Of a DNA stretch of 64,000 nt, positions 1 to 64,000 are shown piece by piece. Position numbers and translations under genes: made by a program. The DNA comes from Macrostomum lignano (Eukaryota): positions 289,579 to 353,578 of the forward strand of contig NIVC01001135.1 of the NCBI GenBank assembly GCA_002269645.1. Reading direction: 5' to 3'. Position 1 is the first letter of the stretch. Every line of letters starts with the position of its first letter. Below the pieces are notes generated by a model. The model searched no databases. It had not been told where the DNA came from and worked only from the letters and a program-made list of their open reading frames with translations.

Positions 1-3000
1 TCAGATTATCGCCTAGAAGTGCTGTGGAGTAGCTGGTCCACCTAACCTACAGACACAACTCGAACAGATTTCTCTGTCTGTTTGAGGCTCTGGCTCTCAG
101 AGCCGCCGAGAAGGTTTAGTGCAGAAAATGCTTCAGTTTGTTAGAATGCAATCAGAACAGATTCCTAGAAAGTGAGCTAGTCCAGCATTAAGGCAGAACA
201 TCTGGATGTGTAACGAGAGGCTCTCGGAGATTCCTGGCTCAGATTATCGTCTAGAAGTGCTGTGGAGTAGCTGGTCCACCTAACCTACAGACACAACTCG
301 AACAGATTTCTCTGTCTGTTTGAGGCTCTGGCTCTTAGGTGGTCCACATAACCTACAGACACAACTGAAGCAGCTCTCTCAGTCTGTTTGAGGCTTTGGC
401 TCTCAGAAGGTGGTCCACATAACCTACAGACACAACTCGAACAGATTTCTCTGTCTGTTTAGGCTCTGGCTCTCAGAGCCGCCGAGAAAGTTTAGTGCAG
501 AAAATGCTTCAGTTTGTTAGAATGCAATCAGAACAGATTCTTAGAAAGTGAGCTAGTCCAGCATCAAGGCAGAACATCTGGATGTGTAACGAGAGGCTCT
601 CGGAGATTCCTGGCTCAGATTATCGCCTAGAAGTGCTGTGGAGTAGCTGGTCCACCTAACCTACAGACACAACTCGAACAGATTTCTCTGTCTGTTTGAG
701 GCTCTGGCTCTTAGGTGGTCCACATAACCTACAGACACAACTGAAGCAGCTCTCTCAGTCTGTTTGAGGCTTTGGCTCTCAGAAGGTGGTCCACATAACC
801 TACAGACACAACTCGAACAGATTTCTCTGTCTGTTTAGGGCTCTGGCTCTCAGAGCCGCCGAGAAAGTTTAGTGCAGAAAATGCTTCAGTTTGTTAGAAT
901 GCAATCAGAACAGATTCCTAGAAAGTGAGCTAGTCCAGCATCAAGGCAGAACATCTGGATGTGTAACGAAAGTCTCTTGGAGACTCCTGGCTCAGATTAT
1001 CGCCTAGAAGTGCTGTGGAGTAGCTGGTCCACCTAACCTACAGACACAACTCGAACAGATTTCTCTGTCTGTTTGAGGCTCTGGCTCTCAGAGCCGCCGA
1101 GAAGGTTTAGTGCAGAAAATGCTTCAGTTTGTTAGAATGCAATCAGAACAGATTCCTAGAAAGTGAGCTAGTCCAGCATTAAGGCAGAACATCTGGATGT
1201 GTAACGAGAGGCTCTCGGAGATTCCTGGCTCAGATTATCGTCTAGAAGTGCTGTGGAGTAGCTGGTCCACCTAACCTACAGACACAACTCGAACAGATTT
1301 CTCTGTCTGTTTGAGGCTCTGGCTCTTAGGTGGTCCACATAACCTACAGACACAACTGAAGCAGCTCTCTCAGTCTGTTTGAGGCTTTGGCTCTCAGAAG
1401 GTGGTCCACATAACCTACAGACACAACTCGAACAGATTTCTCTGTCTGTTTGAGGCTCTGGCTCTCAGAGCCGCCGAGAAAGTTTAGTGCAGAAAATGCT
1501 TCAGTTTGTTAGAATGCAATCAGTACAGATTCTTAGAAAGTGAGCTAGTCCAGCATCAAGTCAGAACATCTGGATGTGTAACGAGAGGCTCTCGGAGATT
1601 CCTGGCTCAGATTATCGCCTAGAAGTGCTGTGGAGTAGCTGGTCCACCTAACCTACAGACACAACTCGAACAGATTTCTCTGTCTGTTTGAGGCTCTGGC
1701 TCTCAGAGCCGCCGAGAAAGTTTAGTGCCGAGAATGCTTCAGTTTGTTAGAATACAATCAGAACAGATTCCTAGAAAGTGAGCTAGTCCAGCATCAAGGC
1801 AGAACATCTGGATGTGTAACGAGAGGCTTTTGGAGATTCCTGGCTCAGATTATCGTCTAGAAGTGCTGTGGAGTAGCTGGTCCACCTAACCTACAGACAC
1901 AACTCGAACAGATTTCTCTGTCTGTTTAGGCTCTGGCTCTCAGAGCCGCCGAGAAAGTTTAGTGCCGAGAATGCTTCAGTTTGTTAGAATGCAATCAGAA
2001 CAGAATCTTAGAAAGTGAGCTAGTCCAGCATCAAGGCAGAACATCTGGATGTGTAACGAGAGGCTCTCGGAGATTCCTGGCTCAGATTATCGCCTAGAAG
2101 TGCTGTGGAGTAGCTGGTCCACCTAACCTACAGACACAACTCGAACAGATTTCTCTGTCTGTTTGAGGCTCTGGCTCTTAGGTGGTCCACATAACCTACA
2201 GACACAACTGAAGCAGCTCTCTCAGTCTGTTTGAGGCTTTGGCTCTCAGAAGGTGGTCCACATAACCTACAGACACAACTCGAACAGATTTCTCTGTCTG
2301 TTTAGGGCTCTGGCTCTCAGAGCCGCCGAGAAAGTTTAGTGCAGAAAATGCTTCAGTTTGTTAGAATGCAATCAGAACAGATTCCTAGAAAGTGAGCTAG
2401 TCCAGCATCAAGGCAGAACATCTGGATGTGTAACGAAAGTCTCTCGGAGATTCCTGGCTCAGATTATCGCCTAGAAGTGCTGTGGAGTAGCTGGTCCACC
2501 TAACCTACAGACACAACTCGAACAGATTTCTCTGTCTGTTTGAGTCTCTGGCTCTCAGAGCCGCCGAGAAAGTTTAGTGCAGAAAATGCTTCAGTTTGTT
2601 AGAATGCAATCAGAACAGATTCCTAGAAAGTGAGCTAGTCCAGCATCAAGGCAGAACATCTGGATGTGTAACGAGAGGCTTTTGGAGATTCCTGGCTCAG
2701 ATTATCGCCTAGAAGTGCTGTGGAGTAGCTGGTCCACCTAACCTACAGACACAACTCGAACAGATTTCTCTGTCTGTTTGAGGCTCTGGCTCTCAGAGCC
2801 GCCGAGAAAGTTTAGTGCCGAGAATGCTTCAGTTTGTTAGAATGCAATCAGAACAGATTCTTAGAAAGTGAGCTAGTCCAGCATCAAGTCAGAACATCTG
2901 GATGCGTAACGAGAGGCTCTCGGAGATTCCTGGCTCAGATTATCGCCTAGAAGTGCTGTGGAGTAGCTGGTCCACCTAACCTACAGACACAACTCGAACA

Positions 3001-3634
3001 GATTTCTCTGTCTGTTTGAGGCTCTGGCTCTCAGAGCCGCCGAGAAAGTTTAGTGCCGAGAATGCTTCAGTTTGTTAGAATACAATCAGAACAGATTCCT
3101 AGAAAGTGAGCTAGTCCAGCATCAAGGCAGAACATCTGGATGTGTAACGAGAGGCTTTTGGAGATTCCTGGCTCAGATTATCGTCTAGAAGTGCTGTGGA
3201 GTAGCTGGTCCACCTAACCTACAGACACAACTCGAACAGATTTCTCTGTCTGTTTGAGGCTCTGGCTCTTAGAGCCGCCGAGAAAGTTTAGTGCCGAGAA
3301 TGCTTCAGTTTGTTAGAATACAATCAGAACAGATTCCTAGAAAGTGAGCTAGTCCAGCATTAAGGCAGAACATCTGGATGTGTAACGAGAGGCTCTCGGA
3401 GATTCCTGGCTCAGATTATCGCCTAGAAGTGCTGTGGAGTAGCTGGTCCACCTAACCTACAGACACAACTCGAACAGATTTCTCTGTCTGTTTGAGGCTC
3501 TGGCTCTTAGGTGGTCCACATAACCTACAGACACAACTGAAGCAGCTCTCTCAGTCTGTTTGAGGCTTTTGCTCTCGGAAGGTGGTCCACCTAACCTACA
3601 GACACAACTGGAACAGATTTCTGTGTCTGTTTGA
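1..3634. repeat. Complex satellite array of mixed 237-238 bp and 376-377 bp units (runs off the left edge of the window)
   Basis: Unit starts (TCAGATTATCG) at 1, 239, 615, 992, 1230, 1607, 1845, 2082, 2459, 2697, 2935, 3173, 3411. Long units carry two extra 68 and 71 bp sub-repeats beginning GGTCCAC(C/A)TAACCTACAGACACAACT. Confidence 0.97.
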
Positions 3635-4710
3635 TTGTCAGTTAATTTTATTTTCTACCTTTGTAGGAGCCTGTGGTTGATTTTGTTCGCCTGAGCTCGA
3701 CGAGACTGACTGCGTTTCACCGAGATGAAGGTTAAAACGAACTGTAAAAGAAGATTCAAACCACTAATTGACGAGAAATATAGAAAGGTTCATCATAGAG
3801 CTGAGCTGACGAAAGCGGATTCGATGGCTGAGTAAGCTGAAATTCGTGAGAGAGGCAATGACAGATCAATAACAGAAGCGGTCTCGGACCACGGAGGCAG
3901 GGAAGGTCCAGGAGAATATTTCGTAGAAAAAATAAGAAGATTAAGCCATCATCTGCGTGAACGAAAAGATGAAAGTCGGTAAAATGATTGGCTTATCATA
4001 TGATTGCTCACCAACTCATTCAGTATAATAGGACTGGTGTAGTCAAATCAATTTAATTTCAGTTTCAGTAACTTTTGTCGTTATTAAAAATGCCCTTCAA
4101 CTTCTTGTAGGCTCGTACTCGGATGACCTTTTTTAACTAATGGAATCTTACGTTTGTTAACATGTATTTGAAGCATACATTTTGACCTAAATTAGTTTTA
4201 ATGAGTTTACAGTTAGTATTTGATATGATTCGGTATTTTTTTTCAAAATGCTTTATTTTCATTCACCTTCTTGTATTCACGCGACGCAACTAACTAATGC
4301 GATCGTACATTTGTTTAACCCGATTAACCTGATTAGTAATGCTAAATAAATTGGTTTGAATTTGGGATATTTTCATTAAATGACGTCGTAACGCTTTTAT
4401 CTGTTCTTTTTGAGAATTTCTGTTTTAATTAGTTCAAAAGAACAGTTTAAAGCAATAAATTTTCTACAACGAAAGAGGTCTAACTAAACCAACTGTTTTT
4501 TTGCGGTCCACCTAACCCGGTCCCCAAAACGTAGTTAGTGAACCACCACAGTTTCCCCGAACTGGCTATTCCGTCAAGTTAACAAAAAGATAACCCTAGC
4601 TAGCCTTTCGCGTTGTCAAAACAGACTCTATTTTTTAACCGGAATTGCGTGGTCCACATAACGCATTAACATAACTCAGGTCCCGCTAAACACACAGACA
4701 GTCGTAAGAG

Positions 4711-4826
<116 letters not shown>

Positions 4827-5432
4827 CTTTGAATTATAAATAGTTAAGCCCCACTCAGGAAAAACTCTACAAAACACCAATTGCAGGCTTTAATTATTCA
4901 CAGCAATTTATTGCATTGCATTTGACTGCCACTGCACAACCGCTTTTACTTGTGGTGCTGCAACTGCAGTTCACAGCTGGTGGATTAAAAATAATTAATG
5001 ATTAGCGCAATAAAATACCTGCAGCTGCTCCGTAAGAACACTGCAGAGAACACGGGTTGAGACAGAATGCAAGGCAAAACTCATTGTACAAGAGAAGAAT
5101 AACCTTCACAGCTTGACACAAGGTGAGTAAAGTCAGTCTGTTCGGGTACATGGCCGCCGCTATGTGTTGCATCGGATACCAACGCACAGTGAGGAGGGAA
5201 GCACCTTAGTCAGCAGGTAGGAGAATGAGAGGTAAGGTGAGCACTGGCAGAGGAACGCGCGTGAAGGATTTCGGGATGCATTAGCGAGACAGGCATCTTT
5301 CAATTGCTAGAAGTACATCGCCTACTTTCTCTCTGTTTATAAAAATGCTCGCAGGTCAGAAGGGCCGTGATTTGCTTGAACAGCGCTTTTAACCTGTCTG
5401 TCTCGGATACTTTTTAGGCTTGTGAAACCTTC

Positions 5433-5508
5433 GGGGCGGAGCAGCTGAGCGGTAAACCCGTCTGGCTCTGGCGCCAAGACGCCCCCTGGTTCGATTCCAG
5501 CTCTTTTT
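5433..5508 (+). other. tRNA-like relic (tRNA pseudogene or tRNA-derived SINE head)
   Basis: A-box-like AGCTGAGCGGTAAA, T-arm CTGG-TTCGATT-CCAG (B box), then a T run. The acceptor stem does not pair well, so it is not called a functional tRNA. Confidence 0.4.
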
Positions 5509-5706
5509 ATTTTTCGCCTTTTTTCAAAAATGAATGTTGGAAAGTCTGAAAGTCAAGAAAATGAGCAAACTGGCAACTCAAGACTGAAGGTACAGAATTT
5601 CCTGTCTCGCCAATGCGTCTTGGATTCCTAGAAGCCTCTCGCGACTTGCGGGGGGGGGGAGCGCACAGGGCCAACTGGAGCATCCCATGTTGGCGGAGCA
5701 TCGACC

Positions 5707-7296
5707 TCAGTGCCTGCCCCGCCCAGTCTTGTGCGTGTAGAACTTGTTGAAGTTCTCCGTGATGATCGGCACGGGGATCGCCAGGGTCAGCACGCCCGCC
5801 ACGGCGCACACGGAGCCGACGATCTTGCCCAGCGGGCCCTTCGGCACCTTGTCGCCGTAGCCCACGGTGCACATGGTGATGACCGCCCACCAGAACGCGT
5901 CCGGGATGCTCTCGATCTGCGAGCCGCGCACCTCGGCCTCCACATAGTAGATGGTGGATGAGAACAGCAGGATGCAGACGATCAGCGCCACCAGGAAGAG
6001 TCCGAGACCTTCGATGCTGGCCCGGAAGGTGAGCACCAGCACCTGCAGGTCGGCCGAGTGCTTGGTGAGCTTGAACACCCGGATGAGGCGGACAACTCGC
6101 AGGAAGGCCAGCGAGGCGCTCGACCGGGCGCCCTCGCAGCTCATCGTGACCAGCACATTAGTGAGGGTGACATAGTACGGCACAATGGCCGACAGGTCCA
6201 CCGCATTCTTGATGTCCTTCATGAACGCCTTCTTGCACGGGCAGACGAGGAAGCGGACCACCAGCTCGATGGTGAACCAGGCCGTGCAGGCCGACTCGGC
6301 CACGAAGAACGGGTCGAAGAAGTTCGGCAGGCCGGACGGCACGCAGTGCGTTCCTTTGAATTCGTGGAGCGTCTCGGCGCAGAACAGAATGATTGACAGG
6401 ATGGTGAAGACCACCGACACGATGGCGATGAGGAAGGCGGGCGCGCTGGTCTCCGGGTACTCGAACAGCATCCAGACGGCTCGCTTGAACGGGTGCTCGG
6501 GCAGCACGACAGTCTCAGAGATGTAGCCTTCGTCCTTCTTGTAGGCGTCGATGACCTCGCGCTCGATCTCGTAGAACTCCAGCTCGGACAGGAAGATGTC
6601 GTCCGTGACGGTGGGCGGCCGCTTCAGCTTGCCGCCGTACTGGTAGTAGTTGAATACGGCCTCAAAGGTGGGCCGGTGCCTGTCAAAGAAGTACTCGTGG
6701 CTGCGCCTGTCGAAGTAGCGCGCCCGCTTCTGCGGGTTGCCCAGCAGGGTGCGCGGGTGCTGGTTGAGGACGCCCAGCCGGGTCTCGAAGTGCATGCCGG
6801 ACACGTTCAGGCGGACCCGCTCGCAGCCCAGCAGGTGGCAGTCGTGGAAGGCGGATGCCGCCGCTGATGCCGCTGACACGGCTGGAAGGTGCCGGGCGGA
6901 GGGAATCGGCGGGGACCGGAAGCCACTGCTGCCGCTGCGATGCTGTCGGTTGTCGTTGTCGTCTTCGCCCTCTGAAACGGTGACAACCGATGCAGCTTCC
7001 TCTTCCTCATCGTTGTCCTCGTTCTCTGCCGCTGTCGCCTGCTGCCTCTGCCTGTAGAGGCGCAGATGCGATGTCTGCGACTCGAACCGCACCAGCTTGG
7101 TGCGCCTCGAGGAGCCGCCGCCGTCCCCGCCGACGCCAAATTTGTTTTTCTGCTGATTCTTCTTCCTCTGGTGCCGCTTCTGCTGGTGCTGCTGTCGGCT
7201 GTCTGACTGCCCGCCAGACATGCTGAGGTCCTCGCGGGAGTGGCTCATTGTGCCCAGGCCGCCGCTGGGGCTCATGTAGGAGGGCACGTACAGCAT
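5707..7296 (-). CDS. Voltage-gated K+ channel, Shaker (Kv1)-type, single exon, 529 aa
   Basis: T1 domain (ERVRLNVSGMHFET...EYFFDRHRPTFEAVFNYYQYGGKLKRP), S1-S6, S4 RVVRLIRVFKLTKH, pore WWAVITMCTVGYGD, S6 PVP gate (LAIPVPII). ATG in CGCCATG context. Confidence 0.96.
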   Translation of the reverse strand: MLYVPSYMSPSGGLGTMSHSREDLSMSGGQSDSRQQHQQKRHQRKKNQQKNKFGVGGDGGGSSRRTKLVRFESQTSHLRLYRQRQQATAAENEDNDEEEEAASVVTVSEGEDDNDNRQHRSGSSGFRSPPIPSARHLPAVSAASAAASAFHDCHLLGCERVRLNVSGMHFETRLGVLNQHPRTLLGNPQKRARYFDRRSHEYFFDRHRPTFEAVFNYYQYGGKLKRPPTVTDDIFLSELEFYEIEREVIDAYKKDEGYISETVVLPEHPFKRAVWMLFEYPETSAPAFLIAIVSVVFTILSIILFCAETLHEFKGTHCVPSGLPNFFDPFFVAESACTAWFTIELVVRFLVCPCKKAFMKDIKNAVDLSAIVPYYVTLTNVLVTMSCEGARSSASLAFLRVVRLIRVFKLTKHSADLQVLVLTFRASIEGLGLFLVALIVCILLFSSTIYYVEAEVRGSQIESIPDAFWWAVITMCTVGYGDKVPKGPLGKIVGSVCAVAGVLTLAIPVPIITENFNKFYTHKTGRGRH

Positions 7297-7560
7297 GGCG
7301 ATGGTGACTGGCGGCTACTGGCTCAGCTGGGCGGGCTGCTATTGGCTGTCGGTCGCTGCTGCCCGTCAGCCGCTTGTCGCTCTGGCAGCTGCAGTTGAGT
7401 GCGGGAACGGGGCTTGAGTCTTCGAAAAAGGGACATACTTGAGCAGTTTGTGCGTGTCGGCAGGGTTAGAAGCTAATCTTTCAGGTCCTCAGAAGCTAAT
7501 CATATGAGTTGGACGCTAAGAACTTACGTTGGAAGCTTAATAAATATACTTTACAGGAGC

Positions 7561-8535
7561 AAATGACACTGATCGGGAGCTAATGACACTGATCGAGTAC
7601 TAATGACACTGATCGAGTACTAATGACACTGATCGGGAGCTAATGACACTGATCGAGTACTAATGACACTGATCGGGAGCTAATGACACTGATCGGGAGC
7701 TAATGACACTGATCGGGAGCTAATGACACTGATCGGGAGCTAATGACACTGATCGGGAGCTAATGACACTAATCGGAAGCTAATGACACTGATCGGGAGC
7801 TAATGACACTGATCGAGTACTAATGACACTGATCGGGAGCTAATGACACTGATCGAGTACTAATGACACTGATCGGGAGCTAATGACACTGATCGGGAGC
7901 TAATGACACTGATCGGGAGCTAATGACACTGATCGGGAGCTAATGACACTAATCGGAAGCTAATGACACTGATCGGGAGCTAATGACACTGATCGGGAGC
8001 TAATGACACTAATTGGGAGCTAATGACACTGATCGGGAGCTAATGACACTGATCGGGAGCTAATGACACTATTCGGGAGCTAATGACACTGATCGGGAGC
8101 TAAGACACTGGTCAGGAGCTAATGACACTGATCGGGAGCTAATGACACTGATCGGGAGCTAATGACACTATTCGGGAGCTAATGACACTGATCGGGAGCT
8201 AAGACACTGGTCAGGAGCTAATGACACTGATCGGGAGCTAATGACACTGATCGGGAGCTAATGACACTATTCGGGAGCTAATGACACTGATCGGGAGCTA
8301 ATGACACTGATCGGGAGCTAATGACACTGATCGGGAGCTAATGACACTGATCGGGAGCTAATGACACTGATCGGGAGCTAATGACACTGATCGGGAGCTA
8401 ATGACACTGATCGGGAGCTAATGACACTATTCGGGAGCTAATGACACTGATCGGGAGCTAGTGACACTATTCGGGAGCTAATGACACTGATCGGGAGCTA
8501 ATGACACTGGTCGGGAGCTAGTGACACTGGTTAGA
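7561..8535. repeat. 20-bp minisatellite (TAATGACACTGATCGGGAGC)n
   Basis: About 48 tandem copies with minor variants (GATCGAGTAC, ATTCGGGAGC). Confidence 0.97.
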
Positions 8536-9273
8536 AGCAAACGACCCACATTGAAAGCTTTTTAAGTTCGGAAGCTAATCCAGATCTCTAGAAGCATAGA
8601 TCCAATAATCCGCAGGCCCGTCGAGCAGACATCAAAGAAACTGAAAAGCGATTTCGCACAGTCTGTCTCCAGCTGCCTCACGATAGAAATTAGGAAATTC
8701 ATTTCTCGCCGCCCATCCGCCGTGGAAGTCTCTCAGCCACCCCCCTCGGGAATGCGGAGCGCAGCAACTTCCCAGGTCGAGTTTCCAGGCCGCCCCGCCC
8801 AGACCGATCGCGATAACTGAGTTACCGAATTGAGTTGCGAATTGCCGCGACCCCCAGGGCCTGGCTGATGGACGCGGGCGGTGCTCTATTAAATGCCTCT
8901 CGACTTACACGAGTCCCACGGCTTCAAGAAGAGTTGCTTCTTTAATTGAAAAATGCATTTTGCTTCAACGAAAAATGTATCCTAATAATTTTCAACAAGT
9001 GCGCCGCGTCGGCCCACTAGGCTGATGGCGATGACAGAGCTACTTATTATCGGCGACGATTGATTTCTGATTTTACTACTTTTAGTAGCAATGCAATTTT
9101 TTGTTTTGTCATTTCTGCTGGAAGCTGCATGTTAAAACTTTAGAATAGAAATTAGACCAGAAAGAGCATTTCAGAAGATAGCTAAAAGTTATTCTTAGAA
9201 AGTAGCTTAGAATTAGCATAGAAAGTAGCTCAGAAAGTACGCTCGTAGCTGGTAGCTCATGCAATAGCTCAAA

Positions 9274-9592
9274 AAGTAGCTCAGAAAGTAGCTCAGAAAG
9301 TAGCTCAGAAAGTAGCTCAGAAAGTAGCTCAGAAAGTAGCTCAGAAAGTAGCTCAGAAAGTAGCTCAGAAAGTAGCTCAGAAAGTAGCTCAGAAAGTAGC
9401 TCAGAAAGTAGCTCAGAAAGTAGCTCAGAAAGTAGCTCAGAAAGTAGCTCAGAAAGTAGCTCAGAAAGTAGCTCAGAAAGTAGCTCAGAAAGTAGCTCAG
9501 AAAGTAGCACGTAGCCCAGGCAGTAGCTCAGAAAGTAGCACGTAGCCCAGGCAGTAGCTCAGAAAGTAGCTCAGAAAGTAGCTCAGAAAGTA
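9274..9592. repeat. 12-bp minisatellite (AAGTAGCTCAGA)n
   Basis: Tandem copies seen directly; explains the spurious LLSE-repeat ORF. Confidence 0.96.
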
Positions 9593-10270
9593 GTCCTGAA
9601 AGTAGTTTATAACAGCATCTAAGGCAGTCACTCTGCTTAGTGCTCACTGCACAGCAATATTCGGTGCACAAATCAAAGTTTTCCTATTATTAAATTCCAT
9701 AAAATGCCATAATCCGAATCACTACTATAAGTACAGCTAGCGATTGCAGCAGTTAAAACTATCTACTACCCAGGTGCAATGCCCTCCCAATTCTTGCCGC
9801 AGTTCTCCCTCAGATTGTGTCCCGATCGAGTCCCCAGACCAACTGCGGCTGGGGAGGGGACGGCACGGGCGCTCGAACGTGTCCAACTGAATGAGAACAG
9901 AGGCATAATGGGACAGCATCGGCTCTGAGCATTTTGCTTAGGGATTTCTTATCTAATCTAGTTGGCGGGATCTTGCTCATCAGCGGCTCCTCAGCGTCGG
10001 TGGCTCCCGACCTTGCCGGCGGGATGAGAGGATGAGGAATCCGAAAGGAGACGACGGGGCGGGGATGAGATGGAGTTTTTGAGTAGAGCCCCCGGTGCAG
10101 ATTTTTCCCAGAGCCGCAAGCTGGCCGAACGAGCCGTGCCGACTCTGGCGCTTGGCTAAGCATTAATTATTTGATGATGAGGCATGCGGAGCCTGGAAGA
10201 TTAGCCACACGCTTTTAGGTGAGAAAATTTGCAGCCTAGTGAAACTCTGAGTTTATGCTCTCTAATACCT

Positions 10271-10430
10271 AAGAGAGAGAAGAGAGATAAGAGATGAGAG
10301 GCGAGAGAGATGAGAGAAGAGAGATGAGAGACGAAAAATAAAAGACCAGAGGGATGAGAGACGAGAGAGAAGAGAGGTGAGAGAGATGAGAGAAGAGAGA
10401 TGAGAGGCGAGAGGCGAGAGAAGAGTAGAG
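10271..10430. repeat. GA-rich degenerate microsatellite
   Basis: GAGA/GATGAGA low-complexity tract. Confidence 0.8.
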
Positions 10431-11001
10431 ATGGATGTTGGTCCTTAGCTCAGCAGGGGCTGGGAGAGAACTGACAGCTAATAAGGTAGTCTTAAGAAAC
10501 AGAGAATGCAGAGGGCCAGTGAGAATAAGGGAAGAAAATCCCAAAGAGCCACAGCCGAGGGAGGCCGGCAGCTGGTACGAGTGTAGCCGCTCTCCACTTT
10601 CGCGCGGCTGTCAGAATTTGGCGTTCAGTGGCGCGGAGCGGTTCGGGCCGGCACTCTCACCTTTTGCGCCAGACGATTCACCGCGGGCTGTCCGCGCACC
10701 TCCGACCCACAGCAGCAATTCAGGTGTTCCTTATTTTATGCGGCAAAGTTTGACACCACCGCAATTGGGGAGTGCGTGCGGGGCTCGGCGTGGGGGCGAA
10801 GATTCGATTCAGAGGTGGGTTGTGCGCACTTTTATTGCTGCAGCGGAATCTGCCCATTGTCTGTACTAATCTGGTCTGCCATAACACAGCCTTTATGGAG
10901 TTTGCCTTGGTGTAGCTGCGTGACCTGTATAGTGTCCTACAGTCTCTTACAATGTGGCTAAAATTATCACGCAGTTAGTGATTTGCCTCAGACGGGGTTC
11001 A

Positions 11002-11792
11002 TACAGCGCCTCAGTGTGATCTATACAGTGTGTCAGTGTGATCTATACAGTGCCTGAGTGTGATCTATACAGTGCCTCAGTGTGATCTATACAGTGCCTC
11101 AGTGTGATCTATACAGCGCCTCAGTGTGATCTATACAGTGTGTCAGTGTGATCTATACAGTGTCTCAGTGTGATCTATACAGTGCCTCAGTGTGATCTAT
11201 ACAGTGTCTCAGTGTGATCTATACAGCGCCTCAGTGTGATCTATACAGTGTGTCAGTGTGATCTATACAGTGTCTCAGTGTGATCTATACAGTGCCTCAG
11301 TGTGATCTATACAGCGCCTCAGTGTGATCTATACAGTGCCTGAGTGTGATCTATACAGTGCCTCAGTGTGATCTATACAGTGTGTCAGTGTGATCTATAC
11401 AGCGCCTCAGTGTGATCTATACAGTGTGTCAGTGTGATCTATACAGTGTCTCAGTGTGATCTATACAGTGCCTCAGTGTCATCTATACAGTGCCTCAGTG
11501 TGATCTATACAGTGTCTCAGTGTCATCTATACAGTGCCTCAGTGTGATCTATACAGTGCCTCAGTGTGATCTATACATTGCCTCAATGTGTGATCTATAC
11601 AGTGCCTCAGTGTGGTCTATACATTGCCTCAATGTGTGATCTATACAGTGCCTCAGTGTGGTCTATACATTGCCTCAATGTGTGATCTATACAGTGCCTC
11701 AGTGTGGTCTATACATTGCCTCAATGTGTGATCTATACAGTGCCTCAGTGTGATCTATACATTGCCTCAATGTGTGATCTATACAGTGTCTC
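11002..11792. repeat. 22-bp minisatellite (CAGTGCCTCAGTGTGATCTATA)n
   Basis: About 35 copies; a CATTGCCTCAATGTGTGATC variant appears toward the 3' end. Confidence 0.95.
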
Positions 11793-12145
11793 AATGCACC
11801 CCTTTATCCCCCTTAAAAACGGAGCCAACCATAGTAATGCTTTCTATTTAAAAAGTTCATTTCGAAAGGAACCCCTATTAGTCGAACTACGCGCGTGACC
11901 CTGAACAGAAATTTTCTAATTTGGCAAAGTTTCTTTTATCCCTTATTAGCTATTCTTCTGAGTAGCTACAGGTTAGCAAGCTCAAAGTGACAGGCCATTA
12001 TTATAATGATTTGCACTAGTATCATTTTCAGTTTTTCACTCGCATGAGAAACTTAATTAATGCGAATGTCTTTGCTAAAATATTCTTCAAAATCCACTTT
12101 GAAAAAGATTTAATATCGTACAAATTGTAGTGAGCTAATTAGCAG

Positions 12146-12860
12146 GATCCTTTGTGATCCTGTGTGATACTGTGTGATCCTTTGTGATACTTTGTGATCT
12201 TGTGTGATCCTGTGTGATCCTGTGTGATCCTGTGTGATCCTGTATGATCCTGTGTGATCTTGTGTGATCCTGTGTGATCCTGTGTGATCCTGTGTGATCC
12301 TGTGTGATCCTTTGTGATCCTGCGTGATCTTGTGTGATCCTGTATGATCCTGTGTGATCCTGTGTGATCATGTGTGATCCTGTATGATCCTGTGTGATCC
12401 TGTGTGATCCTGTGTGATCCTGTGTGATCCTGTGTGATCCTGTGTGATCCCGTATGATCCTGTATGATCCTGTGTGATCCTGTATGATCCTGTGTGATCC
12501 TGTGTGATCCTGTATGATCCTGTATGATCCTGTGTGATCCTGTGTGATCCTGTATGATCCTGTGTGATCCTATGTGATCCTATGTGATCATGTGTGATCC
12601 TGTATGATCCTGTGTGATCCTATGTGATCCTGTATGATCCTGTGTGATCCTATGTGATCCTGTGTGATCCTGTATGATCCTGTATGATCCTGTATGATCC
12701 TATGTGATCCTGTATGATCCTGTATGATCCTGTGTGATCCTATGTGATCATGTGTGATCCTGTATGATCCTGTGTGATCCTGTGTGATCCTGTATGATCC
12801 TGTGTGATCCTGTGTGATCCTGTGTGATCCTGTGTGATCCTGCGTGATCCTGTGTGATCG
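12146..12860. repeat. 10-bp minisatellite (GATCCTGTGT/GATCCTGTAT)n
   Basis: About 70 copies. Confidence 0.96.
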
Positions 12861-13395
12861 TGTAAAGAAGATGAATTCAGACACGAAGTTATTTTTCTCC
12901 ACTTAAATCGCTCGCTTTTAACAAAGAAAGCATTTTTAGAAACTACAAATACCTTTGCATTACTATAGCATGCCTGTGCTACAGTCAATATTTATCTTAA
13001 AGTGCAAAGCGCTCTACAGCAACAATATTGGAGCTCGCGGCTACAATATCGGTTTTTATCCTTGCTGCACTTGCTAATTTGCTTCTGGTTAGACAGGGAT
13101 CCCAGGATCAGGATTTTTACAATGGTTTGGCTGCACAGGTAGTTAATAAAAAATTAAACAGGCGTGGACGTGGCTGTTTCAACATCTCAAATATAGTCAA
13201 TCGTAAAAACGGAGACAGGGAGACCGAGAGCTGGCTGATGCAGCAGCAATCAGCTGATTTTGTGGCTTGAGTTCAATGAATTCAGTGCATCGATCAGTCA
13301 GACTCCCCACCAGTTTTGTGTCAAGTACAGCTTAGGAATCAATCAATAAACCAATATTTCTAACCGTTTCAAAACCAATCAAAATATCAAACAAA

Positions 13396-13539
13396 CAATC
13401 AATCAATCAATCAATCAGTCAATCTATCAACCAATCAACCAATCAACCAACCAATCAACCAATCAACCAACCAATCAATCAATCAATCAGTCAATCAATC
13501 AACCAATCAACCAACCAATCAACCAATCAACCAACCAAT

Positions 13540-13594
<55 letters not shown>

Positions 13595-13630
13595 CCAACC
13601 AATCAATCAATCAACCAATCAATCAATCAA

Positions 13631-13710
<80 letters not shown>

Positions 13711-14272
13711 CCAACCAATCAATCAACCAATCAACCAACCAATCAACCAACCAATCAATCAAACAATCAATCAGTCAATCAATCAACCAATCAATCAGTC
13801 AATCAACCAACCAATCAATCAATCAATCAACCAATCAATCGACCAATCAATCAATCAACCAATCAACCAACCAATCAACCAACCAATCAATCAAACAATC
13901 AACCAACCAACCAATCAACCAACCAATCAACCATCAATCAATCAACCAATCAATCAACCAATCAATCAGTCAATCAACCAACCAATCAACCAACCAATCA
14001 ACCAACCAATCAACCAACCAATCAATCAAACAATCAACCAACCAATCAACCATCAATCAATCAACCAATCAATCAACCAATCAATCAGTCAATCAACCAA
14101 CCAATCAACCAACCAATCAACCAACCAATCAATCAAACAATCAACCAACCAATCAACCATCAATCAATCAACCAATCAATCAACCAATCAATCAGTCAAT
14201 CAACCAACCAATCAACCAACCAATCAACCAACCAATCAACCAACCAATCAATCAAACAATCAATCTCCATCA
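13396..14272. repeat. (CAAT)n/(CAAC)n compound microsatellite
   Basis: About 870 bp of interleaved tetramers. Confidence 0.96.
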
Positions 14273-14728
14273 ATAAAAAATCAATAATTCAACCAGTTTA
14301 ACTACGAGCGTAGTTTAATCATTTTGATATTATAATTAGGCCCTACATCAGCATTTTGAGAAACGTGAGAAATCTCAAGGTGCAAAGGGGATATTGAGAT
14401 GAATGGAGACCCTCCGTCCGTCCGACAGTCAGAATTTTCACTTAAACAGATTCACAGTTTGTCTTCATCTTAAAACAGCCTCTTCTAACAGACAGAAGCT
14501 CAGCGAAAATCAATAATTCTTGAGTTGTGAGGCAGCTCTGTATTAGAAATCTTGCAGGATTCAGAATGATCGACACAATGACCAAAACTCGATACACTGG
14601 ACGGACACGACTCCGCACTTAGCACAGGAAAAATTCAATATTTCAGTACTTCGTAAGAATTGCTAACAAAGGAGAGGTAACATTTAGGAGAATAACTACA
14701 AGAAGATTCTGACTTGGATTGTGATATG

Positions 14729-14793
<65 letters not shown>

Positions 14794-14970
14794 GGCAGAC
14801 TGACAGACTGACAGGCAGACAGTCAGACACGCACAGGCAGACAGGCAGACACGCACAGACAGACAGGCAGACACGCACAGGCAGACAGGCAGACACGCAC
14901 AGGCAGACAGGCAGACACGCACAGACAGACAGGCAGACACGCACAGGCAGACAGGCAGACACGCACAGGC
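14729..14970. repeat. (GACA)n microsatellite grading into ACAGGCAGACACGCAC-type repeats
   Basis: Seen directly. Confidence 0.92.
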
Positions 14971-15522
14971 ATCAGATCCAGTTCCACGCCATTCGCAGCC
15001 TGTCCCAGAGCAGGCGGCAGAGCCCCCAGAGCGCAGCCAAGCCACACAATGGCGGGCTGCCAGCAGCTTGGCACTCAGCCGCTCCGCACAGGCGCGGCCA
15101 AACAAATTCGCCACTTCCGCAGAATCGCCGGGCAGCGCGGGCTGCCAGCTGTCAGCCAGGGAGGGAAGGCACCGCGGGGTCGACCAGATCCCCATCCCCA
15201 CTTTACCTACCTTTCGGGAGTTGTTGTGCTCAGCCTCTTCACTGGGGCCATTGTTAAAAGCCACTTTGTCACTATGCCAGATAAAGCTCCCAGCCTCTGA
15301 GGAAAGCGCTGCGTCAAAGCAGATCGCAGCATGTCATTTTTTGGCTTTCAATTCAAAAAGTAAAAAGATTGAAGCTTCTTTTACTCCTTTGTCGAAGCAG
15401 ACGGCCGCTGCATGATCTGTCAATTAATTTCCACTTTGGCTGCCAGCCTCAGCACGCATTGCAGCCGCACTAATGAAGCTCTTCTTCTAGATGAACTTGA
15501 GGGGGGTTGAGTTTAAAAGCTC

Positions 15523-17007
15523 AGCCTCCGCTCACTGAACTGCCGCTATACCCCTCGGAGCTCAGTGAACTGCCGCTATACCCCTCGGAGCTCAGTGAAC
15601 TGCCGCTTTACCCCTCGGAGCTCAGTGAACTGCCGCTATACCCCTCGGAGCTCAGTGAACTGCCGCTTTACCCCTCGGAGCTCAGTGAACTGCCGCTTTA
15701 CCCCTCGGAGCTCAGTGAACTGCCGCTTTACCCCTCGGAGCTCAGTGAACTGCCGCTTTACCCCTCGGAGCTCAGTGAACTGCCGCTATCCCTCGGAGCT
15801 CAGTGAACTGCCGCTATACCCCTCGGAGCTCAGTGAACTGCCGCTATACCCCTCGGAGCTCAGTGAACTGCCGCTATACCCCTCGGAGCTCAGTGAACTG
15901 CCGCTATATCCCTCGGAGCTCAGTGAACTGCCGCTTTACCCCTCGGAGCTCAGTGAACTGCCGCTATACCCCTCGGAGCTCAGTGAACTGCCGCTTTACC
16001 CCTCGGAGCTCAGTGAACTGCCGCTATACCCTCGGAGCTCAGTGAACTGCCGCTTTACCCCTCGGAGCTCAGTGAACTGCCGCTATACCCTCGGAGCTCA
16101 GTGAACTGCCGCTTTACCCCTCGGAGCTCAGTGAACTGCCGCTTTACCCCTCGGAGCTCAGTGAACTGCCGCTATACCCCTCGGAGCTCAGTGAACTGCC
16201 GCTTTACCCCTCGGAGCTCAGTGAACTGCCGCTATACCCCTCGGAGCTCAGTGAACTGCCGCTATACCCCTCGGAGCTCAGTGAACTGCCGCTATACCCC
16301 TCGGAGCTCAGTGAACTGCCGCTATATCCCTCGGAGCTCAGTGAACTGCCGCTTTACCCCTCGGAGCTCAGTGAACTGCCGCTATACCCCTCGGAGCTCA
16401 GTGAACTGCCGCTTTACCCCTCGGAGCTCAGTGAACTGCCGCTTTACCCCTCGGAGCTCAGTGAACTGCCGCTATACCCCTCGGAGCTCAGTGAACTGCC
16501 GCTTTACCCCTCGGAGCTCAGTGAACTGCCGCTATACCCCTCGGAGCTCAGTGAACTGCCGCTTTACCCCTCGGAGCTCAGTGAACTGCCGCTTTACCCC
16601 TCGGAGCTCAGTGAACTGCCGCTTTACCCCTCGGAGCTCAGTGAACTGCCGCTATCCCTCGGAGCTCAGTGAACTGCCGCTATACCCCTCGGAGCTCAGT
16701 GAACTGCCGCTATACCCCTCGGAGCTCAGTGAACTGCCGCTATACCCCTCGGAGCTCAGTGAACTGCCGCTATATCCCTCGGAGCTCAGTGAACTGCCGC
16801 TTTACCCCTCGGAGCTCAGTGAACTGCCGCTATACCCCTCGGAGCTCAGTGAACTGCCGCTATCCCTCGGAGCTCAGTGAACTGCCGCTATATCCCTCGG
16901 AGCTCAGTGAACTGCCGCTATACCCTCGGAGCTTAGTGAACTGCCGCTATACCCCTCGGAGCTCAGTGAACTGCCGCTATCCCTCGGAGCTCAGTAAACT
17001 GCCGCTA
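15523..17007. repeat. 30-bp minisatellite (CCCCTCGGAGCTCAGTGAACTGCCGCT(A/T)TA)n
   Basis: About 49 copies, with occasional 1-bp-shorter units. No unique spacers. Confidence 0.97.
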
Positions 17008-17161
17008 TCCAACATCGCTCCCGAAATAGGCGGTGTTCAATTATTTCAGCATCGCTTGTGTGGCACAAGAGCCTGTCAGAAAACAAACAGCTTTGAACCT
17101 CTTCAGAATTGAATTGTTGCTTCGATTCGAAGGCCCAATGTACTGAAGTATTAAATATCTG

Positions 17162-17163
<2 letters not shown>

Positions 17164-17199
<36 letters not shown>

Positions 17200-17298
17200 A
17201 CCTCGCACATATAGATAAGGATATAAATATATAATTTATATTCCGCAACACAGAAATCCAATTCCCTAGATTTCTGACTGGGAGCAAGGATGGAAGAA

Positions 17299-17333
<35 letters not shown>
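17164..17333. repeat. (TC)n tract at 17164-17196 and (GA)n tract at 17304-17333
   Basis: Two dinucleotide tracts in complementary orientation. Confidence 0.9.
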
Positions 17334-17338
<5 letters not shown>

Positions 17339-17947
17339 CCGCGAAGAAAAGTAGAAGCGGATGCGCGAAGAAGCCTGGAGAGCGGTGGCGGGCCATTAAG
17401 GACTTATCTGATTATGAAAGAGGCGCAGCTCTCCAGCATAAATTAATGCCATAGTCTCATTCAGACAGGCGTCATAGCCTTAGGGGCAAGTGATGAAGCG
17501 AATGTATATATAGAGAAAGAAGAAATGCAGTCTTTCACTAAAGCCGGTGGGTCTCCTATCGCTCATAGCTACCATGGATTCGAACGGGAAGAGCAAGAGA
17601 GCTAGGGGGGTTGGGGGTTCCGCGCACACAGGATCGGCAAAATTCGAATAGAGAAGAAATTCGAAACGACTTGCAGAGATTAGCGACATGCCCATGGTAG
17701 CGAGGGAACTGGGGAGACGGGGGGGGGACGAAATCTCATTTTGAATCGAGTTGCGGGGGGAGTCAATCTGTATCAGCTCAGCCTTAATCCTCAGCTCTGT
17801 GACTCTCCCTGCCGTCTGTCATTCTCCGGGCCACCACTGCTTCGGGACCGAGTCTGCACGCGAGCCTCTGTTGAAAAGGGCCACTGGGTCGATTCAGGTA
17901 AACGGGGTATTCTTTGTGGAGCTCATTGGGATACATTACACGTAAGG

Positions 17948-18020
17948 GAAGGGCCGTAGCCTACCAGTAGTCTGGCGGCGGCACTGTGATGTGCCAGCGG
18001 CCCAGGCTCGATTCCAAGTG
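17948..18020 (+). other. Degenerate tRNA-like / SINE-head relic
   Basis: GGCCGTAGCC start, stem GGCAC-TGTGAT-GTGCC, B-box-like CCCAGGCTCGATTCC. The T-stem is imperfect. Confidence 0.3.
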
Positions 18021-20156
18021 CAGTCACATTTATTTAGGGCTAAATTGAAATCTCGGCTTGGCTCTGCTCGTGCAATTAACGGCCTTATAATTGAGGGCCA
18101 ACCTCCCAGGCACAGTGAAGTGTACATGCCTAACGATAAATAAAGTTAGGGCCGCTGTACACTCCTGTGTGAGTGCCTGTGCGTATGACTGCGTACGTAT
18201 CCGCGCGCTTGCGTGCCTGCTAAGGGGGGTCGGCGGAGTGGACAGTAATGCCTCTCGCTGGTTGGTGACAATGTCGCTTAAAAAGTACTTCATACACAAG
18301 TAAAAAATGGAGATACATTGAGCAGCTAATTGAAGACTCTGTATGAATCTCAATGGCGATTCTGTGCATGCGGAGCTCATTTGTTAAACTGAAACTCCAA
18401 ACTATTCTGACGGAGACCAAATCACAAAAATCAAGCCGCCCACTCACGTGCAGTCAGGCGAATCGGAGAGAACAGTACGCTTCGCACACAATTAGCCAAA
18501 GCCCAATAGTGTTTTGTCCGAGGCAGGCAGGATTCTAATGGTCCGGCAGGTTTTACAATTGCTCAGTCAGTTTTACAACCCAGCGCGGTGTTTTTGGCAA
18601 ATTAATGCCGTGCTCGCGGGGCTCCATAGAGCGGACAGCCTCGCTATGCTGCTTTTGTGCAAGGCTGCCTGCTGTGAACGGTTTGGCTGAAGACCAGCCG
18701 GATTGGCCAGGCGGTCAGCCAACCACTTAGGAGATGAGAGCCAGTGCGGGGAGCAGAGAGACGGGAGCAGGGAAGCTGCACGGATGCAAGGTAAGGTGAA
18801 GGGGAAGAGCAGGGCGAAACACGTCCGGTACCCGTCGGAGAGGCGCTGGCAGATCGTGGCAGCCTGGGCTGGGAAATGAAAAAGTAGTAGAAAAAGGCCG
18901 TTCAAATTGAATGGGGTGGCGGCTGAGGGCGATGCCGAGCCATTGCGGCTGACTATGCGAGCGGCTGCAATTTTCTTTTTTCCTCTAGGCTAAAAATAAA
19001 ACAAATCAAATCAAATGAAGTCTGCATGGCTCAACGAACAGACGAGTTGACGGATGAGAAAGTCGGAGATAGTGAGACAGCCGGCAACCCGCAGTCTGCA
19101 ATATCGAATGAGCGAGACAGATTCCTCGCGTAGGACCAGAGGCGTAGTCCCGTGCGAAAGTTGAGAAGCAACAGACAGACCGGAGTGAGATGAGGAGCGA
19201 GGGAATTTATTTTTTTCGCAACACTCAAACTCCAGCTCAGAGGGCAGAACCCGCCTGGATGATGAGGAGCGGAGGGGAATATAGAATGACCGTCAGTGAG
19301 ATTGGTTTAGACTCCAAGCTCGCCACACAAGCATTTGTCCTATTTTATTCCATTGGTCCGCCGCTCTACCGGCTGGGTCCACTTTTCTACTGAGTGAAAT
19401 GGAGCGGGGGCAGGGAGGGACCGCAGCAACTGGATGCAGAGAGGACTCGTCAGCATGCGGACTTCAGCCAGGCCTATACCCATGCGGGCCGCCTCCCCTT
19501 TTTAACAAAAAAGCAAGGAAATCCAATCTGCATCAAATTAATTGGCCTCGACTTCGGCTGCCAGAATGCGCGGGCGTCTCCTCCGGCAGAAGCAGCAGTT
19601 AATTTCGCTCGGCAGACCAAACTACGTACAAGGCTTGCCCCGATATGGCTGGCTGGGTAGCAACGGAATTCCAAGGGAAAACTTGTTTTCTGCAGTACGC
19701 GATGAAGCCGCAACGTTCGGTCGGGTTACAGAGGATGACGCATTGGCATGGCAACAGAGCTTAGCGGACACGGAAACCGGAGAAGAGAGACAAACTCCTT
19801 CGTCTAAGCCCAGCTGTCGCAATTGGTAGCAAAGTTGCTCAGCTGGTTTGAGTTGCACTGACCGAGCGCGATAATTAGGGTGGGCGGACACGCCAGAGTA
19901 TACGAGCTGTGCTCTCGCTGGGCTTGGCTACGAATTTACTGACTGACTCTGCTTTGTCGCGCGCCAAGTTTGCAGTTTAAATTCTCTGAAAAAACTATAG
20001 AACTGCGCTAGAAAGCTTCATGTACTACTTGGACTGATTCGAAAAGTAGAGTATGTTGCTATTAACTACTATCAGTCTAATAATAATACATGCATAGAAC
20101 TGACGTTATGCATGATGTTTCCCTATCTCGATGCGGTGCAACAGCTTGGCTCGCAC

Positions 20157-20446
20157 CAGGGGCGTCGCCATCGGGGGGGGGGCGACACATGTCCCCCCCC
20201 CCCCAGTAAAAGGTATGGGGGAATGCCAATGCTGTCCCCCTCTGCGCCCTACTTTGTGACCCGTTATGGAAATCAATAATCTTGCTTCAGGGCGCCAAAA
20301 TAGGAGCTAAATGAGTGCCTGCGGCGCCAAAATGAGTGCCTACGGCGCCAAAATGAGTGCCTGCGGCGCCAAAATGAGTGCCTACGGCGCCAAAGAACTC
20401 CCCACCATAGAATCCATGGCAAGGCCACTGGCCATGACGACACTGG
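20157..20446. mobile_element. Small MITE-like element with a G-tract/C-tract hairpin and internal 21-bp repeats
   Basis: CAGGGGCGTCGCCA start, G-run/ACATGT/C-run fold-back, about 4 copies of GGCGCCAAAATGAGTGCCT(G/A)C, weak inverted end TGACGACACTG. No TSD seen. Confidence 0.4.
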
Positions 20447-20804
20447 ATAACTAATTGTCGAAAATGCCCCATTAACCAGAAATCAAGCGACTTCTCGAAG
20501 CATGCTTTATTTATAGAATTTTTCGCTCAACCGTGCGGCCAGTTCCAGTGATAGTTGATTGATTGCGAGACAGTATAAAAATCTAAGTCAGATTTGGCGT
20601 TGAAACCGCGCAACCAAGAAAACGAAATTAGAATTATTAAATTCAACAAAGTTCTGAACTTCCCGATTAGATTACGAGAGTAGTGCCTTGAAAAACTTGT
20701 TGCTGGAGTTCAGAAAGAGTTTTGCTTCATCAAAAAAAAGTTTGAAGCAGGATGAAGGCTAACTAAGGCGTTTAACCAAAACTACCAGCCGGACTCCCGG
20801 GGCT

Positions 20805-21578
20805 TCAGCCGACGATCCACACGTCGCCAGTCTCGTTGGCGAAGGCGGTGGCGAACCTGCTGAGGCGGCAGAGGCCGCTGCTGCTGTTGAAGCGATAGGA
20901 GGAGCAGCTGGCAGACCGGGCGCAGGAGGCTGCGCACTGCATCAGACTCTGCGTCTTGACGTCCCAGCCCAAGGAGCCGGCGAATTCGGCAGTGGTGACC
21001 AGCGGAGGGGCGGCAGCGGCGGCGAACTTGCGGAAACGAAGACTCCGCGGGACTGCACGGGGCAAAATGGGTTCTGCCAATGGACGAGACAGGTTAAGAG
21101 ACTTGATAATTTAATTATAATCTCAGCTGAATGTGAACTCACTGGTTGAGTACACATTCTCGTAGACAGAGTTTCGGTACGATCCGCCGCAGACTTGGCT
21201 AGCATTTCCAGCACACTGATACATGCACTCAGATTCTGGTGCCGGACCCCAGGAGCCGTAGCTGGAGTCGCAGGCGCAGTAATTGATGCCCTGCACCGCA
21301 GAGTATCGAAAGCCGCCGTAGGTGCAGATCTCTCTGCACAGCTCCACCGTCATGTCGCTTCTTCTCACAAACCCGTTGAGCATGTAGGTGACGCTAAACG
21401 GTCCAAGCTGGGCAATGCCAAACAGACCCAGCACGTCCCTGTTAGGTAGAGCATAGTCAACAAAGCAGCCGACATAGACCCGAGTGGCCTTGCGCTGGCA
21501 CAGCGACTCAGAGGCCAGCAGAGCGACTACTGCAACAATAGCCAGGCTAAGACGCATGCCGAGTGGTTTTTGTGGCAT
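20805..21578 (-). CDS. Secreted WSC-domain + PAN/apple-like protein, 2 exons (21578-21143, 21073-20805), about 234 aa
   Basis: Signal peptide MRLSLAIVAVVALLA; WSC motifs YVGCFVD, MTVELCREIC, YCACDSSYG, ECMYQCAGNASQVCGGSYRNSVY. A 69-bp GTGAGT...CAG intron joins in phase to an exon with QCAASCARSASCSSYRFNSSSGLCRL (PAN-like CxxxC...C). Confidence 0.85.
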
Positions 21579-22181
21579 TCACTTGTGCAGCTTAACAGGG
21601 AGCGCAAAATTTGTTTCAATGTCTGCCGCTTTATAAATTGGTGATCAAGAAAGCATTGACTGCACACAATAGCCTCTAGAACGGATGCTAAAGCCTGCTG
21701 ACGGTTTCCAGGCTAAAAGCAAGAAACCGCAGAAGACCACCAGCTTCGCTACCGCTGACAAGAAAAATATTCTTTTCTTAAACAAAGTCAAGACGCGAAG
21801 ATGAATGCCGGAGGTAGAACATTCCGTAGGAAGGCCTCCGCGCAGAAACAAGATACAGAAAACGAGTTCCGCAGAGAACTTCACCGGAGGCGTCAAAGCT
21901 GCGCAGTAACGGAAGGCGTCACAGACGGGCACAAAAAAGTATCAAGAAAAGAAAAGCAGGAAAATTGGATGCGAGAGACATTTAGCGGAGTGGGCGTGAG
22001 AATGCTAAGAGATATGGTAATCGGATACTCATACACGGACGCTTATTTTATCTTGCCATTTGCTATGGCGACATTTTTCGGGCTATGCGAAAGATTTCGC
22101 GATCCAAACCTTTATTAGTCTACTAGTCTCAGTAGTCTAAATTGAATCTCACATCTCTGGTTTTACGAGCCGTAAGTCAGA

Positions 22182-22405
22182 CGTAGTTGAAGCCTAGTGG
22201 TTAGAACATCAGACTCACGACTGGAAAAGTTATGGGTTTGGTACTCACATTGCAGCTGAAACATGGGTACCAGCATTAGCTGGGGAAAATGAGGGCGTGT
22301 GTGGCGACCCCCCAGTCCTTGGACTGAACAGCCGTAAGCAGCCTTCAGATGCGCCGCGCAATAGCTGCGGCTGAGCTGTCGGTTTCACATCTGGCCATAA
22401 AACAT
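22182..22405 (+). mobile_element. tRNA-derived SINE
   Basis: tRNA-like head (GCCTAGTGGTTAGAACATCAGACTCACGACTGGAAAAGTTATGGGTTTG), central CAGCTGAAACATGGGTACCAGC resembling conserved SINE core domains, 3' tail ending GGCCATAAAAC. Confidence 0.55.
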
Positions 22406-22707
22406 TTTTATTAAGCCAAATATTTGCAACAATCATTTTTACAAATATTCATATTGACATACTGGACCCTCCGACAGGGGGACCGCGCTGCTGCGGACCA
22501 CCGGCACTACCGGATTGCTGGAAAACGAAGCCTGCTCATACATGCAAATGCCGATAAGAAAATGAGTCACTAAATTAACATCTCCATAATTTTCGTAACT
22601 AAACATTCAAGGCAGTCATAATTACTATAGTTATTATATTAAAGACTAAAGAGAATAGGAACTCGGTACAAAATGCACTATGCTGAAAATTGCTATATCG
22701 CAAGCGG

Positions 22708-23505
22708 CTATTTCTCCGATTCAAATGCAGCTGAAAACTCCACCAGCACTTGTCTAACAGCTTCGGGATCCAGACGGTTGCTCAGCTGATTGATGCTCGC
22801 AGCCAGCCGCTGCTCCGCTGTAGCGCCTTCCGGACCATCGCCAGCATCGGCTGTCGATGCCAGTTGAGGAAAAGCTTCGACTACCCGGCGGCAAAGGTCG
22901 GCCAGCCCGGCAGTCAGCAGCTCAGCGTCGGCTTCTTCTGCGTCCCGGCGAGCCAGCAGATCAGCGACAGCGTCAGCCAGGTCCTCGGTGTGGCGAGCCC
23001 GCAGCAGGGCCTCCTCCTCGCGCACGATGACGGAGCGGCGCAGCTGGCGCGCGAGCTTTTCGCGCTGCGCATTCAGCCGGAGAAAATCGTCCGTGAAAAT
23101 CCGCACAGCGCCTGGCGGCAGCGGCGCCTGCCCAGACGGCAACTCCGGGCCGGATGCGGAGCCGCCGCCCCGGGCCCGACGTCGGGACTGGCTGCCACCT
23201 CCGCCGCTGCGGGCGCCGCCGCCGCCGCCGCCAGCAGCGCGCGAGCGGCCACCTCCCGCTTTTGTCGCGGGTCTTCGGGCAGCTTTGCCGGACTTTGCCT
23301 TGGCCGTCGCAGAGGTTCGCGATCGCTGGCCGCCGCCCCCTCCGCCTTGATTAACCCGACGTGCAGCCGCTGCCCCGTCCTCCATGGTCAAGATGGGCGG
23401 CTCCTGAAAGGCCGCGTTTGCAGTAACGGAAGCAGCGGGTTCTGCTGAGGAAGAAGCGGATGCTGATGTCGATGTTGCTGCTGTCGTTGCTGTGTCGCTG
23501 GACAT
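22708..23505 (-). CDS. HMG20/BRAF35-like coiled-coil protein without a recognisable HMG box (ORF open to 23607)
   Basis: IFTDDFLRLNAQREKLARQLRRSVIVREEEALLRARHTEDLADAVADL aligns by eye to the HMG20A/B C-terminal block IPIFTEEFLDH.KAREAELRQLRKSN.E.EE.NA.L.KH.E.M..AVEKL. The N-terminal half is Ala/Gly/Arg low complexity. Confidence 0.65.
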   Translation of the reverse strand: MSSDTATTAATSTSASASSSAEPAASVTANAAFQEPPILTMEDGAAAARRVNQGGGGGGQRSRTSATAKAKSGKAARRPATKAGGGRSRAAGGGGGGARSGGGGSQSRRRARGGGSASGPELPSGQAPLPPGAVRIFTDDFLRLNAQREKLARQLRRSVIVREEEALLRARHTEDLADAVADLLARRDAEEADAELLTAGLADLCRRVVEAFPQLASTADAGDGPEGATAEQRLAASINQLSNRLDPEAVRQVLVEFSAAFESEK

Positions 23506-23616
23506 GACTGCTGGATAGCAGGTGCTGTGGGAGTTTGGGGTCAAAAAGTCACCATTAAACATTGTCAGCCCCACTATCCCAGTCTTGAAGTGTCGCTTTA
23601 AAGACACGCACCTGGT

Positions 23617-24064
23617 ATTGTCAGCTCCGAAATCTCACCCCTTGATTGTCAGCTCCGAAATCTCACCCCTTGATTGTCAGCTCCGAAATCTGACCCCTTG
23701 ATTGTCAGCTCCGAAATCTCACCCCTTGATTGTCAGCTCCGAAATCTCACCCCTTGATTGTCAGCTCCGAAATCTCACCCCTTGATTGTCAGCTCCGAAA
23801 TCTCACCCCTAGATTGCCAGCTCCGAAATCTCACCCCTTGATTGTCAGCTCCGAAATCTCACCCCTAGATTGCCAGCTCCGAAATCTCACCCCTAGATTG
23901 TCAGCTCCGAAATCTCACCCTAGATTGTCAGCTCCGAAATCTCACCCCTAGATTGCCAGCTCCGAAATCTCACCCCTAGATTGCCAGCTCCGAAATCTCA
24001 CCCCTAGATTGCCAGCTTTGAAATCTCACCCTAGATTGCCAGCTCCGAAATCTCACCCCTAGAT
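23617..24064. repeat. 28-bp minisatellite (TTGATTGTCAGCTCCGAAATCTCACCCC)n
   Basis: About 16 copies. Confidence 0.95.
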
Positions 24065-24507
24065 TGTTGGCCAGGAATGTTTTTATTGGCTAGTCAAATA
24101 CAACCAGGACAGATTACAAGAGTCAGCAAATTATTAATAGCAATAAACATGAGACTTTCTTCAGGGCTGAAGCTGGACGATGCGCCCATCATTAATTATA
24201 TATTATCAAACGGCAGTTTAGCCGTCACAAACAAGTCAGCAGTTTATATTCTCATGGCCAGTGTTGCGAATAGCATTGGAACCTGGGTTAAGATTGCAGC
24301 GCAATGAGCGATATGGCGATGATGCAGAAGCACCATTTAATATATTCAGTTAGGAAATTGTAAAACGCAAAGGACAACAAAAAATTGGCATATATTTTAT
24401 ATAGAATGCTCGGACTGGAACATGCAGTGCATGGTACGTTATAATAAAACCAAGTCAATGCAAAATGCACAACGAAAACCGTGTTTTTCATATTGCATCG
24501 GAAAATA

Positions 24508-25964
24508 TTAATAATGAAAATGCTCCATCGATACTACTAGACAGTAGGGAAAATAATTGGCGGAGTTTGCTTGAAAATAACAACCGATTGAACACAGATG
24601 GACCAACAGAGATCCAACAAAGACTAAATAGAACATAAAAATAGAATCCCGCTCAAGCAAAAGACTCCCCGTTCTCCTTGTCGCCGCCCTGCCGCGCTGC
24701 TGCTGTCGGAGTCGCCTGCGGCGCGGCGAGGCGACGTTTTTAAATTTGCGCTGCAAAGCGGCGGCAATGATGGCGGCGGGTCGCCGCTGATTGGCGACTG
24801 GCGCCGCTCCTGCGCCGCGGGTCCTGCGCCCGGTTGCGCGGCTTCAGCGGCGTCCGCCGGGCGACTTGTCCTGCGGGTTGGCCGCAGGCGGACTTTGCCG
24901 ATGTCGGCCAGCAGGGCGCCATGTCGATAGCCGGCATCGTCGGCGGCTTGGAGCCCGACGGCGAAGCTGCTGCGGCACCGCCATCGCCGGCGTTCCGGCC
25001 GCGGCGCGGAATCACTAACGGGGTTGGCGGCGGCGGCGGTGGTGGCGGCGGAGGCGCAGGTGGCGGTGGCGGCGGCGGCGCACGAAATGGCGCCTGCGGC
25101 GGCTCCTGCTTGGCGGAGCTCTCCTGGGCGGACACGAGGCGGGCCACCTGCTCGCGCAGGGCTGCCAGCTCAGCCTCCAGGCGCTGCAGCTTCTCCAGTG
25201 CGGCCGGATCTGTCGATGCTGGGCATTCGGTAACGACGGCGGCGGCGGCCGCCGAACAGGACGAAGTCCTCGGCTGAGGCGGCTCCGGCGTTGAAGCGTC
25301 GCAGAACGGAGAGTCGGCGTCGGCGTCCTCGGCTGCCAATGGCTGGTTGGTGGGGCTGAGACCGTAGCACAGCCGGTAGGGACCCTGCAGGCGCACCATG
25401 CGGTTGGGCTCCTGCAGCTCCAGCCAGGCCGGCTCCTCAGTCAGCTCGGCGCCGCCGCCCCCCTCGCAGTCCTCCACTTCATCGCCCTCGCTGGCCGACG
25501 ATGAGAAACCGTCGCCAAAGACCGACGCGCCCAGGCCGTCGTCGTCGTCCTCGGGAAACAGTCGGCCCTCCTCGTCGAAAAGGACAACTGGCGGGTCCTG
25601 CTGCTCAGCGGCGCAGCTATCGTGCTCAAGCTCATCGCAGACGGCTTCATCAGGCGGTGGCTGCAGCAGCGCCGGCATGAGGCGCAGCCGGCCAGCAGAT
25701 TCCGAAGTCCGGCAGACCGGCGCCAATCCGGACAGGGCGCGAAACAGGCGCCGTCTGAGCTTACAAATCAAAGCCGGCGCCAGGCAGCTGTGCAGCCAGG
25801 AGGGCAGCGGCTCGGCGGCCAGTTGCAGCAGCCGCAGGAGGGCAGCGGCCCCGGCTAGGTGACTTGCCAGCAGGCCGGCCCTAGCCAGCTGCCGCGGCAG
25901 ATGAGGCTGCTGCCACAGTGCGACAGCCTCGAGCAGCAGAAGAGGCGGGTGTAGACGGGGTCAT
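24508..25964 (-). CDS. MTFR1/FAM54 (mitochondrial fission regulator)-like gene with frameshifts
   Basis: AALEKLQRLEAELAALREQVARLV, then poly-Pro; in shifted frames LLADIGKVRLRP and DPAAIIAAALQRKF, matching the family motif order. At least two 1-bp shifts (near 24917 and 24780). The 5' end is uncertain: the ORF track starts at TTG 25771 but the frame is open to about 25960. Confidence 0.65.
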
Positions 25965-28900
25965 GTAAGCCCAGTAAGCCTTGCTTAACAAGAGGACTTG
26001 ATTGAAAAAAAAACAAAAAAGATGAACAAAAGAGACAGAGACCCATAGCATCTGATTAGATTCCGTTGAGCATCCATCGATTGCATAGAGAAAAAGCTTT
26101 CGTAAGGCCGATTTTAATCCTCTCTCCTAACACGAGAGTTTTAATGAATTTTGAGCATCTCAAATGGTTCAGTTCAGCAGCCTTGGATTCTGAAAGGCGA
26201 GGCCTCAATTTCCTCAAGTAATTGGAGCTGCAGTTTAGGGGAAATTCTGATCATTAGGCGGGCGCGATGGACTGGAGAGAGGCGCACAGACGGAGAAAGG
26301 GGATTAAATTAAAAACAGAAGTCTGTTAAGCCACCATGCGATCGATTGGAAATGGAATCCAGCGAATTGAACTGATGCCACGAATATGCAGTCAGAAGGT
26401 AATACAAGAGATTGGAAATCTATTTGAGTGAGCTTATAAAATGTACTTTCTAGTGGCAAGATTTCGTTTCCTGATGCGTGCGCCAGCAGATTAGAAAAGG
26501 CATTTTTGATCGATGAGCAAAAAATTTCACTGCGCCCGAAAAAATCCGACGTCACATATTTTTCCTAGTTTGCAGTGCAAGAGGTAGGGAGGAAGCAAAG
26601 TAGAAAGCACAGGTGAGACTTGTTCCAGATGGAAATTATTATTATTCTTGTCCACACACACACGCACGAACCAATCGGCCGCGCGATTTCTCCGACCAGA
26701 CCAAACCGCGAAAAAAGAGGGCTGTGTGTCCAGAAAGAAAAGGCCTGCCTCGCCTTGTTTCTCTCAGCCTCGTGCCTCCGACCTCTCTGCGGGTCGATTC
26801 TGAGAAAGCAGGAACGCCAGGGCAAAGAAAATGCTGGAGACAACTAACAGAGGGAGAGGCGGCCGCCTGAGTAGGGCGCTCTACAGCCCCGAGCCCCATC
26901 AGCCAACAAGAGTCCGGCGGGAAAAAACTCAACTCTTCTGTCTATCCGTCTGCTTTTTCCGCCGGCAGCCGCTGGTCAGGAATAGTAGGGCCGTAGCCCC
27001 TGCCCAAATTAAGCCGCAGAGAGTTCGCTGCTTCCCATCTAGCACTGTTTTGCCGTCATCAGTGCCACCGCTTCTGCTTGCAACCCTCGCCAAATCGAAG
27101 TACTGCTCGGCGTACCACATTCTTACGGTTCTTTCTCTCCCTTCCCAAAACTGCTCCGTGGTCCCAGTCCAAGGCATTGATGGTGATTGCCTGACAAACG
27201 AACGGCACATGCAATATTATATTAACGGCTCATGTGGTCGTCCTTTCTCACTATTGAGCCTGTGTGCGTATGAGCGTGCACAAGATCTGTATATTTAATG
27301 TCTTTGAGTTCTCTGACAAGTCTGTACCGGTATAGCCTATAGCCCAATGGCTTTTATAGCCACTGGGATGCGAGCAGAGATCTAAAAATGCTGACAACGC
27401 GGGCACCCCAAGTTAGTGAATACTTAAAGCACTGAAGCGAAATCAGCTCCGCATAGCAACCAGCCGTCGTCTTAGAAACGTTTTTTATGAGCGCACAGCT
27501 GAGCAATAGAATCTGTTGTTATTGGCGTAGCACAATAAGCCACTTCATGTAAAAATGTGCAGTGCAGTTGTGCAGTTTTTCCTTCGACGTAAGCCAAACT
27601 TTTTGTTCTTCGAGACTGTTTCTTCTGCCGAGACGAAGAATGCCAACTCGCGGAGGATGTCATTTTGTCTATTTTGATGCTCCTAACTCTGCCGCCCAAT
27701 CGCTCAAATGTCAATTTTTTCAAACTTCAGGCTGACTTGCAATTACAAAACACACGAGTATGCCGAACCAGGGAGTTTACTTTCTATAGTAATCACTTTC
27801 ACTTAGCTTTCACAAGCTACCAGCTTGTATAAAATTGTGATGTCTGTTCTCTGATGACTCCTGCATGCACGAAAGGAGTTTCGAATTTTGGAATGCAAAG
27901 CCGTAGTGCAATCGCATCCACCTGCAGCCGAAAAATAAGTCCCTGTGACAGCTGTGATCCCATCCTAGTCCAGTCAGGAGAGCGCGCACTCCGGATATGA
28001 ATCAATCGATCAATGCACTTCATCCAGAACAAAAATGAAGTCATAATAGCGCTCATATTTCAGCTCATGTGAGCCAGCTAGCCTATTGCCCTCGCAATTC
28101 CTTCTCATTATTGTAGCTGAACTATTTCACATCGTATTAGAAGTGCAATAAATAAGGTAGCACTTGGTGCATACAGGATACATGAGGAGGGAAAGAATAC
28201 TCGCATAACAGAGGGCAGCCAGTCGAGAGCAAGGCGGATCCAACGCTGCCTCACTGACCGTTTAGAAGTCTTATTTGCTCATTCGACTGGAAAATGAGAG
28301 ACCCCCACAACGGAAGGGGTAGGCGAGAGGGAGAGAGAGAGAGAGTTGGCGCGAGTTTAGGCTCCATGGCCTGGGAGGAATAAAGCCGAACAAAAAAGAA
28401 AAGTAAAAAGTGAAGACAGCTTATTTGCACACGCATTGCATTATCATGGCTTATATAGCTCAGGCCGCGTTTGTGAAAAGAAAACAGTAGAAAACTTAAT
28501 TTCCTCCTCCCATCGACACAACCAGAAACGCTCTTGTCACTGCGCGTCAATCCTGCCTAGTTTTTTCTTTCCTGGGCCATGCCGAGTTTCAGTTTGGCGA
28601 GGGAGAGAGAGGGGGGGCAGCGGGACTCGGATTTGATTGACTGTCGCGCTTTCCGGAGACGGGTGGAGCACAGATACGCTCGTAGAAGTCTAAAGCATAG
28701 CTCGTATATAGATACGAGAGATCGGGAAGACTATAAAACATCGATGAATTTAGATCAAACAGCCATGCACAACTCTGGGCGGTAGAAACTGGGATATAGA
28801 CTACCCTGAGAAAACTTTTCTACTTCCGAAAAAGTTGGAGATGGGAAGGGTGGCTCAGAAAGACACAGGGATCATTGATTATTTTATCCTCACAGTCACA

Positions 28901-31691
28901 GATCCATGTTAGCATTGAGCTACTGGCTTCGTGCGCAAAAAAACCAGACAATACGGAGAATAAACGATGATTATAGACAGGGAGAACAGGAAAACCAAAG
29001 GGAGATGTGAGGATATGCCAAGTAGGAAAACTGCCAACGATGACAAGTACTGGTACTGGGGTATCTATTTCATAGTTTACCCAGTATAGTGAAAAAACCC
29101 CAAGGCACACGCTCTAAGTACGTACACTAATACGACAAGCATATTCTAGCCAAAGGACACGAACGCAAAGTTGCACGGTCTGAATTTCACCTTGAGCTCT
29201 TCTCTTTGGAATGCAATAAATCAAACTGACTAACTTTACAATGCACTCACGATAAATAATACAATTGCAGACTAGCTTTCAGCCAGCATCACCGTAAGTA
29301 ATGAGAACTATTTCTCATACGAGGAACAAGATGCAGTGTCAGTAATGTTAGAAATAGCTTTGCCTCAAGCGTGTCAGTAAATAGAAAGGAATGAAGAGTC
29401 AAGAGTAGGTGGATTGAGTCTTCTCTAGCCTGAAGGGCTTCTAAAATATTGATACCAAACTGGCCAGTTGGCGAGACGCTGAGAGGGGTTGACTTGACCA
29501 GATTTGGTAGCATCGCATTACATCCAACCCGTCCTGTCCAATTCATTCTAACAGTAGCTAGAGAAGCATGAAGTCGGGGTTAGTCTGTGTTGCTCAAGCA
29601 TAAGCAAAAACCTCAGCTGCAACGGTCTTTTAAGCCTGAGCGCTTCCATTCACTTTAATTAATTGCCTTTCTTTTGTCAAGACAGAACGGGAATAAGCTG
29701 CTTGAGTAGAAGATAAGAATTCTCAAATGCAGCCCAGGAGGAAAGGGAAGATGTTGCTTTTTACAGGAAATCCTTTTGCTGAAAAAGAGGTCCAAGCCCG
29801 CTAATTTTCAAGATGCTTTCCTAAACTGAAGTTTTTTTGTCGCGTAGCCAGTGCATAAGCCGCCTTGATTATACCACTGCTAAATTGACGCAATTATTTA
29901 CTGTTGTCTTAACCAAAACACGAGTAAAGATAAACGTTCAATATAATAGAAACCAGTAGCAGAGCTACTCTATTGAGTCTTTTCCATGATTTTCTCCAGT
30001 GCGCTGCTACAAGAGTGCAAACAAGCTAAACAAGCAATCTAAAACCTGTTTGCTTATCCAACATAGCCGCTAGTGCTGTAACGTCACATTTAGAACTGTT
30101 TATTAGTAGTTAGAAACTTGTCGAAAATTCAAATAAACAGACAATCACCAAAAGTATGACAAATGAACTCATAGAAAATTAATCTGTTTGAGAAATACCA
30201 ACTTGACAAATTATCAGCACGCCTGAATTATATCCATAGTAAGTCAACAAAATGTGAACTATCTAGATAGAAAATCTTGCGAATGTAACACAGAGCTGAG
30301 GTTGTCATAACACAGATGCTATGCTCAAGATAGCCTTTATAGGTGCTCTTCCAGCCCGTCTGGCACTTGGCGTACGCGAGTAAAAAGACTAAGCTATTGA
30401 ATCACAACTTCAGGGCGGCAAATATGCGGCCCATACGAAAATGGGTGCCGAACTTTCTAGAATCTGTCATTGTGCCGCGTGAGGAATGGCGTAGACTGGA
30501 AACGAGAGCGCACGAGTGGGTGCATGAGGGTAGAGAAAGGTGGGAGAGAGGCGAGATGGAGTGTCCCAGACTCCCAGAGGAACTGAGCACAGGACGGCGG
30601 AAAGCGCGGGATAGGGCAGGTCAGACTCAGGCAGCAACAGAGAATCTAGGAAGGTGCAGTAAGCGGAAACTCCTTTTTTATTCAGGAAAAATCCCTGCGG
30701 CTTACAGTGAATCAGACTCTCTCAGCTGGCCTGGGGAGCGTGAGACCGAGGACTTCGAAGGGGAACTGAAAAGGAAAGCAGGTTAGGCCAAGTCCTGCTG
30801 TAGGGAGGACGAGCAGAAGAAGCTGAAGAAAATCATTACTGTATCAGAGTGGAGCTTTCTGACCCCGAGCCGAAGCGCTTGAAGACTGGAAGAGGAACTT
30901 GACCTGCATTTCGGACACGGTAATTGGCGGTTCGCCCCGTGTTACAAAGCCTGAGCCTTAGCCCCTTTATTATCTGCACGAATGGAATTAGACGAGGAGG
31001 CAAACGACCGACAGGTGTAGAAGCTACAGGCAACAACAAGCCCAGAGGTTCACCAGAGGCTGGGAAAATTAGTAAACCAAAACAAAAAAAACTCGAGAAA
31101 AGACGTCAGAATGGCTGCTGAGGCTTTTTATAGGGACTTTGAAGCAGCAACACAGAGAGTCTGACAGCACATGCTTACGCACATAGATTTCCCAGTGCAC
31201 TTTCTCTACAATGCTCCGTCCGCCAGAGGCGACGCAATAAGGAGTATTAAGAAAAAATGAGGAATTATTTATCGGACGAGTGAAAGAAAAAATCTTTTTC
31301 AGCTAACGGATAGAAAATCCCAATTGTAAAGCGCAGCCAGTCTTTACCAATCTGCCAGTAGTCCGGCATTCTCCCACACTATTCCTCAATTGTGCGCGAA
31401 AATCCCCGCCCATTCTGACAGGGGGAATTCCCTAATGCCTATACCGCTATAGTAGCTACGCTAAAGTGATTCAATTCCTTCATCAATTCTGCTAATACGC
31501 AGTCCAATACAGCAGCTGTCGATGTCTAGACTAAGGGGAGATTAAGGCGGGGCCCAGACATCTGAAAGGAAGCGGAGGTATGGGACAGGGCTACAATAAG
31601 CTTCTGTGCTAAGGCATGAAAGAAAATGGGACATTGATTTGGGGAGAATAAGGCAGGTAAATAAGGATAGGGATGGGCGAGGCAGAAGGGA

Positions 31692-33608
31692 CTAGAGCTG
31701 AGTCTCAAAAGCGGATGCCGAGGCGGCGACAGCGGAGCCATCGGCCAAGTCATCAGTGGTGGCAGCGGCAGAGGCATCTGGCGGCACCAGCAGCTTCAGG
31801 TGCAGTAGGTAGTCTCTGATAAGCCTGGCCGCGTGCAGAGCCCGCCGAGACTGCAGGGCCAGCTCGCCGGCGGGACGAAGCCGCAGCTTCAATAGACGCC
31901 GGCCCTCGGTGTTGAAGGCTAGAACACAGTCCAGGCGGTAGGACAGGCAGGGCGGACTAGCGGGGTCGGAGCCTGGCGCCAGCAGGTGAATGCCGGACTC
32001 GCCAACCGCCAGAGTGTGGCTCGAATCCGCTCCGACTGACAAGGCAACGCCGGCTGCGCAGGAGCCCGAGGCGGCGAGGACGCGAACGTCAAACTGAGCG
32101 CAGCCAAACAGCGGCTGGCAGGATCGGGAGCAGGCTTCGATAAGCATCAAATCGAGATTAAAGCGCTGATCGGCTTCGCTGACGCTGCCAGTTCCGCTGT
32201 TGGAAGTCTCCGCTGCTGCTGCGGCGGCTGTAGCGGCGGCGGCAGCAACTCGCCGCGGCGCAACTTGATCGCGCCAGGCCAGAGGCAGGACGCGAAGAGC
32301 GGCCGAGGGAGAGGAAGCTTCGCGGGCGGCTCGAATGCCGCACAGTTCGGCGGCTAGCCGGGCATCCAACGGCAGCCGTCCATCGTAGACATCGGCGAGG
32401 CACTGCTGGGCGAGCAGGGCAGCCTCGGCCCGGTCGCCGGTGCCAACCAGCGGCGGAACAAAAAGGCGCTTCCGGCAGACCAGGCGAACGGGACCTGGAG
32501 CGCTGGGTCCGGCCAGCTGGCAGAGCCGCTCCCAGCGGAACAGGACGTCCCCGATGCAGTCAGCTGGTCCGGTTGGCCGCTCGAGCCTGCCAAGCTGCTC
32601 GTAGAGTGCCCAGCCGACTGCGGAGGCGGCCAGAGGGATGCGGGCCAGCACGACCGTCAGAGCCTCTGAGCCGGTCAGGCGGGCATGGTAGTCAAGCCGG
32701 CGCTGGTCACCGTCAGGCAGCTGTACTGAGGCTGATGCGGCGGCGCGGCGGTACAGCGCTAGAAGCTCCGGCGCCGATGGCGGACACAATCGCGGAGGCC
32801 GGCCAGTTAGAAGGCAACGATTGAGACAGCGCAGGCAGAATTGTGCGCACCTGCCAGCCTCGGTGTGGCCTTCCAGAGCTGCCCGATCCAGGTGGCATCG
32901 CAGGTAGGCTAGCACAAGCGGTGCGGACGGCGCGGCAATGGCGCACAGGGCGCACAGCAGCCGGAAGGCGCGCTCGCAGGCGGCCGACTGCCAGTCGCAG
33001 GTGGTCTGGCGCACCAGCAGCAGGCAGAGCTCGCTGCAGAGAGGCCCGCCGCCAATGCAACGCAACAGGAGAGCCTGGGCGGTGCGTACCGCGGTCGGCT
33101 CGGCCAGAGATTCGACGGCCTCGAGTAGGCGCAAGGCAGCGGGAAATTTCGCGGCGGCGGCCGCCTCCTGAGCGTCGGGGTGGATCAGAAGCGGCCGAGC
33201 GTCCGGTCGACCGGAGCGGCGTCTGGCCCAGTAGGCCGGCCGGTAGCTGGCTGGGTCGTGGCGCCGACCGCTGCTCCCGTTGCTGCCCGGACTGCCACCG
33301 TCGGCACCGCTGACGACGGCTGCAGGCGGCGTTGTCTGGCGTCGTTTCATCGAGCCGCCGCAGGGTCCTCGAGCCGGCGCTGGCGGTGCTAGCAACCCGG
33401 ACGCGGCAAGGTCGCGCCTGCAGCGCTGCACATCCTCGGCTAGGCGCTGCCTGTCGGCATCGGTAGTGGCGACGCGTTGCAGCAGAAGCTGGCTGGCCTG
33501 CTGCAGCCGGCCAGTTGAATTGGCACAGTTGCCATGCGGATGCTGCTGCTGCATCTGGCGCTGCCCGCCGGGCCTGGCTAAGAGGCCCGAGGCCGGATCA
33601 GTTAACAA
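31692..33608 (-). CDS. MyTH4-FERM domain protein (myosin-tail/PLEKHH-like), single exon; first ATG at 33554
   Basis: MyTH4: AQALLLRC...LCSELCLLLVRQTT...RAFRLL...PS...YLRCHLDR...AQFCLRCLNR...PPSAPEL. FERM: VQLPDG...WALYEQ...IGDVLFRWE...LVCRKRLF...DVYDGRLPL...LFGCAQFDV. Confidence 0.85.
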   Translation of the reverse strand: MLTDPASGLLARPGGQRQMQQQHPHGNCANSTGRLQQASQLLLQRVATTDADRQRLAEDVQRCRRDLAASGLLAPPAPARGPCGGSMKRRQTTPPAAVVSGADGGSPGSNGSSGRRHDPASYRPAYWARRRSGRPDARPLLIHPDAQEAAAAAKFPAALRLLEAVESLAEPTAVRTAQALLLRCIGGGPLCSELCLLLVRQTTCDWQSAACERAFRLLCALCAIAAPSAPLVLAYLRCHLDRAALEGHTEAGRCAQFCLRCLNRCLLTGRPPRLCPPSAPELLALYRRAAASASVQLPDGDQRRLDYHARLTGSEALTVVLARIPLAASAVGWALYEQLGRLERPTGPADCIGDVLFRWERLCQLAGPSAPGPVRLVCRKRLFVPPLVGTGDRAEAALLAQQCLADVYDGRLPLDARLAAELCGIRAAREASSPSAALRVLPLAWRDQVAPRRVAAAAATAAAAAAETSNSGTGSVSEADQRFNLDLMLIEACSRSCQPLFGCAQFDVRVLAASGSCAAGVALSVGADSSHTLAVGESGIHLLAPGSDPASPPCLSYRLDCVLAFNTEGRRLLKLRLRPAGELALQSRRALHAARLIRDYLLHLKLLVPPDASAAATTDDLADGSAVAASASAFETQL

Positions 33609-34599
33609 CCGCTCGCTGACCCGTTAGAGCTGTTAATAATATAAATGGCGGACCCCGAGGCCAGCCTGGCGCAGCTTCAATACAGCAAATTAAGTGGAGC
33701 AGCGACAGACAAAGCTAGCGGAGTGCCAATGCGTTGAGACCGGCAGGCCGGAGAGGACATAAATTGGATGGCCAAGAGGGGGGGGTAGAGAGTTCGAGGC
33801 TGGGGAAGGATTGGCCGAGAGCCAATAACAGTCGCATCATAGGTGAGAATAGACAGGTCCCAAAAGTGACTACTAGTAATACTATATGCCGTGTAAAGGC
33901 AACGCGTACACTCATTTTTTTAATTACTCCCGCTCTAAACTGCTGTACAGTTTGATGCGCAGCGAATCATTGCGAGCCAGGTGAGAAAGATGGAAAGTAA
34001 AAAATCTCATACAGCCAAATGTTGCACACGCGAGCTGCTGGAATGGGGAGGGCGAGTGTTTGCTCTCTCTCTCCCCTCTCACCTGTCCTTTTGGCACTCA
34101 GCTTTCCTATCTGTGCAAAGAGCAATTAATTATTAGGACACCTGGAGAGCACTTGCCAAGTGATAGACAGCCAGAGAGCAATTCAATTCGATGCCTCTAG
34201 CTGAGCGAGAAATGCTAAAATAACCGAATGGCTCTGAGTGACAACTGCAGAAATCTAAATCGAACTGAAAAAATGATTTATATCAGTGAAAAGGGCTCCT
34301 TAAATGTGATGCTACTTTAACTTTTCTCCTAATGATTTGATCATATTTATATAAAATTTATTTATATGAGGGCTGTCCAAAAAGTAGTGTTACTTTACAC
34401 TATATCTCTTATTCTGCTAATCCAAATAACATCATTTTGCACAGATTTATAGTGGCAACTCTCTTCTTCATATTAACTTTAACATGGAAACAAAAGTTAT
34501 AAACTAAAATATAGCAGGACCAAGAGGTTCGTGCCCTGACTAAAATCCTCAGATCTAATGGTTACCTTCTCAGTTTTGTCAGCCGCATTATCAATGTGT

Positions 34600-35140
34600 C
34601 TGTCACCAAGAAAGTTTCCAGCAATATGAGATCCAGGCAACCAGAGATAGATTCTTGGGATGCTCAGTTGGTTCTCCAATTTTTTGGTAAACATTTCACT
34701 TGACTTCAGGAAAAAACTTGAGAAAATGTTTAGCAAATGGCTTAAGTGCACTGTTAGGATTGTTTTTCACACTGAAAAGATGGTCGCTATGCTAGCAGGC
34801 TCAAGTCAGCTGTTCCACTTGCTCTAATGGCTGGTATTGTTTACCAATTTTGCTGCTCTGAGGATCATTGCATTTCCTACATTGGAAAAACAAAGCGACA
34901 CCTGCACACTAGAGCTAGGGAACATTGCCTAAAAGGCTATGCAATTAATGACCATCTGCTTGTTTATAAAAAATGTTGTGACAATGAACCAATTCAGCTC
35001 ATCAATTCAGTGCTTGATGGGTGCAAATTTGACCATAAGCTCAAGATTATTGAAGCTTTGTATATCAAAATGCATAAACCCAACTTAAATGTGCAGCTTG
35101 CTGGCAATAGGGTGGAGCGTGAACTTAGAGTACTATGAGC
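34600..35140 (+). mobile_element. Penelope-like retroelement 3' relic (linker + GIY-YIG endonuclease)
   Basis: AGIVYQFCC...YIGKTKRHLHTRAREH...KIIEALYIKMHKPNLNVQL; upstream frameshifted linker FFGKH.LDFRKKLEKMF...VRIVFHTEK...KSAVPLAL. Confidence 0.85.
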
Positions 35141-35753
35141 ACAGCCATGCCTATTTTTCTCTTTCTCCCTTCATTGTGTACTTGGCACTTTTGAAATTCT
35201 ATTGGACTGTTTTGACCCACCTTTGGACTGTAAAGTTTGTTTTGCTTAAATATATTGGTGTTGTAAATTATAGGTTAATTGAATTTGCCCTGGTGATGTC
35301 TTGTGTTTGACAAAATGCATTGGCTAGAAAGAAAATTTTATTTTTATTTTGTTTTTGTTGACATTTATTTTCCTACTATTTGTTAGATGAGCTACACTTC
35401 CACAGTTCCACCAGTGAACAAGCCAAGCCTGGCACCATGGAAGGTGGCATTGGGCAAGAGCGAGAGAACCCGAGGCCCCACCAAGGTTAAGTAAATAAGT
35501 TAGATTGCAATGCATTTTTAAATTTCACATTTTTCACCAAAAAAGTGCTCTTGTTTTGCAACCATTGTGTTGGGTGAGATATTGATTGATAGAAAACTTT
35601 TAGATCTTTGTTTTTTAGCTTATAGAAAATTATTGGCTAAAGCTTTACAATAAAGTATTATTTTGAATTTTAAAATGTGCATCATGTCTGACACTTTGTA
35701 TACATTTTTCATTAATGTGTATTAGAACTTATATTTTATTAGATACTTATAAT

Positions 35754-36540
35754 GGCTCATTCCATATAAGCATGGTCGTAACATGACAGGCTATTTTTAC
35801 TTATAAAATGAAATATAATAATAGAATATACTAAACCAATATTTTAAATGAAAGATAATTTTGTCAAAAATATTTTTATAGAGTTTCATGTAGATATCAT
35901 CATTAGTATAGATGCTATTAAACCTTGAATGGCACTTATGGTCGTAACAACAGGATTTTTGACATATAGAAACTAAAAGGTAAAAGTCTTATAACATTTT
36001 TATTTTTGATATTTTGCAATACATTTTTTAAAATTTGACTAAGAACATCTTTAGAAATCATACTCTTTTTGTAGAATATATAAACTCAAAAAGGCAACAA
36101 AGATACAAAAGAAAAGGCAGCCTTATGGTCGTAAAATTATGGTCGTAACATATTTTTTTCTGTCAATTCAGTAACTTTGAGGTACCAATATATTAAAAAT
36201 ATAATAGATTATTTGGTCACCAATACTTTTATCTGATGATGCAAGTACTATACTTTTATCTATAGTTTGTTTCAACCTTCCAAAGCTTTCTATTTGTTTT
36301 TAAAAGGTACACAAACTTAATGATGTCTTTTGCTTAGAAAAATGTCTAAATTTTTACAAAAATGACTTTTTGCCACTTGATAGCATACTAATCTAACATT
36401 TTATCATTCATTTATTCTTAGATTGTAGATATTACACATAAAAAACATTTGGTAAAAAAATTGGCTGATAAGGCAATGGCAAGCAAAAATATTGACTTTT
36501 TTCTATTTTCCAAAAATGTCCATCTTATATGGAATGAGCC
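35754..36540. mobile_element. 787-bp MITE with perfect 17-bp TIRs and TAAT flanking duplication
   Basis: GGCTCATTCCATATAAG at 35754-35770 and its exact reverse complement at 36524-36540. TAAT sits immediately outside both ends. Four internal ATGGTCGTAA motifs. Confidence 0.85.
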
Positions 36541-39299
36541 TAATATATACTTTCCAAAGTATGATATTTCACTAATGACACATAACAAAGTTTTTGCATA
36601 TAAGATTCAATTGGCTTCCAAAAAGCTCCTTTATTGTCAAAATTGCAAAAGGTTCTTTTATTGTTAAAATTGCAAAAAGGTCCTTTAGTATCACAAAGTA
36701 GAAAAAACTTGCATATTTAATAATAAGAAACTTGTTATTATTAATTTTAAAGAAGTTCTATTCCAAAATTGCCTTGCAAAGATTCTATCCTACTTCTTAT
36801 TAAATTAAAAGCATTAATAAATTTTGTACAAAGAATAAAAAAACACTATTCTCTATAGGCCCTAGTTGCTTGTTGGATATCAATGTTATATTTTATTTTA
36901 TCAGATAAGATAATAAAGTGACCATGATAGGCAATAAAAGCAAAGTAACCTTAGGCCTTATAAAGATAATTATAGCAATATGACAGTGACAAAATATTTT
37001 AATATATATTATATTATGTAATTATGTAATTATACCTGGATATATATTATGTAATAGGCCTCATTTTTATGCCATTAGTTTCTAGGAATTGTGCATTTTG
37101 GAAGTACTACTTTTGTTATACTATACAAATATTATAAATATTTTCCATAAGCGAAATATTCTGCATATTTTGAATACTCGTATTATCATTTGTTATAAAC
37201 TGTGTTACAAAACTTTACTATGAAAGGGAGCCTACTGGAGGCCAAGAAAAATAAATTGTTTTCATTTCTATTTCAGTTTACCTTGTCTGTCTTCTTGCTT
37301 AAAGCTTGAAATTGTTCTAGTATTTTGAAATTGAAGTCTTGTTCAATACTTATTGACTTAGTTATTTAGGTAAAAGCATTAAGAAGCCCCAAAATTGGGA
37401 GAATTCAAACTGTTCTCAGAAGAATGAGAAATCTAGATCTAGAATCTGAGAAATCGCCTTTAGAAGACAGGAATCCTATCACAGGGTAGGCCTAGAGAAG
37501 TCCAGACTCAGAGTCTAAGAAACCTGCCTTAGGGCAGAATACCTAGCAAGTAAGCTATGACCCTTTGATCCCATAAACACCCAGGACTGAGAGAATAATA
37601 TCTTTAGAAGGGTATAGGAATAGGATAGACAGTGCTTAAAGACTGCTTAGGCCAGAAAGTACAATAGAAGTACATACGCTACCAATAGAAGTACATGCAC
37701 TACCAGTGGAAAGGCAATTAATAACTAGTAGATCATTAAGAAATAACCACTGTTACAACTTTGGTGACAGGATATTCAGTAATAAGAAATAGAAAAGCAC
37801 CCATGTAACAATTACATGCCATAAGTCTTTTCAGTTAGTGTATCACAATCTAGGCCTACTGAACTGATTAAGATGACAAAATGACCAAAACCAAGTTAGG
37901 GTCATTCATAAATACCTTACCCTAGTTGATGAAATAGTATGACAAAATTACTAGGCCTAGAAACCTTATCTATAATGTATTTTTAATAAAACCTACTTCC
38001 TGAAGATTTCCAAAAAATATAGGCCTAGTTTCCCTCCTAATTGAGTAGGCCTAGGCTTAGTCTAAATAAGAGTCTTGGAGACTGACTGAAATAGTAGTTT
38101 GATAAGCCTATTATTATAGGCTACCATACAATGCTGCTGTATAGCTACTAGGCCGTATCTGGGACATGTAGGATTAATCATACATCTTTCTCTACAGTTT
38201 ATAATAACATAGGCCTAGTCTATAGGAATTAGGCCTACTCTGGGATTATAGGGACAAATTTAACCGAAAAATAATTTAACGCGGGAAACTGCATTTATGC
38301 CAGTCAAAATATATATATCGGCTACTAGGGACTTTTCTGTATATAGTCATAACATATAAATATTAAGGTGTTTGTTTTGGTCGGGTCCCTGCCTCTAACT
38401 ACTTCACGAAATTCAAAGTTATTTGACGCGTGAAGCATGCCGCGATACTATTTGAATATTTAGTGCACATAAACAAAGCCGTCTGTAAAACGTTCAAATT
38501 CCTACGAGTTGCATTTAGGTCTATAAAGATCAATTAAAACAGAGGTTTTGAAAACAGCGAAAAACATAATGAAACTCTTGCAACGAAGAAAGTTAATTGG
38601 TTGTTGAAACCGATTTTTGATCGACTGTAATTGATTTTTGCCTACCAAGCGCAATCATCGGATTCTTATGCTTAATTGAAAGCATTTCTACATGTCATTC
38701 TTGATGAAGGGTAAAGCTATGACGAAAGATTGGTTGAGTCACACTAAAAGTGGAGGTCAAAGTCAAACAAACGCGAAGGCAGACCGCGAGACGGCGTGGT
38801 TATTTTCTGGCTTGTTTGCCTTAATCAGCAATTAGCTATAGCCGCTTGCCGTCGTCCTCTCCCATCACTCTTACTCTAAGTTTGCAGATGACTTTTGCTT
38901 TCATTTTATTTTGATGACATTTTTCGGGCTATGTGAGAGATTTTACGATTAAAATCTTTGTAATTTTATTTGTCTGTTTCAGTACGAATATTTTAAATCT
39001 CAATTGAACGAGCTACAATAATGGTGAACATGTAATGGTATTAAATAAATGAGGCGTAAAGGCGGTGGTTCATTAATATATATTTGAGAACAAGATAGTT
39101 CGCAAGAGGGCAGAAGAAAGGTAGCCGTTTGATTGTGCATGGGTGCTTTATACTTAGGCCACTGCATGGTCAGATCGTCATATTCCATTTCGTCAGATCG
39201 GATGATGCAGTGAAAGGAGCTGGTGGACTTAATTCATTTACTATTTACGAAGGTTATGGTTTTCTAAGTAAATGGAAAATTCATTTCCATTCATCACAA

Positions 39300-39471
39300 A
39301 ATGGAAAAGGATTCTGAAGCAGCGACAGTAGAAAGCGCTCAGCCGCAATCCAGAAAGATTCAGCACAGCAACCAGTTAAGAAGAGAAGATGTCTAGCAGG
39401 AAAGGGTACAAGCAAAGGGGAGAAAAAGAAGCAGCGTCGCAGAAGCAGCGCTATTTGAACTTTTTGACTAG
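39300..39471 (+). pseudogene. Possible basic C-terminal tail of a Polinton core-protein gene directly upstream of the capsid gene
   Basis: QPVKKRRCLAGKGTSKGRKRSSVAEAALFELFD* ends 9 bp before the MCP ATG, as in the usual Polinton core-protein/MCP arrangement. Sequence support is weak. Confidence 0.35.
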
Positions 39472-39480
39472 TACACTGCG

Positions 39481-40800
39481 ATGAACTTGCTGCTTGGACC
39501 AGAAGCGCTTGCGTTGAAGAGTGAATTGTCTATATTTGATCCACCCCATGTACAGTCAAGTGTTGTTCAGAGTTAATTTATGCATTATCAACCTCAGCAC
39601 GGCTTGGCACGAGGGACTCTCAAATTGAATTTGAACTGCCTCGATCCTGGTGATTTTTACATCAAAGCTAAACTGAAATTTTTGACAGTTGGATTCCGTG
39701 TTCGAGATTCAGACAATACAGCCATTGACGAGGCCAAAAACTACGTATCCCTGAGTAATCTTCCTTTGGCGGCTCTTTTTCAAGATGTGCAGCTAAGCAT
39801 TGGCGACACAGTCGTCGATGGCGGGAATTTCCTCTATTTTTACAAATTAGCCATGTCTCTAAGCCTGTTGTAATATGATAAAATTGCTCAAAAGGGACCG
39901 ATGAAAGCATGGGGATTCCGAAAAGACACTACAGGAGCAATGGCCGGATGTTGTGGGCGACTTAAATGTCGGCTGCATGCAAAGGCGTGCGCTGATAGCA
40001 GACGATAGACTCTGTGTCATTTCGGGCCCGCTGTTTCTCGACATTTTTGGTCAGCCCGGCTATCTAATTTCAAAGCTTGGCTTGCGCATCAAGCTGATCC
40101 CCGCAGACGCCAAGTTTGTGCTGCTCGCAGCAAGCATTGGCACGAACGTTCTGAAGGCCTACAATATCGGCATTGTTCGTGCAGAGCTTCGTATGCGCTA
40201 TATTCAACCATCGCCCAGTGTCATTGTAGCACACACGGATGAACTGAAACGACAGAACGCTGTGTACCCGATGAAATCACTGCAGATGGGCATATTCACA
40301 GTGCCGCAGGGAACATCAAGCTACACCAGGGAAAATCTGTTTCAAGGATATGTTCCGAAGCTACTCATAGTAGCGTTTGTGCCAAATCGCGCTTTTAACG
40401 CGAGTCTAGAATCCCTTCAATTTCGTGCATGCACACGTCTCTTTTTTGGTGTGTATGTGAATGGGGAGCCCTGCGCCGGACGGCCTCTTCAACCAAATGT
40501 ACAGCAAGATGGATGCGAAATGGAGTACACTTGGCCACGGCAGCAACCATGGGTCTGTACTTGCGAAACCGAGATATCGGTTTTGACATGGACGTGTACT
40601 TGACTGGATACTGTCTTTACGCAGAAATTTGAGTCCAGAACTCGAAGCTGGTGGTGATCCCCAGCCTATAAAAGTAGGAATGTACGACTGGAGATGAAAT
40701 TCAGTACCCAGACAGCGGCAGTGTATAACGTAATAATTGGAAGCGTCTTTTACAGGGAACTGCCATTGACAGAATTTCGAGACGTTGTACCAAGTACATT
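39481..40800 (+). pseudogene. Polinton/Maverick (adintovirus-type) double jelly-roll major capsid protein pseudogene
   Basis: MNLLLGPEALALKSELSIFDPPHVQSSV, SNLPLAALFQDVQLSI, ISGPLFLDIFGQPGYLISKLGLRIKL, ENLFQGYVPKLLIVAFVPNRAFN, VYVNGEP...PLQP, GYCLY, GNVRLEMKF follow the Polinton MCP motif order. In-frame TAA stops near 39574 and 39871 plus frameshifts. Confidence 0.88.
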
Positions 40801-40835
40801 ATGGAATGTAAATGTTCCCATCATATCCCGGCCCT

Positions 40836-40965
40836 CCATTCTCTTACACTATCATACCCTCCATTCTCTCACACTATCATACCCTCCATTCTCTCACACT
40901 ATCATACCCTCCATTCTCTCACACTATCATACCCTCCATTCTCTCACACTATCATACCCTCCCTT
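40836..40965. repeat. 25-bp tandem repeat (CCATTCTCTCACACTATCATACCCT)n
   Basis: About 5 copies immediately after the capsid relic. Confidence 0.9.
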
Positions 40966-41380
40966 CTCTCACATTTATAAACTCACATTCATATCTCACC
41001 CCCTCTCACCCCCCTATCTTATATCCTACTTATCCTAATTTTTGTCGATTCAATTTTTTCTTTCACTCGCTTTAACATGATGCAATTACATTCTTTCCAC
41101 TTTGGAAGACAGTTGACTTTTCGAACTCAATCAATGTTCGCCGCACACAATAGTAAATGTATATTAATCAAACATTGACTGTCCTTGGGAAATCTGCAAC
41201 AACGACGAAGTTATTATCAACGGGGGGGGCTGTGTGGTAGTCGAGTTAGTGTAAACTATTTTTTTGTTTTTATTACGAGTAACTAGCTACGGCAAGTAGA
41301 ACCGATAGATCGAAGGTTTTATCAATCGGGACGACAAAACGACTGGAATTCATGTAGGATTCCAGGTAAATTATTTTACA

Positions 41381-41605
41381 AAGCTATTTCGTTCCTAGTC
41401 ACTTCGTCATCTGATATGACGAAATGAAATATGACGATCTGACCATGCCAGTGACCCATGAATTCACTTGGAATTGATACGATTGGTGGATGACGAAATG
41501 ACTCTCTTCGGGTAGTGGATGCTAATTAAGATGACTAAGTGACCCTAATCGAGTTGGGTTGATGACACCCCAGATGACGAAATGACTAGGAACCATTTAT
41601 AGCTT
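41381..41605. mobile_element. About 225-bp MITE with about 33-bp imperfect TIRs
   Basis: Left AAGCTATTTCGTTCCTAGTCACTTCGTCATCTG versus right CAGATGACGAAATGACTAGGAACCATTTATAGCTT; an extra internal GATGACGAAATGACT motif. Confidence 0.7.
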
Positions 41606-42859
41606 TTTCATGGAACATTCCGGAAGAATGTTTTAGAAAGGGTTCGCGCGGGAATTCAAATTACTATGTATGTATTTGGAATATATTTATCGCGGAAATT
41701 TCAAGAATGAGATATTTACTGCATGGTTGACAAGTTCGCGAATGTTTAGTACAAAGTCACTACAAACATTTTAATATAAATTTTCATCCCTGGCACGTAC
41801 GAATGACCTACTGTACTTTTGTATAGCATATGCAGCTATAGCTATAATATGGCGTTGTAGTTATATTATACATTTAGCCATGCATACGGTACAGTTTACA
41901 CATAGACAACTTAAAGCAGTTAATTAACCCTTAGACCTACATGTACTGTACTAATTCGACCTTGAGTTTGCAGTGTACATGTACAAGCATAATCGTAAAC
42001 TTTCTTCTTGGGTTTATCGTTAAATTTAATTTAGAAGAGAAGATCCCTAATTGTTTATATCTTATTTCAAAGTTTAAAATGCATCGTCACAATATAAGGA
42101 AACGTCAGCAAACGCGGATTATAATTGTTTCTTGGACTTGGGGGTGTGTACGTGGAGGAGGCCGGGAATACTTTTTCAATAAGATAGTTTTTTTCAGACG
42201 GAACAGGGGAATACAATGCTATACGGGTTGCGGTCTAGCTTTTTCATTAGTCCCTCAGGAGGTCAAAATAAAAGTAAGCTCGTATAGGTAGCTCGTATGG
42301 AATAATTTCACAGAGCAGCTTACCCTGCAGAGGCAGAGCACGTAACAGCTGGCAAACAACTGCAACAGCAGGCTTCCGAGCTGCTCGCGGCTTCTGCCTG
42401 CACAGCTATGGGTCATGCTCAAACTGAGGTTACTTAACTCTGGGCGTGTGCTGGATTTTGTGACTGCATAAAATGTAGACCCCGGAAACAAAAATTCCTA
42501 GCACAAATTCCAATCACTCGCGAGCAAGCTTTGGAATCTAATAAAACCTAGCATACTTCTTGAACTGGAATATTGAACAGGCTATAATATGGAATCTGCA
42601 TGAACATGGTACGTTTAGCACGTGTCTGCAATTAATCCCCGCAATTAAAATTTCGTCCTCTTCACATCGAAAGGTTATATTTTTAAAACCTCCAAAAGTC
42701 TGATCGTAAGCACTGACTTACCAGGCATGCGCACATCCTAGTTTCAGTCTAGGCAGAGGTCAGAGGATTCACATCAACTATAATCTATGGTAAAATACAC
42801 ACTCCGTTCCGGTCGGTTATGGCCGTAAGTAGAACTTTTAGAACGAGATCTTCCTTGTT

Positions 42860-44200
<1,341 letters not shown>

Positions 44201-44650
44201 GACTGAGACGGATAAAGTATAGGGAACAAAAACTTAAGGAGCCCAAGAACCACTGTAGTATAAAGCACGACTGTATAAGCTGTTAAAAAAGCTAGACGAG
44301 TGAGGAAACAGATCAGCTTCTCTGTTTGAACTGACTGGGTCTAGGAAAAAGCACGCTTCTTATACTGTTCGTGTTACCCATCCCTCTTGTACAGGGACCA
44401 GTGTGCCTTCAGTCTAGAAACAGGCTACTTAGATGTACAGTTTTGTTTCTTTTTCTGCCCTAGTCGGCTGAATCTTTTAATAAGCATTGCTTACCATGCC
44501 GACCGGAACGGAGAGAAAAAATATCCATGGCTCAGTCAGAAGCCAAATAGTCTATGGTAAGCACGGCTAAAAAAGTAATTAAATAAAAAGTTATAAGAAA
44601 TCATGCATACGCATGCACTTCCTCAACAACCACAGAGCAGAGAAGCCACC

Positions 44651-44812
44651 ATGCTAGAAGACGAAGACGTTGTTAGCAAAGCCTCGCAGACGACAAGTTG
44701 GCGGACACTGCTGGGCGTTTTCTGCGCGGCTGCCGTTGTAGGATTCTGCGCTACCTCTGCGATCCTCATGCTGATGTCGCGGACTCGAGGAGCTGCGGGT
44801 GTTGCGAATTGA
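44651..44812 (+). CDS. Candidate 53-aa single-pass membrane micropeptide (or 3'-terminal exon)
   Basis: Perfect GCCACCATG Kozak context; hydrophobic TLLGVFCAAAVVGFCATSAILMLM followed by SRT; a diverged paralogue lies at 46057-46220. Confidence 0.45.
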   Translation: MLEDEDVVSKASQTTSWRTLLGVFCAAAVVGFCATSAILMLMSRTRGAAGVAN

Positions 44813-46056
44813 ACTGCTGCCGGAAGTCCCCAGCTGGCATGTGAGCTGAACGAAAGTCGATTGACATGCTCCACGCCACAGTTGGTCATTCTGCAGACAA
44901 AATGATTGCCGATGGCAAGCATATTCGTTTATCCATTCCTCTGTTGCGTGCATGTGATACACAAATGATACTCACACGATTTCATATTTTACCGTACGAC
45001 ATCAATATGATTCAATCATTCTAACATGTCTCGTCTATGAATCACTTCCCCGTAAAGCAATCTCACGTCTGAGAAGACGTTTTCAACGTCCTGTGTGCGA
45101 CGTCGATTACTTTATTAAGAACAAAGTACTTTTGCAGGACTTTCGATTTTCAACCGACGTTAGCTAAGGTACCTAAGACGGGGAAAAACAACTTATCTGC
45201 ACAAAAAAAGAAAAAAAGATGTTTTTGTGCATCTGAATCCGTCATGAGTGTAATGTAGAAAATACCCATTTACAATGGAATCGAATTAGTCTAACCGTAG
45301 TATCCCTTGCTAAATCTCTAAATATCCGGAACTGTCCCCTGCCAGCTGGTACAAAATAATTGCAGTCACAGGTAAATTACTCGTAAGAACATATCTCTAG
45401 GTTCTACATTCATCTACGTGTCTACATATGCGAGGCTCGTGCATGTACTACAAGTAAAATAGCTATATACAGTCCTGAAAATTCCCTCTAGCAAAACATC
45501 AGGTCAATGCTTCGAGTGAACTACATGTCCGAAATGTGTACACTTCGTATCCATATAGTATGTTTAAATACAGTTTGACAACATTGGCAAGTATCTCCGG
45601 TAAAGCAGATGGAGTTTATCGTTAATAAGTATGCGCTCTCGTACAAGACCGAGAGCGCAGGTTAGCCAGTGTATAGAAATAGTTTACAATGCATTCAGGT
45701 ACAGGACACAGGGCACACCTAAAGGAATTGAGATGAGGCTGCTAAAATCGTAGATACGGAGAATAAAGTGAAAACCCTGCATGCTCGCTCAAAAACTAAT
45801 TTAAGTTATTGCGCGTAAGAGAAATTATAATTAAATGTGTATATGCGCAGGTACTTGCTTAAGTTGTCCATGGCGAAGCAGCCACCACATAGGAATAATA
45901 AATGACTAATTTGCTTAGCTAGCACTGTTCTACATCTATAAATAGCTGTGAGACTCAGCGCTGCAGTGATCAAGTGGGCCCCGATGGCGCATTCTTGACA
46001 TAAAATTCTAGAAACAAGCGGGACACGCCCGAGGCTTTCGCCAAGAAAGAAAATCA

Positions 46057-46220
46057 CTGCCAGCAGACGAAACGGTGGCTAGTAAGCCTCGTCGACGACC
46101 AATTGGCAGATGCCGCTGGTTGTCTTCGGTATGGCTGCAGCTGCCGGCTTCTGCGCAACGTCATTGTGCATCATTCTGTTGTCTCGGACTCAAGCGTCTA
46201 TAGACTCTATACAGACCTGA
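46057..46220 (+). other. Paralogue of the 44651 micropeptide, with one 1-bp shift near 46086
   Basis: DETVASK(A)SSTTNWQMPLVVFGMAAAAGFCATSLCIILLSRTQASIDSIQT* versus DEDVVSKASQTTSWRTLLGVFCAAAVVGFCATSAILMLMSRTRGAAGVAN*. Confidence 0.45.
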
Positions 46221-48364
46221 CCTGCAGAGGGTCGAGTTCACTCTTCCAAGTTCCACAAAGTCGAAAGTTTTACGTCTCGGCGCGGACGACGTGGTCCTAG
46301 CTGAAGTGACCTTACATGTACCTGCAGTAATAGGGATACATGGATAATCGTTGCCCGGATTTGTCTGCCGTTACCAACACAGGACTTTACCTCCAGCTGG
46401 TGTCACAAATGCTTTACCGAAGTCGGTATGATATTGAAAATCTCCTCTCATCCTTTGACCCTACGTATTTTCGGTTCTCTCTCAGTACATACAGTATACA
46501 TACAAGGGTACTATCCTACATATTAAATAATTTTTCCTCAAATTGTTTTCATCAAACATTTGATGCGAATAGTTTAATATTAAAAAAATAAGAAGACTAA
46601 AATTATGACTAACATGATAAGATCGAACTATTGAAGTTATCGAAACAGGCTAATTTTCATTTTGTTTTATTCTTTCAAAAATTAAATTGTTTTTGTTTTA
46701 CTTAAAGTAGTGTGCTTTAAAAATGAATATTTAGAATAGCTCTTGATTTTATGCGCAAATTGTCTGCATGCGGGTTGGGCTTGTCTTGGGGCAAATATCA
46801 AGGACAACTTAAGCAGAAATGTATGTTACGTAAGTAGTCCTTGGCAAATCTACTGTTAATTGTTCGGAAAAAGGAAAGGTTATTGATACACAGATATAGT
46901 TAGCTTAGCTACATAAGTACCACATAGTACTGCTAAATAATATATTCTGTACTGTTGCTTACTTTAATAAATTTCTTTGGTGCACAAAGCTGCACAGAAT
47001 ATTTACCGTAAACTCGCAACACGGGTTCGTGCTGCCTTACTTTCCTCTGAAACAAAAATTACGCGATCCGCAAAACCAAAAATTCCACTTGAAAGAAGGG
47101 CATGCCAGCATGCAACCAGAAGTAGAAAGTGACAATAGCTTAAATAGTTTTCTTTTTAGGCGCGGCTGGCTTCCATATCCACAGTATTGTCTAAGAATGG
47201 GCCAAAACTTGGATAGCTTTAGCAACGCAGATACGACATTTCATACGACGGCAAGGCTAACAGGATGCATCGCAACACGGTCAAAATTGCAATGAGTGTA
47301 CAACAGGCAAACGAAACGTCAGTCATATTATCCTGTGCGTGTAGTTTCTCACGTTTTGTTTTTATGTCCCCAGCTGTTTGACCTTTTCTACAGTCTGTTC
47401 GTTCGTGACATCGATTAATTTAAAAACAAAAATAGACAGAAAAATATTTGAAAAATGGCCAATCCTTGCATATCCCTTGTCGGTAAATTGAATTCATCCC
47501 GTGAGTGCTCTCCTGTGCAGCAGCTGGGGCTGCTAGCTGTGGCATCGAAGACTGCAAGTCATGATCCTTTAACTTTAACAGCAGCTGCGCCCGTGACATT
47601 TTACTTCGATGCAGGTCGCCAAGATCCTTTATACTCCCCTTCCTTGCTTAATCTTGTCCATATAGAATGTAGCCAACAATTTTCTACCGGAGAGTGAGTG
47701 TTGTGGACTTTCATTATCTTGTGCAGCAGGAAAAGTCGCGCAAGGCTGAAGCATCCACTTTGCTGAACTCGTAGATCAAGATTGACTCCGCGCGGCCGTC
47801 TGCCATCCCCGCAGCGCATTTGCATTTGATTTCCCGGACTTGCCATGCCACGCTGAACCCGACACCCGCTGCTGGCCCGCGAACAAATATGCTAATTTCG
47901 TGGGAGAGTCAATATATATTCTGCTACAGTCAACAAATCACGCGACTCGGTTAATTTTTGCAGTTTCGATTCTCAAATTTATTTCCGGGCTTCAGAAACT
48001 TTTGCCTTTCTTCCACTATCAAACAGATTTGCCAACAACATCAAAAAGTTTTTAATCATTTTTCTGACTAAAACTAAAGCAGAAACCATTCGCTTTGTCG
48101 CAAAACCTTGATATCGAACTTATAATTTAGCGGTGAAAATTTCCGTGGAATAATTGTGTTAAAGTTCACTACTAGTTTGAAATTGACTACAAAACAAGTT
48201 GTTTTGAAATTACAGAAAATTTAACAAAGAATAGAAGAGAACTATCTGCAATATTAGTGAACTCGAGATACAATCAAACGAGTCTATGTCCATACGAGCT
48301 GAAGAGTCTTATCTTTAGACAGCCAATTATTGTCCTTTCAAAGCCATTTGTCTTCTTCAAGAAT

Positions 48365-49704
48365 CTACAATTTCAAAGGCAGCAGGCTCAGAAAAAGCGT
48401 CAGGGCCAGCGAAGTCAGCAGCTGAGGCGCCTGAACGCAGAGTTGAGCTGCCCCGCTGACCTGACAGAGCTCCCGGTTGCCATCATGGCAGGTCAACTGG
48501 TGAATGGCGATGCCAAGTGGCCAACTGGCTGAGTAGCCCCTGATGCTGTCCGTGATTAAGAGCGTTTGGTTATCCGCGAACCTGTAGCCTTCGGTAAGCA
48601 GAGTTGCCACGTAGACACTGTTCATGCAGAGGTACGGCTCGTACTGACCAGTGACTGGTGGATTGACGCACACTGCCCGAGCTGCTTGGGCTAGTTCGCC
48701 GACTTTGACGTTCCCTGGAACCGAGCTGGACAAAAGCCTGTTCTATTTAACATAAAGGCAGTGTAGTAGAAGGAGCTGATGGCCACAAAGTTGCCCACTC
48801 TGACCCCGGGCGGTTGGTGCACGGGCACGATACGCAGCGGGATGCGAGCGATCTCAGAGCACAGACGGTGCCGATCGGAGCCGGCGACGCCAGCTTCGCC
48901 TCCCACGTTGATTGAAACTGTGCCAAAGCTGAAGGTGGACCGGTAGGCCGGGTTAAGGCATGGCGAGGTGTACAGGTCCTTATTTGGTTCGCTACTGTTG
49001 TGGCCGAACATGTATAGAGCGGCCTGTGACATACCCAAGCCGAGGTAGCTGTGCTGGTGTAGGACGTAAGACTTTCCGCGAACGGTTTTGAACACCTTGC
49101 GATATTTGTCGTTCGCGTTGTCAGTTTTGGGCACAAAGGTGATCTGTGTAGAGCCGCCGCCGAGGTCCAGCATGCCGAAAGTTTCACCGCCGGGCTTATC
49201 GAAGGAATCCATGAGGAAGTTGACGGCTACCCAACCAAATTCTGCCTCTTCCTGGCCGCTGATGACGCGCACAGCACGCTTATCAGTGCTGGGCACCAGG
49301 AAGCTGGACCGACGGAGAATCTCGGCAACAGCGCGGACGACACGGTCTCGCTGTTCAGGCGTCAGCAGGCGCAGGCCAGCCGTGGCGCGCACGATGACGC
49401 TAGTTTCGGCGTGGTACTTAGTGGGAACTTTCTCAGTAGCAAATTCCATCAACGGCTTGAGGTTCTCACGAAGTCGGGGAAGTGCATTAGGAAAGGCCGA
49501 TAGGCCGGGATTGACTTTCTCCTCCTCGAGGCTCTCGATGCGCAGACCAGTGGAGTGGCTGAAGTCGGTGCGGAATGAAAACACATTGATACGGGTCCCC
49601 GTGCTGCCGGCGTCAAGCACCAGAATGTACTTCTTATTGGACGAAACAAGAGGCGCTGCTGTCGGCAGCAGGAGCAGCATCGGCAGGATCTTCGGCAGCA
49701 GCAT
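48365..49704 (-). CDS. GDA1/CD39-family NTPDase (apyrase), single exon, one frameshift near 48735
   Basis: ACR1 LDAGSTGTR, ACR2 PGLSAF, ACR3 ATAGLRLL and ISGQEEAEFGW, ACR4 LDLGGGSTQ, HSYLGLG, ACR5 SWPLG. N-terminal signal peptide and hydrophobic C-terminus. Adding one T to a T-run joins the two ORFs. Confidence 0.92.
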
Positions 49705-50639
49705 CTTTGCTGTGTAGAGAAAGTTTCTTTCGAAAACGTCCAATGCAGTTGAATTTAGCTAAGCGTTCGGTACAACATATGAACGCATTCCATTGGCCAG
49801 GCAATTCCCTGCCACTGCGCCTCTCTGTGAATGGACCAAAGTCATTGCAAATTTCCTTGTGACATTTTCAACACTACGGTTCACATCACGGGCGTTTCTG
49901 CCTGGTTGCGCGCTGGATAAATAATGATAGGAAGCAGCAACATAAAGCTAAATTGTGCCTGCAGCGGTTGGTAGCTCAGCGATGGGAACTCGACCGAATA
50001 TCTCGACCTCGGGGTCATAAATTCATAAATTAGCTGGTTAGAGGAGAGTTCCCAGTGCAGTGACAGCTATTAGAGTGGCTGATCTACGAAAGTGAGGAGC
50101 TAGATACTGCATGAGAATTGCACTTGGTCGTCAAATTGGATATCCGAATTAGAATAATCGAGTTTTAGAGCAAATGTCACATTTTAAATTGTGCAATTTC
50201 CTGTCCAAATTTGTTATTCCGCTTTTTTTGATAACCGACACTGCTGGTATGAACGCTTGCCAAGTCATGCTTTGACGGGTCCACGAACTCTGTGAATAGA
50301 CAACTGCAAACTGCAGCAAATTTGAATGCAACACACACACACTTACACGAAAGACTTGGAAAGCCTGTTTATGGCATGAACCTCTTATGTTTATCCATGC
50401 GCTAGCCAGCCTCGCCTCTCGAGCTATAGGACTCCAACAACGAATAAAATCGGGCCGTTGTAAACACAGGCCATGGCTGCATCTGTAATACGCTATTTCC
50501 TCAGGTATGAAGCTCAAGGCACTGTCTAAGCCCATAAAACCTGGCTGCTACACTACCAAATCGGCTTGTCAAAGTACGCCGTGGAAATAAAGTAAAATTA
50601 CAGCAATCACTCCATCCTAGATTGACTTTCGCGATCGAT

Positions 50640-50960
50640 TCAACTTCGCTATCTAATTTGTAATTTCATAACATGTTCACCTCATCAAACGAAAAACGAG
50701 CGCACCTATGCCCCAATAATATAAGTTTCAATTTTTCTGACTGAATCGCAAAAGGTTGAACGTTCGGAACGTTCGGCATGGGTTCTAATAAGAATCGATT
50801 GATATGGAAGCTGTCAATCACCACGCTGTGGACTTCTACAGTCAGCAATTCTATAGGACCTTAAGCAAGATAAATTGCACTTTAGAGGTCGTTGGGGCTC
50901 ATACCCTCGATGGCCATCTTGGCAGAAAGGCGGAAAACCGGAGTTATTTGAGTGCAATAA
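50640..50960 (-). mobile_element. Possible P-element/THAP9-like transposase relic
   Basis: In one frame with stops: MSPNDL*SAIYLA*GPIELLTVEVHSVVIDSFHINRFLLE...RFSFDEVNML, resembling the V.siV.D...N and F.D.vHl.K motifs. Highly decayed. Confidence 0.3.
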
Positions 50961-51250
50961 AGTCTTTTTTCAATACGCGCCCAGTTTCCTGATTTTAGAA
51001 GAAGTTGACGCCACTGTCAAAGAAAAACGATCTGACCCGTACACAAAATGATCAGCACTCATTCGATGGCAAGATTGTGTGAAAAAAGACTGGTCAAGTT
51101 AATTGAGACATGATTCGAAAGTTTGCTGTCTTTTTTGCTTATTTAGTAATAAAAAATTGCAAAAGCAGTTCAGTAAATTTAATATATTATTTGATTCAAT
51201 TCGATTTTAAGATGATGGATTTGAGTTGTCGCTCGTTTTATATTCAATTT

Positions 51251-54200
51251 TTACACTTGCACAGAAGTTATTGCTGAAGGCGGCTCCTTGCCGCTTCTTT
51301 CCAGTGGAACTGCGTCACTGTCCACCGAATCTCCTCTGTCGTGACGCTCCGTAGTCTCCGAGGTCTCAATCCGCTGCGCAGGATCTGAGTGTACATCTCC
51401 GTCTCTACTATTGTTGGATGTTACTCCGCCTTCCTCCACGAAGACGGTTGACTCGGCTTTCTCGGCGTCCGACTGTGGAATCCTTGCGTCCATTGCGGCC
51501 GCGCAGGTGCAGTGGCTCCACGTGTTGCAGCCGGTTCGGAGACGATCGCTGAAATAAAATGTTTGATACAAGCAGCGTTCGCAGGCTCCAAATGGAATTG
51601 GGCAAGACAGTAGTCAAGCAACAAGAAGGCAATTAGGAATGTCGCGCACACGTACAGGGTTCACTTTGGCTTTCTCGTCGTCCGGCTTGTACTCACTGTG
51701 CCTTTGGGGTCGGATTGCACAACATACAGTGATGCTTATACTGCAGCTCACTGTGTGTGCCTTTGGGGTCGGCCTTCTTAGGAGGGATTGCACAACATAC
51801 AGTGATGCTTATACTGCAGCTCAGTGTGTGCCTTTGGGGTTGGCCTTCTTAGGAGGGATTGCACAGCATACAGTGATGCTTATACTGCAGCTCAGTGTGT
51901 GCCTTTGGGGTTGGCCTTCTTAGGAGGGATTGCACAGCATACAGTGATGCTTATACTGCAGCTCACTGTGTGTGCCTTTGGGGTTGGCCTTCTTAGGAGG
52001 GATTGCACAACATACAGTGATGCTTATACTGCAGCTCACTGTGTGTGCCTTTGGGGTTGGCCTTCTTAGGAGGGATTGCACAGCATACAGTGATGCTTAT
52101 ACTGCAGCTCACTGTGTGTGCCTTTGGGGTTGGCCTTCTTAGGAGGGATTGCACAACATACAGTGATGCTTATACTGCAGCTCACTGTGTGTGCCTTTGG
52201 GGTCGGCCTTCTTAGGAGGGATTGCACAACATACTGTAATCTTATACTGCAGTCGAGCTGCAGGTCAATCTAAACCGTACTAAGCCTACCTAAGCCTCGC
52301 ATGCAGTTTATTTACTTTCCTTTGACTAAAAGCTTACAGAATGAACTCGCCGGTATAAAGCAGCGACACTCCAGCGTCCGGAATGCCCAGATTGGACAGG
52401 ATGCCGATAATTACGATGATGCTGGAGCTCGGCACCGAAGGTAGGGACAAGCCGGACACGCCCGCAAGGAATCTGGAAAATTTTAGGACGCTGAAACGAC
52501 TATGACGATACAGTAGTGCGTAATTTGCAACTCATATATACGAGGATTTATTGCTGAGGATATGCACCAACTTACTGCAAGTAGGAACGCAAGGATATGA
52601 GAAAATTACAGATTGGCTTTGAGGCAGCGTAAACCTGCAATGCTGCTTTTGGGCCTTACAAGTATATAGAAATATTTGCAGGAGGGCTCTGGGTACCTTG
52701 TCGCAATTCCTTCCGGTTACATTCCGGAGACAATTCTGCATATTTCAACTCACTCCTGGGCACATGCAAGCGCGCCAACACTGTACGCAGGCACGCACTC
52801 ATACGCATGCTCACACAGGGTGTGCCGACGCCCTGACTTTCTAATCGTCAGGCATGTACACTCTGTTTGGGGGGGGGTACGCCAGTTTTTGTACACAAGA
52901 CCCGAATCAAACCAGGGGTTGTGGCGAGTCAGCTACTCCGCTTTACAGGTGAAGGGCTTCGAATCAACAAAATTAATTCTTAAGTAACTTTCTTACACAA
53001 TTAATATGTAGTTTCCAAAGCTAAGTGGCGTGCCAGTCAGCTGAGCCAAGAATGTCACTGAGGCGGCTATGTAGGCGCACGACCCGTCCGAGTTAGTGTT
53101 GCAGCACAGCGGCAGGATGAACCGGGAGATGCGAGGGCGGAGACCCGCGTTGTCGGCGCATTCAAGCATCACTGGCAGGGCTGAGACGCTGAATAAAGTG
53201 CGAGAGGTGCAAAGCAGGACTGAGGGAGGTGTTGCAGGAGTGAGGGAGGTATTGCAGGAGTGAGGGAGGTGTTGCAGGAGTGAGGGAGGTGTTGCAGGAG
53301 TGAGGGAGGTGTTGCGGGAGTGAGGGAGGTGTTGCAGGAGTGAGGGAGGTATTGCAGGAGTGAGGGAGGTGTTGCAGGAGTGAGGGAGGTGTTGCAGGAG
53401 TGAGGGAGGTGTTGCAGGAGTGAGGGAGGTGTTGCAGGAGTGAGGGAGCTTTTGCTGGATGCAGGTGTAAAAGAGGTGTTGCAGGTGTAAAAGAGGCGTT
53501 GCAGGTGTAAAAGAGGCGTTGCAGGTGTAAAAGAGGTGTTGCAGGTGTAAAAGAGGCGTTGCAGGTGTAAAAGAGGCGTTGCAGGTGTAAAAGAGGCGTT
53601 GCAGGTGTAAAAGAGGTGTTGCAGGTGTAAAAGAGGTGTTGCAGGTGTAAAAGAGGTGTTGCAGGTGTAAAAGAGGTGTTGCAGGTGTAAAAGAGGTGTT
53701 GCAGGTGTAAAAGAGGTGTTGCAGGTGTAAAAGAGGTGTTGCAGGTGTAAAAGAGGTGTTGCAGGTGTAAAAGAGGTGTTGCAGGTGTAAAAGAGGTGTT
53801 GCAGGTGTAAAAGAGGTGTTGCAGGTGTAAAAGAGGTGTTGCAGGTGTAAAAGAGGTGTTGCAGGAGTGAGGGAGGGGTTGAGCTGGAGTTGGAAGCTTT
53901 TAGTTTCAGGCCAAAGTTTTACGTGGCTTAGAAAGCAAAGCAATGATATATTTTTTTCAAGTACTTCTACAATACTTTTTTTAAGAACAGGTTAACACTA
54001 GCAATCCAGCCCGTTTGGGGAGCGCAAAAATGAAAATGAAAATATGGCTGAAAATAACAAAGAATGGACCCATGCTTCCAGTAAGCCTTGACATCCCAGC
54101 AATTCCCCATGAGCCTTGACATCCCAGCAATTCCCCATAAGCCTTGACATCCCAGCAATTCCCCATAAGCCTTGACATCCCAGCAATTCCCCATAAGCCT

Positions 54201-56122
54201 TGACATCCCAGCAATTCCCGAATAAGTCTTGACATCCCAGTAATTCCAAGTAAGCCTCGACGTCTCAGCAATTCCTCTAATAAGCCATGAAATCTTAGAA
54301 ATTTTCCCACCAAGCCTTGGAGTCTGAGCAATTTCCCATAAGCCTTGACATCCGTGCAACTCCTCCCATTAGCCTCGACGTCTCAGCAATTCCCCCAGCT
54401 GTTAGCCTCATCCCAGCAATTCCCCCAGTAAGCCTTGACATCCCAGCAATTCCCCATAAGCCTTGACAATGACATCTTAGCAGTGAAATGTGTAAGCGTT
54501 GACATTTCAACAACCCCCATAAGCCTTGAAATCTCAGCAATTTCCCATAAGCCTTGACATCTTGGTATAAAAGAGGTGTTGCAGGTGTAAAAGAGGTGTT
54601 GCAGGTGTAAAAGAGGTGTTGCAGGCGTAAAAGAGGTGTTGCAGGTGTAAAAGAGGTGTTGCAGGTGTAAAAGAGGTGTTGCAGGAGTGAGGGGGGGTTG
54701 AGCTGGAGTTGGAAGCTTGTAGTTTCAGGCCAAAGTTTTATGTGGCTTAGAAAGCAAAGCAATGATATATTTTTTTCAAGTACTTCTACAATACTCTTTT
54801 TAAGAACAGGTTAACATTACTTAATCTACCTGCTATTAGCGCTGAATGCCACCAGGTAGGCCTTCATCATTTTCCAATAAAAAGGAAACGGATTACGACG
54901 GGCGAAAGCCAGAAACATGGCCAGGTGCACAATGAACTGATTGATAGTTAGAGCTGCCACCACTGTACCAATGAAGGTGCCGAGACTGATGAAGGTCTGC
55001 TCCATGTCCTGAACCTCGGCCAGTGATTTTGCTATGAGGCTCATCAAACCAAGCGGAAGACACCTGTTTGGTAAGGAATTGAGGTGCGAATGACCTTGCT
55101 GCATTCTTTCCCGAACATTATTACGTATTTCACCTTAGTTTCAGACAGAGGTTGAGCTCATTCGGACTCACCAAATGACTTTGCTCAGCAGCAGGATAGT
55201 CGCCCTTGTAACCGCGTCGAAAAATTCTCGAAAGGTCTCCGCACTTCGACTACCCATAGCCGATGTGGCCAGTCCGAAAAGTACACTCACAAAGAGCGCT
55301 CCAAGGATGTTCATGCCGCGGCTGGTGCCGTTCTGTCGAACAAAAACTGTGCTACCGTTTTGCAACTGCGGAGTGTAGACTGTTTGGCTCTGAAGTGGAC
55401 AACATTTCAGAAAATATAATTAGCAGCCTAAGATATCAGCATGCCTGTGATTTTTGGCATCAAATGACTACCCTCACTCTCCCTTTGATCTGCTTTGCTT
55501 CCAGTTGACCCTGGGCATCTCAGCAATCCCGCATGACCCACACCAATTCAGCGACCCCCCTCGTGAGCTTTGTGATCTCAGCCATTCTCCCCAAGAGTCA
55601 GCATTTCAGTGATCTCCCATGAGCCTTGACAACTTAGCAATTCCCCAATAATTAGTCTTCTATGTTCGGCAGGCGATTCTTTTATGGTTTAACCCTAACT
55701 CCAGGCTCAAAATTCCAGCAATCGTCCCACAAGTCTTGACGTCTCAGCCATTTCCCATGAGCTTAACATGTGCCAAGCCCATACCCAAAATAATGACGCC
55801 ACACAGGAAATCGAGTTCAGATCCTCTTGGTATCAGAGACGGTTCGATACCGCTCTGGCAAAGCCCCTCGGATTTAGTTTTTCAGTTTAGCCTTTCGCCT
55901 GTTATCCAGTAAACACGATTTTTGCACTCAATATAATTTCCAAGTTAAGTTTATACCGTCTCGAAAGCCATGGTGATGATGTTGTCCGGTATCAGGTTTC
56001 TAAAATGCAGTATAGGAGAAACATAGTGCTCTGTTTATTGTAAAAAACTATCGAGTAAAGAGTGCCTTAATTTCAGACGGCTCAACCTGAAAAGATCCGT
56101 CAGGATGTCAGATGTGGTGAGT
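51251..56122 (-). CDS. SLC1 (EAAT/dicarboxylate:cation symporter family) transporter; 3' seven exons, 5' exons not found
   Basis: Phase-consistent GT-AG exons 56122-56087, 55999-55957, 55389-55172, 55063-54830, 53188-52997, 52472-52338, 51548-51251 give DILTDLFRNLIPDNII, GMNILG, RRNPF, AFSANSSVSALP, RISRFILPLCCNTNSDGS, SVPSSS, LGIP, EFILDRLRTGCN. Confidence 0.9.
51694..52249. repeat. 71-73 bp intronic tandem repeat
   Basis: About 7.5 copies of (CA)CTGTGTGTGCCTTTGGGGTTGGCCTTCTTAGGAGGGATTGCACAGCATACAGTGATGCTTATACTGCAGCT. Confidence 0.95.
53220..53872. repeat. Two adjoining 20-bp minisatellites sharing the core GAGGTGTTGCAG
   Basis: (GAGGTGTTGCAGGAGTGAGG)n to about 53445, then (GAGGTGTTGCAGGTGTAAAA)n. 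Confidence 0.95.
54079..54560. repeat. 28-bp minisatellite (AGCCTTGACATCCCAGCAATTCCCCATA)n between duplicated flanks
   Basis: Tandem copies, degenerate at the 3' end. Segments of about 53760-53998 and 54570-54817 are near-identical direct repeats. Degenerate copies recur at 55510-55770. Confidence 0.9.
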
Positions 56123-56779
56123 CTGAGTAGTATACGTTTTTTTGACACAAAGCCGATTTCCTTATGGCGAAATACATAGTAAGTACAGGCCCAAAAAAAT
56201 GGCAGAGTCCGAAATTTCATGTGCACGCAGTCTGAAATTCCATGTGCACGCAGTCTGAAATTCCAAGTGCACGCTAAATATCTTTTACGCAACGTGATTA
56301 TTCAGACGAATTGCATATCCACCTGTCCAAAATACAAGTAACCGATTCTAGCAATGGTGACACAAACACACTTCAAAGGATTCCATTCAAGACAAATTTA
56401 CTCCAAAGCTATTCACACATTTCAAGTGTTATTGAAATATTGAAAACTTGTGAATATTATCACCCTTTTGAAGAAAGATAGTAAATGATCTATTCTTGAG
56501 TGCCTATAGAATTTTTGCACCAACTTGAGCAGATGGTTTACAGATACTATGTCAACAACTGCGTCAACATGCTTCTTCTTTATACTATATATATATACGA
56601 ACACACTGACACAGAAAATATTAAATAACTTAAACCAAGTTTACATTATACTACTTGTTCAACTATACTTACATCTTAAGTGAAATGAAGCGATCACGTC
56701 AGCAGGAATTGGCCGAGCGCTATGTTAAACAAGGTAAGATAATCACCTACTCTAGTTCAGTTTTCTTTTTTAGATTGAC

Positions 56780-56980
56780 TGTTCGCTATAGTTTAGTTTC
56801 TAGATTGATTGTTAGTTCGGTTTCTGTTTAGACCGATCCTCTGTTTGTTCAGTCTCTAGATTGATTTTCTGCTAGTTCGGTTTCTGTTTAGACTAATACT
56901 CTGCTAGTTCAGAATTTCTAGATTGATTGTCTGCTAGTTCGGTTTCTGTTTAGACTGATTCTCTGCTAGTTCAGTTTCTA
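56780..56980. repeat. About 60-62 bp degenerate tandem repeat
   Basis: GTTCGGTTTCTGTTTAGAC at 56815, 56875 and 56937. Confidence 0.85.
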
Positions 56981-56994
56981 TATACATTGTATAC

Positions 56995-57546
56995 ATGCAC
57001 CTATACCAAATTTCCCTCATCTTATCCATTATTATAGCATTCAAGAATGGTTTCTTCACGCGGCCACCTCCAGATCAGTGCAAACGCATTTGCCACGACA
57101 CCACCACATCCAATTCTGCTGCAAGAGCATCATATTCTACATCTCTCGCCAGAGTAACCTCGATTCATGTCGAGAGACAGACAACTGAGCTAGATCGCAT
57201 TTACACAAGAACTGATGTTATTCAGTCAATTAGGCAGCAATCGAACCCACGACCAACTGACCAACTGCAGTATGCACCACCACCACCATCACCAACCAGC
57301 TACAATGACCCAACAAAGCAAACTTGCAGTAAGCCTACAAGTACCAAACCAACGACAGCAACTGAAACACCATCATCATCAATTGCTATTTCTACCCAAG
57401 TTCAACCGCTGCTAAACTCGCCAATTATTGTACAGAAGGACATCAAGTCTGTAAAAGTCTCTCAAATGAGCACAGGCTTCTACCAAGTAGAATTAGCAAA
57501 GACCTGTAATACAACTCAAGTATTTGAATATTGGGACCTATCTTAA
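56995..57546 (+). CDS. Hypothetical 183-aa protein with a hydrophobic N-terminus and a Pro/Thr/Ser-rich stalk
   Basis: ATG-initiated ORF in AT-rich context; no family recognised. Confidence 0.45.
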   Translation: MHLYQISLILSIIIAFKNGFFTRPPPDQCKRICHDTTTSNSAARASYSTSLARVTSIHVERQTTELDRIYTRTDVIQSIRQQSNPRPTDQLQYAPPPPSPTSYNDPTKQTCSKPTSTKPTTATETPSSSIAISTQVQPLLNSPIIVQKDIKSVKVSQMSTGFYQVELAKTCNTTQVFEYWDLS

Positions 57547-57799
57547 AAAGACATTTTTTCTAACTCTTCATAAAATTTTGCCAGCAATGTGTCCAAGTAA
57601 TTGCTCTTTTAGTATATATCAAACAAGTCTGTAATCAATAATATAATCTCTATAAATTCATTATTCTAAAAAATTCTTTCAATTTTATTCGCCATTCATT
57701 GAAATTATTTAATTCAATATAAAGTCAATATCTTGTACAGTCATCATTAAACAAAAATTATTAATCCATGCAAATAATTTTTTTTTCATACGTTTCTTT

Positions 57800-58492
57800 A
57801 GCCATGGTCTGGCTTTTGCCTCAACAGTATGATTTAGCTGTGGTCCAGCTTTTGCCTCAACAGTATGATTTAGCTGTGGTCCAGCTTTTGCCTCAACAGT
57901 TTTTAGCCGTGGTCCGGCTTTTTTGCCTCAGCAGTATGATTTAGCTGTGGTCTAGCTTAAAACTGCATCAACAGTGATTTAGCTATAGTCCAGGCTTAAC
58001 TACCTCAACGATGATTTAGCTATAGTCAAGGCTTAACTGTCTCAACAGTAATTTTAGCTGTTGTCCAGACTTAACTGCCTCAACAGTGATTTTAGCTGTG
58101 GTCCAGGCAACTGTCTCAACAGGGATTTAGCTGTAGTCCGATTAGCTTAACTGTCCAGTTATTTAGCTGTGAGCCAAGCAGCAGCACCCGTCTCAACAGT
58201 GAGAATTAGCTATGGTCAGCTTTACCTCAACTGTGATTTGGCTGCTGTGGTCTAGCATAACTGACTCAACAGTAATTTTAGCTGTAGTCGTCCAGCTTAA
58301 CCACCCGTCCAGTTTTATAACCATGGTCCAGCTTAACCACCGTCTCAACGTACAGCGATTTAGTCGTGGTCCAGCTTAACCGTCTCAACGTACAGTGATT
58401 TAGCCATGGGTCTAGTAGCAATTAACCGTATCAATAGTGATTTAGCCGTGGTCCAGCTTAACTGTCTCAACACAGTAATTTAGCTTAGTCCA
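57800..58492. repeat. Degenerate array of about 36-bp units with two mini-hairpins per unit
   Basis: About 19 copies of consensus GATTTAGCTGTGGTCCAGCTTAACTGTCTCAACAGT. Confidence 0.9.
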
Positions 58493-59195
58493 AACAGCAT
58501 TTGTGTGTCAACTGCACTGACTGCATGCGGTTATAGCAGCGGCAGTCATTATAGTCCCAACAAGCTGCGCGTCGCAGCATGATAGTGTAACTCTATATAG
58601 CTTCTGCTCAATATAGGACTGCAAAAGCTGAGTTACAACTATACCTTTTTCTGTTTGAAAAGTAACACTCTATATATAGGTTACTCAAGCAATCTCTTGT
58701 CACCGTGCGAGCTAAAAAATTCCAACATGCAAGCAAAACTTTCAATAAATTAATTTCATAGCACCGCGTGCAGCTTATTTTTACTCTAAAATCCAAGATT
58801 GCTAATTTTTCAAGTCGCAAAATATTTTAATTACATTCTACTTGAGAACAAAACCAATCTAATGAAGCAGCAACCAGCAGTCTTCTTATTAAACGCTTGC
58901 CATCGTGTTACTCTTGCAAATTTATAACTAGTGTGCCTAAGATTCATAAATTTTATTGTATAAAATATGAACCTACATTTGCGTAAAATTAGACCTAATC
59001 ATGCAACCCACCCTAGAAACTTATGCCACCTTTGGCACGCAACAATGTCTTAATCAGCACGCAACAATTAAATTTGTTTACTAGTTCACAAACAGCATGC
59101 AATGCTTGCTATAAATACAAGACCCGAAATGGTCAATTTTTCATGAGCTCAATCATTACAGCAAAAGAAATACTATATTCAATTGCTTGTAAGAC

Positions 59196-60394
59196 ATGGC
59201 AGCTTGCATCAAGACGGAGTCAATTGTACGCTCCGACTCGAGTCCGATTTTTTACGTTGGAGAGCAGTCTACAACCACGACTGGTTCGTCCTGCCAGTTT
59301 CGATCTATTACGTGGAAACCATCAATCGAGTGTACAAAATGGTACCCAATTATATTGCAAACCAAGGCTCCAATGGAGCTTTTTCGTGGAATCGCAGAAA
59401 GGCCAGAGCTCGATCATCCGTCTTGCAGACACGACTCTCGCGACGCAGTAAGTGTCCAATTTCATCCAGACAGCTGCGATAAGGAACTCTTCCACTCTCT
59501 CCGGTGAGCACCATATTAAATTTATACAATTAATTTTAGGAAACTATATTAATAATTTATATAATGTTTTGCAGTCAAGTCGAAAAAGGTCTATCGGTCA
59601 AGTTGAACGAGATTCAAGATGCTCGACCCTTGGCACGACTAACAAAACCAGCTCATCAGCATGCTAACGACGTCCTCGAGTTTGTGCCTCAACAATGGCT
59701 GGCTATAAAGCCTGCTTACCCTTGTGCCACAATCAGGATCAGCAACGATCATCCACACGGGAAGGAGGTGTCCATTTCCGATTTCAAAGGTGTCAGCGGT
59801 ACCTACCAAATGACAGTGCAAGCAACGAGCTTGTATTGTCCAAAAGGCTGCCTCGTCTGGCGCATTACATTCGCTGTGCGCTCTCTGACACTCATAGAAT
59901 CTTCCGACAACATGTTGCAGCGCCTCGACATGTTCAAGGGAGTGCTTGCACACCTACCCGCGACCAAGTCAGCAATTAGAAGCAGGAGTCCGTCCCCAAC
60001 ATCTACCTGTGAGCAAGAAGAAGCAAATGAACAAAGCCTGCAGAATTCAAGCCAGGTGACACCTGCCAAGTCACCTGCAAAGCGTCGGTCTACCACCACC
60101 GTATCGAAGAAGTCGACTACATCGAATGCAGCGCCAGCCTCTATTGAACCGCCGCCTAAAAAGCAAGTTCGAAAACGCAGCGGTGCAAAACAGCAAAACA
60201 ATTCTGCCGAAGCTGGTGCAGATGGCACAGACTGGGTGGAGGCTCCACCAGCAAAGATCTTGGTGAGTACACCTGCCTCTGGAACCAGGGTAGCGTCCAA
60301 GGAGACAGCATTTTTAAAGCGTGCTGCTGCGGACGCTACTACAGCTAGCGTGTCTTCATCGGACGACTCGTACAGCAGCTCTGATGATGAGTAA
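59196..60394 (+). CDS. Putative OB-fold single-stranded-DNA-binding protein (DUF2738/large-DNA-virus type), 2 exons (59196-59503, 59575-60394), about 375 aa
   Basis: A 71-bp AT-rich GTGAGC...TTTTGCAG intron joins two ORFs in phase (CG|T). PIILQTKAPMELFRGI resembles the LQTP.M..PFG motif; TVQATSLY...WRITFAVRSLTL resembles the last OB strands; acidic tail SSSDDSYSSSDDE. Confidence 0.55.
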
Positions 60395-60604
60395 CAAAAT
60401 GTTTGACTAATTTTATCCAAGTTTTAACTAACTTATTCCACTATATTTATCAAATTTTTGGCTAGGGAAATATTATTTTTTAGGGAAAAGCTCAAAACAT
60501 TTTTTGCTACTCCTTGTACGCTAACCAGGTTTTGTAATTTAATATTAGAATTTACGATAGTATAGTCATGTTTAACTTTTCTTATTATTTATTTTCCGTT
60601 TTAG

Positions 60605-61162
60605 CGACTTGTCCTATTAATAGTTACTGCGAGTCTGAAGCTGCACCCGTTTGAAAAATTTGATTTAAAGCAGACCAAACAGAAGCTACAGACCAGAAAC
60701 CGGTTTTGCAAACTATTCCTAAGCCGACCAACAATGCTAAAGACAATTTATTCAAACGCAAAAATCCAACTTTATCCAGCAGGAAAACTAACTATATATG
60801 GCTGTAAATCAAATTCTCAGATAGTCTCAGTTTTACGATTTATCAACGACACTATTAATTGTGTAGATTTTGATTCAGTAAAAATTCAGAGCAGTACCTA
60901 TGTCGGCTTTATTGGTCATCTTTGGCCAAAATTCGGTTTCTCTAGTCTAAAAAGATATGCAGGCTACTATTCGAATTATCTGGTTGGATACGATGCAGAA
61001 AATTTCCCACAAGCAGTTTCTGTTAGATCAGCATCAAAACCAAGGCTTTTTTGTAACATATTTTTTTCGAAAAAGTTTGTTATTATGGGCGTTCAAAACA
61101 CTCATGAATTGAATAATATTCTTAACCATGTCAAGGATTTTTTAATCTCTGTTAATAACTAA
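60605..61162 (+). CDS. Divergent TATA-binding-protein-like (two TBP repeats); reading frame opens at 60605 after a splice acceptor, first ATG at 60734
   Basis: IVTASLKL..FDLK ~ IVSTVNLGCKLDLK; AKIQLYPAGKLTIYGCKS ~ TTALIFSSGKMVCTGAKS; VKIQSSTYVG ~ FKIQNMVGSC; YDAENFPQAV ~ YEPELFPGLI; KPRLFCNIFFSKKFVIMGV ~ KPRIVLLIFVSGKVVLTGA. Confidence 0.75.
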   Translation, partial: RLVLLIVTASLKLHPFEKFDLKQTKQKLQTRNRFCKLFLSRPTMLKTIYSNAKIQLYPAGKLTIYGCKSNSQIVSVLRFINDTINCVDFDSVKIQSSTYVGFIGHLWPKFGFSSLKRYAGYYSNYLVGYDAENFPQAVSVRSASKPRLFCNIFFSKKFVIMGVQNTHELNNILNHVKDFLISVNN

Positions 61163-61385
61163 ACTTAACAAGTAAACAATTGCTGTCAAATCGCAGTTGC
61201 GATGCATTCTTTTACAAACATTTTGTCTTTTTTTATTTATTTACCAATTGTTTTCTCTAATAGTAAACGTGTCAGCTATACCTATAACTAACCAAATCAT
61301 CATTTTTCTTACAGCCGCAAATGACAAACCGGATCATCTATTAATATTATGCTCGATACGCTCGTTGTCGAGCTAGGTGCACACA

Positions 61386-62122
61386 ATGCCGCGTGCACAA
61401 TGCCAAATCTGCAGAAAAAAGTTCAGTAATCAAGCCGAGCTGCATGCTCACTCGCATGGTGCTTGTTTTTCACCGCAACGATTACTGACCGGATCGCTGC
61501 AAAACCTGATCGAAAACCCACCAGATGGGTGGTCCATCGCTTTGCGCGAGTCAGCTCATCGTGGTCGGGTAAATTTTGTCGAATTTACTCCCACTCTTGA
61601 ACAACAAGGCAACAGCTCTGGCGAGTTACTTCCTGGCGAGTTGATTGCGTCTTTAAGAGAACCAATATTTAAAATATTGGAAAAAATTGGCTCACCCAGT
61701 TTATTAATAAGAGTCTGCTTTCACTTGAAAGTGACACTATTTCGACCGAAAACAGCAGCAGACGACAACGATGGCTCGAGCAGCGAAGAGATCATTTCGG
61801 TCTATTTTAATACCAACATTGCGACAATATCATTTGATGAGACGATTGCAAACAGTGACATGCTGTTATCTCCCGAGGCCTACAATGACTGGTTCGCACG
61901 CGTTATTAATCAGTTGTTAATAAAAATTGACAATTTTCAATCTCGAGGTAGTAATTGGCAATATAGAGCAATCGAGCAGCTAGACTTGATGCTCTGCGTT
62001 TATCGCAAAAGCCATGCAAGCACACTGTCAACAAATACGTCCCACGGTGGTGTGGGGGGGGCGGCGGCAGTGGTGGTGGTGGCGGCGGTGGTGGTGGTGG
62101 TGGTGGCGGCGGTGGTGGTGGT

Positions 62123-62154
<32 letters not shown>

Positions 62155-62270
62155 GCGCGGGGAGTCCGGTCCAGTCCGGTCCGGTCCAGTCCGGTCCGGT
62201 CTGGTTAAGCAGCAATCGTTTAAAGTTCCAGTCTCAATCGGTCGCAAAGCTGGAGCAGTACTGCTTCTAA
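61386..62270 (+). CDS. C2H2 zinc finger + GSxW-motif protein resembling the N-terminal region of Polinton pPolB; low-complexity tail
   Basis: CQICRKKFSNQAELHAH (C2H2); IDNFQSRGSNWQYRAIEQLDL resembles the F...GSGW....I..L.L motif of Polinton polymerase-associated ORFs. No exonuclease or polymerase domain follows. Confidence 0.55.
62050..62202. repeat. (GGT/GGC)n trinucleotide tract followed by (GTCCG/GTCCA)n pentamers
   Basis: Seen directly. Confidence 0.9.
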
Positions 62271-62777
62271 AGCCGCACAGAGCAGTTTAAAGCATCAAGA
62301 CTATTTAAGAGTCTTACACAAGCGACAACTTGTGTTTTCGCGCATGCAGTCCATTCGTTCTCGAAAACAGAAAGTTTTTTTTTGATGCAACAAAGAAAAC
62401 TTGCACTAAGCTTCTTCGATACGAAGCGATCCTGGACAAGTTCAATTAATTCGCTACCCTTTGGACACTGGCACTTGGCTAATTAATTAACAATATGCTC
62501 TGATCTCTTTTGTTGTACAAAGTAATAGCATGCTATAGAAGACTGTAACCCATCATTAATTTTTTCATTGATCATTATTTACAATAAATAAATGATACCG
62601 GCATTCGTTTAAATTATAATTTTAGCACTTTTTTGTGTTTAATTATTTGAAAAAGTATATTTTTATAGTTAGATTCTCAAGACTAAGCTTGTGTTTGTAG
62701 TAGACGTAAATGTAGTGCTATCGTTCATGTTTCAAGAAAAAAAACTTTTTTTTAAACTTTCAGCTACAAGAATCGAC

Positions 62778-63258
62778 ATGAATCCCGAGCAGCAGCAGCA
62801 ACAACAACTAACTGATCGTAAGCTTTTAGTTGAACGTCTATACGATTCGGCAACGATTCCGACCCGAAAAACTGTCGGGTCGATCGGGTATGATCTTTGC
62901 GCTGGCGTCGATGGTACCATTCCGGCCTACGAGTCCCGGAGTGTGCGAACCGGACTCAAAATTCGTTACCGCCTGGTACCTATGGCAGGATAGCGGGACG
63001 TTCCAGCATGGCTCTGCACAGCTTATTTGTTGGCGGTGGCGTTAATCGACCCCGACTATACTGGTGAAATCTGTATAGTCTTGTTTAATTACAGTCCGGA
63101 AGACTTTGAGTACTATGCCGGGCTCAGTATTGCACAACTGGTTCTGGAGCAGGCCGTGTGCTTCAGTCTATGTGACTGAAGCAGACAATTCGATTCGGAT
63201 GATTGAGCCGCCGACCAAGCGGCGCGGCTTTGGCGGCTTTGGCAGCACTGGCCAATAA
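62778..63258 (+). CDS. dut: Trimeric dUTPase with frameshifts
   Basis: [19 protein letters not shown](ID)PDYTGEI, IAQLV and [10 protein letters not shown] occur in order over shifted frames. Confidence 0.9.
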
Positions 63259-63349
63259 GTATAATAATAATAATAAACTGATTTTTTTCTTTGGTGATTG
63301 GTGCACTATGCGAGAGCTTTGTAAATACTATAAGCAATTTTAAAAATTT

Positions 63350-63790
63350 ATGCCTAAAATATATGTTGTAAAAATGTCTCCAGCGAAAGATCGAGGTTTT
63401 AAAAAGAAAAAGAAGAGCATTCGTAAAAGAAGAAATCTATTAGAAAGATTAATAAAAAGCAAACAAGGTTATGGTGTCGTAAATTGGTTAATTAATCATT
63501 TACCATTTGAAGCACATTTACCCGGCGGATATCAGTTTTGTGGTCCAGGTACGCAACTGCAAGCTAGGCTAGCAAAAGGACAACGAGGAATTAATCGGCT
63601 TGACAATTTGTACATGCTTCACGACGTGGCCTATGATAAAAATTCTGACGTGCAAGAGAGGTTAAAAGCTGATAAGCTATTAGATCGTGTGCACGAGAGA
63701 TTGCCCACGATCGTCTACTGGTTGGAAAGAAAACTAGCTGCGAAGTTGGTTACCAAGGTTATGCAAGTTAAGCAACGCTTTGGTGCTTGA
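63350..63790 (+). CDS. PLA2X (parvovirus-type phospholipase A2 domain) of Polintons/adintoviruses
   Basis: INHLPFEAHLPGGYQFCGPGTQLQARLAKGQRGINRLDNLYMLHDVAY...RLKADKLL: YxGPG calcium loop and HDxxY catalytic motif. Confidence 0.9.
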   Translation: MPKIYVVKMSPAKDRGFKKKKKSIRKRRNLLERLIKSKQGYGVVNWLINHLPFEAHLPGGYQFCGPGTQLQARLAKGQRGINRLDNLYMLHDVAYDKNSDVQERLKADKLLDRVHERLPTIVYWLERKLAAKLVTKVMQVKQRFGA

Positions 63791-63792
63791 AA

Positions 63793-64000
63793 ATGCAGCA
63801 GCCATACAATATGCAACTAGCTCACGATTCTACATTTATTATTGCTGGACGCTTCAAACTCGGGTAAACTGAATGGACGTTGTTTGTTGACTGAACGAAA
63901 AGAATTATTTGATAAAAAACCGTGCCGTCTTGTTTGGTGCCATGGATCAAGTTTGAAACCAGACGATCAACAACGAATTAGAACATGCTGGCAAAAAAGC
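63793..64000 (+). CDS. Polinton FtsK/A32-like packaging ATPase, 5' part (frameshifted, cut by the window edge)
   Basis: MQLAHDSTFIIAG(R)SNSGK(T)EW...LLTERKELFDKKPCRLVWCHG matches the L.HPFT.IIAGPSGSGKT...LL......F...P..I.WCYG pattern after 1-bp corrections. Confidence 0.8.

Follow-up and report, generated by a model that had tools for sequence, protein, structure and literature searches.

The locus and its host element

The window, by which we mean the whole 64,000-nucleotide stretch of the Macrostomum lignano genome analysed here (contig NIVC01001135.1, positions 289,579 to 353,578, forward strand), contains on its host side genes for a voltage-gated K channel (5707-7314), a MyTH4/RA protein (31692-33623) and a GDA1/CD39 nucleotidase (48691-49758), a piggyBac-type transposase fragment (43670-44131) and, near the insertion site of a mobile element, exons of a dicarboxylate symporter (52993-55400). 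The element begins at 56126 with a left terminal inverted repeat (56126..56233) whose first bases are AGTAGTAT; at this position genomic copies split into different flanks, and contigs from sequencing runs show loose ends. Between the repeat and the contig end, where the window stops before the integrase gene, all features lie on the forward strand. A first gene carries a GT-AG intron (56734..57037), and is followed by what we call the upstream gene (exon 1, 59196..59503; GT-AG intron, 59504..59574; exon 2, 59575..60394) and by an exon encoding two TATA-binding protein (TBP) repeats (60605..61162), identified by Pfam, profile and structure comparison. Downstream are the 5′ remnant of a protein-primed polymerase B gene (61386..62284, from comparison with other copies), a dUTPase gene (62778..63259; Pfam PF00692) that is frame-shifted in the assembly, the first gene of the virion module, PLA2X, with a parvovirus-type phospholipase domain (63374..63790; PF08398, E=4e-7), and the start of a packaging ATPase gene (63793..64000, from homology to complete copies). 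A degenerate tandem array of ~36-bp units, whose length varies among copies, separates the first and upstream genes (57800-58480). Between 62375 and 63881 the contig differs from the sequencing runs by at least 12 small indels, each common to three or four of the four runs, which suggests that the apparent frameshifts in dUTPase, PLA2X and ATPase are errors of assembly near the end of the contig.

A genome search with the TBP-like protein gave 83 matches from 97 candidates; full-length copies included 22 at 100% and 4 at 99% protein identity, and further families stood at 32-62%. Complete copies elsewhere in the genome are 18-21 kb long, with all genes on one strand, and six families share a single gene order: upstream gene, TBP-like gene, deoxynucleoside kinase, polymerase B, dUTPase, PLA2X and ATPase, then penton-like gene, small basic proteins, integrase, core, capsid and protease. 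The kinase is missing from the window's family; in other families it follows or overlaps the TBP-like exon (L022:9102-9800, L063:1219-1782), and on contigs C362 and C1431 the two share one open frame of 460 aa. Pfam matched the polymerase, integrase, dUTPase, kinase and PLA2 genes of the elements, and in the window's family, copies elsewhere gave matches of polymerase B to PF03175 (E=6e-20) and of the integrase to PF00665 together with the chromodomain PF00385. The protease reached only E=0.038 against the Pfam C5 protease, and neither the capsid nor the ATPase of the window's family had a Pfam match; the ORFs that we take to be capsid, penton and this ATPase are conserved in the expected order.

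The 108-bp terminal inverted repeat is also present in the copy on C84, and repeats starting AG were found in 8 of 10 assembled regions. A clean 6-bp target-site duplication flanks three of seven copies examined (C2529, C889 and C209) as well as that on C877, and is absent at C84. The six bases to the right of the C84 copy are the six to the left of the C2373 copy, which hints at a chimeric assembly. The TBP-like gene is carried in a multicopy Maverick/Polinton of the adintovirus type, in agreement with an earlier note, made from the letters of the window alone, that had called it virus-encoded. Nor is it a single-copy host TRF paralogue lying outside any mobile element; host TBP and host TRF are separate genes, with three loci each. 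About 3.16 kb of the polymerase gene is missing at 62284 in the window copy and in five of seven other copies compared; these copies probably represent the non-autonomous expansion of an abundant, near-identical polymerase-deleted subfamily that has kept the TBP-like gene and the virion module.

A divergent TBP domain

The TBP-like frame follows immediately on an in-frame TAG and is open for 185 residues from 60605 to its stop. Pfam PF00352 matched the window protein in two stretches (E=2.2e-7; 31 bits, with the curated cut-off at 22.9), the same entry was matched by 12 of 13 aligned proteins, and a profile built on nine copies that represent six families, compared with the PDB, returned 37 rows, 35 of which contain TBP (E 1e-9 to 4e-5); identity to cellular TBP is ~20%. 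The earlier note had described a frame of roughly 185 codons aligning with both TBP repeats, and had proposed HHpred/Pfam searches, structure prediction and phylogeny as checks. Its description and the first of these checks hold. Structure prediction agreed as to the fold and departed as to the geometry. The single AlphaFold2 model of the window protein, made from a shallow 9-sequence alignment, has a mean pLDDT of 89 and a pTM of 0.64; TBP was the best match both in Foldseek (E 2e-7) and in VIA-align (Z 12.2, 164 of 185 residues aligned), at an rmsd of 8.8 Å and a TM of about 0.43. In this model each repeat folds, and their mutual arrangement appears to depart from the canonical saddle; with an rmsd of about 9 Å the model does not establish a DNA-ready saddle.

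Ten copies of the exon gave 45 pairs, 34 of them saturated at silent sites; dN/dS was 0.11-0.29 in 10 of the 11 pairs yielding a value and 0.57 in the remaining one. By this measure the exon is under purifying selection across six divergent families. No intron-less retrocopy of the gene was found among 40 genomic matches. A word-seeded homologue search with the single window protein as query retained none of 36 candidates, and no relatives were seen when viral contigs were scanned with two alignments or when metagenomes were scanned with P0066.

A profile search of public data did recover relatives. We refer to the window's clade, with its six element families, as group A, and to other sets of TBP-like genes as groups B, C and RP. 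The profile search returned close relatives of group A and its sister set RP, whose proteins are encoded by eleven metagenome contigs; among the eight of these with ORFs listed, the longest four can clearly be assigned to Mavericks, and in the remaining four the gene is flanked by protease, capsid or penton-like ORFs. P0031, a relative from the RP clade, models as a normal saddle, with an rmsd of about 3 Å and, against most TBP chains, a TM of 0.65-0.71. The ORF before the RP TBP genes looked PC4-like by eye, an identification that we rejected at a profile-comparison probability of 0.7% and with no PDB match. A Pfam search of the M. lignano genome gave 330 candidates, of which 150 were scored, and most scored matches were TBP-like genes in Mavericks of groups B and C.

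In a tree of 52 rows, a subset of a 158-row quick tree plus four RP rows among which giant-virus TBPs are not knowingly present, group A joins RP with support of 100/97, and groups A, RP, B and C are separated from all other rows at 98/94. The best tree thus sets group A with Maverick proteins and away from TRF; forcing it together with host TRF costs 32.6 log-likelihood units at a p-AU of 0.055, which falls short of a formal rejection of that grouping, and long branches may attract.

Contact residues of TBP are given here in yeast numbering. Among the 15 TATA-contact positions described in PMC12209930, four are identical between the window protein and host TBP (F190, P191, F207 and V213), all of them in repeat 2, while identity at the repeat 1 positions is 0 of 7. 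Two features picked out in the earlier note are confirmed. The Asn of both NIV/NMV strands is replaced (N69 by L4, N159 by S96), and the first Phe pair is only partly kept, F116 being replaced by Tyr (Y57) and F99 lost (by register it falls at S40/R41/P42, in a loop without an aromatic residue). The second Phe pair is retained (F190 as F134 and F207 as F153), and repeat 1 differs from host TBP also at L114, replaced by Q, and V122, replaced by T. Two intercalating Phe residues are thus kept, one is Tyr and one is gone, so that the canonical set of four Phe and two Asn is incomplete. Over the six families, 8-9 of the 15 contact positions are invariant, against 27 of 185 positions overall (p 2e-4 to 2e-5). 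The DNA face therefore looks re-specified, not decayed.

The acidic C-terminal stirrup, D130/E132, is also invariant in sequence; the matching glutamates contact TFIIB, according to PMC10005294. Helix H2 is four residues shorter than that of host TBP and contains 2 Lys and Arg residues against 6, and with its basic residues mostly lost, contacts to TFIIA and TAFs are probably absent.

Splicing and the start of the TBP-like protein

The TBP-like frame lacks a usable ATG: its first Met, residue 44, already lies within the fold. As the earlier note had seen, it opens directly after a splice acceptor, TTTTCCGTTTTAG (60592..60604), which is in phase 0, and a pyrimidine tract with AG in the same phase, followed by an Arg codon, is present in all six families. 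The note had left a choice between a 5′ exon and a trans-spliced leader, and we found a candidate for each.

The first candidate is a predicted phase-0 donor (TTG/GTGAGT, the slash marking the cut; 60263..60268) that lies in the second exon of the upstream gene and shares the reading frame of the TBP-like exon. Read through, the upstream gene encodes 375 aa, and its second exon comprises a folded domain, a basic linker and an acidic, Ser-rich tail; the frame of exon 1 is conserved in other families and included in the public gene model P0234, which reads through the donor. If the donor is used, the TBP domain would replace the acidic tail of 42-50 residues, and the product of the window copy would have 517 aa. 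All six families have the pattern K-x-L/GTRAGY in phase 0 within the upstream ORF, 259-619 bases 5′ of the acceptor; with donor-like codons at 37 of the 132 Val-Ser pairs of the elements, the chance of six out of six is about 5e-4. A public gene model from another family, P0239, uses the same donor with a different acceptor.

The second candidate is the spliced leader of the host. Trans-splice acceptors lie ahead of the polymerase gene (61313..61314) and of dUTPase (62762..62763), where run X7 shows the leader as a loose end. The loose ends at 61314 and 62763 match a published 35-base leader that ends in ATG (PMC8629364), and a flatworm spliced-leader AUG can act as a start codon (PMC9851317). 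Joined to the acceptor at 60604, the leader AUG would be in frame with the TBP-like exon. The leader 24-mer has 58 genomic occurrences; the four loci that we read (L097-L100) are without a following GT donor and look like retrocopies or leader fragments.

The transcript data are contigs from four runs, none of them recorded as RNA; X1, X6 and X7 were called RNA-like by guess, a call backed by spliced joints. The joint of the first gene's intron is present in all three of these runs and that of the upstream gene's intron in two of the three, and neither in the DNA-like run. Among the differences listed, 17 of the 21 checked agree with a copy in which the polymerase region is still present, and the transcripts thus seem to derive largely from that subfamily. 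Neither a joint nor the leader occurs at 60604/60605 among the RNA-contig rows listed, beyond which lie a further 10 loose ends and 168 pieces; this counts neither for nor against either route. We consider it likely that the 517-aa fusion made by cis-splicing of the 60263 donor exists; the odds for a 186-aa form started by the leader's terminal AUG, which is compatible with the fusion, seem to us a little below even.

There is a weak lead that the upstream gene encodes a single-stranded DNA-binding protein: in the ESM Atlas the clusters nearest to its second exon are giant-virus proteins including DUF2738 and Pox_I3 (0.86-0.91), with recognition below threshold. Pfam, PHROGs and the PDB gave no informative match to this gene and the Atlas result for exon 1 was uninformative; a J-domain match (E about 1e-3, 55 residues only) was taken as chance. 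On the metagenome contig L139 (1186-2100) an upstream ORF and a TBP-like frame without the TBP N-terminus are joined in a single 305-aa ORF, which may be a frameshift error.

A box before late genes and its candidate reader

A predicted late promoter, the box TATAAGCA (63329..63336), lies 45 bases before the conserved start of PLA2X and contains the only TATAAG on its strand in the portion of the element that the window covers. The motif was first spotted by eye and then counted. The element set holds 42 sites in the 48.5 kb from PLA2X onward, 8 in the 65.6 kb before PLA2X and 9 on the opposite strand. A de novo count, in which no motif was supplied, also placed TATAAG first among 6-mers: it stands in 31 of 53 windows upstream of late genes and in 2 of 267 windows on the opposite strand. 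Of the 7-mers, TATAAGC came top, with 23 of 53 and 0 of 267, respectively. The enrichment is present in all six elements, and early regions yield no comparable word; the six being related, these counts are not independent, and p-values overstate their independence. Intergenic sites mostly lie 30-60 bases 5′ of an ATG, some sites fall inside coding sequence, the site before the protease gene is missing in two of the six elements, and a few boxes precede dUTPase, a gene that we count as early.

Repeat 1 of TBP, of whose seven contact positions none is identical here, contacts the 3′ half of the TATA box, the half in which the late box departs from consensus. The departures of TATAAG(CA) from the published consensus, YWTAWADN (PMC1935006), are at positions 6 and 7.

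Other lineages have other words. In five group B elements, TTAAGAA marks late genes (25 of 46 against 1 of 187). The same box also precedes the group B TBP-like gene itself. The top word of RP is TATGCAA (6 of 25 against 0 of 143), from three contigs only and with weak statistics; its 3′ end is common with the group A box.

Our main reading, to which we give a probability of about 0.7, is that the TATAAG(CA) boxes of the Maverick are bound by its own TBP-fold protein, which would recruit host TFIIB and RNA polymerase II to the late, virion-module genes. The left-hand genes (upstream gene, TBP-like gene, polymerase and dUTPase) would be expressed first by the host machinery, and their transcripts processed by cis-splicing and by spliced-leader trans-splicing. 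The TBP-like protein, with an N-terminus predicted to come from the cis-spliced 60263 donor, the leader's AUG or both, would then bind the boxes before the virion genes, where its acidic stirrup would bring in TFIIB and the polymerase, and so it would provide a switch from early to late expression. It would be expected to prefer TATAAGCA over TATAAAAG or scrambled DNA. An altered specificity for viral promoters had been the first suggestion of the earlier note, and it gains indirect support from the invariant, changed DNA face together with a TATA-like but non-canonical box before late genes.

The same note had offered as its alternative a decoy that titrates host TFIIB or TAFs. In a reading of this kind the protein would bind host TFIIB or regulators of TBP, and the boxes would be read by host TBP or some other factor of the host. 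The conserved TFIIB-facing stirrup, combined with differences at 11 of the 15 DNA-contact residues, would fit such a role, as would the non-canonical repeat geometry of the model. The replaced residues, however, are invariant rather than drifting, and the box varies with the TBP-like clade, as between groups A and B within one host genome, which a single host factor would not predict. We therefore rate a decoy as unlikely.

A role in replication or genome handling, in which the protein, perhaps as a domain joined to the upstream protein, would bind terminal or single-stranded DNA rather than act in transcription, strikes us as quite unlikely. The gene does stand among replication genes, with a conserved in-frame donor from a putative single-stranded DNA-binding gene, and PMC12209930 describes a divergent Giardia TBP without its Phe residues that binds single-stranded DNA. 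But the TFIIB stirrup is kept, the identity of the upstream gene is itself a weak lead, and such a fusion is not general: TBP-like genes of groups B and C (loci L103, L107, L113, L114, L115 and L118) and of the RP clade all have their own ATG and lack it.

Very unlikely, finally, is a reading in which a large DNA virus acting as helper uses the boxes as its late promoters and the TBP-like protein has another task: baculovirus-like late promoters have a TAAG core, TAAG is contained in the boxes of both groups A and B, and virophages use the late promoters of their helper viruses, but TA precedes 30 of 48 upstream TAAG sites in group A (0.4 expected, other DTAAG forms being barely enriched), a requirement that argues against a bare TAAG promoter; group B prefers CT (20 of 41), and the top RP word lacks TAAG.

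A wider extension of the main reading remains tentative, and we hold it to be rather doubtful as a whole. In this view the viral TBPs of animal Mavericks would form a lineage that is old and diversifying, each member having co-evolved with a non-canonical box of its own; in the flatworm lineage alternative splicing would put the TBP domain in place of the acidic tail of a single-stranded DNA-binding protein, so that recognition of late promoters would be tied to genomes in replication, and the spliced leader could start a free form.

The protein resembles eukaryotic and archaeal TBP (PF00352) in its two-repeat fold, second Phe pair with Pro, and acidic C-terminal stirrup; it differs in both Asn residues, the first Phe pair and a short, non-basic helix H2, and its gene is multicopy, mobile and dependent on splicing for its start. 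Like TRF2/TLF paralogues it has lost intercalating Phe residues, but host TRF is a separate gene, and the Maverick proteins keep F190/F207 and group apart in the best tree. Divergent viral TBP folds are also known from Nucleocytoviricota (Heterosigma akashiwo virus TBP and asfarvirus B263R-like proteins, the top matches in a viral structure library). These viruses have their own RNA polymerase, whereas no RNA polymerase gene was seen in the present 18-21 kb element.

Beta- and gamma-herpesviruses provide an established case of viral TBP mimics that serve late promoters (PMC7498053; see also PMC8360532). As functional analogues only, KSHV ORF24, EBV BcRF1 and HCMV UL87 share with the Maverick protein that they are virus-encoded and, as is proposed here too, would read a variant TATA element in late promoters with host RNA polymerase II; the herpesvirus proteins are described as reading TATT within a six-protein complex and binding the polymerase CTD through an N-terminal domain, whereas the Maverick protein, a compact domain, has a TFIIB-type stirrup, and partners of that kind were not identified for it. 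A further precedent is a 'TBP' label in maps of MELD viruses, given as a figure-legend abbreviation in a section on non-animal datasets (Starrett et al., bioRxiv 10.1101/697771; PMC8502044). It likewise denotes a TBP-like gene in a midsize Polinton-related virus; the text covered describes no function, promoter box or splicing for it, and its figures or supplements might include animal cases. The literature covered on animal Mavericks, which includes three Polinton surveys and few subscription papers, describes no TBP or matching box. Against this background three things appear to be new: a protein start that depends on splicing, trans-splicing of the leader to transcripts of the element, and co-variation of box and protein between lineages in one host.

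Given a compact viral TBP and a predicted target box for it, the timing of capsid-gene expression becomes testable in Mavericks, which are without an RNA polymerase of their own. The present element also shows that host spliced-leader trans-splicing can act on the transcripts of a Maverick. As far as we are aware, TBP specificity has long been thought nearly fixed; three lineages with three different boxes would offer a natural series for its rewriting.
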